A DNA stretch of 43,326 nt from NCBI GenBank assembly GCA_021785125.1, contig JAJYGF010000019.1, positions 1 to 43,326 on the forward strand, read 5' to 3'. This stretch comes from a bacterium (lineage in GTDB: Bacteria; Patescibacteriota; Minisyncoccia; Moranbacterales; UBA2206). The notes below the pieces were generated by a model, which was not told the origin of the DNA, searched no databases, and was given only the letters and a program-made list of their open reading frames with translations. Numbering within the stretch: the first letter of the stretch is position 1; the number at the start of each line of letters is the position of its first letter. Position numbers and translations under genes: made by a program. Shown here piece by piece: positions 1-43,326 of the stretch.

Positions 1-450
1 AACTGCAAATGTCGGGGGATAAATTTCACCGGCCACATTGCCCGGGTTGAGCATTTTGCAACTGCCGACCATTTCTTCCCATGGTTTGTGGGTGTGGCCA
101 TAAAAGATAAAATCATATTTTCCAGTTTCGCACAGTTTTTTGGCCTTGTCCGGAAAATGCACAAATGATATTTTTTTATTTTCAATCTCTGTCTCGCCAA
201 ATTTCTGGTAGATTTTTGTATTCTTGTAATTTTCAACATGCTCGAAATTGCGCAATTGATCGTTGTCCATATTTCCGAAAGTGTAATGGATCGTGCCGGA
301 AAAATTATCATTGGCGAAATCCAAAGTTTCCTGCGAGGCCAGGTCCCCACAGCAAATGATCGTTTTGATATTTCCACGCTCACAATAATCCAAAACCTTT
401 TTCAAGTTTGTTTCATTATTGTGAACGTCGGAGATGATAGCAACCCGCAT
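1..450 (-). CDS. Metallophosphoesterase, YfcE/MJ0936 family (3' end runs off the window)
   Basis: Not in the ORF track. Manual translation from ATG at 450 gives MRVAIISDVHNN..CCGDL..FGNMD..FVHFP..YGHTH..LNPG, the calcineurin-like DxH/GD/GN/H/GHTH motifs. Confidence 0.9.
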   Translation of the reverse strand, partial: MRVAIISDVHNNETNLKKVLDYCERGNIKTIICCGDLASQETLDFANDNFSGTIHYTFGNMDNDQLRNFEHVENYKNTKIYQKFGETEIENKKISFVHFPDKAKKLCETGKYDFIFYGHTHKPWEEMVGSCKMLNPGNVAGEIYPPTFAV

Positions 451-451
451 A

Positions 452-1279
452 TTATTTTTCGTCCCTTGATTCTTTCAAAAGCTTGATGTCTTCTTCGACC
501 TTGTCATGTTCGGTTTCTAGGATCATATCGATATCATTTTCTTTGGCGAATTTTACCAAGTTTTTGAATGAATCGATTCCGATCTGGCCTTTGCCGATGT
601 GCTCGTGGCGGTCTTTGTGAGAATCGAATTCGGTCTGGCTGTCATTCACGTGGAAAAGCTTGATCTTGTCCAAGCCGATCTCTTTGTCGATCTTCTTCAA
701 AGTTTTTTCAAAATCACGCCAATCATATCCGGAGGCAAAAGAGTGCTGGGTGTCGACACACACACCGATCAAGGTCGGGTGGTTCACGCCTTTAAAAATT
801 TCAGCAATTTCGGAAAATGTGTCGCCAAGGATGTCTCCGGCACCGGCACTGTTTTCGATTAACAGTTGCGTTGTTCCGGCATAACCTTCCAGAGTTTTTT
901 TGAGCATATGGATCGTTTTTTCAATGGATTCTTTCCGGCCCAATTCTTTGGCGCTTCCCAGGTGGGTCATGACATATTTCGCGCCGAGCAGGCTGCCGCG
1001 CTCCAATTCCTCGCGCACGGATTTGGAAGAGCCATAGCGGATGCGATTGTTGGCAGACGGGAAATTTATATAATATGGCGCGTGGATGACGAAATCTTCC
1101 AACTTATGTTTTTTCATTTCGGATTTGAATTCTTTGATGATTTCCGGTGTCAGTTCTGTCGCCTTTCCACCTTGGGGGGATTTGGTAAAGATCTGGAAGC
1201 ATTCCGCGCCCAAATCAGCGGCTCTTTTGGGAGCGTTGAAGATTCCTTGAGCTATGCTTACATGGCATCCAATATTCAT
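452..1279 (-). CDS. nfo: Deoxyribonuclease IV (AP endonuclease family 2)
   Basis: IGCHVS, HAPYYIN, ENSAG, DTQH, HVNDS, DRHEHIG and ILET motifs. Start placed at MNIGCHVS. Confidence 0.95.
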   Translation of the reverse strand: MNIGCHVSIAQGIFNAPKRAADLGAECFQIFTKSPQGGKATELTPEIIKEFKSEMKKHKLEDFVIHAPYYINFPSANNRIRYGSSKSVREELERGSLLGAKYVMTHLGSAKELGRKESIEKTIHMLKKTLEGYAGTTQLLIENSAGAGDILGDTFSEIAEIFKGVNHPTLIGVCVDTQHSFASGYDWRDFEKTLKKIDKEIGLDKIKLFHVNDSQTEFDSHKDRHEHIGKGQIGIDSFKNLVKFAKENDIDMILETEHDKVEEDIKLLKESRDEK

Positions 1280-1371
1280 AAATATTACTTTATTGCTATA
1301 TACTACCATTTTAACATATATTTGCTTAACCAACTTTCTTTGTTGCCAAAGAAAGCGGCGCATAGTAATGC

Positions 1372-1443
1372 TTTACAAGCGGCTCAAAAGATGCTATAAT
1401 GGATATAATCAATAATAAAGACGGGTGAAAACACCGTCTTTTT
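1372..1443 (+). promoter_or_regulatory. Sigma70-type promoter plus conserved leader hairpin (copy 1)
   Basis: TTTACA-17-TATAAT (1372-1400), then ATAAAGACGGGTGAAAACACCGTCTTTTT (1415-1443). A near-identical unit occurs at 28569-28637. Confidence 0.75.
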
Positions 1444-1454
1444 ATTTATTCTTT

Positions 1455-1970
1455 ATGGCAACATTTGAAAAAAATTTTACTCCCCCAGTGCCGGGAACGA
1501 CCAGACATAAGGAGGCGAATAAGGAAAAAATGATCAAACTGGGAGCTGCCGCCGCGGCTGCAGGAGTCCTTCTGTCCGGCGCGCATGCCGCGTACGAAAA
1601 TGGTCTGTTTTTGGATCCTGGGATGCCCGGGGCTGAAAATGATATCAGGCAAGAAATCAAGGATCACAAAGGGGAATTCGGCAATCTCATCCGTATTGGC
1701 GGAGAAAAGGTCGATGAAGATGCGGCCATTGAATTAAAAACAGACACAGCAATCGGACTAAAAGGCGCCGGCATAGATGGGGTTGAGAAAATCGATGTCC
1801 TTCTGGAGCAATCGACGGAAGATTTGGCGCGGGTTCAAGTCGTAGTGTATTTAAAGGATAAAAGAACTTTTATGGCTGAAGGAATCAGCACAATCGCGCG
1901 AGATGGTGTGACTGCGGCTCGCAAATATGCCATCTGGAACGGACTTGGGCAAATCAAGGAAAAAATTTAA
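1455..1970 (+). CDS. Hypothetical protein with one hydrophobic segment
   Basis: ORF from ATG 1455 (MATFEK...), with LGAAAAAAGVLLSGA segment, its own promoter and a downstream terminator. Confidence 0.75.
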   Translation: MATFEKNFTPPVPGTTRHKEANKEKMIKLGAAAAAAGVLLSGAHAAYENGLFLDPGMPGAENDIRQEIKDHKGEFGNLIRIGGEKVDEDAAIELKTDTAIGLKGAGIDGVEKIDVLLEQSTEDLARVQVVVYLKDKRTFMAEGISTIARDGVTAARKYAIWNGLGQIKEKI

Positions 1971-1994
1971 ATCGCTTCGGTAAGAAGCGATTTT
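1969..1994. terminator. Bidirectional intrinsic terminator
   Basis: AAATCGCTTC-GGTAA-GAAGCGATTTT between convergent genes. Confidence 0.75.
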
Positions 1995-1995
1995 C

Positions 1996-2958
1996 TTATA
2001 CTATTTCCCAACCGTTTTCTGTCTCCTTGATCTTACCCTTGATCTCAAACCCGCTGGCCAGCTTGTGGCCGCCGCCGCCGAACTGGGCGGCGATTTTTGA
2101 TACGTCCACACCTTTGTATTCCTCGCTCCGCAAACTGCCCTTGATGATGTCTCCGTCACGTTCGCTCAAGACCAGGGCGAATTTCGTGCCCGGGACGGTA
2201 TTCAAGATGCCGGAAACTTGCGCGATATCTTCGCTGCCGGCGTGGCATTCTTCAAGGTCTTGTTTGGTCAGCACCGAAACAATCATTCCGTTATCCGAAT
2301 TGATTTTGGCTTTTTCAAAAGCTTTGCCCCAAAGTTTCAAAGTCGAGATGCTTTTGTTGGAAAAAGTCGTTTCCACGATTTTTGGAAGCGGCGCGCCTTT
2401 TTTCATAAGTTCGGAAGAAATTTCCAAGACGCGCGGCGTCGTGTTGGAATGCTGGAACGATCCGGTGTCGCCCAAGATGCCCAGCATGATGAAAGTCGCC
2501 ATCTTGCGGTTGATCGGAATCTTGTTGAAAGTGAAAAAATCATACATGATCTCGCAGACGGAGGAATATTTCGGGTCGATGACATTTATGTCTCCCTGGA
2601 TAGTGATGTCAGGATGATGGTCAAGAAGAGCGACGACTTGATTTTCATGGATGCGATCCTCGATCTTTTGGAAACCGCGTTCAACGCTGTCCGCCGCAAT
2701 GATGAGATTGTATTTTGAAATATCCAATGTGTTCGGATTGATGAAATTTTCTTCGCTCAAATTTTTTAAGAATTCCGGAAACAGATCATAGCAGGCAATG
2801 TCGGCATTTTTTCCCAGGGTTTTGAGGTATTCCTTGAGTGCCAAAACGGAACCGGCCGTGTCGCCGTCCGGACGCGAGTGGGCGAATAAAAGAATATTTT
2901 CAGATTCTTTTATTACGAAATTCAGAGTATTGAATTCTTGAGAAAATTTATGTTTCAT
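1996..2958 (-). CDS. nrnA: DHH-family bifunctional oligoribonuclease/pAp phosphatase NrnA
   Basis: HSRPDGD, LDHH, GDTGSF, SLRS and GGGGH (DHHA1) motifs. Sits downstream of rbfA. Confidence 0.9.
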   Translation of the reverse strand: MKHKFSQEFNTLNFVIKESENILLFAHSRPDGDTAGSVLALKEYLKTLGKNADIACYDLFPEFLKNLSEENFINPNTLDISKYNLIIAADSVERGFQKIEDRIHENQVVALLDHHPDITIQGDINVIDPKYSSVCEIMYDFFTFNKIPINRKMATFIMLGILGDTGSFQHSNTTPRVLEISSELMKKGAPLPKIVETTFSNKSISTLKLWGKAFEKAKINSDNGMIVSVLTKQDLEECHAGSEDIAQVSGILNTVPGTKFALVLSERDGDIIKGSLRSEEYKGVDVSKIAAQFGGGGHKLASGFEIKGKIKETENGWEIV

Positions 2959-2962
2959 GGCG

Positions 2963-3006
2963 ACCTAAAACGAAGTTTTAGGAATTCCTAAAAATTCGTT
3001 TTAGGT
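2963..3006. repeat. REP-like double palindrome, family A (CCTAAAAC-GAA-GTTTTAGG inverted pair)
   Basis: ACCTAAAACGAAGTTTTAGGAATTCCTAAAAATTCGTTTTAGGT. Related copies at 9728-9776 and 41983-42005. Confidence 0.85.
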
Positions 3007-3043
3007 TTCCTGATACTAGAAAATGCGACTTGCGCCGCACTCC

Positions 3044-3382
3044 TTATAACTTTTTTGTTTGTTCGATCAATTTTTCGATTTCGTCAGCTTTCGATTCAGT
3101 CATGTCGGTCTTGAACTTGATCCTGGGAAGCGGCCGCATGCTAAGTTTTCTGTTGAGGGCGCCTTGGATCCGATACATCTCTTTTTGCAAGGTTTTTTCG
3201 ACATAATTGATTTCCTTTTCCGGAAATATGCTGATGAATACACGAGTATAGCGGAGATCGGAAGTGGTGTCAACTTTTGAAATTGTCACGAAAATTCCGG
3301 GCTTAAGGCCCAGTTCTTGCGATATAATTTCTCCGACATGTTGCTGAACCAGAGAGTTTATTTTTTGGATTCTTTCGGACAT
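3044..3382 (-). CDS. rbfA: Ribosome-binding factor A
   Basis: MSERIQKINSL..VTISKVDTTSDLRYTRVFIS..MRPLPRIKF. Directly follows infB. Confidence 0.93.
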   Translation of the reverse strand: MSERIQKINSLVQQHVGEIISQELGLKPGIFVTISKVDTTSDLRYTRVFISIFPEKEINYVEKTLQKEMYRIQGALNRKLSMRPLPRIKFKTDMTESKADEIEKLIEQTKKL

Positions 3383-3383
3383 G

Positions 3384-5168
3384 TTAAAGGGTTTTTTTCT
3401 TAACTTCCTCCGTATAACAAGCAAGAGTGTCGCCTTCTTTTATTTTTGTCTCGCCATCGAAAGTGATGCCGCATTCGTTGTTTTGGATTACTTCGTCGAC
3501 ATCCACCTTGTTCTGTTGCAAGTTGGCGAGCCTGCCTTTGCCTATGGCATTGTTATTGCGAATGACATCAATCAAACATCCTTTGGTGATTTTGCCTGAG
3601 ACTACTTTTCCACCCACGATCATGTCTTTCTTGCCCGTCTTAAAGACAGCCAGGACGTTCATCTTGCCGAAATCGGTCCGTTCGATTGTTGGCGGAAGCA
3701 TTTCGACGAGCCGATTTTTTATATCCTCCACTAGCTCATAAATTATTCTGTAGTGTTTGATTTCGACGCCGCTGGTTTCAGCCAATCTTTTGGCTACCGG
3801 TGTGGTTTCGATATTGAAGCTGAAAATAATCGCTCCCGAGGTTTGAGCCAAACGGACGTCCGATTCGGTCACATTGCCGACGCCTCGGCTGATATAATTA
3901 ACGGCCACTTCATCCGACTTCATTTCTCCCAGAATCTGTTGGATCGCTTCCAGCGATCCCTGGACATCGGATTTCAAAATAATATTCAGTTTCTTTATTT
4001 TTCCGTCTTCTATGGTTTTGTATATTTTTTGCGCGTTTAGCGAATCGCCCAATTTTCCCGTCTGGGATTTGCTTGTGCCGCGCAACACTTCAAGTTTGGT
4101 CAGCGACTTTCCGGTAACCACTTGCAAAATATCATTTGTGTTCGGAGCCGCGTTCAATCCTATCAAACCGATCGGAGTCGAAGGTCCGGCTTCTGCCAAT
4201 CTTTTGCCGGTAAAATCTTCGATTCTTCTGACGCGTCCATGCGAAGCGCCGGCAATGATATCCTGGCCTTCTTTCAGCGTGCCGGTTTTGATCAAGACCG
4301 TGGCTACAGGGCCTTTTTGCGGATCCAAGTGTGATTCCAAAACGACGCCCAAAGCGTCTCTTTTGAAGTCCGCTTTGAAATCTTCCACTTCGGCTACCAA
4401 GAGGATATTTTCCAAAAGACCGTCAATGCCGACATTTTGTTTGGCGCTCACTTCGCTGACCAAAATCTGTCCGCCCCAGTCTTCGACCAAGATGTTGTTT
4501 TCCGCCAGTCCCTGCTTTACTCTCTGGACATTGGCCTCCGGCTTGTCGATCTTGTTGATGGCGACGATTGTTGGAATTTTCTTAGCCAAGAGATATTCGA
4601 TGACTTCTTTGGTTTGCGGGCGCACACCGTCGTCGGCGGCTACGACCAGTACGGCGATATCGGCGATAGAAACTCCGCGTTCGCGCATGGCGCTGAAGGC
4701 CTCATGTCCCGGAGTGTCGACAAAAGTGATCAATCGGCCCTTCTTCTTGGCCTGATAGGCGCTGATATGCTGGGTGATTCCGCCCGATTCTTTGGCAGCC
4801 ACGCTGGCCTTTCTGATTGTGTCGAGAAGAGTCGTTTTTCCGTGATCGACATGGCCGAGAATGGTAACGATCGGCGGCCTGGACTGGAGGCCGGTATCGG
4901 ATTCCTTTTCTTTCTTCAAGATATCGATCAATTTTTCCAAAGTCATCGTTTCGCCGGTTTCAACCGCTTCTTCCCGCACTTCATAGCCCAGATCTTGAGC
5001 GATGATCGAGGCTGTTTCAAAATCGATCTGCTCGTTAATGGTCGCCAAAATGCCGTTTTTCATGAGCTCCGCTATGACAGTGCCCAATGGCAAGCCCAAA
5101 ATTTCACCGAATCTTTTGACTGTGACGGTGGCCGGAAGATTTATTTTTTTGATTCTGATTTCCGCCAT
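3384..5168 (-). CDS. infB: Translation initiation factor IF-2 (short N-terminus)
   Basis: RPPIVTILGHVDHGKTTLLD, DTPGHEAF, NKID, KSDVQGS and ECGI motifs. Confidence 0.98.
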   Translation of the reverse strand: MAEIRIKKINLPATVTVKRFGEILGLPLGTVIAELMKNGILATINEQIDFETASIIAQDLGYEVREEAVETGETMTLEKLIDILKKEKESDTGLQSRPPIVTILGHVDHGKTTLLDTIRKASVAAKESGGITQHISAYQAKKKGRLITFVDTPGHEAFSAMRERGVSIADIAVLVVAADDGVRPQTKEVIEYLLAKKIPTIVAINKIDKPEANVQRVKQGLAENNILVEDWGGQILVSEVSAKQNVGIDGLLENILLVAEVEDFKADFKRDALGVVLESHLDPQKGPVATVLIKTGTLKEGQDIIAGASHGRVRRIEDFTGKRLAEAGPSTPIGLIGLNAAPNTNDILQVVTGKSLTKLEVLRGTSKSQTGKLGDSLNAQKIYKTIEDGKIKKLNIILKSDVQGSLEAIQQILGEMKSDEVAVNYISRGVGNVTESDVRLAQTSGAIIFSFNIETTPVAKRLAETSGVEIKHYRIIYELVEDIKNRLVEMLPPTIERTDFGKMNVLAVFKTGKKDMIVGGKVVSGKITKGCLIDVIRNNNAIGKGRLANLQQNKVDVDEVIQNNECGITFDGETKIKEGDTLACYTEEVKKKTL

Positions 5169-5687
5169 TTAGTTTAATTTTTTAGTATCGTTTAGCTTGG
5201 CCAGTTTCACGGCCTCCTCTTCTTCTTCAGTCAAGGGATGCTTTTCGCTTTTGCCGCCTTGGATGGCTTTGGAATAAACACGGGTGCCATCGCGAGTGTA
5301 TAAGGAGGAAACGACCAGACCGTTATTTTTGCCGTTCAGCATGGCGATGGAAAAACTTTGGTCGCCGCCCACATCATTGAAAGGATTGAACCTGACCATG
5401 GCGAACTTATGCAGGCCGCGATGAGCCAGAACATTGATCTGATTGGAAATGTTGTAAAGTTCCTGGATATCTTTGTCGAGAGCCTTGATGCTGTGCGAAT
5501 GTCCGACGAGGACGTCTTCCATGTTTTTTACACCGTTGCCGGCAAAAAATTCCGCGTTTTTCTGCTGGATTTTTCTTATCTTGATCTGAAGAGCGGTGTT
5601 CCACGCAAGAATGACGATAAACAGGCCCAATGCGATTAGGATAAATGTTCCCTGGTGTGATTTTGCGATTTGGTATATGAAATCCAT
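5169..5687 (-). CDS. DUF4446-like membrane-anchored protein
   Basis: N-terminal TM segment, coiled coil, then VRFNPFNDVGGDQSFSIA..R.YSKAI..G.S...LT.EEEEA, recognised as the DUF4446 pattern. Confidence 0.8.
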   Translation of the reverse strand: MDFIYQIAKSHQGTFILIALGLFIVILAWNTALQIKIRKIQQKNAEFFAGNGVKNMEDVLVGHSHSIKALDKDIQELYNISNQINVLAHRGLHKFAMVRFNPFNDVGGDQSFSIAMLNGKNNGLVVSSLYTRDGTRVYSKAIQGGKSEKHPLTEEEEEAVKLAKLNDTKKLN

Positions 5688-5747
5688 AAGCGCGTCGTGT
5701 TTATCTTAGGCTAGCATCTATGGCGGCTCATGTAAAGGTTAATTATG

Positions 5748-5982
5748 CGGAGGATACAAGATTTTCACCCTGACACCAATTTTGCGGAAGAGGTGGGATT
5801 TGAACCCACGAAGACATTGCTGCCTTACGGCTTTTCGAGAGCCGCGCCTTCAACCACTCGGCCACTCTTCCAAGGCTATTGAATTATCTGTTGAAATCCG
5901 GTGCTGGGGCGGACCTGTGAGGGAATTTTTCTCCCCAACCGCATTTCGAGTGCGGCGCGTTGGGCCACTCTGCCAATCCTCC
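5748..5982 (-). tRNA. Outer, interrupted tRNA-Ser(CGA): 5' part 5982-5911, 3' part 5764-5748, 146-bp insert in the T-loop
   Basis: Acceptor GGAGGAT/ATCCTCC-G. Anticodon arm CCGCA-CTCGAAA-TGCGG. Long variable arm GGGGA/TTCCC. T-stem ACAGG/CTTGT split by the insert. Joined length 89 nt. May be a pseudogene or may be spliced. Confidence 0.75.
5785..5871 (-). tRNA. tRNA-Ser(CGA), intact, nested inside the outer tRNA's insert
   Basis: GGAAGAGTGGCCGAGTGGTTGAAGGCGCGGCT-CTCGAAA-AGCCG, long variable arm, GTGGGTTCAAATCCCACCTCTTCCG. No encoded CCA. Confidence 0.95.
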
Positions 5983-5993
5983 GTCATTTATAT

Positions 5994-6022
5994 AATCTAA
6001 CTTAATTCTGCCAGGTTATCAA
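5994..6022 (-). promoter_or_regulatory. Promoter for the nested tRNA-Ser locus
   Basis: Minus strand TTGATA-17-TAGATT, about 11 nt upstream of the outer tRNA 5' end. Overlaps a one-mismatch DnaA-box-like TTATCAACA. Confidence 0.55.
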
Positions 6023-6093
6023 CAGTTGCGTCAAATTGTGACTTTGAATTTTTTGTAGTAAAATAAATTTAAAAGAAATAGCTTTCGGTTAAA

Positions 6094-7527
6094 ATGAAGG
6101 CCAAAATAAAAATCATAAAAAACAAAAAAACGATCGCCGCCTTTTTTTTGATGGCCGGCATCTTGGTTGTGTCCGGCTGCGGACTCAAACAGCCCAATCC
6201 GAAGCGATACACCATAAATCTTGAAGTTTGGGGGCTTTTTGATGATCAGGACGCTTTCAACAAAATCATCGATACGTACAAAAAATTGGATCCCAATATC
6301 GGGGATATCACATACAAAAAGATGTCGCCGGACACATATAAGCAAGATTTGCTGGACGCTCTGGCCAGCGGAAACGGTCCGGATATATTTTTGATCCAGA
6401 ATCATTGGCTGCCGGGCTTCCAAGACAAGATTTCGCCTGCTCCGCCTTTATATCTCAACGAACAGACATACCGCAATGAGTTTGTGGATGTGGCGGCGCA
6501 AGATTTTATAAGCCAAGGCCAGGTTTATGCCGTTCCGCTTACCGTCAATTCTTTGGCTCTCTACTATAATAAAGATCTTTTCAACGCGGCCGGCATAACG
6601 GGCCCGCCGGCAAATTGGGACGAATTTGTGTCAGACGCGAAAAAGCTGACGGTTATCGGCGGCGATGGGCAGATTGCGCAATCCGGCGCGGCCTTGGGCA
6701 CCACCGCCAATATCAACCGTCCGACGGACATACTCAATCTTTTGATGCTACAAGGCGGCACACAGATGACGGATCCGACGACGGGACGAGCCACTTTTGA
6801 TCAGGTTACCAAGCTAAGTGATGGCAGTAGCTCCGCTCCGGGTCAGAACGCGCTGAATTTCTACACCCAATTCGCCAATCGCAATTCCTCTTTCTATTCC
6901 TGGAATCCAAGCATGCATTATTCGATCGACGCTTTTGCCGAGGGTAATTTGGCCATGATGTTCAACTATTCCTGGCAGGAGCCGGTGATTGAAAGCAAGG
7001 CGCCGAAACTTAATTATGGCGTGGCGCCGGTGCCGCAGTTTGCCGGTTCGGCTCCGGTCAACTTTCCGAATTATTGGGCGTTCGCCGTGGCCAAGAACAA
7101 GACTCCGGATACGCACCAGATGAATCCGTCCCAAGCGGCCATAGTCACCAACGATGTGCGCGTGGCCGAAGCTTGGCGGTTCCTGACATATCTGACGACA
7201 AAGCCGCAGCAAAACCAGACCGTTTCGACCGGCGTGACGGGTTCCGGACAGACTGCGAATCTGAATTTTGATCCGGCGGCCGACTATCTCACAAAAACAA
7301 GCCAGCCGGCGGCCAGGAGGGATCTTATCGACCGGCAAAAGACCGATCCAAATTTGGGGGTTTTTGCGGAAGGCAATCTGATAGACAAAGATTGGACGCA
7401 ATCCGATCCGGACGCCATCGAGAATATTTTTATCAATATGATAAATCAGGTGGACAGCGGACAATCCGGCATCCAAGACGCGATCCAATCCGCGGCGGCG
7501 AGCGTCAGCCAGATTTCGATGCGCTAA
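6094..7527 (+). CDS. Extracellular solute-binding lipoprotein (SBP family 1, sugar-binding type)
   Basis: Lipobox LVVSGC; ALASGNGPDIF, YAVPLTVNSLALYYNKDLF, PPANWDEF and FAEGNLAM motifs. No permease or ATPase nearby. Confidence 0.9.
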   Translation: MKAKIKIIKNKKTIAAFFLMAGILVVSGCGLKQPNPKRYTINLEVWGLFDDQDAFNKIIDTYKKLDPNIGDITYKKMSPDTYKQDLLDALASGNGPDIFLIQNHWLPGFQDKISPAPPLYLNEQTYRNEFVDVAAQDFISQGQVYAVPLTVNSLALYYNKDLFNAAGITGPPANWDEFVSDAKKLTVIGGDGQIAQSGAALGTTANINRPTDILNLLMLQGGTQMTDPTTGRATFDQVTKLSDGSSSAPGQNALNFYTQFANRNSSFYSWNPSMHYSIDAFAEGNLAMMFNYSWQEPVIESKAPKLNYGVAPVPQFAGSAPVNFPNYWAFAVAKNKTPDTHQMNPSQAAIVTNDVRVAEAWRFLTYLTTKPQQNQTVSTGVTGSGQTANLNFDPAADYLTKTSQPAARRDLIDRQKTDPNLGVFAEGNLIDKDWTQSDPDAIENIFINMINQVDSGQSGIQDAIQSAAASVSQISMR

Positions 7528-7543
7528 AAAATAAAGGACAAAT

Positions 7544-7954
7544 ATGACAAATCGGACTAATAAAATATTGATGGTATTGCTACCTGTTTTTTTGGCGAGC
7601 TTTTCGATTGCCGATGCTTCCGGAATCGTGCCATGCGGAAATCCAGGACAAAGCGCATGCAACTTGTGCGATCTGATAATCGGATTCCATACTCTGGTCG
7701 GCTTTCTTTCCGGTTTGCTGGTGACGGTCGCTTTGGCCGGCATATTTTTTGCCGGAGTGATGTATATCGTTTCTTCCGGCGATGAAGGCATGATGACCAG
7801 CGCCAAAAATTTCGCCAAAGCCAGCGTGATCGGTTTCGCGTTCGTGATGGGCGCGTGGCTGATCGTGAATGTGACGATGTGGGCGCTGTCGGTCAGGCCG
7901 GATTTGGGAATTAAACAGACGAACTGGTATACGTTTGATTGTACGTCTAAATAA
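7544..7954 (+). CDS. TrbC/VirB2-like pilin (CPR type)
   Basis: Signal peptide, GIVPCG..CNLCDL head, TM-GVMYIVSSGDEG..AK..IGF-TM core. Confidence 0.8.
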   Translation: MTNRTNKILMVLLPVFLASFSIADASGIVPCGNPGQSACNLCDLIIGFHTLVGFLSGLLVTVALAGIFFAGVMYIVSSGDEGMMTSAKNFAKASVIGFAFVMGAWLIVNVTMWALSVRPDLGIKQTNWYTFDCTSK

Positions 7955-7972
7955 TTTTTCAAATATTTAAAA

Positions 7973-8545
7973 ATGAAGAAGACGGAAATATCTGTGATTC
8001 CTCAAGAATTGATCCGGCAGAAAATTTATTTTATACGCGGCGAGAAAGTTATGTTTGATCGAGATCTGGCGGCGCTTTATGGCGTGGAGACGGGGGCTTT
8101 AAATCAGGCAGTTAAGAGAAACAAAGATCGTTTTCCGTCTGATTTTATGTTTCAATTAAATAAGCAGGAATTTGGAATTTTGAAATTCCACTTTGGAATC
8201 TCAAAGGAAAGTTTGATATCACAAATTGTGATATCAAAAAGAGGAGGCACAAGAAAGCTTCCATATGTTTTCACGGAACAAGGCGTGGCAATGTTATCCA
8301 GCGTTTTAAACAGCAAGAGAGCCATCCAAGTCAACATTCAAATTATCCGCACATTCACGCAACTTCGAAAAATTTTGGCAACTCACAAGGAATTGCGGGA
8401 AAAGATCGAAGCAATTGAAAAAAAGATTCTTAAGGGAGAAAAGAAAAACGACAAATATTTCAAGGCTATTTTTAACACCTTGCGGTTATTAATGAAGGAA
8501 GAGAAAGAACCAAAAGGGAAAATAGGCTTTGCAGTCAATAAATAA
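7973..8545 (+). CDS. ORF6N/KilA-N-like DNA-binding domain protein
   Basis: IRGEKVMFDRDLAALYGVET..LNQAVKRNKDRFP.DFMFQL and PYVFTEQGVAMLSSVLNS.RAIQVNIQI.R.F. Confidence 0.9.
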   Translation: MKKTEISVIPQELIRQKIYFIRGEKVMFDRDLAALYGVETGALNQAVKRNKDRFPSDFMFQLNKQEFGILKFHFGISKESLISQIVISKRGGTRKLPYVFTEQGVAMLSSVLNSKRAIQVNIQIIRTFTQLRKILATHKELREKIEAIEKKILKGEKKNDKYFKAIFNTLRLLMKEEKEPKGKIGFAVNK

Positions 8546-8588
8546 TTTTTAAAATAAAAATCCAGCCTTGGGCTGGAGAATAAAAAAT

Positions 8589-9710
8589 ATGAAAATAAAA
8601 ATACTGGGCATATTTCTTTTTTTTGCATTATTTCTTGTAAATGCAAATAGTGTGTCTGCAAATAGTTGTACAAGTGCCGGTGGAACTTGCCAGAACAGCT
8701 ACACTTGCTCCAATGGAACAAGTTCTCTGGGAAATACAGCCTCAAAAGATTGTGAATCTGCACCACTTAATTACGGAATATGCTGCACCGTATCTGGCGG
8801 AAATACAACAAATTCTCAAACTAATACCGAAAGTTCTGGTAGCTCTGGAACTAGTCCATGCATAGCGCAGAACGGAAATTGTACGGATGTATGTTCAGAT
8901 AATCAAGATCAAATTACGGCAAGTGATTGCGGTACCTTGAAGTGTTGTCGGACAAAGGGCGCGGCGGTGATTCCTCCAGGCACAAATAATACTAATGTCG
9001 CGGATTGTGATGCTGTCAACGGGGCATGTTATACGGGATCAAAATGTCCATCCGGTATGGATTTGGTTAGCTCTACTATGAAAGAGTGCGCTCAACCTGA
9101 CAATACACAAGGCCTATGTTGCCGCAATGCCGACGCTTCTTCCAATCCAAATATTGCTACTCCAAATTCCGGTTCAACCCAATTTGCCAATCCTCTCGGC
9201 AATGTTACTTCGATTTCTCAAGTGGTGGGAAATCTGCTTGATAATTTGAGGGGAGTTTTGGGAGCCATCGCCATCGTGATGATCGTAGTCGGCGGCATCA
9301 TGTATATCTTGAGTGCCGGCAATGAGAAAACTATCACGAGAGCCAAAGGCACAATCACCGCGGCCGTCGTCGGTTTGGCGCTTGCTTTCGCGGCCCCGTC
9401 ATTTTTGAAAGAAATCCAATCGGTTTTGGGAGGCGTCAGCAGCAGCAATCCGGACCAGATGGTCAACCAGGCGCTGACGTTGAAACAGATCGCCATGAAT
9501 ACGCTCGGAACATTGTTGTCGATAATCGGCATCCTTGGTATAATCGGATTGGTGATCGGCGGCGCTTTCTACTTGACCGCGTACGGCGACGAAAAAAGGA
9601 TCGAAAAGGGCAAGACGATCATCACGTCATCCATCATTGGGATTGCGATCGCGCTGGCCGCTCTGGTTATCGTCAAACAGATCGCAAGCCTGATGGGAAT
9701 TCCGCAATAG
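8589..9710 (+). CDS. Pilin-like protein with three Cys-rich modules and two TrbC/VirB2-like pilin domains
   Basis: Signal peptide, three C-x6-C..C..C..CC modules, then GGIMYILSAGNEK..AK and GGAFYLTAYGDEKRIEKGK cores. Confidence 0.8.
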   Translation: MKIKILGIFLFFALFLVNANSVSANSCTSAGGTCQNSYTCSNGTSSLGNTASKDCESAPLNYGICCTVSGGNTTNSQTNTESSGSSGTSPCIAQNGNCTDVCSDNQDQITASDCGTLKCCRTKGAAVIPPGTNNTNVADCDAVNGACYTGSKCPSGMDLVSSTMKECAQPDNTQGLCCRNADASSNPNIATPNSGSTQFANPLGNVTSISQVVGNLLDNLRGVLGAIAIVMIVVGGIMYILSAGNEKTITRAKGTITAAVVGLALAFAAPSFLKEIQSVLGGVSSSNPDQMVNQALTLKQIAMNTLGTLLSIIGILGIIGLVIGGAFYLTAYGDEKRIEKGKTIITSSIIGIAIALAALVIVKQIASLMGIPQ

Positions 9711-9727
9711 AATCAGCAAAAGAAAAA

Positions 9728-9776
9728 TTTCCTAAAGCGAAGTTTTAGGAATTTCCTAAAACTTCGCTTTAGGAAA
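9728..9776. repeat. REP-like double palindrome, family A
   Basis: TTTCCTAAAGCGAAGTTTTAGGAATTTCCTAAAACTTCGCTTTAGGAAA. Confidence 0.85.
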
Positions 9777-9814
9777 GAAATTATAATAAAAATAAATAGA
9801 AAGGCAGGTGTTAT

Positions 9815-10171
9815 ATGAAAAGCAAAATTAAAGCATTGGCAGCATCGGCATCAGTTGCGGCCTTGACTGTTCCGGCTTTGGCTCTGGCCCAATTCCAAAA
9901 TCCGCAAGGGACGAATTTGCCGTCCGGCAGCGTAACCGGAATCATCAAGAACGCGATGAACTGGCTTTTGATGCTGGTCGGATTTCTCGGCGTCATCGGC
10001 TTCGCTATCGCCGGCATCCTGTATTTGACCGCGGCCGGAGACGAGGGGCAGATCGACAAAGCTAAGCGCGCCATGATGTATTCGATCATCGGAGTTATTG
10101 TCGCTATCGTAGGCTTGGTCGTCATCCAGGCGGCACAAGGCCTTTTGGGCGGATCATCGTCGAATTTTTAA
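9815..10171 (+). CDS. TrbC/VirB2-like pilin, probable major subunit
   Basis: Ala-rich signal (PALALA/Q), AGILYLTAAGDEGQIDKAK core, strong SD-like AAGGCAGGTG, followed by a terminator. Confidence 0.82.
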   Translation: MKSKIKALAASASVAALTVPALALAQFQNPQGTNLPSGSVTGIIKNAMNWLLMLVGFLGVIGFAIAGILYLTAAGDEGQIDKAKRAMMYSIIGVIVAIVGLVVIQAAQGLLGGSSSNF

Positions 10172-10215
10172 ATACGATTTTTTCAGCGAAGATCAAGCTT
10201 TCGAAAGAGATTTTC

Positions 10216-10249
10216 AAAACGGCTGGACGGGTTATCCACAGCCGTTTTT
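10216..10249 (+). terminator. Intrinsic terminator containing a perfect DnaA box (10232-10240)
   Basis: AAAACGGCTG..CAGCCGTTTTT, with TTATCCACA in the loop and 3' arm. Confidence 0.7.
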
Positions 10250-10326
10250 CGTTTTCAGGTTAAAAATTTTTGTAAAAGTGATATAATAAAATCAATAAAA
10301 CTTACGGCGTAAACATAAATAAAAAA

Positions 10327-10806
10327 ATGAGCAGGGCAAAATTATTTTTTATCGTATTCTTGGCGGCGGCAATCACTTTTCCTTCGTTCGCGCACGCGTC
10401 TTTCAACCCGCTCTCCTTTCTTTTTCCGAGCCCGTCACAAATCAAGGGCGCTGTCACCAGCGGCAATATGCCGGTTCCGCCTCTGCCTCCATTGTCGGGC
10501 GGAATGATGTTCGGCGGAAGCGGTTGGAACGTGGGAAATTATTACGGGACGGGGTTGCCTTCCGGCTCCATAACGGGCATCATCCGAAATCTTCTGATGT
10601 GGCTTTTGATGATTTTCGGATTTTTGGGAATCATCGGATTTGTGATTTCCGGCATCATGTATATTTTGGCGGCCGGAGAAGAAGGCACGATGGAAAAAGC
10701 CAAAAGTGCCATGAAATGGTCTATTGTCGGAGTTGCGGTGGGATTGCTTGGCATCGTGGTCATCCAGGCTGTTACGCTGGCGCTCAATGGCATCGCAGGT
10801 TTTTAA
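10327..10806 (+). CDS. TrbC/VirB2-like pilin
   Basis: Signal peptide (AHA), Pro/Gly-rich head, GLPSGS..SGIMYILAAGEEGTMEKAK core. Confidence 0.8.
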   Translation: MSRAKLFFIVFLAAAITFPSFAHASFNPLSFLFPSPSQIKGAVTSGNMPVPPLPPLSGGMMFGGSGWNVGNYYGTGLPSGSITGIIRNLLMWLLMIFGFLGIIGFVISGIMYILAAGEEGTMEKAKSAMKWSIVGVAVGLLGIVVIQAVTLALNGIAGF

Positions 10807-10823
10807 CTTTTTCAAAATAAAAA

Positions 10824-11291
10824 ATGAAAATCAAATCATTGCTCGTCTGGTCAATCATTTTTTTGGCAGCGTTTTCGATAAGCGCCAAATCCGTATTCGC
10901 TTGCGCCACTTCCGCCGATTGCGACAGTGGATATGTTTGTAATATAACCTACTCCGGCGGCACATGCGTTCCGGGAGGAGGAAGCGGAAGCGGATCTAGC
11001 AGTGGCGGTTGGAGCTTGTCGAGCGTGTCTGATTTCGGGTTGCCGGCGGGCAGTATCGGCGGAATCGTGAACAATCTTCTGATGTGGCTTCTGATGATTT
11101 TTGGTTTTATCGGCATCATCGGTTTCATCATTTCCGGCATCATGTATGTTATGTCAGCTGGCGATGAGACTGCCGCGGGCAAAGCGAAAAATATGATGAA
11201 ATGGTCCATCGTCGGAGTCGTGGTCGGATTGGCCGGCGTTGTAATTATTCAGGCGGTCGACTTCGCGTTGCGGGCTTACGGAGGATTTTAA
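10824..11291 (+). CDS. TrbC/VirB2-like pilin with a 4-Cys head
   Basis: CATSADCDSGYVC..GTCV head and SGIMYVMSAGDETAAGKAK core. Confidence 0.8.
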   Translation: MKIKSLLVWSIIFLAAFSISAKSVFACATSADCDSGYVCNITYSGGTCVPGGGSGSGSSSGGWSLSSVSDFGLPAGSIGGIVNNLLMWLLMIFGFIGIIGFIISGIMYVMSAGDETAAGKAKNMMKWSIVGVVVGLAGVVIIQAVDFALRAYGGF

Positions 11292-11307
11292 AAATTTTTA
11301 TATAAAA

Positions 11308-12084
11308 ATGGCAAAAATAAAAATCATAACTTTACTTGTCGCAATTATTTTCATAAGCAGTGTTTTTTCCGCCAGTGCGCAAGTAGGTGTAAGTTCAAGC
11401 GCGCCAGGTTATGGTGACAATAACGGTCCGGCAGCACCGGCCGGATACGGCAATAATAACGGTCCGGCGTTTCCGACCGTTTATGGATCGCAATGTAACA
11501 ATGGCGAAAATGATTGTACCAACACGAATGATTCCGCCATTTTGAAAGATCAATGCACCACTTACTATGACGCTAGCGTGTGCGGTTCCATGCCAAGCTA
11601 TCTCGGGCAGATGGAATCGGATTGCGATACCAATCAATCCCAGGGCAAAGCTCAAGGTATAGATTGCAATATGATTTCGCATGGGAATTATTACGGGCCG
11701 GCCGCAGCCGCGTACGCGCAATGGATGGCAAGCAACCAAGCATCCGGTGAGCCTTCAAAAACTCCCGATGTATCTGGTGAGCCTTCAAAAACTTCAGATG
11801 GAGTGTATATTCCAACCTCTGCCGAAACCGGTCTTTCGGATAAAAGCATCAAAGATATTTTGACCGGGATCCTGACATGGATGCTTGGCATCGTCGGCGT
11901 GATCGCGCTTATCGGCTTTGTGATTTCCGGCGCGCAATATATCCTGGCCTCTGGAAATGAAAGGACGATCGAAACCGCCAAGAGAAATATGATTTATTCG
12001 ATTATCGGCGTGGTGGTCGTTCTGGCGGGGTTTGTCATCATCCAGGCGATTGATTTTGCCTTGCGCGGCTACTCTTCTTTTTGA
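11308..12084 (+). CDS. TrbC/VirB2-like pilin with extended Cys-containing head and short tandem repeats
   Basis: GYG.NNGPA twice, six Cys, SGEPSKT twice, SGAQYILASGNERTIETAK core. Confidence 0.8.
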   Translation: MAKIKIITLLVAIIFISSVFSASAQVGVSSSAPGYGDNNGPAAPAGYGNNNGPAFPTVYGSQCNNGENDCTNTNDSAILKDQCTTYYDASVCGSMPSYLGQMESDCDTNQSQGKAQGIDCNMISHGNYYGPAAAAYAQWMASNQASGEPSKTPDVSGEPSKTSDGVYIPTSAETGLSDKSIKDILTGILTWMLGIVGVIALIGFVISGAQYILASGNERTIETAKRNMIYSIIGVVVVLAGFVIIQAIDFALRGYSSF

Positions 12085-12104
12085 TTCTAATTGTTGGAAA
12101 AATA

Positions 12105-12135
12105 AAAAAGGCGCACAATTTTTTGTGCGCCTTTT
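12105..12135. terminator. Bidirectional intrinsic terminator
   Basis: AAAAGGCGCACAA-TTTT-TTGTGCGCCTTTT between convergent genes. Confidence 0.85.
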
Positions 12136-12155
12136 CCTTTCTGGTAATACGATTA

Positions 12156-13238
12156 CTAGAAAGGCTTCAGTTCTATGCTGTGCTCTCCCGATCCGGTCAC
12201 TATTGTTCCGGTGGCGCTTCCATCCGGTTGGAGTGAAAGCGAGAATGTGCCATGACCTTGGCCTGGCTCATCCCAAGTGCCGGCATATGTGCCGGAAGAT
12301 TCATCATAATTTCCGGTGAACGTGGGTCCGCTGGTATGCAGTTCCAAGACATTGCCGTTCCTGATTGTTTCAGTGACAGTATTGTGTCCGCCATCGGCGT
12401 AATGGATTTTCCAGCCGTTGTAATTGATCACAACTGGCGCTGGTGGAGGACACGTCACTTGCACTTGCGTAACCTGTGTGACTTGAGTCGCCGGAGCCGG
12501 TTCTGGCGCAGGTGCGGCCAGTGCTGGCTGTGTCTCGCTGGCTTCGGCAATCGAACTAAAGAAAGCTTTGATTCTGCCGAGAGTTGAAGGATCGCCATAT
12601 TTACGCACGATTTTTTTCTGTTCAGGCGTCCACTCTTCTTCCGGGATGGTCAACTTGATCTTGGCTGCTTCCCATTTTTTCTCTTCAATCTGATCCTTAT
12701 TTATTTCTACTAGCGTTTGGTCGGCATAGGATTGATCGGGGTTATAGTTGAACAGATCTTTGCCCCACGTATTTAGGCCAACCTTGAGACAGGTTACCAC
12801 CATTAAAATAATGGCTATCGCTCCTACGTATTTTTTTACTCTTGATACCTTATACGCAGTTGCGATGAGTATGCCGGTGATTAAAATGGCCAGGATATGC
12901 TGGAAGTAAAACGACATCAGCGCCAACGATCCGAAGATTAGCGCCACCCAGAAAAAAAAGTCATTCAATGCCTGTTTTGCTTGGCGACGAACTTCATCAG
13001 TAAGAGCATCTCGATCGAAGGCATAATGATTGATGAAAGCCCCAGCCGCCAGAATCAACGCTGCCAGCATAACCACGATCATTATTATGCCGCTGATGTT
13101 TTTGTGGCCAGTATTGTTGGCCACAATTGAAATTCCGATCAAGGTGGCTGCGATTAATGCAGCGCAGAACAGACCTAAAATAATCAAGAATAATCTGCGA
13201 CCATTCAACATCGCCGTTTCAAGCATCTCTCTAAACAT
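12156..13238 (-). CDS. Hypothetical multi-pass membrane protein with Pro/Ala/Thr linker and C-terminal beta-rich domain
   Basis: About five hydrophobic segments and a PAPEPAPATQVTQVTQV linker. AGGAGG SD and a TTGACT-17-TAGGAT promoter upstream. Confidence 0.8.
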   Translation of the reverse strand: MFREMLETAMLNGRRLFLIILGLFCAALIAATLIGISIVANNTGHKNISGIIMIVVMLAALILAAGAFINHYAFDRDALTDEVRRQAKQALNDFFFWVALIFGSLALMSFYFQHILAILITGILIATAYKVSRVKKYVGAIAIILMVVTCLKVGLNTWGKDLFNYNPDQSYADQTLVEINKDQIEEKKWEAAKIKLTIPEEEWTPEQKKIVRKYGDPSTLGRIKAFFSSIAEASETQPALAAPAPEPAPATQVTQVTQVQVTCPPPAPVVINYNGWKIHYADGGHNTVTETIRNGNVLELHTSGPTFTGNYDESSGTYAGTWDEPGQGHGTFSLSLQPDGSATGTIVTGSGEHSIELKPF

Positions 13239-13356
13239 TTAAAACCTCCTGTGTTTTGGCTAAAAAGCCAGTTGATATTTTATTTTCAAGGTACTGGGCT
13301 ACCACCAGAACCATTCTGATGACCTATTATCCTAGCACAAAATGGGCGAAAAGTCA

Positions 13357-13493
13357 ACTCGGCACTAAAGCTGGGATTGGAATAATAAAAGTAAGCCTTA
13401 AATAAGCCAAATACAGGTTATTTTTTTTAATTTTTCATCTCGTGAGAAAATTTTCCAAGCCTTTCGGCTTGGTATCCCAGCTTAGTGCGGGGT
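13357..13493. repeat. MITE-like element with terminal inverted repeats
   Basis: ACTCGGCACTAAAGCTGGGAT ... ATCCCAGCTTAGTGCGGGGT, with internal hairpin CCAAGCC-TTTC-GGCTTGG. Confidence 0.6.
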
Positions 13494-13516
13494 AAATGCA
13501 TAAGGCATCGCATGAG

Positions 13517-13597
13517 TTGACAATTTTGATATTTTTGCTATACTGTCTTTGTAGTAATCCAGTGAAGAATGATCCGCCTGCGGCGGATTTTATTTTT
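13517..13597 (+). promoter_or_regulatory. nusA promoter and terminator-like leader hairpin
   Basis: TTGACA-16-TATACT, then ATCCGCC-TGC-GGCGGAT followed by a T-rich tract. Confidence 0.6.
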
Positions 13598-13671
13598 AAG
13601 AAACCTAATTTAAAAATAGGACGGAAAGGACAGATAGGACTTATCTTTCAATTCCATCCTGCAAAAGCTTT

Positions 13672-14949
13672 ATGGTAAAAAAGAAAACGGCCAAGAATGA
13701 AGAAGCGCAATCCGGAAGATTGGGCGACTTCGGCAGCGCGATCGCACAGATCTGCGAAGAAAAAGGAATCTCCAAAGACAAGGTCATTGAGACGATCGAA
13801 GCCGCTCTGGCTGCCGCTTACAAAAAAGATTACGGAAAGAAAGGCCAGAATATCAAAGCGATTTTCGATGAAAAGACCGGCGCTACGAAATTTTTCCTGG
13901 TCAAAGAAGTTGTGGATGAAACAACCCGTGATTTTACGGTGGAAGAAGAGATCGAGGAGGAGGTTAAGGGGGTTAAGGAGGTAAAGGGAAATGCGGAGGA
14001 CGTCAAGGAGGTAAAGGAGGAAAAGGGAGAAAGCGAGGAAGAAGAAAGACTTTCTCGGTATAATCCGGAGCGAGATCTGACAGTCGAAGAAGCGAAGGAA
14101 TTCAAAGAAGACCCGCAAGTCGGCGATGTGATCGAATTGGAATTGGAAGAAAAAAATGATTATGGACGCGTGGCGGCTCAAACCGCCAAACAAGTCATCA
14201 TCCAAAGAATTCGAGAGGCGGAGAGAGATCAGATGTATGACGAATATAAGAATCGCGAAGGTGAGATCGTGGCCGGCGTGGTGCAGAGAATCGAAGGACG
14301 CAATGTATTTGTCGATCTTGGAAAATCGGTTGGAATCTTGTTTCCATCTGAACAGGTACCGGGCGAAAGTTACCGGATCGGACAGCGATTGAAAGTATAT
14401 CTGGCGAGAGTTGAGGCTGGAAATAAGGGGCCTGGCATCACTTTGAGCCGCATCCATCCGGAAATGATCAAAAAATTATTTGAATTGGAAGTGCCGGAAA
14501 TTTTTGCCGGTACGGTTGAGATAAAATCGATCGCCAGAGAAGCGGGAGAAAGGACTAAGATTGCCGTGGCTTCGACCGAAGAAGGAATTGATCCGATCGG
14601 ATCTTGCGTCGGGCAGAAAGGAACCCGCGTTCAGGCGGTAATCGATGAGTTGGGCGGGGAAAAGATCGACATCATCCTGTGGAATGACGATATTGCTAAA
14701 TTCATCGCGGCGGCTTTGTCGCCGGCCAAAGTTTTGAGGGTGGACGTGAAGGAGGCGCAAAAGGAGGCGGCGGTGTCCGTTCCGGAAGACCAGCTGTCAT
14801 TGGCGATCGGAAAGAAAGGACAGAATGTGCGTCTGGCGGCCAAACTAACGGGTTGGAAGATCGATATTTTGGGAGTGAAGTCGCAGGGAGAGAACGTGGA
14901 GGAGGTCAAGGAGGAAAAGGGAGAAGGTGAAGAGGAAGCGCAGGAATAG
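13672..14949 (+). CDS. nusA: Transcription termination/antitermination factor NusA
   Basis: YGRVAAQTAKQVIIQRIREAER, S1 domain, IAREAGERTKIAV, GSCVGQKG, LAIGKKGQNVRLAAKLTGWKIDI. Confidence 0.98.
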   Translation: MVKKKTAKNEEAQSGRLGDFGSAIAQICEEKGISKDKVIETIEAALAAAYKKDYGKKGQNIKAIFDEKTGATKFFLVKEVVDETTRDFTVEEEIEEEVKGVKEVKGNAEDVKEVKEEKGESEEEERLSRYNPERDLTVEEAKEFKEDPQVGDVIELELEEKNDYGRVAAQTAKQVIIQRIREAERDQMYDEYKNREGEIVAGVVQRIEGRNVFVDLGKSVGILFPSEQVPGESYRIGQRLKVYLARVEAGNKGPGITLSRIHPEMIKKLFELEVPEIFAGTVEIKSIAREAGERTKIAVASTEEGIDPIGSCVGQKGTRVQAVIDELGGEKIDIILWNDDIAKFIAAALSPAKVLRVDVKEAQKEAAVSVPEDQLSLAIGKKGQNVRLAAKLTGWKIDILGVKSQGENVEEVKEEKGEGEEEAQE

Positions 14950-15003
14950 GACAGATAGGACAAATGGAACTTATCTTTAATTATAATTTTTAAAAACAAA
15001 ACC

Positions 15004-15534
15004 ATGAACTTGTGGCATGATCTGTCGCTTGGCGACAAAGCCCCGGAAGAATTAAATGTGATCGTTGAAATTCCCAGGGGATCAAAAAACAAATACGAAG
15101 TCGATAAGGAAACGGGACTCATTAAGCTGGATCGCGCTCTGAAGACATCGCAGGATTATCCGTTCGATTACGGATTTGCTCCGCGGACCCTGTGGGAAGA
15201 CGGCGATCCGCTGGATGTTGTCATTCTGACCACGTATCCGCTGCATCCGGGCATTCTTTTGAAAGTCAGGCCGGTCGCGGTGATGCATATGATGGATGAC
15301 GGCGACAGCGATGACAAGATTATCGCTGTTCCGATCAAAGATGTGCGTTGGGAAAACGTGCGGGATTTGGATGATATAAACAAGCACACTATCAAGGAGT
15401 TTCAGCATTTTTTCGAAACCTACAAATCTATCGAGGAGAAAAAGGTTACTATCGATGGAGTGGAGGGTAAGGCCGCGGCGCTTGAAGCGGTGAAGAAAGG
15501 CGTTCGATTATATAACGATAAATTCAAAAAATAA
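15004..15534 (+). CDS. ppa: Inorganic pyrophosphatase (family I)
   Basis: EIPRGSKNKYE, YPFDYGFAPRT, DGDPLD and DDKI motifs. Confidence 0.97.
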   Translation: MNLWHDLSLGDKAPEELNVIVEIPRGSKNKYEVDKETGLIKLDRALKTSQDYPFDYGFAPRTLWEDGDPLDVVILTTYPLHPGILLKVRPVAVMHMMDDGDSDDKIIAVPIKDVRWENVRDLDDINKHTIKEFQHFFETYKSIEEKKVTIDGVEGKAAALEAVKKGVRLYNDKFKK

Positions 15535-16817
15535 TGATCAAAAAATTACCGAAATCACAGGTCGAGTTCGAAGTGACAGTCGCTTGGGCCGATTGGGAAA
15601 AATATTTGGACAAGGCGGCGGAAGAAGTTTCCGAAGAATTGAAGTTTCCCGGATTCCGTCCGGGCAAGGCTCCGAGAAAATTGGTCGAACAAAAAGTGGG
15701 TGAAGGCGTTTTGCTGAATAATGCGGCGGAAAAGGCGGTCCAGAAAAGCTATGCTGATTTCGTCACGAAAGAAAAACTGGACGTTATCGGCCATCCGGAA
15801 GTTACGATCGAAGAATTGGCGTCCGGCAAAGATCTTACATACAAAGCGAAGGTGGCGGTTGTGCCGGAAGCAAAAGTCAAAGAAGAGTACAAGAAAGAAA
15901 TCAAAAAGATCAACGTCGAATTTTCCGGCAGATCGGATGAACCGACCGAAGACGAGATCAAGCGCGAACTGGAACATTTGGCCAACAGCCGGGTAAAATT
16001 GGTGACTGTTAACCGCGAGATCAAAAAAGACGATAGCGCGGAGATCAATTTTACGGTCCTGATCGATGGAGTTCCGATCGAAGGCGGAACCAGCAAGAAT
16101 CATCCGATCGTGGTCGGCAAGGGAGTTTTCATTCCCGGCTTCGAGGATAATCTGATCGGGATGAAGGAAGGCGAAGAAAGGGAATTCGAGCTGAATTTTC
16201 CGGAAGATTATCATAAAAAAGATCTGGCCGGAAAGCCGGCGGTCTTCAAAGTGAAAGTGAATCTGGTTCAAGAAAGACAGACTCCGGAAATCAATGATGA
16301 ATTTGCCAAGTCGCTGGGATCATTTGAAAATCTCGATGCACTCAAGAAAAATTTGAAAGATGGTATCGGGCGCGAGAATAAGCACAAGATTGTAGAAGAA
16401 AGAAGGACTCGATACTTGGACAAGATCGTGGAAAATACGGAAGTCGATCTGCCGGAAGTTCTGATACATGAGGAGATCCATAAGATGCTAGCCGAGTTTG
16501 AACAGCAGACTATGGCAATGGGCATGAATCTGGACCAATATCTTTCGAATTTGAAAAAAAGCAAGGAGGATCTGGAAAAAGATTGGGAGCCGCAAGCGGA
16601 AAAGAGAGTAAAATCGGCACTGGCCATGCGTGAGATAGCGAAGATGGAAGAGATCAAGGTCGACTCCAAAGATGTCGAAGACGAGATTAACAAAACATTG
16701 CAATACTATAAGAACGTCAAGGATTTTGAAAAGAATATCGATATGGAAAGATTGTATTCATATACCAAGGGCGTCCTTGAAAATGAGGAGGTGTTTAAAA
16801 GGCTGGAGAGGATATAA
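15534..16817 (+). CDS. tig: Trigger factor
   Basis: PGFRPGKAP signature and FIPGFED FKBP-like domain. Upstream of clpP. Confidence 0.96.
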   Translation: MIKKLPKSQVEFEVTVAWADWEKYLDKAAEEVSEELKFPGFRPGKAPRKLVEQKVGEGVLLNNAAEKAVQKSYADFVTKEKLDVIGHPEVTIEELASGKDLTYKAKVAVVPEAKVKEEYKKEIKKINVEFSGRSDEPTEDEIKRELEHLANSRVKLVTVNREIKKDDSAEINFTVLIDGVPIEGGTSKNHPIVVGKGVFIPGFEDNLIGMKEGEEREFELNFPEDYHKKDLAGKPAVFKVKVNLVQERQTPEINDEFAKSLGSFENLDALKKNLKDGIGRENKHKIVEERRTRYLDKIVENTEVDLPEVLIHEEIHKMLAEFEQQTMAMGMNLDQYLSNLKKSKEDLEKDWEPQAEKRVKSALAMREIAKMEEIKVDSKDVEDEINKTLQYYKNVKDFEKNIDMERLYSYTKGVLENEEVFKRLERI

Positions 16818-16912
16818 TTTCTAATTTTCAATTACTAATTTCTAGACAATTTTTAATTAAGAATTAAATCATTGTTTGAAAATTGAAAATTAATAATTTA
16901 AAATTTAAATTT
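16815..16912. repeat. A/T-rich heptamer arrays in inverted arrangement
   Basis: AATTTCT-AATTTTC-AATTACT-AATTTCT ... GAAAATT-GAAAATT-AATAATT-TAAAATT. Confidence 0.65.
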
Positions 16913-16913
16913 T

Positions 16914-17510
16914 ATGTCTAATAAAATTTATAATCAATATCTCATTCCGACTGTCATCGAGAAAAGCGGATATGGGGAAAGAGCGTATGATATCTATTCC
17001 AGGTTGCTAAAGGATCGCATAATTTTCTTGGGCGGTCCGATCGATGATGTCGTGGCGAACAGCATCATCGCCCAGCTTCTGTTCCTTGATTCGCAGAATT
17101 CCAAAGAGGATATCAAGCTGTACATAAATTCTCCGGGAGGAGTCGTCACTTCGGCCTTGGCGATCTACGACACGATGCAATATGTCAAAGCGGACGTTTC
17201 CACGATCTGCATCGGCATGGCGGCTTCCGCGGCGGCTCTGCTTCTGACGGCCGGAAAGGAAGGCAAGCGCATCGTTCTTCCGAACGGAGAAATCATGATT
17301 CATCAAGTCATGGGCGGGGCGCAGGGCCAAGCGACTGACGTGGCCATCCACGCCGACCATATTTTGAGGATCAAGAAAAAACTGAACGAAATTATGGCCA
17401 GACACACCGGCCAGCCGGTGTCCAAAGTCGAAAAAGATACGGAGCGCGATTATTTTATGACTGCGGATGAGGCTAAAAAATATGGAATAGTCGACAAGAT
17501 AATCAAATAA
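16914..17510 (+). CDS. clpP: ATP-dependent Clp protease proteolytic subunit
   Basis: [30 protein letters not shown] and ERDYFM motifs. Confidence 0.98.
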
Positions 17511-17530
17511 AACTTCCACGAAGAATTTAC

Positions 17531-17561
17531 AAAAAGCGTCTTGAATGAAAAGACGCTTTTT
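17531..17561. terminator. Bidirectional intrinsic terminator
   Basis: AAAAAGCGTCTT..AAGACGCTTTTT. Confidence 0.85.
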
Positions 17562-17572
17562 CGATATCGTTT

Positions 17573-19144
17573 CTATTTCAGAAGTGGCAACAAGTTTTCG
17601 CCGGTCATTTCAGCCGGCTTTTCCAGATTGAAAAGTTCGAGGATGGTCGGCGCGATGTCGTTTAACATGTCTTCCGATTTTTTTGCGTCGGAAGCCGCCG
17701 CTTTTTCTCTGTGATTTTCGCCCGTCACAAACCAAAGAGGCACGGGATTTGTCGAATGCTCGGTATCGATTTCGCCCGTCAGGCTGTTTTTAACTTCTTC
17801 GGCATTGCCATGATCGGCGGTGATCAAAAGACATCCATCTTTCAACAATACTTGCGGTATCAATATGGACAGGCATGCATCGATGGTTTCAACCGCTTTT
17901 ATCGTAGCTTTTTCGTTTCCGGTGTGTCCGACAATGTCCGCATTGGCGTAGTTGATGAGAATGAAATCATAGGTATCTTTCTTTATTTCTTCCACGACTT
18001 TGTCGGTAATTTCATGAGCGCTCATTTCCGGAGCTTGGTCGAAGCTGGAAACGCTCTTTGACGGAATGATTATGCGATCTTCTCCGGGAAAAGGATCTTC
18101 CCGGCCGCCGTTGAAAAAGTATGTCACATGCGCGAACTTTTCCGTTTCGGCGATCCGGAGCTGTTTTAATCCATGCCGGCTGATCGTATCGCCCAGGCAG
18201 GTTAGAGTCTTTAGAGGATGGAACGCAATGCTGACCGGCAATCCTTCTTCGTATTGTGTCATGGTGACAAAATCAAGATTTTTGATCGATTGCCTTTCGA
18301 ATTTCATAAATCCCGGCAAGACAAACGCTTCGGTCAATTGGCGCGCGCGGTCTTCGCGAAAGTTGAAAAAAATAACAGAGTCGTTTTCTTTAATCGTCGC
18401 TATCGGATCGTTTTCGGAATCCGTCATAACTGCCGGTTCGACATATTCATCGAAAATTTCTCGGGCATACGAATCTTTCAGGTATCGGACCGGGTCTTTT
18501 ATTTTTATTCCTTTGCCTTCGGTCATGGCGTCGTAAGCTTTCTTCACTCGGTCCCAATTGTTATTCCTGTCCATGCCGAAATATCTTCCGCCGATAGTAG
18601 CAATCTTTCCTATTCCAAATTCAGCCATCTTTTTTTCCAATTCTTCTATTGATTCCACGCCCGAAGTGGGAGCTGAATCGCGGCCATCCGTGAACACATG
18701 CATGAAGACATTTCGCACTTTTTGATCTTTCGCCATTTCTAGAAGGGCGTAGAGGTGGTCCGTGTGCGAATGGACGGATCCTTTGCCGACCAAGCCGACA
18801 AGATGCAAGGCGGAATCATTTTCTTTGGCATGGTCCATGGCTCGCAAAAAACTCTGATGCTTGAAAAACTCTCCCGATTCGATCTCCATGGTTATCCGGG
18901 GCAGATTCTGGTAGATTATCTTGCCCGTACCGATAGTCATATGGCCGACCTCGGAATTGCCTGCCTCTCCCCATGGCAGGCCGACGGAAATGCCCGAAGC
19001 CTGAAGCGCCAGATTCGGATAGAATTTGTTCAGTTTTTCGATAGTCGGCAGGGCGGCTTTTGCGATGGCGTTTCCTTTCTCGCTTTTCCCAATGCCCCAG
19101 CCGTCGAGAACTATCAGAACGACAGGTTTGTGCATATTGAACAT
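17573..19144 (-). CDS. gpmI: 2,3-bisphosphoglycerate-independent phosphoglycerate mutase
   Basis: LDGWG, GNSEVGH, DGRD, AETEKFAHVT, ADIVGHTG, TADHGNAE and TEH motifs. Confidence 0.97.
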   Translation of the reverse strand: MFNMHKPVVLIVLDGWGIGKSEKGNAIAKAALPTIEKLNKFYPNLALQASGISVGLPWGEAGNSEVGHMTIGTGKIIYQNLPRITMEIESGEFFKHQSFLRAMDHAKENDSALHLVGLVGKGSVHSHTDHLYALLEMAKDQKVRNVFMHVFTDGRDSAPTSGVESIEELEKKMAEFGIGKIATIGGRYFGMDRNNNWDRVKKAYDAMTEGKGIKIKDPVRYLKDSYAREIFDEYVEPAVMTDSENDPIATIKENDSVIFFNFREDRARQLTEAFVLPGFMKFERQSIKNLDFVTMTQYEEGLPVSIAFHPLKTLTCLGDTISRHGLKQLRIAETEKFAHVTYFFNGGREDPFPGEDRIIIPSKSVSSFDQAPEMSAHEITDKVVEEIKKDTYDFILINYANADIVGHTGNEKATIKAVETIDACLSILIPQVLLKDGCLLITADHGNAEEVKNSLTGEIDTEHSTNPVPLWFVTGENHREKAAASDAKKSEDMLNDIAPTILELFNLEKPAEMTGENLLPLLK

Positions 19145-19367
19145 TTTTTATTTATGATGAAATAATATCATTTCAGCCGTTCTTTGACAAAAGGGTCGCG
19201 TTGTAATAAGATTGAAGGCGTATAATAATTTGTTTAAATCGGTTTATTTATTTGATAAATTTAGGAATCATGGTCAAATTTTGGCCGCTTGAAAGCTAAA
19301 ATTTAAAAATGACGAAACAAGATGAGTGTTGCTGGCGTGATTTATCAATTGAATAGAAGAAAAAAAT

Positions 19368-20885
19368 ATGGAAACAATAGTGGGTCTTTTGAGTTTGGCG
19401 ATAGGAGCGGCATCGGGTTATTATGTAAGACAGATTATCGCTAAAAAACAGCTCGGCACGGCGGAAGGCAAAGCTTCCAAGCTTTTGGACGAAGCGGAAA
19501 AAAAGGCGCAGGAAGCTTTGTTGGATGCCAAAAACAAAGCCGTAAATATTCTGGAAGAAGCCAAAAAGAAAGAAGCGGACAGGGAGAATCAAATAATGCG
19601 CCTCGAAGAGCGCCTTGAAAAAAGAGAGATCAGCCTCGACAGCAAGATGGAGGAAATTGAGCGCGCGAAGAATATTTTGGAAAAGAAAGCGGAAGAAATT
19701 CGTCAGATCAGAAAAGAAGCGGATGATGCCAGAAAGCAGGAGTTGAAAAGGCTGGAGAAAATCGCCGGACTTTCCAAGGAAGATGCGAAAAAAGTCCTGT
19801 TGCAGTTGACCGAAGAAGAGAATCGGGGCATGCTTGCCAAAAAGATCAAAGATCTCGAAATCAATGGTCTGGAAGAACTGAATAAAAAGGCCAAGGACAT
19901 CATGACCGCAGCTATCCAAAAATACGCCGGTTCGCATGCGGCGGATGTGACGACCAGCACGGTCAGCATCCCATCCGATGAAGTGAAGGGGAGGATAATC
20001 GGACGAGAGGGAAGGAATATCAAAACTTTGGAGAGATTGACCGGCATAGAAATCATCGTTGACGATACTCCGGAAGCGATCGTGATTTCCGGATTCGATC
20101 CGATCAGGAGGGAAACCGCCAAAATAGCCATTGAAAAATTGGTGGGTGACGGAAGGATCCATCCGACCAAAATTGAAGAAGCGGTCGAATATGCCAAGCA
20201 GGAGATAAACAACAAGATCAAAGAAGCTGGTGAAGCGGCGGCGTATGACGTGGGCGTGGCCGGGCTTGATCCGAAACTGATACAGATTCTCGGCAGGCTT
20301 CGCTACAGGACCAGTTATGGCCAGAACGCGTTGCTCCATTCGTTGGAAGTGGCGCATTTGTCCGGAGCATTGGCGGCGGAGCTGGGCGCGGATGTGGCGA
20401 TCGCGAAAAAAGCCGGACTCCTGCACGACATAGGCAAGGCGATTGATCATGAAGTCGAGGGGACCCATGTCGAAATCGGCATCAAGATACTTCAAAAATT
20501 CAACGTCGGCAAGGAGATAATCAATGCCATGCGGGCGCATCACGAGGATTATCCTTTCGAAAGTCCGGAATCCATGATCATTGCGGCGGCCGATGCTATT
20601 TCTGCCAGCCGGCCGGGCGCCAGAAAAGATACTTTGGAAAATTATCTGAAGAGATTGAGCGAACTGGAGGAAGTGGCCAATTCGTTTGAAGAAGTTGAAA
20701 AGAGCTATGCCATTCAAGCCGGCCGTGAAATCAGAGTTTTCGTCAAGCCTGAAAAAACCGATGATCTCGGAGCGATCAAATTGGCTCGCGCGATCGCGGA
20801 TAAGATTGAAAAAGAACTTAAATATCCGGGCGAGATCAAAGTCAATGTCATCCGGGAGACGAGGGCCTTGGAAGTGGCGAGATAA
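19368..20885 (+). CDS. rny: Ribonuclease Y
   Basis: N-terminal TM, coiled coil, KH domain (KGRIIGREGRNI), HD domain (LHSLEV..GLLHDIGK), YAIQAGREIRV. Confidence 0.98.
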   Translation: METIVGLLSLAIGAASGYYVRQIIAKKQLGTAEGKASKLLDEAEKKAQEALLDAKNKAVNILEEAKKKEADRENQIMRLEERLEKREISLDSKMEEIERAKNILEKKAEEIRQIRKEADDARKQELKRLEKIAGLSKEDAKKVLLQLTEEENRGMLAKKIKDLEINGLEELNKKAKDIMTAAIQKYAGSHAADVTTSTVSIPSDEVKGRIIGREGRNIKTLERLTGIEIIVDDTPEAIVISGFDPIRRETAKIAIEKLVGDGRIHPTKIEEAVEYAKQEINNKIKEAGEAAAYDVGVAGLDPKLIQILGRLRYRTSYGQNALLHSLEVAHLSGALAAELGADVAIAKKAGLLHDIGKAIDHEVEGTHVEIGIKILQKFNVGKEIINAMRAHHEDYPFESPESMIIAAADAISASRPGARKDTLENYLKRLSELEEVANSFEEVEKSYAIQAGREIRVFVKPEKTDDLGAIKLARAIADKIEKELKYPGEIKVNVIRETRALEVAR

Positions 20886-20913
20886 AGCCAAATTGATTGT
20901 ATTATTATGGGCC

Positions 20914-20987
20914 TGTGCCCAGCACTAAGCACTTGCTTCGCAATTTTGGTGCCAAAGACACCGTGTGCAAAGTTAGTGCTGGGTGTG
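20914..20987 (+). repeat. Short inverted-repeat element enclosing three mini-hairpins
   Basis: TGTGCCCAGCACTAA ... TTAGTGCTGGGTGTG, with inner TTGC-TTC-GCAA, TTTGGTGCCAAA and ACACCGTGT. The right end overlaps a DnaA box at 20984-20992. Confidence 0.65.
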
Positions 20988-21127
20988 GATAAGTAAATTT
21001 GCCTTATCTAAAGCGGAAATAGTAAAATAGATAAAGAGAATCGCTTGTTTAAGCGGAAAATAAAAATAGATTCGCTCTGGCGGGTAAGTTCGCAGAAGGC
21101 GGATGAACTAGAAAGGAAGGTGTAAAT

Positions 21128-21409
21128 ATGACAAACATAAATAAAGACGCTTTGGTAACCTCCATTTCGACCAAGACGGAGCAATCCAAAAAGGATGTCG
21201 AAACAGTTATCGACACGATGGTGGAAGAAATCACAAAATCTCTTCGCGCCGGAGACAAAGTCACTTTGACCGGTTTCGGAACTTTTAAAGTTTCCAAGAG
21301 AGCCGCGAGAGAGGGTATCAATCCTCAAACCAAGGCTAAGATCCAGATTCCTGCAATGACCGTTCCGAAATTCACGGCCGGAAAAGCCTTGAAAGAAGCT
21401 GTAAAATAA
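21128..21409 (+). CDS. hup: HU-family DNA-binding protein
   Basis: GFGTFKVSKRAAREGINPQT..IPA..VPKFTAGKALKEAVK. Confidence 0.97.
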   Translation: MTNINKDALVTSISTKTEQSKKDVETVIDTMVEEITKSLRAGDKVTLTGFGTFKVSKRAAREGINPQTKAKIQIPAMTVPKFTAGKALKEAVK

Positions 21410-21429
21410 TTTCTTTCTTGCAGATATGC

Positions 21430-21453
21430 AAATCCCGCCTAGGCGGGATTTTT
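21430..21453 (+). terminator. Intrinsic terminator
   Basis: AAATCCCGCCTAGGCGGGATTTTT. Confidence 0.8.
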
Positions 21454-21505
21454 GCTTCTCCGGTTGACTCATCGTAAATTTAAAGATAATATATTTATGT
21501 TATGG

Positions 21506-21576
21506 CGGGGCGTTGTGTAATGGTAGCGCGCTTGGTTTGGGACCAAGTAGTCCGAGTTCAAGTCTCGGCGCCCCGA
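21506..21576 (+). tRNA. tRNA-Pro(TGG)
   Basis: Acceptor CGGGGCG/CGCCCCG-A, anticodon arm CTTGG-TTTGGGA-CCAAG, T arm CCGAG-TTCAAGT-CTCGG. Confidence 0.93.
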
Positions 21577-21594
21577 CACGATGGAAGATAACAA

Positions 21595-21666
21595 GCGGGT
21601 ATCGTATAGCGGCTATTATGCGACCCTTCCAAGGTTGAGATGGGGGTCCGACTCCCCCTACCCGCT
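21595..21666 (+). tRNA. tRNA-Gly(TCC)
   Basis: Acceptor GCGGGTA/TACCCGC-T, anticodon arm CGACC-CTTCCAA-GGTTG, T-loop TCCGACT. Confidence 0.92.
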
Positions 21667-21671
21667 CAAAA

Positions 21672-21706
21672 AAAGAAAAAACTTCCCTTTTGGAAGTTTT
21701 TTCTTT
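21672..21706 (+). terminator. Intrinsic terminator after tRNA-Gly(TCC)
   Basis: AAAGAAAAAACTTCC..GGAAGTTTTTTCTTT. Confidence 0.7.
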
Positions 21707-21726
21707 ATAATTGCTTTATTGCGCAG

Positions 21727-21797
21727 GCGAGATTAGTACAGTGGCAGTACGCTTGCTTCCCAAGCAAGAGACGCGAGTCCGATTCTCGTATCTCGCT
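21727..21797 (+). tRNA. tRNA-Gly(CCC)
   Basis: Acceptor GCGAGAT/ATCTCGC-T, anticodon arm CTTGC-TTCCCAA-GCAAG, T-loop TCCGATT. Confidence 0.92.
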
Positions 21798-21819
21798 CCT
21801 TAATTATTTATTGAATAAC

Positions 21820-22347
21820 ATGAAAAAAATAATCATCGTGGCAACAGCTGTTCTTGTGATTGGCGGAATAATTTTTATTTCGGTGAAAAATAAAAACAAT
21901 AAATCTCAAAATTCCAAGGAGCTTAGCTCCAAAACGGCCAAAGAATCTCAGGAGCTAAGCTCCTTGGCTTCCCAAAGCGCGGCAGACCAAGCTAATCAAC
22001 AAACTCAAGATACAAAACCTATGGGACTGGAAATTAAAACCACGAAAGAAGGGGCTGGCGATCGAGTGGTGAAAAATGGCGACACCATCACGGTCAATTA
22101 CACCGGCAAATTGGAAAACGGCACTAAATTCGATTCGAGCTATGATCGGAATCAGCCGTTCACTTTCCAGATCGGACAAGGCCAAGTCATCCAAGGTTGG
22201 GAACAAGGGCTTCTGGGAATGAAAGTCGGCGAGAAAAGAACCTTGACCATTCCGGCTGATTTAGGCTATGGCGCCAATGGCATACCGGGAGTTATCCCGC
22301 CGAACGCGACTTTGATCTTCGATACGGAACTCGTCTCGATCCAATAA
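21820..22347 (+). CDS. FKBP-type peptidyl-prolyl isomerase with N-terminal membrane anchor
   Basis: Start at MKKIIIV (the upstream part of the track ORF overlaps tRNAs). [20 protein letters not shown] and [13 protein letters not shown] motifs. Confidence 0.95.
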
Positions 22348-22354
22348 TTTTTGC

Positions 22355-22381
22355 AAAGACTGCCTCTTCGGGCAGTTTTTT
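22355..22381 (+). terminator. Intrinsic terminator
   Basis: AAAGACTGCCT-CTTC-GGGCAGTTTTTT. Confidence 0.8.
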
Positions 22382-22535
22382 GTTGTACATAGAATATCGA
22401 AAAAATTGAATCGACCCTGCCGAAAGAGTTTGGAGAGATTATGGAATAATTGACAATAACTTAAGAATGAATTAATTTGAATAGAACCGTCAGGGTTTTA
22501 TTCCTTTAAAATTTAATATAACAAGGGGGCAAAAG

Positions 22536-23513
22536 ATGAATCTTCTGGGAGTGTATTTCGGGTATGTTTTCTGGGCATCAGGAGCGCGGAATTTTTTCGG
22601 GCAGGGTTGGTGGTACCATATTTTTCTTAGATTGTGGTATGGCATAGATTTTTCTCGTGCGACATTGATAAGTAAGACCACGACGCTCTGGATGCGGGCT
22701 GGCAACATGCCGTTGTTTTTCCTCCAGCCTTCGGAGATTATTCCAAGATGCATCTATATCGATCGGAAGAATAAGGTCATTGTTAATGCTGTCGGATTGA
22801 GCGGGCCTGGATTTAAGAAATTATTAAAGAAGAACAAGTGGCAGAAAATGAAAAAGCCATTCCTTCTTTCAGTCATGCCTGTTGGGAAAACGAAAGAGGA
22901 ACGTTTGGAGGAGATGCGTGAAATCATCGTATTGCTCTTCGCTGATATGCGCAGGAAGGCCTGGGCGACAGAATTCGGATTGGAAATAAACATATCTTGT
23001 CCGAACACGGAACATGACCCGAATGAACTTGTCAAAGAAGCGATGGAGCTTCTTGAAATCGCTAGACGTTCTGGGCTTCCGATCGTCCTCAAGATCAATG
23101 CATTGGTGAAGATCAAATCGGCGCTTGCTATTGCAGAATCCGGCCTTTGCGACGCGATTGATGTTTCCAATACGATTCCTTTCGGCGAATTGCCGGATCG
23201 GATCCCTTGGAAAAAACTTTTTCCGGAAGGCTCCCCTCTTCTCAAGAGAGGACTCAAGGAAAAAGGCGGTCTTTCCGGAGAGCCTCTGCTGGAAATCGTG
23301 GCTGATTGGATAAGAGAATTCAGGAAATTCAACAAGCTTTTTCCGCTTATCGGAGGAGGTGGTATTCTCGATGCCAGAGACGTGGATGTGATGTTTGAAT
23401 CCGGAGCGACTGCCATTTCGATCGGCAGCATAGTCATGTTAGCTCCGCAGAGTATACGGGGAGTCATGGAGAGGATCGATCGACATATGCGCATGGATCT
23501 GATACGCAAATAA
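22536..23513 (+). CDS. pyrD: Dihydroorotate dehydrogenase-like protein (divergent)
   Basis: ASG, SKTTT, NAVGLSGPG, EINISCPN, SNT, GGLSG and GGGGI motifs. Adjacent to a dihydroorotase. Confidence 0.82.
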   Translation: MNLLGVYFGYVFWASGARNFFGQGWWYHIFLRLWYGIDFSRATLISKTTTLWMRAGNMPLFFLQPSEIIPRCIYIDRKNKVIVNAVGLSGPGFKKLLKKNKWQKMKKPFLLSVMPVGKTKEERLEEMREIIVLLFADMRRKAWATEFGLEINISCPNTEHDPNELVKEAMELLEIARRSGLPIVLKINALVKIKSALAIAESGLCDAIDVSNTIPFGELPDRIPWKKLFPEGSPLLKRGLKEKGGLSGEPLLEIVADWIREFRKFNKLFPLIGGGGILDARDVDVMFESGATAISIGSIVMLAPQSIRGVMERIDRHMRMDLIRK

Positions 23514-23535
23514 ATTAACATGGAGGATTGAAAAA

Positions 23536-24573
23536 ATGAGGCGCTATGAGTTTGTCTTTAACTTCCTGCCATTTGATGCTCATCTGCATCTAAGGCGGGG
23601 CCTTATGCTGGCCGATGTCATCATCCAGGCCTCATGCTGGGCCGTCGTCATGGGCAATACTTCTCCCTACCCCATAGTTTCAAGCCGCGATGTTAGGAAG
23701 TATAGGCGGGAAATGAAGCGTCACAGGCCTGATTTCAAGCCGGTCATATCAGTTATGCTTACAAAAGATATGACAGTCAAGAAATTAAGAAGGGCCTACA
23801 AGGCAGGGGCGCAAGTTCTGAAGATGATTCCCGTGGGCACATCTACCGGATCATCCAGGGGGATAGCTCTGATAGAATTGCCGGCATATTATCCAGTCTT
23901 ACTGGAAGCAAAAAGGTTGGGCATGGTTTTTTCCGGCCATTGGGAGCTGGATGTTGATCAATTCGGAAAAGCAATCCCCAAAATTGAACAGGAAGAAGGA
24001 GCGATTCCTATTTTGGCCCAATTGGTCGCAGATATCCCGGGCCTGAAAGTAGTGGTCGAACATACCAGCGTGCGGAAAATGATCGAATTTGTAAAAGGCG
24101 CGCCGGCAAATGTGGTTGCAACCCTCACATTGCATCACGCTACTGTCACTTACGATCAGGTTTTCAGTAATAAAGGCAGTGTAAAAGCCCCCAATCTATA
24201 TTGCAAGCCATGCGCTAAAACTCGGGATGATTGCCGCGCGGTAATCGAGGCGATGACAAGCGGCAATCCGAAGTTTTTCTTCGGGTCGGATAGCGCGCCA
24301 TGGCACCGCAACGACAAAAAGCTCGGTTCGGAAAAGGCGGGCATATTCACCCCGTACAAAGTTTATGTACCCCGTTTGGTAGAGCTTTTCGAAAGGGAAA
24401 AAGCGCTGCATAAACTGGAAGCGTTCCTATGTATTTATGGTCCGCTATTCTATGGATTCCAGCCGTTTCCGGCGGCGGTTAATCTACGTCGGCGGCCGAT
24501 AAGGATATGCAAATATTATAAAAACATACCTGTGTTTCTGGGAGGAGAATTACAGGAATGGAGCATTGTTTAG
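23536..24573 (+). CDS. pyrC: Dihydroorotase, homodimeric E. coli-like type (divergent)
   Basis: DAHLHLR, VVMGN, KMIP.GT.TGS, GHWE, VEH, YCKP and FFGSDSAP motifs. Confidence 0.88.
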   Translation: MRRYEFVFNFLPFDAHLHLRRGLMLADVIIQASCWAVVMGNTSPYPIVSSRDVRKYRREMKRHRPDFKPVISVMLTKDMTVKKLRRAYKAGAQVLKMIPVGTSTGSSRGIALIELPAYYPVLLEAKRLGMVFSGHWELDVDQFGKAIPKIEQEEGAIPILAQLVADIPGLKVVVEHTSVRKMIEFVKGAPANVVATLTLHHATVTYDQVFSNKGSVKAPNLYCKPCAKTRDDCRAVIEAMTSGNPKFFFGSDSAPWHRNDKKLGSEKAGIFTPYKVYVPRLVELFEREKALHKLEAFLCIYGPLFYGFQPFPAAVNLRRRPIRICKYYKNIPVFLGGELQEWSIV

Positions 24574-24578
24574 TTCTC

Positions 24579-24610
24579 AAGACCTGCCAAGTCATGACTT
24601 GGCAGGTCTT
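24579..24610. terminator. Perfect 32-bp palindrome, likely terminator
   Basis: AAGACCTGCCAAGTCATGACTTGGCAGGTCTT followed by TT. Confidence 0.75.
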
Positions 24611-24662
24611 TTCATTTGCTATATAATATGCGGCACTAAACTAATATGGTAAGATGTAAAAT

Positions 24663-25337
24663 ATGAATTATAAAACAAAGCTATTGGTAGCTGGAATTGT
24701 AATTTTTATTTTGGCGGTTGCTAGTCTTTTATACATCAAAAATGCCGGCAGTAAAAAGGCGGAAATAAGGGTGAATGATCAGCAAGTGCAAATCGGAGGT
24801 TCGACCTCTGATGCTCCGAAAGATACCTCGAGGTCGAACCTCGATAAGCCATCGATAACAGACGCCAAAAGCAATGGTTTGAAAATCCAGGATAAGCCGG
24901 TCGATTTCGGCTTCAAACCGGCTTCCGGAAGAATTATCGACACAATCGTCATCCATTCGACGTATAATGCCATGGGCGGCGACCCCTATAGTGTTGATGG
25001 AGTCATTGCCGAATATAAGAGCTATGGCGTTTCGCCGCACTACTTGATCGACCGTGACGGGAATATTTATCGCCTCGTCGAAGACAAGAATATCGCCTAT
25101 CATGCCGGGATCAGTCGCGTGCCGGACGGCCGGACCAATGTGAATGATTTTTCGCTCGGCATCGAGCTGATTGAAAAAGATACTGACCATCCGACCGACG
25201 CGCAATACGCTTCTTTGAACGCGCTATTGGCACAGCTCAAAGGCGAATATAAGATCAAATATGTCTTGGGACATGACCAGATCGCTCCCGGCAGAAAAAC
25301 TGATCCGTGGAATTTTGATTGGAATCGGATAAGATAA
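24663..25337 (+). CDS. Membrane-anchored N-acetylmuramoyl-L-alanine amidase (Amidase_2/AmpD-like)
   Basis: IVIHST, VSPHYLIDRDG, AYHAG, N..SLGIEL and GHDQIAPGRKTDP motifs. Confidence 0.93.
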   Translation: MNYKTKLLVAGIVIFILAVASLLYIKNAGSKKAEIRVNDQQVQIGGSTSDAPKDTSRSNLDKPSITDAKSNGLKIQDKPVDFGFKPASGRIIDTIVIHSTYNAMGGDPYSVDGVIAEYKSYGVSPHYLIDRDGNIYRLVEDKNIAYHAGISRVPDGRTNVNDFSLGIELIEKDTDHPTDAQYASLNALLAQLKGEYKIKYVLGHDQIAPGRKTDPWNFDWNRIR

Positions 25338-25424
25338 CTTTCAGATAATTACAAATTCATTCTTTCTTCATTGTATGCCTGTATACTCATGAAGTGATAT
25401 TTTTAATAAAAGTGGAAAAATACA

Positions 25425-25766
25425 ATGGTCGTAAAAAATAAGCTGGAAAAATTTCTCATCGGACTGTCAGGATTTTTCGCCCTGGCGCTTTTCGTGATGG
25501 GGATCAAAGTCGCAGATAGCAACAAGAAATTGGATGCCATCCAGAACGATTTGGCGATGAATCCCGCCGATCCGGGATCCGGTCCGGCCATCCAGAATGA
25601 GATCGGCACGACTCGTGACGCCATCCTGAACAAGGCGGCGCATTCTCCCGAATCGACCACGAAACAGACAACCGTCATAAGAACCGTGATTCCCGGAAAG
25701 GTGATTACTCAGACGGTGCCAGTATCTTCGAGCGGTTCTTCGAATAAAACAACTAAAACATCATAA
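25425..25766 (+). CDS. Small membrane-anchored Thr/Ser-rich protein, first gene of the apbE operon
   Basis: One TM segment, C-terminus ..SSSGSSNKTTKTS, 3 bp from the next start. Confidence 0.75.
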   Translation: MVVKNKLEKFLIGLSGFFALALFVMGIKVADSNKKLDAIQNDLAMNPADPGSGPAIQNEIGTTRDAILNKAAHSPESTTKQTTVIRTVIPGKVITQTVPVSSSGSSNKTTKTS

Positions 25767-25769
25767 GAT

Positions 25770-26714
25770 ATGGATCGTAAGGAAATGGAGGTTTTCAAAA
25801 CTGGATTCAGGGCGATGGGAACTGATATTTCGGTCGATATAGTTTCGGAAAAAGAAAAAGGATTCGAGGCGGAAGAAGCTTTCCAAGAGATAAAAAAAAT
25901 ATTTGAGAAAAATGAAAAAATTTTCAGCCGGTTCAATCCGGACAGCGAGCTTTCGGAAATAAATCGGAATATCGGAAAAGAAGTTGCAATTTCTCCGGAA
26001 ATGTTCGAATTATTGGAACTCTGCCTCAAATTTTATGACATCTCGGACGGCTATTTCGATCCGCGCATAATCGGCAATCTGGAGAAAGCCGGATATGACA
26101 AGGATTTCCGGAGCCACGATTTTAACGAGCGAGCGGAAAGAGAAATAATTTTGGAAAAAATCGGGGGCGATCTGAAAAAAGATCTAACTCTAAAGAATGG
26201 AAAGCGGACAGTCTTGATCAAAAAAAGGATCGATACGACCGGCATCGCCAAAGGCTACACCGTGGATCAAGCGGCGGACCATCTCAAAAAAATGGGATTT
26301 CGGAATTTTATCGTAGAGGCGGGAGGGGATATGCGTGCTGCAGGAAAGAATCAGGACAGCGAGGTATGGAAGGTCGGAGTTGAAGGGATAGAAGACGAGC
26401 GGCTGATGCTGAACTTGGAAAACGAAAGCGTTGCCACTTCCGGAATCAGCCGGAAGCGCTGGCAGATCGGAGAAAAGAAATTCCACCATCTGATCGATCC
26501 CAAAGATCCGGAGAAATTTTCCTTTGACATAAAAACTGTCACAGTGATCGGAAAGGAAACTGTCGAGGCGGACGGATGGGCCAAAATATTGCTGCTCATG
26601 GGCAGAGAAAAAGGGTTGGAATTTGCGAATCAAAATGGTTTGAGGGCGCTGTTTTTGGATTATAAAGGTAACGCGTATCTTTCGCGAAATATGAAACAAA
26701 ATCTGATATCATGA
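25770..26714 (+). CDS. apbE: FAD:protein FMN transferase (ApbE family)
   Basis: FRAMGT, FSRF.PDSELS..N, GYFDP, IAKGY.VD, AGGDM, ATSG, HHLIDP and ADGWA motifs. Confidence 0.95.
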   Translation: MDRKEMEVFKTGFRAMGTDISVDIVSEKEKGFEAEEAFQEIKKIFEKNEKIFSRFNPDSELSEINRNIGKEVAISPEMFELLELCLKFYDISDGYFDPRIIGNLEKAGYDKDFRSHDFNERAEREIILEKIGGDLKKDLTLKNGKRTVLIKKRIDTTGIAKGYTVDQAADHLKKMGFRNFIVEAGGDMRAAGKNQDSEVWKVGVEGIEDERLMLNLENESVATSGISRKRWQIGEKKFHHLIDPKDPEKFSFDIKTVTVIGKETVEADGWAKILLLMGREKGLEFANQNGLRALFLDYKGNAYLSRNMKQNLIS

Positions 26715-27931
26715 TAAAAAAAATAAAATTAAAAAGAACGGCAATCATCGCGGCTTTTTTGATTTCTGTTTCGGTTGTTTCGGTGATTTTTTTGTTCGGC
26801 AAAGCCAGCCACACGCGTGCCGACAGCGGAGGTGATGAGAATGACAGCGGAGATTTCCAGGTGATCAACACCAATCCGGCCAATGATCAACCTAAAAAGC
26901 CACAAACTAAAACCATCACCATTCAACTGGCTCCGACCGTCACCCAGCAAGTGACGACAACTACCACTTTTGACAGTGATGGGGATGGCCAGCCTGACAA
27001 TGTCGATCCGACACCAACCATCAACGATAATTTCATCGTGAAAGATGTCAATCTGGATGGCATAGATGACCGGTATGAAACGCCCGAGCAATTGGCGCAT
27101 GTAGGCGCTTTCGGTACCGGACAAAAAGTCGATTATCACGGCCAAGTGATCGTTGACAGCGACTTGGACGGTCTGACCGACCAAGGCGAACTCCAACTCT
27201 ATCATACCGATCCGGGCAAACCGGATTCGGATGGAGATGGATATTTGGATGGGGCGGAAGTTCTGGCCGGGACCAATCCCAACGACCCTAAAGATTATCC
27301 CGGTTATTTCAACATCAAAGACATGACCGATCCTATTTTGCAAAATTTGAACGCAGGAACTCCTTGGGCCTGGTATGTCGGACGCGCGGCCGGCATGATC
27401 GGATTTATCTTTCTCTGGCTGACGGTATTTCTGGGTCTTGCCATTCGGAATCCTCTTTTGAAAAAGATCGTCGAGCCGATCTATAGCTTCAGTCTGCATA
27501 GTTTCATGGCGGCTATGGCGGTTTTCTGGTCGCTCGTGCACGGCACCGCCTTTCTTTTTGACGGCTCACTGGGATTCGGCCTGAAAGATATCGCGGTACC
27601 GTTCTATTCCAAGACGATCGCGGTGGATCCGACCTTTCTCGGCTTGGGAATTTTGGCTTTTTACGCGATGGCAATCATGACCATTACTTCGTATCTGCGC
27701 CAGCACATGAACCATCGGTTGTGGCGCATCTTGCATTTTTTGAATCCATTGGCCTTCGTATTCGTGGTGGCGCATGGGTATGTCAATGGAACCGATATAA
27801 AAAATTTCTATGTCGGGAGCGCTTTCCTTTTTTCTTCATTTTTGCTAGTTTTGATCTATCTTTCTAGTCTCATTTTCATCCTTATCAACAAAATTCGACA
27901 AAGGAATAATAATTTCGCACAAATAAGATGA
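26711..27931 (+). CDS. Ferric-reductase/MsrQ-like transmembrane protein with N-terminal DxDxDG Ca-binding repeats
   Basis: DSDGDGQPD, DVNLDGIDD, DSDLDGLTD, DSDGDGYLD repeats. WY..RAAG and four TM His (SLHS, LVHG, ILHF, VAHG). Confidence 0.85.
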   Translation: MIKKIKLKRTAIIAAFLISVSVVSVIFLFGKASHTRADSGGDENDSGDFQVINTNPANDQPKKPQTKTITIQLAPTVTQQVTTTTTFDSDGDGQPDNVDPTPTINDNFIVKDVNLDGIDDRYETPEQLAHVGAFGTGQKVDYHGQVIVDSDLDGLTDQGELQLYHTDPGKPDSDGDGYLDGAEVLAGTNPNDPKDYPGYFNIKDMTDPILQNLNAGTPWAWYVGRAAGMIGFIFLWLTVFLGLAIRNPLLKKIVEPIYSFSLHSFMAAMAVFWSLVHGTAFLFDGSLGFGLKDIAVPFYSKTIAVDPTFLGLGILAFYAMAIMTITSYLRQHMNHRLWRILHFLNPLAFVFVVAHGYVNGTDIKNFYVGSAFLFSSFLLVLIYLSSLIFILINKIRQRNNNFAQIR

Positions 27932-28203
27932 ATATCGAGATAAAAATCAAAAATAAGATCGTTTCGATCGGGCTGATGGGCAAGAGTGATGAAATTCTGG
28001 ATCGCATCGTCCTCTCCGAAGAGCGCAGGCTTTCGGAGGATCTCTTGCCTTCCATCGATGATCTTTTGAAAAAGAACAATCTCGAGCCGAAGGATGTCGA
28101 AAAAATGACTTTGGAATCAGATATGGGTGAAAACTTCACAACGTACCGCATCGCCAAAGCGGTTGTGGATGCTTTCAATTGGGCGAATAGAAACAATAAT
28201 TGA
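27928..28203 (+). CDS. Truncated TsaB-like protein
   Basis: SEDLLPSIDDLLKK..LEPKD..NFTTYRI resembles the TsaB N-terminal half (GSFTGLRI region). Confidence 0.6.
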   Translation: MNIEIKIKNKIVSIGLMGKSDEILDRIVLSEERRLSEDLLPSIDDLLKKNNLEPKDVEKMTLESDMGENFTTYRIAKAVVDAFNWANRNNN

Positions 28204-28233
28204 CATTCCATTTGTTGATGATAAAATTAATCC

Positions 28234-28572
28234 ATGGAAAATAATAATAAAAAAGAAATAACACTCGAAGATTTAGCAGAATTGATTAAATCTACAGAAA
28301 AGAGCTTAAGCGCAAAGATTGAAACTTCAGCCGAAGAATTGGCAGTCATGACGCAAAAACACTTTCTAACATTGGAAGCCGATATGAAAGAAATAAAAAC
28401 TGATGTCGAGGTATTGAAGTCTGATTTAGGGGTTGTAAAAAATGATGTTGGAGAGATTAAAGCGAATATGAATAAAAAGGTTGATATCTTTAAGCATAAT
28501 GAGCTTACTTATCGAGTTGAGAAGCTAGAAGATAAGGCTGGGATAATGAGGATGAAGATTGCGACCGCTTGA
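28234..28572 (+). CDS. Hypothetical coiled-coil protein
   Basis: Heptads LEADMKEIKTDVEVLKSDLGVVKNDVGEIK. TTGACA promoter-like site just upstream. Confidence 0.75.
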   Translation: MENNNKKEITLEDLAELIKSTEKSLSAKIETSAEELAVMTQKHFLTLEADMKEIKTDVEVLKSDLGVVKNDVGEIKANMNKKVDIFKHNELTYRVEKLEDKAGIMRMKIATA

Positions 28573-28637
28573 CCGACCGCCAAAAATCTGCTATACTTAA
28601 AATAATCATAAAGACGGGTGAAAAATGCCGTCTTTTT
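28569..28637 (+). promoter_or_regulatory. Sigma70-type promoter plus conserved leader hairpin (copy 2)
   Basis: TTGACC-17-TATACT, then ATAAAGACGGGTGAAAAATGCCGTCTTTTT. Confidence 0.75.
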
Positions 28638-28665
28638 GTTTAATTTAAGTCAATAAAAAATAAAA

Positions 28666-29745
28666 ATGCCTAATTTTGAAACAAAAACAAATCCAAGAGA
28701 GGATTTCGATAAGAACGAAGAAGACGTGGAATCCATAAAAGCGCAGTTCGCTTCCGCGAAATCATCTGAAGAGATGATGGCTTTGGCTAAGAAAATGCAA
28801 GAACTCGAAGGCAATAAAAATGAGATGGTCGGAAATGCGCAAGAAGAAGCAGAGAAAGAAAATGAACAGCGAGATTTGGGCGCTGAAATGGCGAAGGACA
28901 AAGAGGCTGAAATTTTAGCTGCTAAAGAGCTGGCTGATCTAAAATTAAAAGATGCGGCCGAATCTGCCAAAAAAGCCGAAGCATTATTGCAACGAATAAA
29001 AGGAGAAGTGTCTGTTGAAAAAACTGAACCTGTAGCGGTTGAGAATGTCGGACAAGCAAAAGAAATTGGGCAGAAAGATTTAATTGAACAAATAGGAGCT
29101 CCGAAAAGTGAAATGTTTGAAAAATATGGAGAAAAAATGCGTCAAGCCGCGGATGATTTAGTTGAAAATAGGAAAGCTATCGAAGCGAACGAGGAGGCTA
29201 GAAAAAAGGTTGAATATGGGACACCTGAGTGGCAAAAACTATGGGATGAAGGCAGGGCCTTAAATGATCGCAGAAATGAGCTTGCAAGTGATGCTGCCTG
29301 GGGGAGTAATGTGGTTAAATTTCGTGAAGAAAAATCTAATGAAAGCTGGACTAGTTATGGAAATTACAAAAGCGAAGAACTAAGACAATATAGAAGTGCT
29401 GCCCTTGATGATCCATATGTTGTTCTTCGTATGGTGGAGGCGGGAGCATTAGGCATTGATGCACGCGGAGACGGGCTCGCTTATGTGTCAGAGCGTCTTA
29501 TGGGAAATTCTGAATTTGTTAGAGAAGCTTTTAAATTGGCAAAAAAACATGAGGCGGGGTATTCTGGATGGTTTTGGAATAATGTCACTGGAGAGGCTAG
29601 AAGAAATAAAGAGTTATATATTGAAGCCATAAAAACGAACCACTTAAATTATCAATTTGGATCAAATGAATTTAAGAAGGACCCGGAAGTTCAAAGGGTA
29701 GCCCTTGAAAGCGGATTGAATCCGGTATACTTATTTAAGGGCTAG
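28666..29745 (+). CDS. Hypothetical protein: acidic coiled-coil N-terminus, DUF4116-like helical repeats at the C-terminus
   Basis: Starts MPNFETK. Repeats such as SERLMGNSEFVREA, EARRNKELYIEAIK and EFKKDPEVQRVA. Confidence 0.75.
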   Translation: MPNFETKTNPREDFDKNEEDVESIKAQFASAKSSEEMMALAKKMQELEGNKNEMVGNAQEEAEKENEQRDLGAEMAKDKEAEILAAKELADLKLKDAAESAKKAEALLQRIKGEVSVEKTEPVAVENVGQAKEIGQKDLIEQIGAPKSEMFEKYGEKMRQAADDLVENRKAIEANEEARKKVEYGTPEWQKLWDEGRALNDRRNELASDAAWGSNVVKFREEKSNESWTSYGNYKSEELRQYRSAALDDPYVVLRMVEAGALGIDARGDGLAYVSERLMGNSEFVREAFKLAKKHEAGYSGWFWNNVTGEARRNKELYIEAIKTNHLNYQFGSNEFKKDPEVQRVALESGLNPVYLFKG

Positions 29746-29788
29746 TTTAACTGTGGATAAGTAGTGTAATAATAAAACTTAAAAATAT

Positions 29789-29813
29789 AAAAAGGCTTGG
29801 TTGAGCCTTTTTT
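29789..29813 (+). terminator. Intrinsic terminator
   Basis: AAAAAGGCTT-GGTT-GAGCCTTTTTT. Confidence 0.75.
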
Positions 29814-29843
29814 GATTTTGACTTGACAAAAGCAAATTATTTC

Positions 29844-29871
29844 TTGACATGTCTCGGAAAACAGGTATAAT
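29844..29871 (+). promoter_or_regulatory. rpoBC promoter
   Basis: TTGACA-16-TATAAT. Confidence 0.7.
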
Positions 29872-30088
29872 TGATATACATTTGTCAAGTCCCGAGTTAT
29901 CGGGACAGACTCCTATTTTCACGAACTAGGTCCTTGGGGTGATAAATCTCCCGCTTAGCGGGAGAAAATTTAGGGGAAACTCTTGCAAAAGACAATAAAA
30001 TAATTTAATACATAATTCCTAAACTCATTCATTTTACCCACTCTCTAGAATCTCAACGGAGCGGGTAATGGATAATGAGAGTATTTTT

Positions 30089-33000
30089 ATGCTTAAATCC
30101 CAAAAAACGTTGAAGGTTAAGAATGCTTTTGGTTCCGAATCATCCCTGTCCAAAAGAAAATTTTTCAAACAGATGTCGATGGTGTCGCTGCCGAACTTGA
30201 TCGAGATCCAGCTGGATTCATACGACTGGTTTCTGGAAAAAGGCCTTCGCGAACTTTTGGAGGAGATAAATCCGATCACCGACTTCACCGGAAAGGATCT
30301 TGAATTGACCTTTTCCGATTATTATTTGGACGAGCCGAAATATGACGAGGTCACAGCCAAGAATAAAAATATTTCTTTCGAAGCGCCGTTGCGCTGCAAG
30401 GTGAAGCTTGTCATAAAAAAGACCGGAGAGATCAAGGAGCAAGAAATTTACTTGGGCGATTTTCCGATCATGACGGATCGCGGAACCTTCATCATTAACG
30501 GCGTGGAAAGAGTTGTCGTCAGCCAGCTGATCAGGAGTCCGGGCGTCTTCTTTACGATGGATTATCAGAAAGGACGCCGGCTGTTCGGCGCCAAAATCAT
30601 CCCGAACCGCGGAGCTTGGCTGGAAATTGAAACCGATTTCGACGGAGTCTTAAGTGTGAAAATCGACCGAAAAAGAAAAGTCGCTTTGACTTCATTGCTT
30701 CGGGCTTTTGGATATTCGACCGACAAAGAACTGTCGGATCTTTTTGCCGGTGTCGATAAGGGGGAAATCAGATATATGGAAGAAACGATCAGAAAAGACG
30801 CCGCCAAAGATCAGGCGGAAGGTTATAAAGAAGTGTATAAAAGAATCCGCCCAGGCGATCTGGCGACCGCGGAAAACGCGAAGCAGATGATCGATTCGAT
30901 GTTTTTCAATTTTGAAAAATATGATTTCGGCAGCGTGGGGCGGTATCGTCTGAATCAAAGATTGGATGTCGAACTTCCGGATAGGGAAGAAAATCGCGTC
31001 CTGCTTCGCGAAGATTTGATCGCAATCATAAAAGAAATCATCCGATTGAACAATGATCCGTCTGCTCAGGCCGATGACATCGACCATCTTGGCAACAGGC
31101 GCGTCCGTGCCGTGGGCGAATTGGTGCAGAACAAACTGCGCGTCGGTTTGGCCAGGATGGCGAGAAATATCAAAGACAGAATGAGTACTTGCGATGTTGA
31201 AACCGTCGTGCCGGGACAATTAGTCAATTCACGGCCTATCGCGGCCGCCATCAAAGAATTTTTTGCCAGTTCGCAGTTATCTCAATTCATGGATCAAGTA
31301 AATCCATTGGCTGAATTGGAGCACAAGCGCAGGCTTTCAGCAATGGGGCCGGGCGGTTTAACCAGAGAGAGGGCCGGATTTGAAGTGCGTGACGTGCATC
31401 ATTCCCACTACGGCAGGATATGTCCGGTTGAGACTCCGGAGGGTCCGAACATCGGCCTGGTCGGACATCTTTCCACATATGCCAAGATCAATGAATACGG
31501 ATTTTTGGAAACTCCTTATCTCAAGGTTTATCATGAAATTGAAAGCGGTTCTGAAAAACTTTTGCACCGGATTCTGGATGAGGACGCGGCCGGCATCAAA
31601 GCGGGAATCTTAATCGATGAAAGATTGGCTGAAGAAATCGCCAAAGACAAATCGATTAAGTCCGTCAAGATCAAGCCATGGGTTAGCCGCGAGATCGAAT
31701 ATGTCAACGCGACAAAAGAAGACAGGAAAAATATAGCGCATGCCAACATCGCGATGGATGAATATGGCAACATTTTGGATAGCGTAGTCGGCGCCAGAGT
31801 GAAGGGCCATGCGACCGAAATCGAAGCGGCCAAGCTTGATTATGTGGACGTTTCGGCCAAACAGATGATCTCGGTGGCAACCTCGCTGATTCCATTTTTG
31901 GAACATGATGACGCCAACCGCGCCCTGATGGGTTCGAATATGCAACGTCAAGCCGTATCTTGCGTCAAGCCGCAGGCTCCATTGGTCGGAACGGGCATTG
32001 AAGACAAGGCCGCGGCCGATTCCGGACAAGTTGTCATTGCGAAACAGGCGGGAGAAGTCGTGGAAGTGGACGCGGATCATGTTGTGATCAGGGAAGAAGC
32101 TCCGGCCGGCGCCAAAAAACCTTTCATCAAAAGAGAATATCGTTTGCAGAGTTTCGTAAAATCCAACGCGTTTACCTCGATGAATCAATTGCCTCGTGTT
32201 GAAAAAGGCCAAATGATCAAGAAGGGACAATTGCTGGCTGACGGCGCCTCCACCGATCATGGTGAATTGGCACTGGGACAGAACATAGTGGTGGCTTTCA
32301 TTCCATGGGAAGGATCGAATTATGAAGACGCTATCATCTTAAGCGAAAAATTGGTGCAAGACGACAGATACAGCTCCATCCACATCGAAGATTTCTCTAT
32401 CGACGTGCGCGACACCAAGCTTGGACCGGAAGTGATTACTCGCGATATTCCGAACATAGGCGAAGAGAGGTTGAAAAATCTGGATGAGACCGGGGTTATC
32501 CGCATCGGAGCGGAAGTGGCCTCCGGTGATATTCTGGTCGGAAAGATTTCTCCGAAAGGCGAAGGCGATTTGACGAGCGAGGAAAGACTTTTACGCGCGA
32601 TCTTCGGAGAAAAATCCCGCGATGTCAAGGACAGCTCGCTGTATTTGCCGCATGGCGAATACGGAAAAGTTGTAGATATAAAAATATTTTCACGTGAACA
32701 GGGAGACAAGCTTCCGACCGGAGTCATCCAACAGATCCAAGTTTCAGTGGCACAGCTCAAGAAAATCTCCGTCGGAGATAAATTGGCCGGACGCCATGGA
32801 AACAAGGGTGTCATTTCAAGAGTGGCTCCTGTGGAGGATATGCCATATCTGCCGGATGGAACTCCGGTAGACATGATCTTGAACCCTCTCGGCGTGGCTT
32901 CCCGTATGAACATCGGACAGATTTTGGAAACTCACTTGGGCTGGGCGGCCTTGAAATTGGGCTACAAAGCAGCCACTCCGGCTTTGGAAGGTGTAACTGA

Positions 33001-33502
33001 AGCGCAAATCAAAGAAGAGCTCGGAAAAGCGGGTCTTCCGGAGACCGGAAAGATCAGATTGGTCAACGGGCGAACCGGCGAGATGTTTGATAATGAATCG
33101 ACCGTCGGGGTCATGTATGTCATGAAACTGCATCACTTGGTCGATGACAAGATCCATATGCGTTCGATCGGGCCATACTCTTTGATTACGCAGCAGCCGC
33201 TCGGAGGAAAAGCCCAATTCGGAGGACAGAGATTTGGAGAAATGGAAGTATGGGCGCTGGAAGGATACGGCGCGGCCTATACGTTGCAAGAGATGCTGAC
33301 CATCAAATCCGATGACGTGATGGGACGGAGCAAGGCGTACGAATCTATCATAAAAGGCGAGGTTATTAAGAGTCCGAACCTGCCGACTTCATTCAATGTT
33401 CTGGTGAACGAATTGAAAGGCCTGGCACTGAATGTTGAATTGATGGGCGTCAAAAAAGAAGAAGAGGAAGATTCCGAGGAAGAAGACGTAACGCAAGCGT
33501 AA
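30089..33502 (+). CDS. rpoB: DNA-directed RNA polymerase subunit beta
   Basis: GTFIINGVERVVVSQL, SQLSQFMDQ, ETPEGPNIGL, GDKLAGRHGNKG, GGQRFGEMEVWALE. The start could be 30068 instead. Confidence 0.99.
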   Translation: MLKSQKTLKVKNAFGSESSLSKRKFFKQMSMVSLPNLIEIQLDSYDWFLEKGLRELLEEINPITDFTGKDLELTFSDYYLDEPKYDEVTAKNKNISFEAPLRCKVKLVIKKTGEIKEQEIYLGDFPIMTDRGTFIINGVERVVVSQLIRSPGVFFTMDYQKGRRLFGAKIIPNRGAWLEIETDFDGVLSVKIDRKRKVALTSLLRAFGYSTDKELSDLFAGVDKGEIRYMEETIRKDAAKDQAEGYKEVYKRIRPGDLATAENAKQMIDSMFFNFEKYDFGSVGRYRLNQRLDVELPDREENRVLLREDLIAIIKEIIRLNNDPSAQADDIDHLGNRRVRAVGELVQNKLRVGLARMARNIKDRMSTCDVETVVPGQLVNSRPIAAAIKEFFASSQLSQFMDQVNPLAELEHKRRLSAMGPGGLTRERAGFEVRDVHHSHYGRICPVETPEGPNIGLVGHLSTYAKINEYGFLETPYLKVYHEIESGSEKLLHRILDEDAAGIKAGILIDERLAEEIAKDKSIKSVKIKPWVSREIEYVNATKEDRKNIAHANIAMDEYGNILDSVVGARVKGHATEIEAAKLDYVDVSAKQMISVATSLIPFLEHDDANRALMGSNMQRQAVSCVKPQAPLVGTGIEDKAAADSGQVVIAKQAGEVVEVDADHVVIREEAPAGAKKPFIKREYRLQSFVKSNAFTSMNQLPRVEKGQMIKKGQLLADGASTDHGELALGQNIVVAFIPWEGSNYEDAIILSEKLVQDDRYSSIHIEDFSIDVRDTKLGPEVITRDIPNIGEERLKNLDETGVIRIGAEVASGDILVGKISPKGEGDLTSEERLLRAIFGEKSRDVKDSSLYLPHGEYGKVVDIKIFSREQGDKLPTGVIQQIQVSVAQLKKISVGDKLAGRHGNKGVISRVAPVEDMPYLPDGTPVDMILNPLGVASRMNIGQILETHLGWAALKLGYKAATPALEGVTEAQIKEELGKAGLPETGKIRLVNGRTGEMFDNESTVGVMYVMKLHHLVDDKIHMRSIGPYSLITQQPLGGKAQFGGQRFGEMEVWALEGYGAAYTLQEMLTIKSDDVMGRSKAYESIIKGEVIKSPNLPTSFNVLVNELKGLALNVELMGVKKEEEEDSEEEDVTQA

Positions 33503-33541
33503 GAATTTTAAATTTAAAATTTTAAATTATAAATTTATATT

Positions 33542-36500
33542 ATGGATCCTATAACCAAAGTAAGTGATTTCAATAGCGTGAGATTGAAACTGGCCGGTCC
33601 TGACCAGATCTTGGAATGGTCTCATGGCGAAGTCACCAAGCCCGAGACAATCAACTACAGGACGCAGCGTTATGAGAAAGACGGTCTTTTCTGCGAAAAG
33701 ATCTTCGGACCTTCCCGCGACTGGGAGTGTTATTGCGGAAAATACAAAAGAATCAGATACAAAGGCATCGTCTGCGACAAGTGCGGCGTGGAAGTAACAA
33801 GATCGAGTGTCCGTCGCGAAAGGATGGGCCACATCCAATTGTCCGTGCCAGTTTCTCATATCTGGTTTTTGCGCGGCGTGCCTTCAAAGATCGGCTTGGC
33901 GCTCGGTATGAGTCCGCAAGAACTCGAGAAGGTCATTTATTTCTCAAACTACATCATCTTGAATGTGGATGAGAACGCGCGCGAGAAATCTTTGTCGCAA
34001 CTGGAGCAAGAGTTCAAATCGAAGCAGAAAGAGATAAACAAGCTGGAAGGTGATGCGAAAGACAAGAAGACCGAGGAATTGAAGGGCATTTATCGTACGG
34101 CCAAGGAAGAATTGAAAGACCTGCAAAGGTTCCAAATTATTTCCGAGATCGAATATTTCAATCTTTCCACCCGTTATGGCCAAGTTTTCACGGCCGGCAT
34201 CGGAGCGGAAGCTATCCGTAAGATTTTGGAAAATTTGAATGTGAAAGCTGAAATCGAGATTTTGAAAAAAGATTTGGAAAATGATGAGATTGTTGATAAG
34301 AAAAAAGTTTTGCGCCGGATCAAACTGTTTCAAGGATTTATCAATGCCGGACTCCGCTTAGAATGGATGCTGCCGACGATCATTCCTGTCATTCCGCCGG
34401 ATCTTCGTCCGATGGTGGCGTTGGACGGAGGACGTTTTGCAACTTCCGACCTCAATGACTTATATAGAAGAATCATCAATAGAAATAATCGTCTGAAAAA
34501 GCTGATCGAAATCGGCGCGCCGGAAGTCATCACCCGAAATGAAAAAAGGATGCTTCAGGAAGCGGTGGATGCTTTGTTTGACAACAGCGCTCGACGCGGA
34601 CAAGTCAGCGTCACGGCTTCGACCGGCCAGAGAAGAGCGCTCCGCTCTTTGGCGGACACATTGAAAGGCAAGCAGGGCCGCTTCCGGCAGAACTTGCTCG
34701 GAAAACGTGTCGACTATTCCGGACGTTCCGTAATCGTGGTCGGTCCGAAATTAAAATTGCACCAATGCGGATTGCCGAAGAAGATGGCGTTGGAGCTTTT
34801 CAAACCGTTCATCATCAACAAGCTTATTGAGAGAGAGCTGGCATATAATGTCAGAAGCGCTGGCAAAATGGTGGAGAGTGAAAGCGAGGAGGCATATGAA
34901 ATTCTGGATGAAATCATCTCGCATCACTATGTCATGCTGAACCGCGCTCCGACCCTGCACCGTCTTTCCATTCAGGCTTTTCAGCCAGTACTTATTGAAG
35001 GAAAGGCTATTCAGATCCATCCTATGGTGTGTTCGGCCTTCAATGCCGACTTCGATGGAGACCAAATGGCCGTCCATGTGCCGTTGACCGACAGAGCGCG
35101 CTGGGAAAGCGAGAATCTGATGTTATCCAAGAGAAATCTCTTGAAGCCGGCCAGTGGCGACCCTATCACCACGCCGACTTTGGATATGGTGCTCGGATGT
35201 TACTATATTTCTCATATTCTGAAAGGTGCCAGGGGAGAAGGAAAGGCATTTTCAAATTCCGACGAAGCGATCATGGCATATGAATTGGGGCAAGTCGATA
35301 TTCGTGCCGGCATAAAAGTCGTGATCGATGGAAAAGTTTTGGAAACTTCGATCGGACGCATCAAGCTCAATGAGATCATGCCTTCCGGAATCGAATTCAT
35401 TAATTATGAAATGACCAAAAAGGAACTTAAGGGCTTGGTGGCGCGAGTGTTGGAAGCGGCCGGTCCGGAAGAAACCGCCAATTTTGTCGATAAGATCAAG
35501 GATCTTGGATTCGCTTCCGTCACCAAATCCGGCATCAGTTGGGGAATGGAAGATTTGAGCATTCCGACTGCCAAGAAAAATTATTTGCAAGAGGCTGAAG
35601 AAAAAGTCGAAACTATCAAGCGGCAGTACAATATGGGACTTTTGACCGAGGATGAAAGAAAAAGCCAAGTGATTGAAATTTGGAACGGCGCCAAGAACAA
35701 AATTACGGATGCCGTCCGGAACGAGATCGACAAGGAGGGCCCGGTATATTCCATGGTATATTCCAAAGCCCGCGGTTCCGAATCGGTCGTCGTCCAGATG
35801 GCCGGCATGAAAGGTCTGATGGCCGGCCCGACCGGAGAAACGATCGAACTGCCGGACAAAAGCTGTTATAAAGAAGGCTTGAATGTGTTGGAATATTTCA
35901 TCTCCACCCATGGTGCCAGAAAAGGTATGGCCGACACTGCTCTTCGAACCGCGACTGCCGGATACCTGACCAGGCGTCTGGTGGATGTTTCTCAAGATAT
36001 CATCGTGCGCGAGGAGGATTGCAAGGACAAGGTCGGATCATATCTGTATAAAGAAGATTCAGACAGGATCGGACAAAGCTTTGCCAGCCGGGTGATCGGC
36101 CGGGTCGTTCTGGAAGATGTGGCTGATCCGAAAACAGGCAAAGTAATCGTTGGAAAAGGCGCGCTTGTGAATAAAGAACAGGGTGAAAAAATCGAGAAAG
36201 CCAACATTCCGCAAGTTAAGATAAGATCCCTCGTTTCCTGCAAAACTTCGCGCGGAGTCTGTCAGAAATGTTATGGATTGGATCTCGGCCGCGGCAATCT
36301 TGTCCAGCTCGGACAGGCCGTCGGTATCGTAGCTGCCCAAGCGATCGGCGAGCCGGGAACCCAGCTGACCATGCGTACCTTCCATGTCGGAGGTGTGGCC
36401 GGAACGGACATCACCCAAGGTCTGCCGCGTGTGGAAGAAATTTTCGAAGCCCGGCCTCCGAAGGGAGAATCCGTCCTGGCTGAAGTTGATGGAAAGGTCG

Positions 36501-37117
36501 TAGAGATTTCGACCGGAGATAAGACGATCGATATCAAAATTGAAGTTCAGGGCAAGACCAAGACTGTCAAAGAATATCAGGTTCCGCTCGGCAGCACGTT
36601 GAAAATCGCCGAAGGGGATCTCATCGGAAAAGGATCCAAGCTTTCTGAAGGAAACATCGATCTGAAGAAGTTATACAACACGATGGGTGCCGAAGCGGTG
36701 CATCGATATATTGTCCAAGAGATCCAAGAGATCTATGCTTCCCAAGGTGAAGGAATCAATGACAAGCATATCGAAGTGATCATCAAGCAGATGTTCAGCC
36801 GGGTGCAGATCACCGATTCCGGAAGTACAACTCTCTTGGTCGGCGATGTGGTCGAGAAAGACCAGTTCCGCGAAGTGAATGAGGCGGCGAAGGCTGAGGG
36901 CGGTGAGCCGGCGAAAGGTGAAGATCTGTTGCTCGGTATTACGAAAGTTGCCCTCTCGACAGAAAGCTTCTTGTCGGCCGCTTCTTTCCAGGAAACTGCC
37001 CGCGTCCTGATCAACGCGGCGGTCGAAGGCAAAGAAGATCAGCTCCGAGGATTGAAAGAAAATGTCATCATCGGAAAACTGATCCCGGCTGGAACCGGAT
37101 ACAGGCAAGAAAAATAA
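33542..37117 (+). CDS. rpoC: DNA-directed RNA polymerase subunit beta'
   Basis: Zn-finger [50 protein letters not shown]. Confidence 0.99.
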
Positions 37118-37130
37118 TCTTCAAATAGAT

Positions 37131-37155
37131 CACTTAGACATCCGATGTCTAAGTG
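37131..37155. repeat. REP-like triloop palindrome (family D)
   Basis: CACTTAGACAT-CCG-ATGTCTAAGTG directly before the rpoC terminator. Confidence 0.6.
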
Positions 37156-37160
37156 CGATG

Positions 37161-37190
37161 AAAAAGGCGATTCGAAAGAGTCGCTTTTTT
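37161..37190 (+). terminator. rpoC terminator
   Basis: AAAAAGGCGATTC-GAAA-GAGTCGCTTTTTT. Confidence 0.85.
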
Positions 37191-37309
37191 AAGTTTGCTC
37201 TCCATACTCTCACTACTTTTTGCAAATCAAAAAAATAGTGTTAGTATAATAAAAGTAAGTTGTCGATGGTAAATAATGCAATTATCCTAATGAATTTATA
37301 ATATAACTC

Positions 37310-37507
37310 ATGAACATGATTAAAAAAATCCAACACTGGTTATGGTGGAAGTATCAAGTGAATATCCCAACAAGTCCAATCGTAATGCTTTTAATCATAG
37401 TTGTCCTCCTTGTTGTTTTAGTTATTTCTATTTTAATGAACCAAAGTGGCGGCAATTTTTCCGGACAAGCATCCGTAGCGCCTCCATCAGCTATTTTAAT
37501 TCGATGA
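37310..37507 (+). CDS. Small single-TM hypothetical protein
   Basis: IVMLLIIVVLLVVLVISILM segment. ATGA overlap with the next gene. Confidence 0.55.
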   Translation: MNMIKKIQHWLWWKYQVNIPTSPIVMLLIIVVLLVVLVISILMNQSGGNFSGQASVAPPSAILIR

Positions 37508-38061
37508 TTTATCCGGTTTGTCAAAACAGAAAAGGATTCACTCTCATTGAATTGTTGATGGTGATAGCAATCATCGGAATCTTGGCATCGATAATAATCG
37601 TAAATTTGAGCGGAGGCAAGAATAGGGCTGAGGATGCTTCCATAATTTCTTCGGCGGAATCAATTATGAAAGCGGCGCAGAATGATATAATATCATCTCC
37701 CCAGGATGCCGGAATGTGGAGCATTGGATGGTTGACCAACGTTTCTGACTGTTCGACCAAAATTTCATCGAACATACCCAATTATTCTCAACTGGTTGCA
37801 ACGTGCCAGTCCATAATCGATGCTACCGGATCAGCCTCATTGGCAGGCTATCCAAACTACAAGATGTTAATTACTCCTCCGCCCAATGGCACTAATGGAG
37901 GTTTGTCAATAATGGTTGTGTTGCCTTATGCTCAAAGATTTTATTGTATCGGATCAAACGGGGGATCTTCCAAAATGACATTGCTTGATTCGACTGGCTG
38001 TGGCACTAGCCTAAGCTGGCATTGTCCAGGATGTGCAAATGATCCCAGCGGCGGATTTTAA
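37504..38061 (+). CDS. Type IV pilin / type II secretion pseudopilin with N-methylation motif
   Basis: KG^FTLIELLMVIAIIGILASIIIVNL and C-terminal YCIGSNG Cys pattern. Start at ATG 37504. Confidence 0.9.
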   Translation: MIYPVCQNRKGFTLIELLMVIAIIGILASIIIVNLSGGKNRAEDASIISSAESIMKAAQNDIISSPQDAGMWSIGWLTNVSDCSTKISSNIPNYSQLVATCQSIIDATGSASLAGYPNYKMLITPPPNGTNGGLSIMVVLPYAQRFYCIGSNGGSSKMTLLDSTGCGTSLSWHCPGCANDPSGGF

Positions 38062-38170
38062 TGCTTCATTGGACTTTATTTGCAAATATGTTCTTCAGGG
38101 CAATTTCTTTTGTGAGACTCTAATTCAGAGGCAATTTTTATTTTGGTCGAATTATGATAAAATATTTACT

Positions 38171-40501
38171 ATGGGACGCAAAAAGAAAATCGACAAGGAA
38201 AAAGAGAAATTGGTGTCGGAAGACGGAAACAAGCTTGAATTCGACATCGCGGGCGATGCCAAAAGGAGCATAGCCGCGGTAATTTTTTTCGCTTTGGCGC
38301 TGGTAATTTTGCTCGGATTTTTTGGCGAAGCCGGCGTGGTCGGCGAGTCGCTTGGCAACGCGGTGGCGCAGATGATCGGATGGACCAAGTGGGTCTTTCC
38401 GATCTTCCTGATCATAGCCGGCGTCGTTCTGCTTCTGCGCAAAGAAACTTCTTTTTATGTCGCCAAACTGGCCGGCTTGTTTGTCGTCTTTTTGAGCCTG
38501 ACCGGATTTTTTCACATGTTCTTCGACGTGCATAAAATGGCTAAAATCGCCAAGGCCGGATCAGGCGGCGGATATGTTGGTTATGCCGTCGCTTATTTCG
38601 CCGTGAAATTTTTGGGGACGGCTGGAGGATTTGTTGTCCTCATTGCACTAATCCTGATCGGCATAATCATCGCTTTCAATTTTTCAATCAAGCATCTTGT
38701 CGAGAGATTGCTGGCAAAATCGGAAAACGTTGAGGAGGTGAAGGGGGTCAAAGTGGAAAAGGAAGAAAAGGAGGGAATAAAAGTGGCAAAGGAAGAGACG
38801 AAAGCGGAAGAGAAAAGATCGAAAGCGGACGAAAATATCGGCAAGATCGAATTTGTGGAAGGACCGGATCGGTATGTGGATGACAAGCTGTTCGACAAGA
38901 TTTCCGCCGGAGCGTCCGCCACCAAGAAAGTCTTGAGCAAAGCCAAGATGAAATTGAATCCGTCCGACGGGTGGGAATTCCCTCCGCTCGATCTTTTGGA
39001 GAAAAGCTCCGGCTTGGCCAAGGGTGGCGATGTTGAAAAAAATGCCGAGATCATTGAAAAAACTTTGCGCCACTTTGGGATCGAAGTGGAAAGGGGCGAG
39101 ATTTTGACCGGACCGGCCGTGACACAATACAGCTTCCGTCCGCCGGTCGGGGTGAAGGTTTCAAAAATTTTGGCGTTGCAAAACGACCTGTCGCTGGCTT
39201 TGGCGGCGCACCCGATCAGGATAGAAGCTCCGATTCCGGGCAAGTCTATGATCGGGATCGAAGTGCCGAACAAGATTTCCGCCATGGTCAGGATGCGCGA
39301 TATTTTGGAAAGCGAGGAATTCAAATATAGGAAGTCCAGCTTGACGCTGGCCTTGGGAGAAGATGTGAGCGGCGAATATATTTTCGGGAACTTGGAAAAA
39401 ATGCCGCATCTTATGATTGCCGGAGCCACCGGTACCGGAAAATCAGTTGGAATAAATTCCATCATCACCGCGCTTTTATATCAAAACTCCCCTAATGATT
39501 TGAAATTCATCATGGTAGATCCGAAGCGCGTCGAGCTGTCTTTGTATAACGGCATCCCGCATCTTTTGAGCGAAGTGATCGTGGAAAACGGCAAAGTGGT
39601 CAGCGCTTTGAAATGGGCGGTGGGTGAAATGGAAAGAAGATATCGCCAATTGCAGGATACCGGTTCGCGTGATATTGCGTCGTATAATGAAAAAGTGTCC
39701 GGCGGCAAAACCCGCAAAACCACTGATCCGGAAACCGGCGAAACATACGAACAGGAATTGGAAAAACTGCCGTTCATCGTGATCATCATCGATGAATTGG
39801 CGGATCTCATGGGCAGCCACGGCAAGGAAGTTGAGGGTGCGATCGTGCGGCTGGCGCAGATGGCGCGGGCCGTCGGGATCCATCTGATCGTTTCGACCCA
39901 GCGTCCGTCGGTCGAGGTCATCACCGGCTTGATCAAGGCCAACATCACCACGCGCGTCGCGTTCCAAGTGGCGACCCAGATCGATTCCAGGACCATCATC
40001 GATATGTCCGGCGCGGAAAAACTTTTGGGTAACGGCGATATGCTGTTTCTTTCGGCGAGTTCGCCGAAGCCGAAGCGCATCCAGGGCGTGTATGTCAGCG
40101 AATCGGAAGTCAAACGTGTCGTGAAATTCATACGCGATCAAAAACAGCCCGATGAGGCGCTCGAAATCGGCGAAGATATCACCAAGCCGACCGTCGGTGG
40201 AACTTTGGAATTCAAGGATTCGGATGAGGGGGGCGCGCAGGAAGATGATCTTTTCGAGGCGGCCAAAGCCGAAGTGGAACGTGCCGGCAAAGCCTCGGCG
40301 TCATTGTTGCAGCGCCGATTACGCGTCGGTTATGCGAGAGCCGCGAGACTTTTGGACATCCTGGAAGACAAAGGCATTATCGGGCCGGCTGACGGCGCCA
40401 AGCCGCGGGAGGTTTATACTGCCCAAAACACTCCGCATGAAGCGATAAATTACGATGATGCCATGGGTGACCAGGCAATGAGGGATAAATGGCAAATCTG
40501 A
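38171..40501 (+). CDS. ftsK: DNA translocase FtsK/SpoIIIE
   Basis: N-terminal TMs, PHLMIAGATGTGKS, IIIDELADLM, STQRPSV, gamma domain SLLQRRLRVGYARAARLLD. Confidence 0.98.
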   Translation: MGRKKKIDKEKEKLVSEDGNKLEFDIAGDAKRSIAAVIFFALALVILLGFFGEAGVVGESLGNAVAQMIGWTKWVFPIFLIIAGVVLLLRKETSFYVAKLAGLFVVFLSLTGFFHMFFDVHKMAKIAKAGSGGGYVGYAVAYFAVKFLGTAGGFVVLIALILIGIIIAFNFSIKHLVERLLAKSENVEEVKGVKVEKEEKEGIKVAKEETKAEEKRSKADENIGKIEFVEGPDRYVDDKLFDKISAGASATKKVLSKAKMKLNPSDGWEFPPLDLLEKSSGLAKGGDVEKNAEIIEKTLRHFGIEVERGEILTGPAVTQYSFRPPVGVKVSKILALQNDLSLALAAHPIRIEAPIPGKSMIGIEVPNKISAMVRMRDILESEEFKYRKSSLTLALGEDVSGEYIFGNLEKMPHLMIAGATGTGKSVGINSIITALLYQNSPNDLKFIMVDPKRVELSLYNGIPHLLSEVIVENGKVVSALKWAVGEMERRYRQLQDTGSRDIASYNEKVSGGKTRKTTDPETGETYEQELEKLPFIVIIIDELADLMGSHGKEVEGAIVRLAQMARAVGIHLIVSTQRPSVEVITGLIKANITTRVAFQVATQIDSRTIIDMSGAEKLLGNGDMLFLSASSPKPKRIQGVYVSESEVKRVVKFIRDQKQPDEALEIGEDITKPTVGGTLEFKDSDEGGAQEDDLFEAAKAEVERAGKASASLLQRRLRVGYARAARLLDILEDKGIIGPADGAKPREVYTAQNTPHEAINYDDAMGDQAMRDKWQI

Positions 40502-40548
40502 AATGATTTCATTTAGAATTTAAAATTTAGAATTTAAAATTTCCGGTT

Positions 40549-41577
40549 ATGGTCGGTTTTACCAAAAAAAGCGTCAGGAGCCTGACTTTGGGCGAAAAAC
40601 TCAAAAGTCTCCGCAACGAAAGAAGGATCACATTGGGCGAAGCTTCGCGCTTTACCAAGATCCAGCAGAAATATCTGGAGTATTTGGAAGAAGGCAACTA
40701 CAAAAAACTGCCGGCGGATGTCTATGTGAAAGGTTTTTTGCGTTCTTACGCTGATTTTCTCGGAGTGGAGGAAAAAATCCTGATAAGATTGTATGAAAAA
40801 GAAAAAGGCATCAAAAAAAATCTGGAAAAAACGAAGCCTGAAAATGTCAAGGTCCGCAAGCCGATAAATATTTCACCTTTCGTCTTTACGCCGAAAATTA
40901 TTGCTGTCTTTTTCGGCATCCTGCTGTTTTTGGGAGGATTTTTTTATCTGTACCGCGAAATGCGCGCTTTTTCCAACGCACCGAAACTGGTCATCTTGAA
41001 TCCGGATCCAAATACGACTTATAATGCCAATTCCATCACTGTCGAAGGCGTGACCGATAAAGACGCCAAGGTCTTCATAAATGACCAGCCGGTTTTGGTT
41101 TCCGATGGCGGCAGTTTTAACGAAGATCTGGCTCTTCAGTCTGGAGCAAATACGATCATAATCAAAGCGGTGAACCGTTTTGGCAAGGAAAGTTCGCAAA
41201 ACATGACGATCCGATCCAATTATCGGGAAGTGGCGGATAAAAGCGGTTCCGGCGGCAATCCCGATCCGTCATCCGGCAATTCTTCGGGCGGTTCCGATCA
41301 GAATCCAGCCTCGTCGGCGCCAAACGGCATCAGCCTAGACGTGAGCGTCGATCCTGGCCCGGTCTGGGTGAGCGTGGAAGCGGACGGCAATCCGGTTTTT
41401 TCCGGAACGATGCTGACTGGGGCCTCGCAGACATTTTCAGCTTCCGACAAGATCGTCATAAACTCCGGCAAGGGCAACGCGACGCATGTAAAATTCAACG
41501 GCAAGGACATCGGAACTTTGAGCAATGATCCCGGCCCGGTCAAGGACGTGACATTTACGAGAGACACGAAATATTGA
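40549..41577 (+). CDS. RodZ-like protein (HTH, TM, Ig-like domain, DUF4115)
   Basis: LGEKLK..R..YLEYLEEG.Y..LP..VYVKGFLRSYA, TM segment, L..GANTI.I.A, VWVSVEADG..GNA. Follows ftsK. Confidence 0.88.
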   Translation: MVGFTKKSVRSLTLGEKLKSLRNERRITLGEASRFTKIQQKYLEYLEEGNYKKLPADVYVKGFLRSYADFLGVEEKILIRLYEKEKGIKKNLEKTKPENVKVRKPINISPFVFTPKIIAVFFGILLFLGGFFYLYREMRAFSNAPKLVILNPDPNTTYNANSITVEGVTDKDAKVFINDQPVLVSDGGSFNEDLALQSGANTIIIKAVNRFGKESSQNMTIRSNYREVADKSGSGGNPDPSSGNSSGGSDQNPASSAPNGISLDVSVDPGPVWVSVEADGNPVFSGTMLTGASQTFSASDKIVINSGKGNATHVKFNGKDIGTLSNDPGPVKDVTFTRDTKY

Positions 41578-41694
41578 GCGGAAAGTTATCCACAGTTTTG
41601 ACTGAAAAAGTCTTTACATAAAAAAATAATTTTGATAAAATTAGAAATGTGAAGTGGGTGAATTCACAAAGAAGTAATTCTTGTGAATTTTTTT

Positions 41695-43326
41695 GTGTTC
41701 AGGGGAAAAATACAAACAAAAATAGCCGCCATCAGCAGAGAGAGAAATTTCGCAGTGAGACTTTTTGGCATTTTGGAATTGCTTGTCATTTCTTTGGCAT
41801 GGATGTTTTTGTCCGTGCTGTTTTATTTTCCGCGAAAACTGGTTGTCCGGATCAAAGCCAGAATTTATGCGAAAAAGCAAGTGAAGCTGGCCGGTGAAAA
41901 TAAAAGATTCCGTTGCATCGATCTGCGGGAGATGCGACCTGTCAAAGTTTCTCAAGGAGCTAAGCTCCTTGTGGCGGAAAAATTCCTAAAGCTTCGTTTT
42001 AGGAAAACGGAGAAATCATTCGAAGAGAGATGGGAGAAATTCCAGGAAGAGATCATCCATCTCGTCCATTTCCATGTCAGCAAGAAAGCGGGAAAGAAAT
42101 TCGCTTTCGATATTGCCATAGCATCTTTGATTTTGGTAGTCATCTTTCAGCTTTCGGACTTCGGCCAAGCGGCGACATACACGAACACGTGGACAACGAC
42201 CGCCGATTTCGATTCCAACGCTTCAACCATCGCCAAGGGCGGACAAAACTCCAGTCTGAATCTGCCGACAACCAAAAGCCCAGACTTGACTACGGCTTCC
42301 AATCAGGTGCAAATGACCCAAACTTCGGCGGTCAGAACCGAAAATTCATTCAATGATTTTTCCAAAGGCACCAATACCAATGTTGTCTTGGACAACAACG
42401 CGATCAAAAGCATGCCGACCGCGCTGGCAAACACATGGAGCGGCCCGGGAACGATTGGTGCTGGCGGACAAATGATTAGGAATAGAAATGACGATGATGT
42501 GTATGTTTTGCAAGGAAACGGTGGTACCGGCTTCTACAAATATTCCATTTCAGCCAATGCCTGGACTACGCTGACGGTTGCGCCTGGTGCTATCAATATA
42601 GGCGCCGCCATGATCAGAAACGGTTCCGACGACAGTATCTACGTGTCACAAGGCGGCAACGCTACCGGCTTCTACAAATACTCCATCTCCGGCAATGCCT
42701 GGACGACACTGACGGCTGTGCCGGGAGCGATTGGCGATAGCGGAACCATGATAAGAAACGGTTCTGACGACAGTATCTACGTGTCACAAGGAAACAATGC
42801 AACCGGCTTCTACAAATATTCTATTGCCGGCAATTCATGGACGACGTTGGCGGCCGTCCCTGGTAATGTATATACTGGCGCCGCCATGATCAGAAACGGT
42901 TCCGACGACAGCATCTACGTGTCACAAGGCGGCAACGCTACCGGCTTTTACAAATATTCCATCTCTGCTGGCACTTGGACGACTTTGACCGTCGCGCCGG
43001 GAGCAATCGGTGTGGGCGGCACCATGATCAGAAACGGTTCCGACGACAGCATCTACGTATTACAAGGCGGCAACGCTACCGGTTTTTACAAATATTCCAT
43101 TTCTGCCGGCACTTGGACGACTTTGACCGCCGCGCCGGGAGCAATCGGTGTGGGCGGCACCATGATCAGAAACGGTTCCGACGACAGTATCTACGTGTCA
43201 CAAGGCGGCAACGCTACCGGTTTTTACAAATATTCCATTTCTGCCGGCACTTGGACGACTTTGACCGCCGCGCCGGGAGCAATCGGTGTGGGCGGCACCA
43301 TGATCAGAAACGGTTCCGACGACAGT
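41695..43326 (+). CDS. Large surface protein with kelch-like beta-propeller repeats (3' end runs off the window)
   Basis: Not in the ORF track. Frame open from 41662 to the window end; start uncertain (GTG 41683 or 41695). Two hydrophobic segments, then 46-aa repeats MIRNGSDDSIYVSQGGNATGFYKYSIS...WTTL..APG. Confidence 0.85.
   Translation, partial: MFRGKIQTKIAAISRERNFAVRLFGILELLVISLAWMFLSVLFYFPRKLVVRIKARIYAKKQVKLAGENKRFRCIDLREMRPVKVSQGAKLLVAEKFLKLRFRKTEKSFEERWEKFQEEIIHLVHFHVSKKAGKKFAFDIAIASLILVVIFQLSDFGQAATYTNTWTTTADFDSNASTIAKGGQNSSLNLPTTKSPDLTTASNQVQMTQTSAVRTENSFNDFSKGTNTNVVLDNNAIKSMPTALANTWSGPGTIGAGGQMIRNRNDDDVYVLQGNGGTGFYKYSISANAWTTLTVAPGAINIGAAMIRNGSDDSIYVSQGGNATGFYKYSISGNAWTTLTAVPGAIGDSGTMIRNGSDDSIYVSQGNNATGFYKYSIAGNSWTTLAAVPGNVYTGAAMIRNGSDDSIYVSQGGNATGFYKYSISAGTWTTLTVAPGAIGVGGTMIRNGSDDSIYVLQGGNATGFYKYSISAGTWTTLTAAPGAIGVGGTMIRNGSDDSIYVSQGGNATGFYKYSISAGTWTTLTAAPGAIGVGGTMIRNGSDDS
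42472..43326 (+). repeat. 138-bp coding tandem repeat (6 complete units plus a partial 7th)
   Basis: Unit starts at 42472, 42610, 42748, 42886, 43024, 43162 and 43300. Confidence 0.95.

What the first reader, a model, noticed from the sequence alone, without database searches (positions are those of the whole stretch)
5748..5982. A tRNA inside a tRNA: tRNA-Ser(CGA) split in its T-loop by a paired-end insert carrying a second, intact tRNA-Ser(CGA)
Seen on the minus strand: GGAGGATTGGCAGAGTGGCCCAACGCG-CCGCA-CTCGAAA-TGCGG-TTGGGGAGAAAAATTCCCTC-ACAGGTCC [146-bp insert] AAATCTTGT-ATCCTCC-G. Removing the insert gives an 89-nt class II tRNA with a perfect 7-bp acceptor stem, perfect anticodon stem, G discriminator and a 7-nt T-loop. 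That loop would read TCCAAAT or TCCGAAT; TCC T-loops also occur in both tRNA-Gly genes here. The only blemishes are one D-stem mismatch and one T-stem G-U pair. The insert ends pair with each other (CGCCC-CA-GCACCGG-A-TTT with AAA-A-TTGGTGT-CA-GGGTG), and their G-U pairs work only on the transcribed strand. Between them is a complete tRNA-Ser with the same anticodon but a different sequence (5785-5871). A promoter precedes the outer gene. This is not the usual integrase att pattern, because the target is not restored and no 3' end is duplicated. The insert also has no room for a group I or II intron core. Inference: either (a) a mini mobile element that disrupts a tRNA and compensates with its own isoacceptor, or (b) a new protein-processed tRNA intron yielding two tRNAs from one transcript. 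I know of no described bacterial example.
Basis: partly seen in the sequence, partly recalled or inferred. Interest (0 to 1): 0.92.

Follow-up and report, generated by a model that had tools for sequence, protein, structure and literature searches.

The report
Inserted cassette replaces a tRNA gene
A 146-base cassette with palindromic ends and its own serine tRNA sits inside the resident serine tRNA gene of a tiny CPR bacterium, apparently disabling the old gene while replacing it, and similar cassettes interrupt many tRNA genes across that bacterial group.

Summary
On the minus strand, 5982-5911 plus 5764-5748 form a complete class II tRNA-Ser(CGA), which I call type B. It is split in its T-loop by 146 bp (5910-5765) that hold an intact, different tRNA-Ser(CGA), type A (5871-5785), between two arms that pair.

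Relatives settle the interpretation. The same syntenic slot (SBP | tRNA-Ser(CGA) | DUF4446-IF2) holds an uninterrupted type B in some genera and type A in others, with relics of the other type. In two genomes the nesting is reversed.

The arms belong to a family of small palindromic elements (CCCCGCACC...GGTGCGGGG) found in several CPR lineages. Copies without a tRNA often have 4-bp flanking repeats, and two lie in 16S rRNA genes. Copies with a tRNA interrupt loops of tRNA genes. In 22 of 22 nests I read, the inner tRNA has the same identity and orientation as the outer one. Older outer halves are decayed, truncated or hit again.

Model (b), a protein-spliced intron, is not: no EndA, no bulge-helix-bulge motif, no intron core. 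The mobilising enzyme is unknown and the T-loop junction is not a simple target duplication. Five literature searches found no description.

The parts
5994..6022 (-). Promoter-like site TTGATA-17 nt-TAGATT, 11 nt upstream of the outer tRNA 5' end. It is probably the promoter that now drives the inner tRNA.
   Evidence: 9 of 12 consensus matches. 4 promoter-like sites were found in the region against a mean of 1.0 in shuffles. None lies between the left arm and the inner tRNA.
5911..5982 (-). 5' part (72 nt) of the resident tRNA-Ser(CGA), type B (GGAGGAT...), up to the third T-loop base. I read it as a disrupted relic that now serves as leader of the inner tRNA transcript.
   Evidence: 87-89% identical to the 5' parts of seven tRNA-Ser(CGA) genes that ARAGORN calls uninterrupted. 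Sub-threshold Rfam tRNA hit of 17.3 bits at 5919-5982.
5894..5910 (-). Left arm of the insert (GCCCCAGCACCGGATTT). It is a diverged copy of the family arm GCCCC(N)GCACCAAATTT.
   Evidence: pairs with the right arm. Family arms are seen. The variant with one extra base after CCCC also occurs in L040, L053 and L106.
5872..5893 (-). AT-rich spacer of 22 nt between the left arm and the inner tRNA.
   Evidence: Spacers in other copies vary from 4 to about 55 nt and are not alike.
5785..5871 (-). Intact inner tRNA-Ser(CGA), type A (GGAAGAG...). It is the only intact tRNA-Ser(CGA) of the genome and the cargo of the insert.
   Evidence: ARAGORN; Rfam 59.5 bits; one Ser-CGA among 43 tRNAs. 84-94% identical to type A genes of 11 relatives.
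5766..5783 (-). Right arm of the insert (AAAATTGGTGTCAGGGTG). It is a diverged copy of the family arm AAATTTGGTGCGGGGTG.
   Evidence: the pattern hit includes this site. The closest variant is GGTGCTGGGGTG in G153.
5748..5765 (-). 3' part of resident type B: AAAAT (rest of the T-loop), CTTGT (T-stem 3' strand), ATCCTCC (acceptor 3' strand) and G (discriminator). The exact insert boundary is ambiguous by one base (5764/5765).
   Evidence: The junction motif ...GGGTG|AAAAT|T-stem is shared with 12 other places in the order.

Best explanation
The outer gene (type B) is the resident tRNA-Ser(CGA) of this locus. A 146-bp cassette landed in the DNA that encodes its T-loop. The cassette has two arms that are inverted repeats of each other (family consensus CCCCGCACCAAA...TTTGGTGCGGGG) around a foreign, complete tRNA-Ser(CGA) of another lineage (type A).

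The insertion breaks the resident gene, and the cargo tRNA takes over its job. The cargo is most likely transcribed from the resident promoter, with the old 5' half as leader, and released by the usual 5' and 3' tRNA processing. The outer halves are left as a relic.

The cassette belongs to a family of small palindromic, MITE-like elements that I saw in records titled as five CPR lineages. Copies without cargo lie between genes and in 16S rRNA genes. Copies with a tRNA cargo are found in loops of the cognate tRNA gene. My inference for this pattern is that only there does a hit on a single-copy essential tRNA gene go unpunished.

Shown: the anatomy, the empty sites, the shared arms, the cognate nesting and the decay of older outer halves. 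Inferred: that the DNA is or was mobile as a unit, the use of the outer promoter, and selection as the reason for cognate pairing. Unknown: the enzyme and the chemistry of insertion.
For: (1) Empty sites. Seven relatives carry an uninterrupted type B (L013-L019). Five of them (L013, L014, L015, L017, L018) have both the SBP and DUF4446 neighbours that flank the window locus (Pfam names).

(2) Alternation. At the same slot other genera carry type A only (L002-L012). Some keep relics of the other type: a 14-nt B 5' fragment before A in G034 and an A 5' fragment before B in G030. In G007 and G046, A is split in its anticodon loop by an intact B between other paired arms.

(3) Same arms elsewhere. 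The right-junction pattern hits 13 places in 12 of 319 genomes of the order, against 2 for the reversed control. An 18-mer of it hits 44 stretches in the species collection. I read 18 of them as tRNA-linked, and 14 of those 18 are titled as CPR lineages.

(4) Cognate nesting. In 22 of 22 nests I read (Ser-CGA, Lys-TTT, Lys-CTT, Asn, Gln-CTG, Gln-TTG, Arg-GCG, Arg-CCT, Ile, Val, Ala, Glu) the inner and outer tRNA have the same identity and orientation. In 13 the outer anticodon is readable and the same. ARAGORN confirms a junction-spanning cognate outer gene after in-silico removal in 6.

(5) Within one genus, G271 has the intact Lys(TTT) gene and G021 has the same gene filled.

(6) Decay. Outer halves elsewhere lack 5' parts, carry further hairpin insertions or have non-matching halves (G269, G299, G024, G036, L040, L050, L059, L074).

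(7) Repeat family. The 12-mer arm occurs 60 times in 30 of 71 family genomes against 12 for the control. 8 of 15 solo copies read have identical 4-bp flanking repeats. Two sit at one 16S rRNA site.

(8) Contigs of 4 runs support the arrangement.
Against: No transposase or recombinase is tied to the arms. 40 fetched regions around arm hits held only pairs 20-150 nt apart and no kb-sized copy. G000 has no DDE_Tnp_1 and no IS110 transposase. Its two Y1 transposase genes are flanked by unrelated hairpins.

The T-loop junction is not a target-site duplication. In the genus-level pair, TTCG|AAT becomes CACG[element]TGAA|AAT. Simple cut-and-paste with a 4-bp repeat therefore does not explain the tRNA copies.

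How the cassettes acquire tRNAs that match their target is not shown. Selection on a loop-seeking element is my inference.

In G000 itself the outer halves are not visibly decayed. They differ at 4 of 70 positions invariant in seven intact type B genes, while those genes differ at 0-4. All stems still pair. The arms, by contrast, differ from the nearest family variants at about 5 of 36 positions. This is compatible with a recent event but also with some constraint on the outer halves.

The arms occur once in G000, plus one related element on C8. Mobility inside this genome is therefore not shown. No RNA data exist for this organism.
Confidence: 0.75

Rival explanations
1. RNA-level intron. One transcript yields two tRNAs. 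The inner one is cut out by RNase P and RNase Z or another nuclease, and the outer halves, held together by the arm helix, are trimmed and ligated (for example by RtcB) into a second tRNA-Ser(CGA).
For: The arms extend the outer T-stem into a continuous helix in the predicted fold. RtcB is encoded at C14:60516-61877 (249.5 bits). The outer halves of G000 are not decayed (4 of 70 invariant positions). The joined exons pass default ARAGORN. TCC T-loops are used by 8 of 43 tRNAs here. The G-T wobble in the arm (CG CCCC / GGGG TG) is kept in most T-loop copies and pairs only on the sense strand.
Against: There is no splicing endonuclease: PF01974 finds nothing in G000 while the control finds it in 4 archaea. 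The junction is a 2-nt/5-nt asymmetric loop, not a bulge-helix-bulge. A second tRNA with the same anticodon has no evident use.

In other genomes the outer halves are truncated, mismatched (G269: 5' GGAAGCG with 3' ACTCTCC), or broken again by further insertions. That is not expected of exons.

Many outer T-loops would read CAC+AAAT after removal, losing T54 and U55.
Confidence: 0.05
2. Remnant of a classical integrase-mediated island. A larger element with a tyrosine integrase and its own tRNA-Ser integrated at the T-loop of type B. It was later reduced by deletion to the tRNA and the two core sites.
For: From memory (Williams 2002, not read here), T-loops and anticodon loops are the usual crossover sublocations of tRNA-targeting integrases. 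Many loci show only an intact tRNA followed by the right arm and a 3' relic, which looks like attL...attR (G299, G036, G039, L052, L077). G000 has such a relic after tRNA-Tyr, and a 21-nt 3' direct repeat 1.6 kb after tRNA-Glu.
Against: No large copy was seen among about 60 arm-bearing loci. The resident 3' end is not duplicated or restored in the nests. The sequences between stem and arm are 4 nt on the left and 7 nt on the right, so there is no common overlap. No integrase lies beside any nest read. The only tyrosine recombinase gene of G000 is on another contig. 4 exact hits of the junction motif in viral contigs have no tRNA context. Independent deletions would have to spare both arms each time.
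Confidence: 0.08
3. Local rearrangement without any mobile element. A tandem pair of type B and type A genes was scrambled by slippage or recombination at hairpins.
For: G046 has several tRNA-Ser(CGA) genes and fragments in one 600-bp stretch. Palindromes promote rearrangements, and the G007 nest is inverted relative to its flanking genes.
Against: The same arm sequence and the same breakpoint (...GGGGTG|AAAAT|T-stem) recur in tRNAs of many identities and in five named CPR lineages. Inner and outer genes belong to lineages that are each the sole copy elsewhere. One simple rearrangement cannot move a 17-nt 3' end behind a downstream gene.
Confidence: 0.04
4. Assembly artefact: a chimeric path through tRNA-Ser genes of different strains in a metagenome.
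For: The genome is a 24-contig, metagenome-like assembly. Contigs in the runs break inside conserved tRNA words, and other organisms' tRNA-Ser contexts appear as loose ends.
Against: Single contigs with 0 differences span outer 3' end, right arm, inner tRNA, left arm and 47 nt of the outer 5' half (X1 record 1). Independent samples of the study repeat both junctions. Equivalent nests occur in many unrelated assemblies.
Confidence: 0.01

Closest known systems
Miniature inverted-repeat transposable elements (MITEs) and REPIN-like palindromic repeats of bacteria
   Same: Short length (about 40-230 bp). Terminal inverted repeats of 10-16 bp that are conserved while the interior varies. Several copies per genome in relatives. 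Identical 4-bp flanking repeats at 8 of 15 solo copies read. No gene for a transposase inside.
   Different: Some copies carry a complete tRNA gene and lie inside the cognate tRNA gene. At the T-loop sites there is no target duplication. No autonomous partner was found. The Y1 transposase genes of G000 are flanked by other hairpins, so a RAYT/REPIN link is not supported.
Intervening sequences (IVS) of bacterial rRNA genes
   Same: Palindromic inserts in loops of genes for structured RNA. IVS are thought to spread horizontally and are common in reduced genomes (passage of the introduction of PMC11270868). Two elements with these same arms sit in 16S rRNA genes at one site (L079, L087).
   Different: IVS are tolerated because the rRNA works in pieces after RNase III cleavage. 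A tRNA split in its T-loop has no such route, and here function is rescued by a second gene inside the insert. The paper on insertions in CPR rRNA genes does not mention tRNA (0 occurrences in its main text).
Genomic islands and prophages that integrate into tRNA genes
   Same: The target is a tRNA gene at the T-loop or anticodon loop. 3' relics of tRNA genes are left downstream. The tRNA function is preserved after insertion.
   Different: Islands restore the gene by carrying a copy of its 3' part and are bounded by direct repeats. Here the resident gene stays broken, a whole substitute gene is supplied, the ends are inverted repeats, the size is 0.1-0.25 kb and no integrase is present.
Archaeal disrupted tRNA genes (introns at non-canonical positions, split tRNAs, transposing tRNA introns)
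   Same: Inserts sit in several loops of tRNA genes with flanking sequences that pair. There is evidence there that tRNA introns move between tRNA genes (passage on Fujishima et al. 2010 in PMC10714607).
   Different: Those depend on the bulge-helix-bulge motif and the EndA splicing endonuclease, and the interrupted gene is the functional one. Here EndA is absent, the motif is absent, and the interrupted gene decays while the insert carries the working tRNA.
Group I introns in bacterial tRNA genes
   Same: An interrupted tRNA gene in a bacterium. This very genome has one: the only tRNA-Phe(GAA), at C4:5653-5966, has a 241-nt insert that matches Intron_gpI at 66.8 bits.
   Different: The Ser insert has no ribozyme core (no RF00028 match). 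It lies in the T-loop, not the anticodon loop, and is mostly another tRNA.

Membership tests
Protein-spliced tRNA intron (archaeal/eukaryal type) | Bulge-helix-bulge (or relaxed) motif at both exon-intron junctions | tested here: not met
   In sequence and fold, the T-stem is followed by 2 unpaired nt on the 5' side and 5 on the 3' side, then a 5-bp helix, a 2x2 internal loop and a further 5-bp helix. There are no 3-nt bulges 4 bp apart.
Protein-spliced tRNA intron (archaeal/eukaryal type) | tRNA splicing endonuclease (EndA, PF01974) in the genome | tested here: not met
   0 matches in G000 (listed as 100% complete). The control search finds the family in 4 archaeal genomes.
Protein-spliced tRNA intron (archaeal/eukaryal type) | RNA ligase able to join the halves (RtcB) | tested here: met
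   PF01139 at 249.5 bits, C14:60516-61877. RtcB is common in bacteria (10 of 14 control genomes), so it is weak evidence.
Protein-spliced tRNA intron (archaeal/eukaryal type) | The interrupted gene is the functional copy and its exons are conserved | tested here: not met
   Outer halves in other genomes are truncated, mismatched or re-interrupted. In G000 alone the test is inconclusive (4 of 70 invariant positions changed).
Group I intron | Catalytic core recognisable by the Rfam model RF00028 | tested here: not met
   No match in the window at gathering threshold or in 5650-6100 at E up to 1. The same tool finds RF00028 in the tRNA-Phe gene of this genome.
Integrase-type island at a tRNA gene | Direct repeat of the tRNA 3' part at both ends, with the gene restored at one end | tested here: not met
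   The outer 5' part is followed by the arm, not by a tRNA 3' part. The 17-nt 3' end occurs once.
Integrase-type island at a tRNA gene | Integrase gene within the inserted DNA | tested here: not met
   The insert is 146 bp. The neighbours are DUF4446, IF-2 and a solute-binding protein. The only PF00589 hit is on contig C4.
MITE (non-autonomous DDE transposon) | Terminal inverted repeats shared by many short copies | tested here: met
   The arm 12-mer occurs 60 times in 30 of 71 family genomes against 12 for the control. Arm pairs are 20-150 nt apart.
MITE (non-autonomous DDE transposon) | Target-site duplication of fixed length | tested here: inconclusive
   8 of 15 solo copies read have identical 4-bp repeats (TTTA, TGAA, TTGA, TAAA). 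T-loop copies do not: the left side is NNNG and the right side TGAA, and in the empty versus filled pair TTCG is replaced.
MITE (non-autonomous DDE transposon) | Autonomous relative with the same ends and a transposase | tested here: not met
   None in 40 fetched regions or in the 8-kb loci. No PF01609 or PF01548 in G000. This is a small sample, so absence is not shown.
REPIN mobilised by a RAYT (Y1 transposase) | A single-copy Y1 transposase gene flanked by the same repeats | tested here: not met
   Two PF01797 genes lie on C14. Their flanking hairpins (CCTCGCGGCTTGCCGCGAG and TAGGACGGTCCTA) are unrelated to the arms.

The most novel reading that the evidence does not exclude
CPR bacteria may harbour a so far undescribed class of site-directed cassettes that overwrite tRNA genes. 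Each would be a palindrome-armed unit that enters a loop-coding site of a tRNA gene and brings a foreign allele of the same tRNA. tRNA genes would then be replaced horizontally again and again (type A over B in G000, B over A in G007 and G046, three successive Lys-TTT types in G271/G021/G024/G299). This would need an enzyme and an insertion chemistry that fit neither transposon target duplication nor integrase crossover.
Probability: 0.45. Interest if true: 0.85.

Novelty: new variant of a known kind. Interest (0 to 1): 0.78.

Why it matters
tRNA genes are usually treated as stable and vertically inherited. Interrupted tRNA genes in bacteria are known as group I or II intron hosts or as integration sites that get repaired.

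Here a tRNA gene is broken for good and replaced on the spot by a foreign copy that travels inside the disrupting DNA. The same thing is seen for at least twelve tRNA species, in records titled as five CPR lineages.

If this holds, it gives a mechanism for horizontal turnover of tRNA genes in organisms with single-copy tRNA sets. It would explain tRNA fragments and missing or odd tRNAs in CPR annotations. It would show a selfish element that escapes the cost of hitting an essential gene by carrying a spare. It also points to an unknown enzyme that acts at loop-coding sites of genes for structured RNA.

There is a practical warning too: tRNA finders report only the inner gene, so such nests go unseen.

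Tried and rejected
- **Splicing machinery.** I looked for EndA in G000 and found none. RtcB is present but common in bacteria.
- **Candidate mobilising enzymes in G000.** There is one tyrosine recombinase gene, on another contig. Two Y1 transposase genes are flanked by unrelated hairpins. There is no DDE_Tnp_1 and no IS110 transposase. None could be tied to the arms.
- **Arm copies within G000.** Short-word BLAST and regular expressions found only the locus itself, one related palindromic element on C8 and one 13-nt chance-level match on C18.
- **kb-sized autonomous copies.** I fetched 4.5 kb next to 20 unpaired arm hits. All but six had a diverged partner within about 150 nt, and none bracketed an ORF.
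- **Viral contigs.** The 16-mer gave 4 hits without tRNA context. A 15-mer of the left junction gave at least 120 hits that I did not read and take for chance hits of a short G+C-rich word. It was uninformative.
- **RNA evidence.** No RNA holder was listed for the locus, so expression and processing could not be examined.
- **Simple 4-bp target duplication at the T-loop.** Rejected on the G271/G021 pair.
- **Conservative integrase crossover in the 7-nt loop.** Rejected because the two junction spacers are 4 and 7 nt and are unlike each other.
- **Homologous recombination through the outer halves as the spreading route.** The right-hand homology would be only about 3 nt, because the T-stem and acceptor strands are those of the resident type.
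- **Resemblance of the arm to the acceptor stem of initiator tRNA.** GCGGGGTG... / ...CCCCGCA was noted but I treat it as unproven.
- **Literature.** Five full-text searches found nothing on a tRNA inside a tRNA gene in bacteria. I read passages of PMC10714607 and PMC11270868. All other papers I saw only as search listings. Supplementary files were not opened. The supplementary tables of PMC11270868 might list short rRNA inserts with these arms.
Full report
**The object**

The window is contig C6 of a 916,793-bp, 24-contig genome. The genome is about 44% G+C and ARAGORN finds 43 tRNA genes.

On the minus strand, 5982-5911 reads as the first 72 nt of a class II tRNA-Ser(CGA): acceptor strand GGAGGAT, D-arm, anticodon arm with CGA, long variable arm and T-stem strand ACAGG. 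I call this gene type B. After 146 further bases, 5764-5748 reads AAAT-CTTGT-ATCCTCC-G, which is the rest of the T-loop, the T-stem, the acceptor strand and the discriminator.

Between these parts lie:
- a left arm (5910-5894);
- a 22-nt spacer;
- an intact, different tRNA-Ser(CGA), type A (5871-5785; ARAGORN, Rfam 59.5 bits);
- a right arm (5783-5766).

I removed the insert in silico at five alternative boundaries. Default ARAGORN calls a tRNA-Ser(cga) in 5 of 5. The required 3' word is found in 31 of 200,000 random 300-nt windows of the genome.

A promoter-like TTGATA-17-TAGATT precedes the outer gene, and none is found before the inner one. Contigs of four runs from one study cover the locus. 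They span the right junction in 4 of 4 runs and the left junction in 3 of 4, without differences.

**Empty sites and alternation**

A DNA search of 61 genomes (G000 and 60 relatives) separated two lineages of tRNA-Ser(CGA). Eleven relatives match the inner gene at 84-94% identity. Seven match the outer 5' part at 87-89%.

ARAGORN shows that those seven carry an uninterrupted type B gene (L013-L019; sequences). The window locus lies between a solute-binding protein gene and DUF4446-IF2. Of 19 relatives' loci, 13 have the DUF4446 neighbour and 14 the SBP neighbour. This holds whether the locus carries type A or type B.

So one conserved slot holds B in some genera and A in others, and traces of the loser remain:
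- a 14-nt B 5' fragment before A in G034;
- an A 5' fragment before B in G030;
- in G007 and G046, the reverse nest: A split in its anticodon loop by an intact B that lies between another pair of complementary arms (CCCCGTAGAAAAGC ... TTTCTTACGGGG).

G046 is a nest of at least four levels. It includes a T-loop break of type A with the same arm as in the window.

**The arms are a family**

The right junction (arm plus AAAATC) was used as a pattern. It hits 13 places in 12 of 319 genomes of the order, against 2 for the reversed control. At these places the arms ...GCCCCGCACCAAA... and ...TTTGGTGCGGGGTG|AAAAT... interrupt T-loops of tRNA genes for Ser(CGA), Lys(TTT), Asn(GTT) and Tyr, or follow an intact tRNA as a right arm plus 3' relic.

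An exact 18-mer of the junction occurs in 44 stretches of the 185,579-species collection. My own estimate of the chance expectation is about 17. I read 18 of the 44 as tRNA-linked. Of those 18:
- 14 are in records titled Moranbacteria/Moraniibacteriota, Saccharibacteria, Berkelbacteria, Portnoybacteria, Uhrbacteria or Patescibacteria group;
- 2 are titled 'bacterium';
- 2 are titled 'uncultured Gammaproteobacteria'.

The 12-mer CCCCGCACCAAA occurs 60 times in 30 of 71 genomes of the family, against 12 for the control. I fetched 40 of these places. Arm pairs are always 20-150 nt apart.

**Copies with and without a tRNA**

Copies without a tRNA lie between genes. In 8 of 15 that I read they are flanked by identical 4-bp words: TTTA, TGAA, TTGA or TAAA. 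Two lie at the same site of a 16S rRNA gene, with TTTA on both sides in one and TAAA/CAAA in the other (L087, L079). This is the behaviour of a MITE.

Copies with a tRNA lie in loop-coding parts of tRNA genes. Most are in the T-loop. Others are in the anticodon loop or stem (L004, L083, L086, L096, and the second insert of L074) or the D-loop (L082).

I read 22 nests in 21 genomes. In 22 of 22 the inner and outer genes are co-oriented and none is of a different identity. In 13 the outer anticodon is readable and equal to the inner one. In 9 the anticodon is destroyed or decayed, and identity rests on the remaining sequence. ARAGORN confirms a junction-spanning cognate outer gene after in-silico removal in 6.

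**Relic or exon**

Within one genus, G271 has the intact Lys(TTT) gene (GGGTCGT type). G021 has the same gene filled, with no other change in its 66 remaining bases. This is a recent event.

In a neighbouring genus:
- G024 keeps the inner type of G021 plus only the right arm and the 3' relic of the GGGTCGT type;
- G299 carries a third type plus a 3' relic of the second.

Elsewhere, outer halves lack their 5' part, have non-matching ends (G269), or carry further hairpins or a second empty element (L040, L050, L059, L074, G036). That is how pseudogenes behave, not exons.

G000 has no EndA. The junction has no bulge-helix-bulge geometry. The insert has no group I core, while the genome's only tRNA-Phe does contain a group I intron. 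RtcB is present but is common in bacteria.

Against my reading: in G000 the outer halves differ at only 4 of 70 positions invariant in intact type B genes, which themselves differ at 0-4. The window alone therefore cannot tell a recent relic from a constrained sequence.

**How it works**

Best reading (0.75): a cassette of arms plus tRNA entered the resident gene. The cargo is transcribed from the resident promoter and processed as any tRNA. The outer halves are junk.

The strict cognate pairing is most simply explained by selection. An element that tends to land in loop-coding sites of genes for structured RNA kills the cell unless it carries the very tRNA that it breaks. Already dead outer genes can collect further hits, as observed. 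This step is inference.

The chemistry is open. At T-loops the four bases left of the element are the first four loop bases, often changed (TTCG, TCCG, CACG, CCTG and others). The four on the right are nearly always TGAA, followed by the resident's own last three loop bases: AAT, or ATT in tRNA-Arg(CCT). That fits neither a 4-bp duplication nor a crossover in a common overlap.

No enzyme could be linked to the arms and no large copy was found.

**Comparison and novelty**

The element works like a MITE or an rRNA intervening sequence in form. It works like a tRNA-targeting island in that function is preserved. But it fails defining features of islands, protein-spliced introns and group I introns (see Membership tests). 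As a MITE it lacks a known partner, and its tRNA copies lack the target duplication.

Five full-text searches found no description of a tRNA gene nested in a tRNA gene in bacteria. The survey of insertions in CPR rRNA genes does not mention tRNA in its main text.

I file it as a new variant of a known kind: a palindromic mini-element with a new cargo and a new consequence. Interest is high because the phenomenon is recurrent, spans several CPR lineages, touches essential genes and points to an unknown enzyme.

Noticed in passing
G000 contig C4:5653-5966 (outside the window; locus L122 406-645): The only tRNA-Phe(GAA) gene of the genome is interrupted in its anticodon loop by 241 nt that match the group I intron model (RF00028, 66.8 bits against a gathering score of 50). 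Default ARAGORN misses the gene.
   Followed up: partly
window 21595-21667 and 21727-21799, and six further tRNAs on other contigs of G000: 8 of 43 tRNAs have a T-loop that starts TCC instead of TTC, that is C at position 55 where U (pseudouridine) is almost universal. They are Gly x3, His, Gln(TTG), Lys(TTT), Arg(GCG) and Arg(CCG).
   Followed up: partly
G000 contig C21:10657-10929 (outside the window): The intact tRNA-Tyr(GTA) is followed after 172 nt by a second copy of its last 17 bases preceded by AAAAT (AAAATCCCTCCCTGCCCA). This is the same T-loop breakpoint as in the Ser nest. The identical relic follows the family right arm in G159 (L028).
   Followed up: partly
G000 contig C5:51174-52841 (outside the window): The last 21 bases of tRNA-Glu(TTC), from the first T-loop base on, are repeated about 1.6 kb downstream in the same orientation. 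This is the classical pattern of a small integrated element.
   Followed up: no
G000 contig C8, about 37505-37636 (outside the window): An intergenic palindromic element of the same family (CCCCGCACTAACTTTCTGAT ... ATCAGAAAGTTAGTGCGGGG) without a tRNA, flanked by TGAA on both sides.
   Followed up: partly
L079 461-539 and L087 454-534 (two genera of the family): Elements with these arms lie inside 16S rRNA genes at one and the same site, flanked by TTTA on both sides in L087 and by TAAA/CAAA in L079. They would add a hairpin to the rRNA or be cut out.
   Followed up: partly
L018 (G046), about 1040-1625: A nest of tRNA-Ser(CGA) genes at least four levels deep: type A split twice, with an intact B in its anticodon loop and, in its T-loop, a further split gene that contains another intact gene, plus more 3' relics downstream.
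   Followed up: partly
L013 (G007): The whole tRNA-Ser nest is inverted relative to the flanking SBP and DUF4446 genes when compared with the other loci.
   Followed up: no
G000 contig C14:24311-24800 and 93682-94317 (outside the window): Two Y1 (IS200/RAYT-like) transposase genes, each flanked by its own pair of hairpins that are unrelated to the tRNA-cassette arms.
   Followed up: partly
L089, L097, L098 and five other loci with arm pairs about 103 nt apart: One arm-bounded element has a conserved interior and conserved flanks in several genera. No Rfam family matches at gathering threshold. It may be an inherited insert in an unrecognised RNA gene.
   Followed up: no
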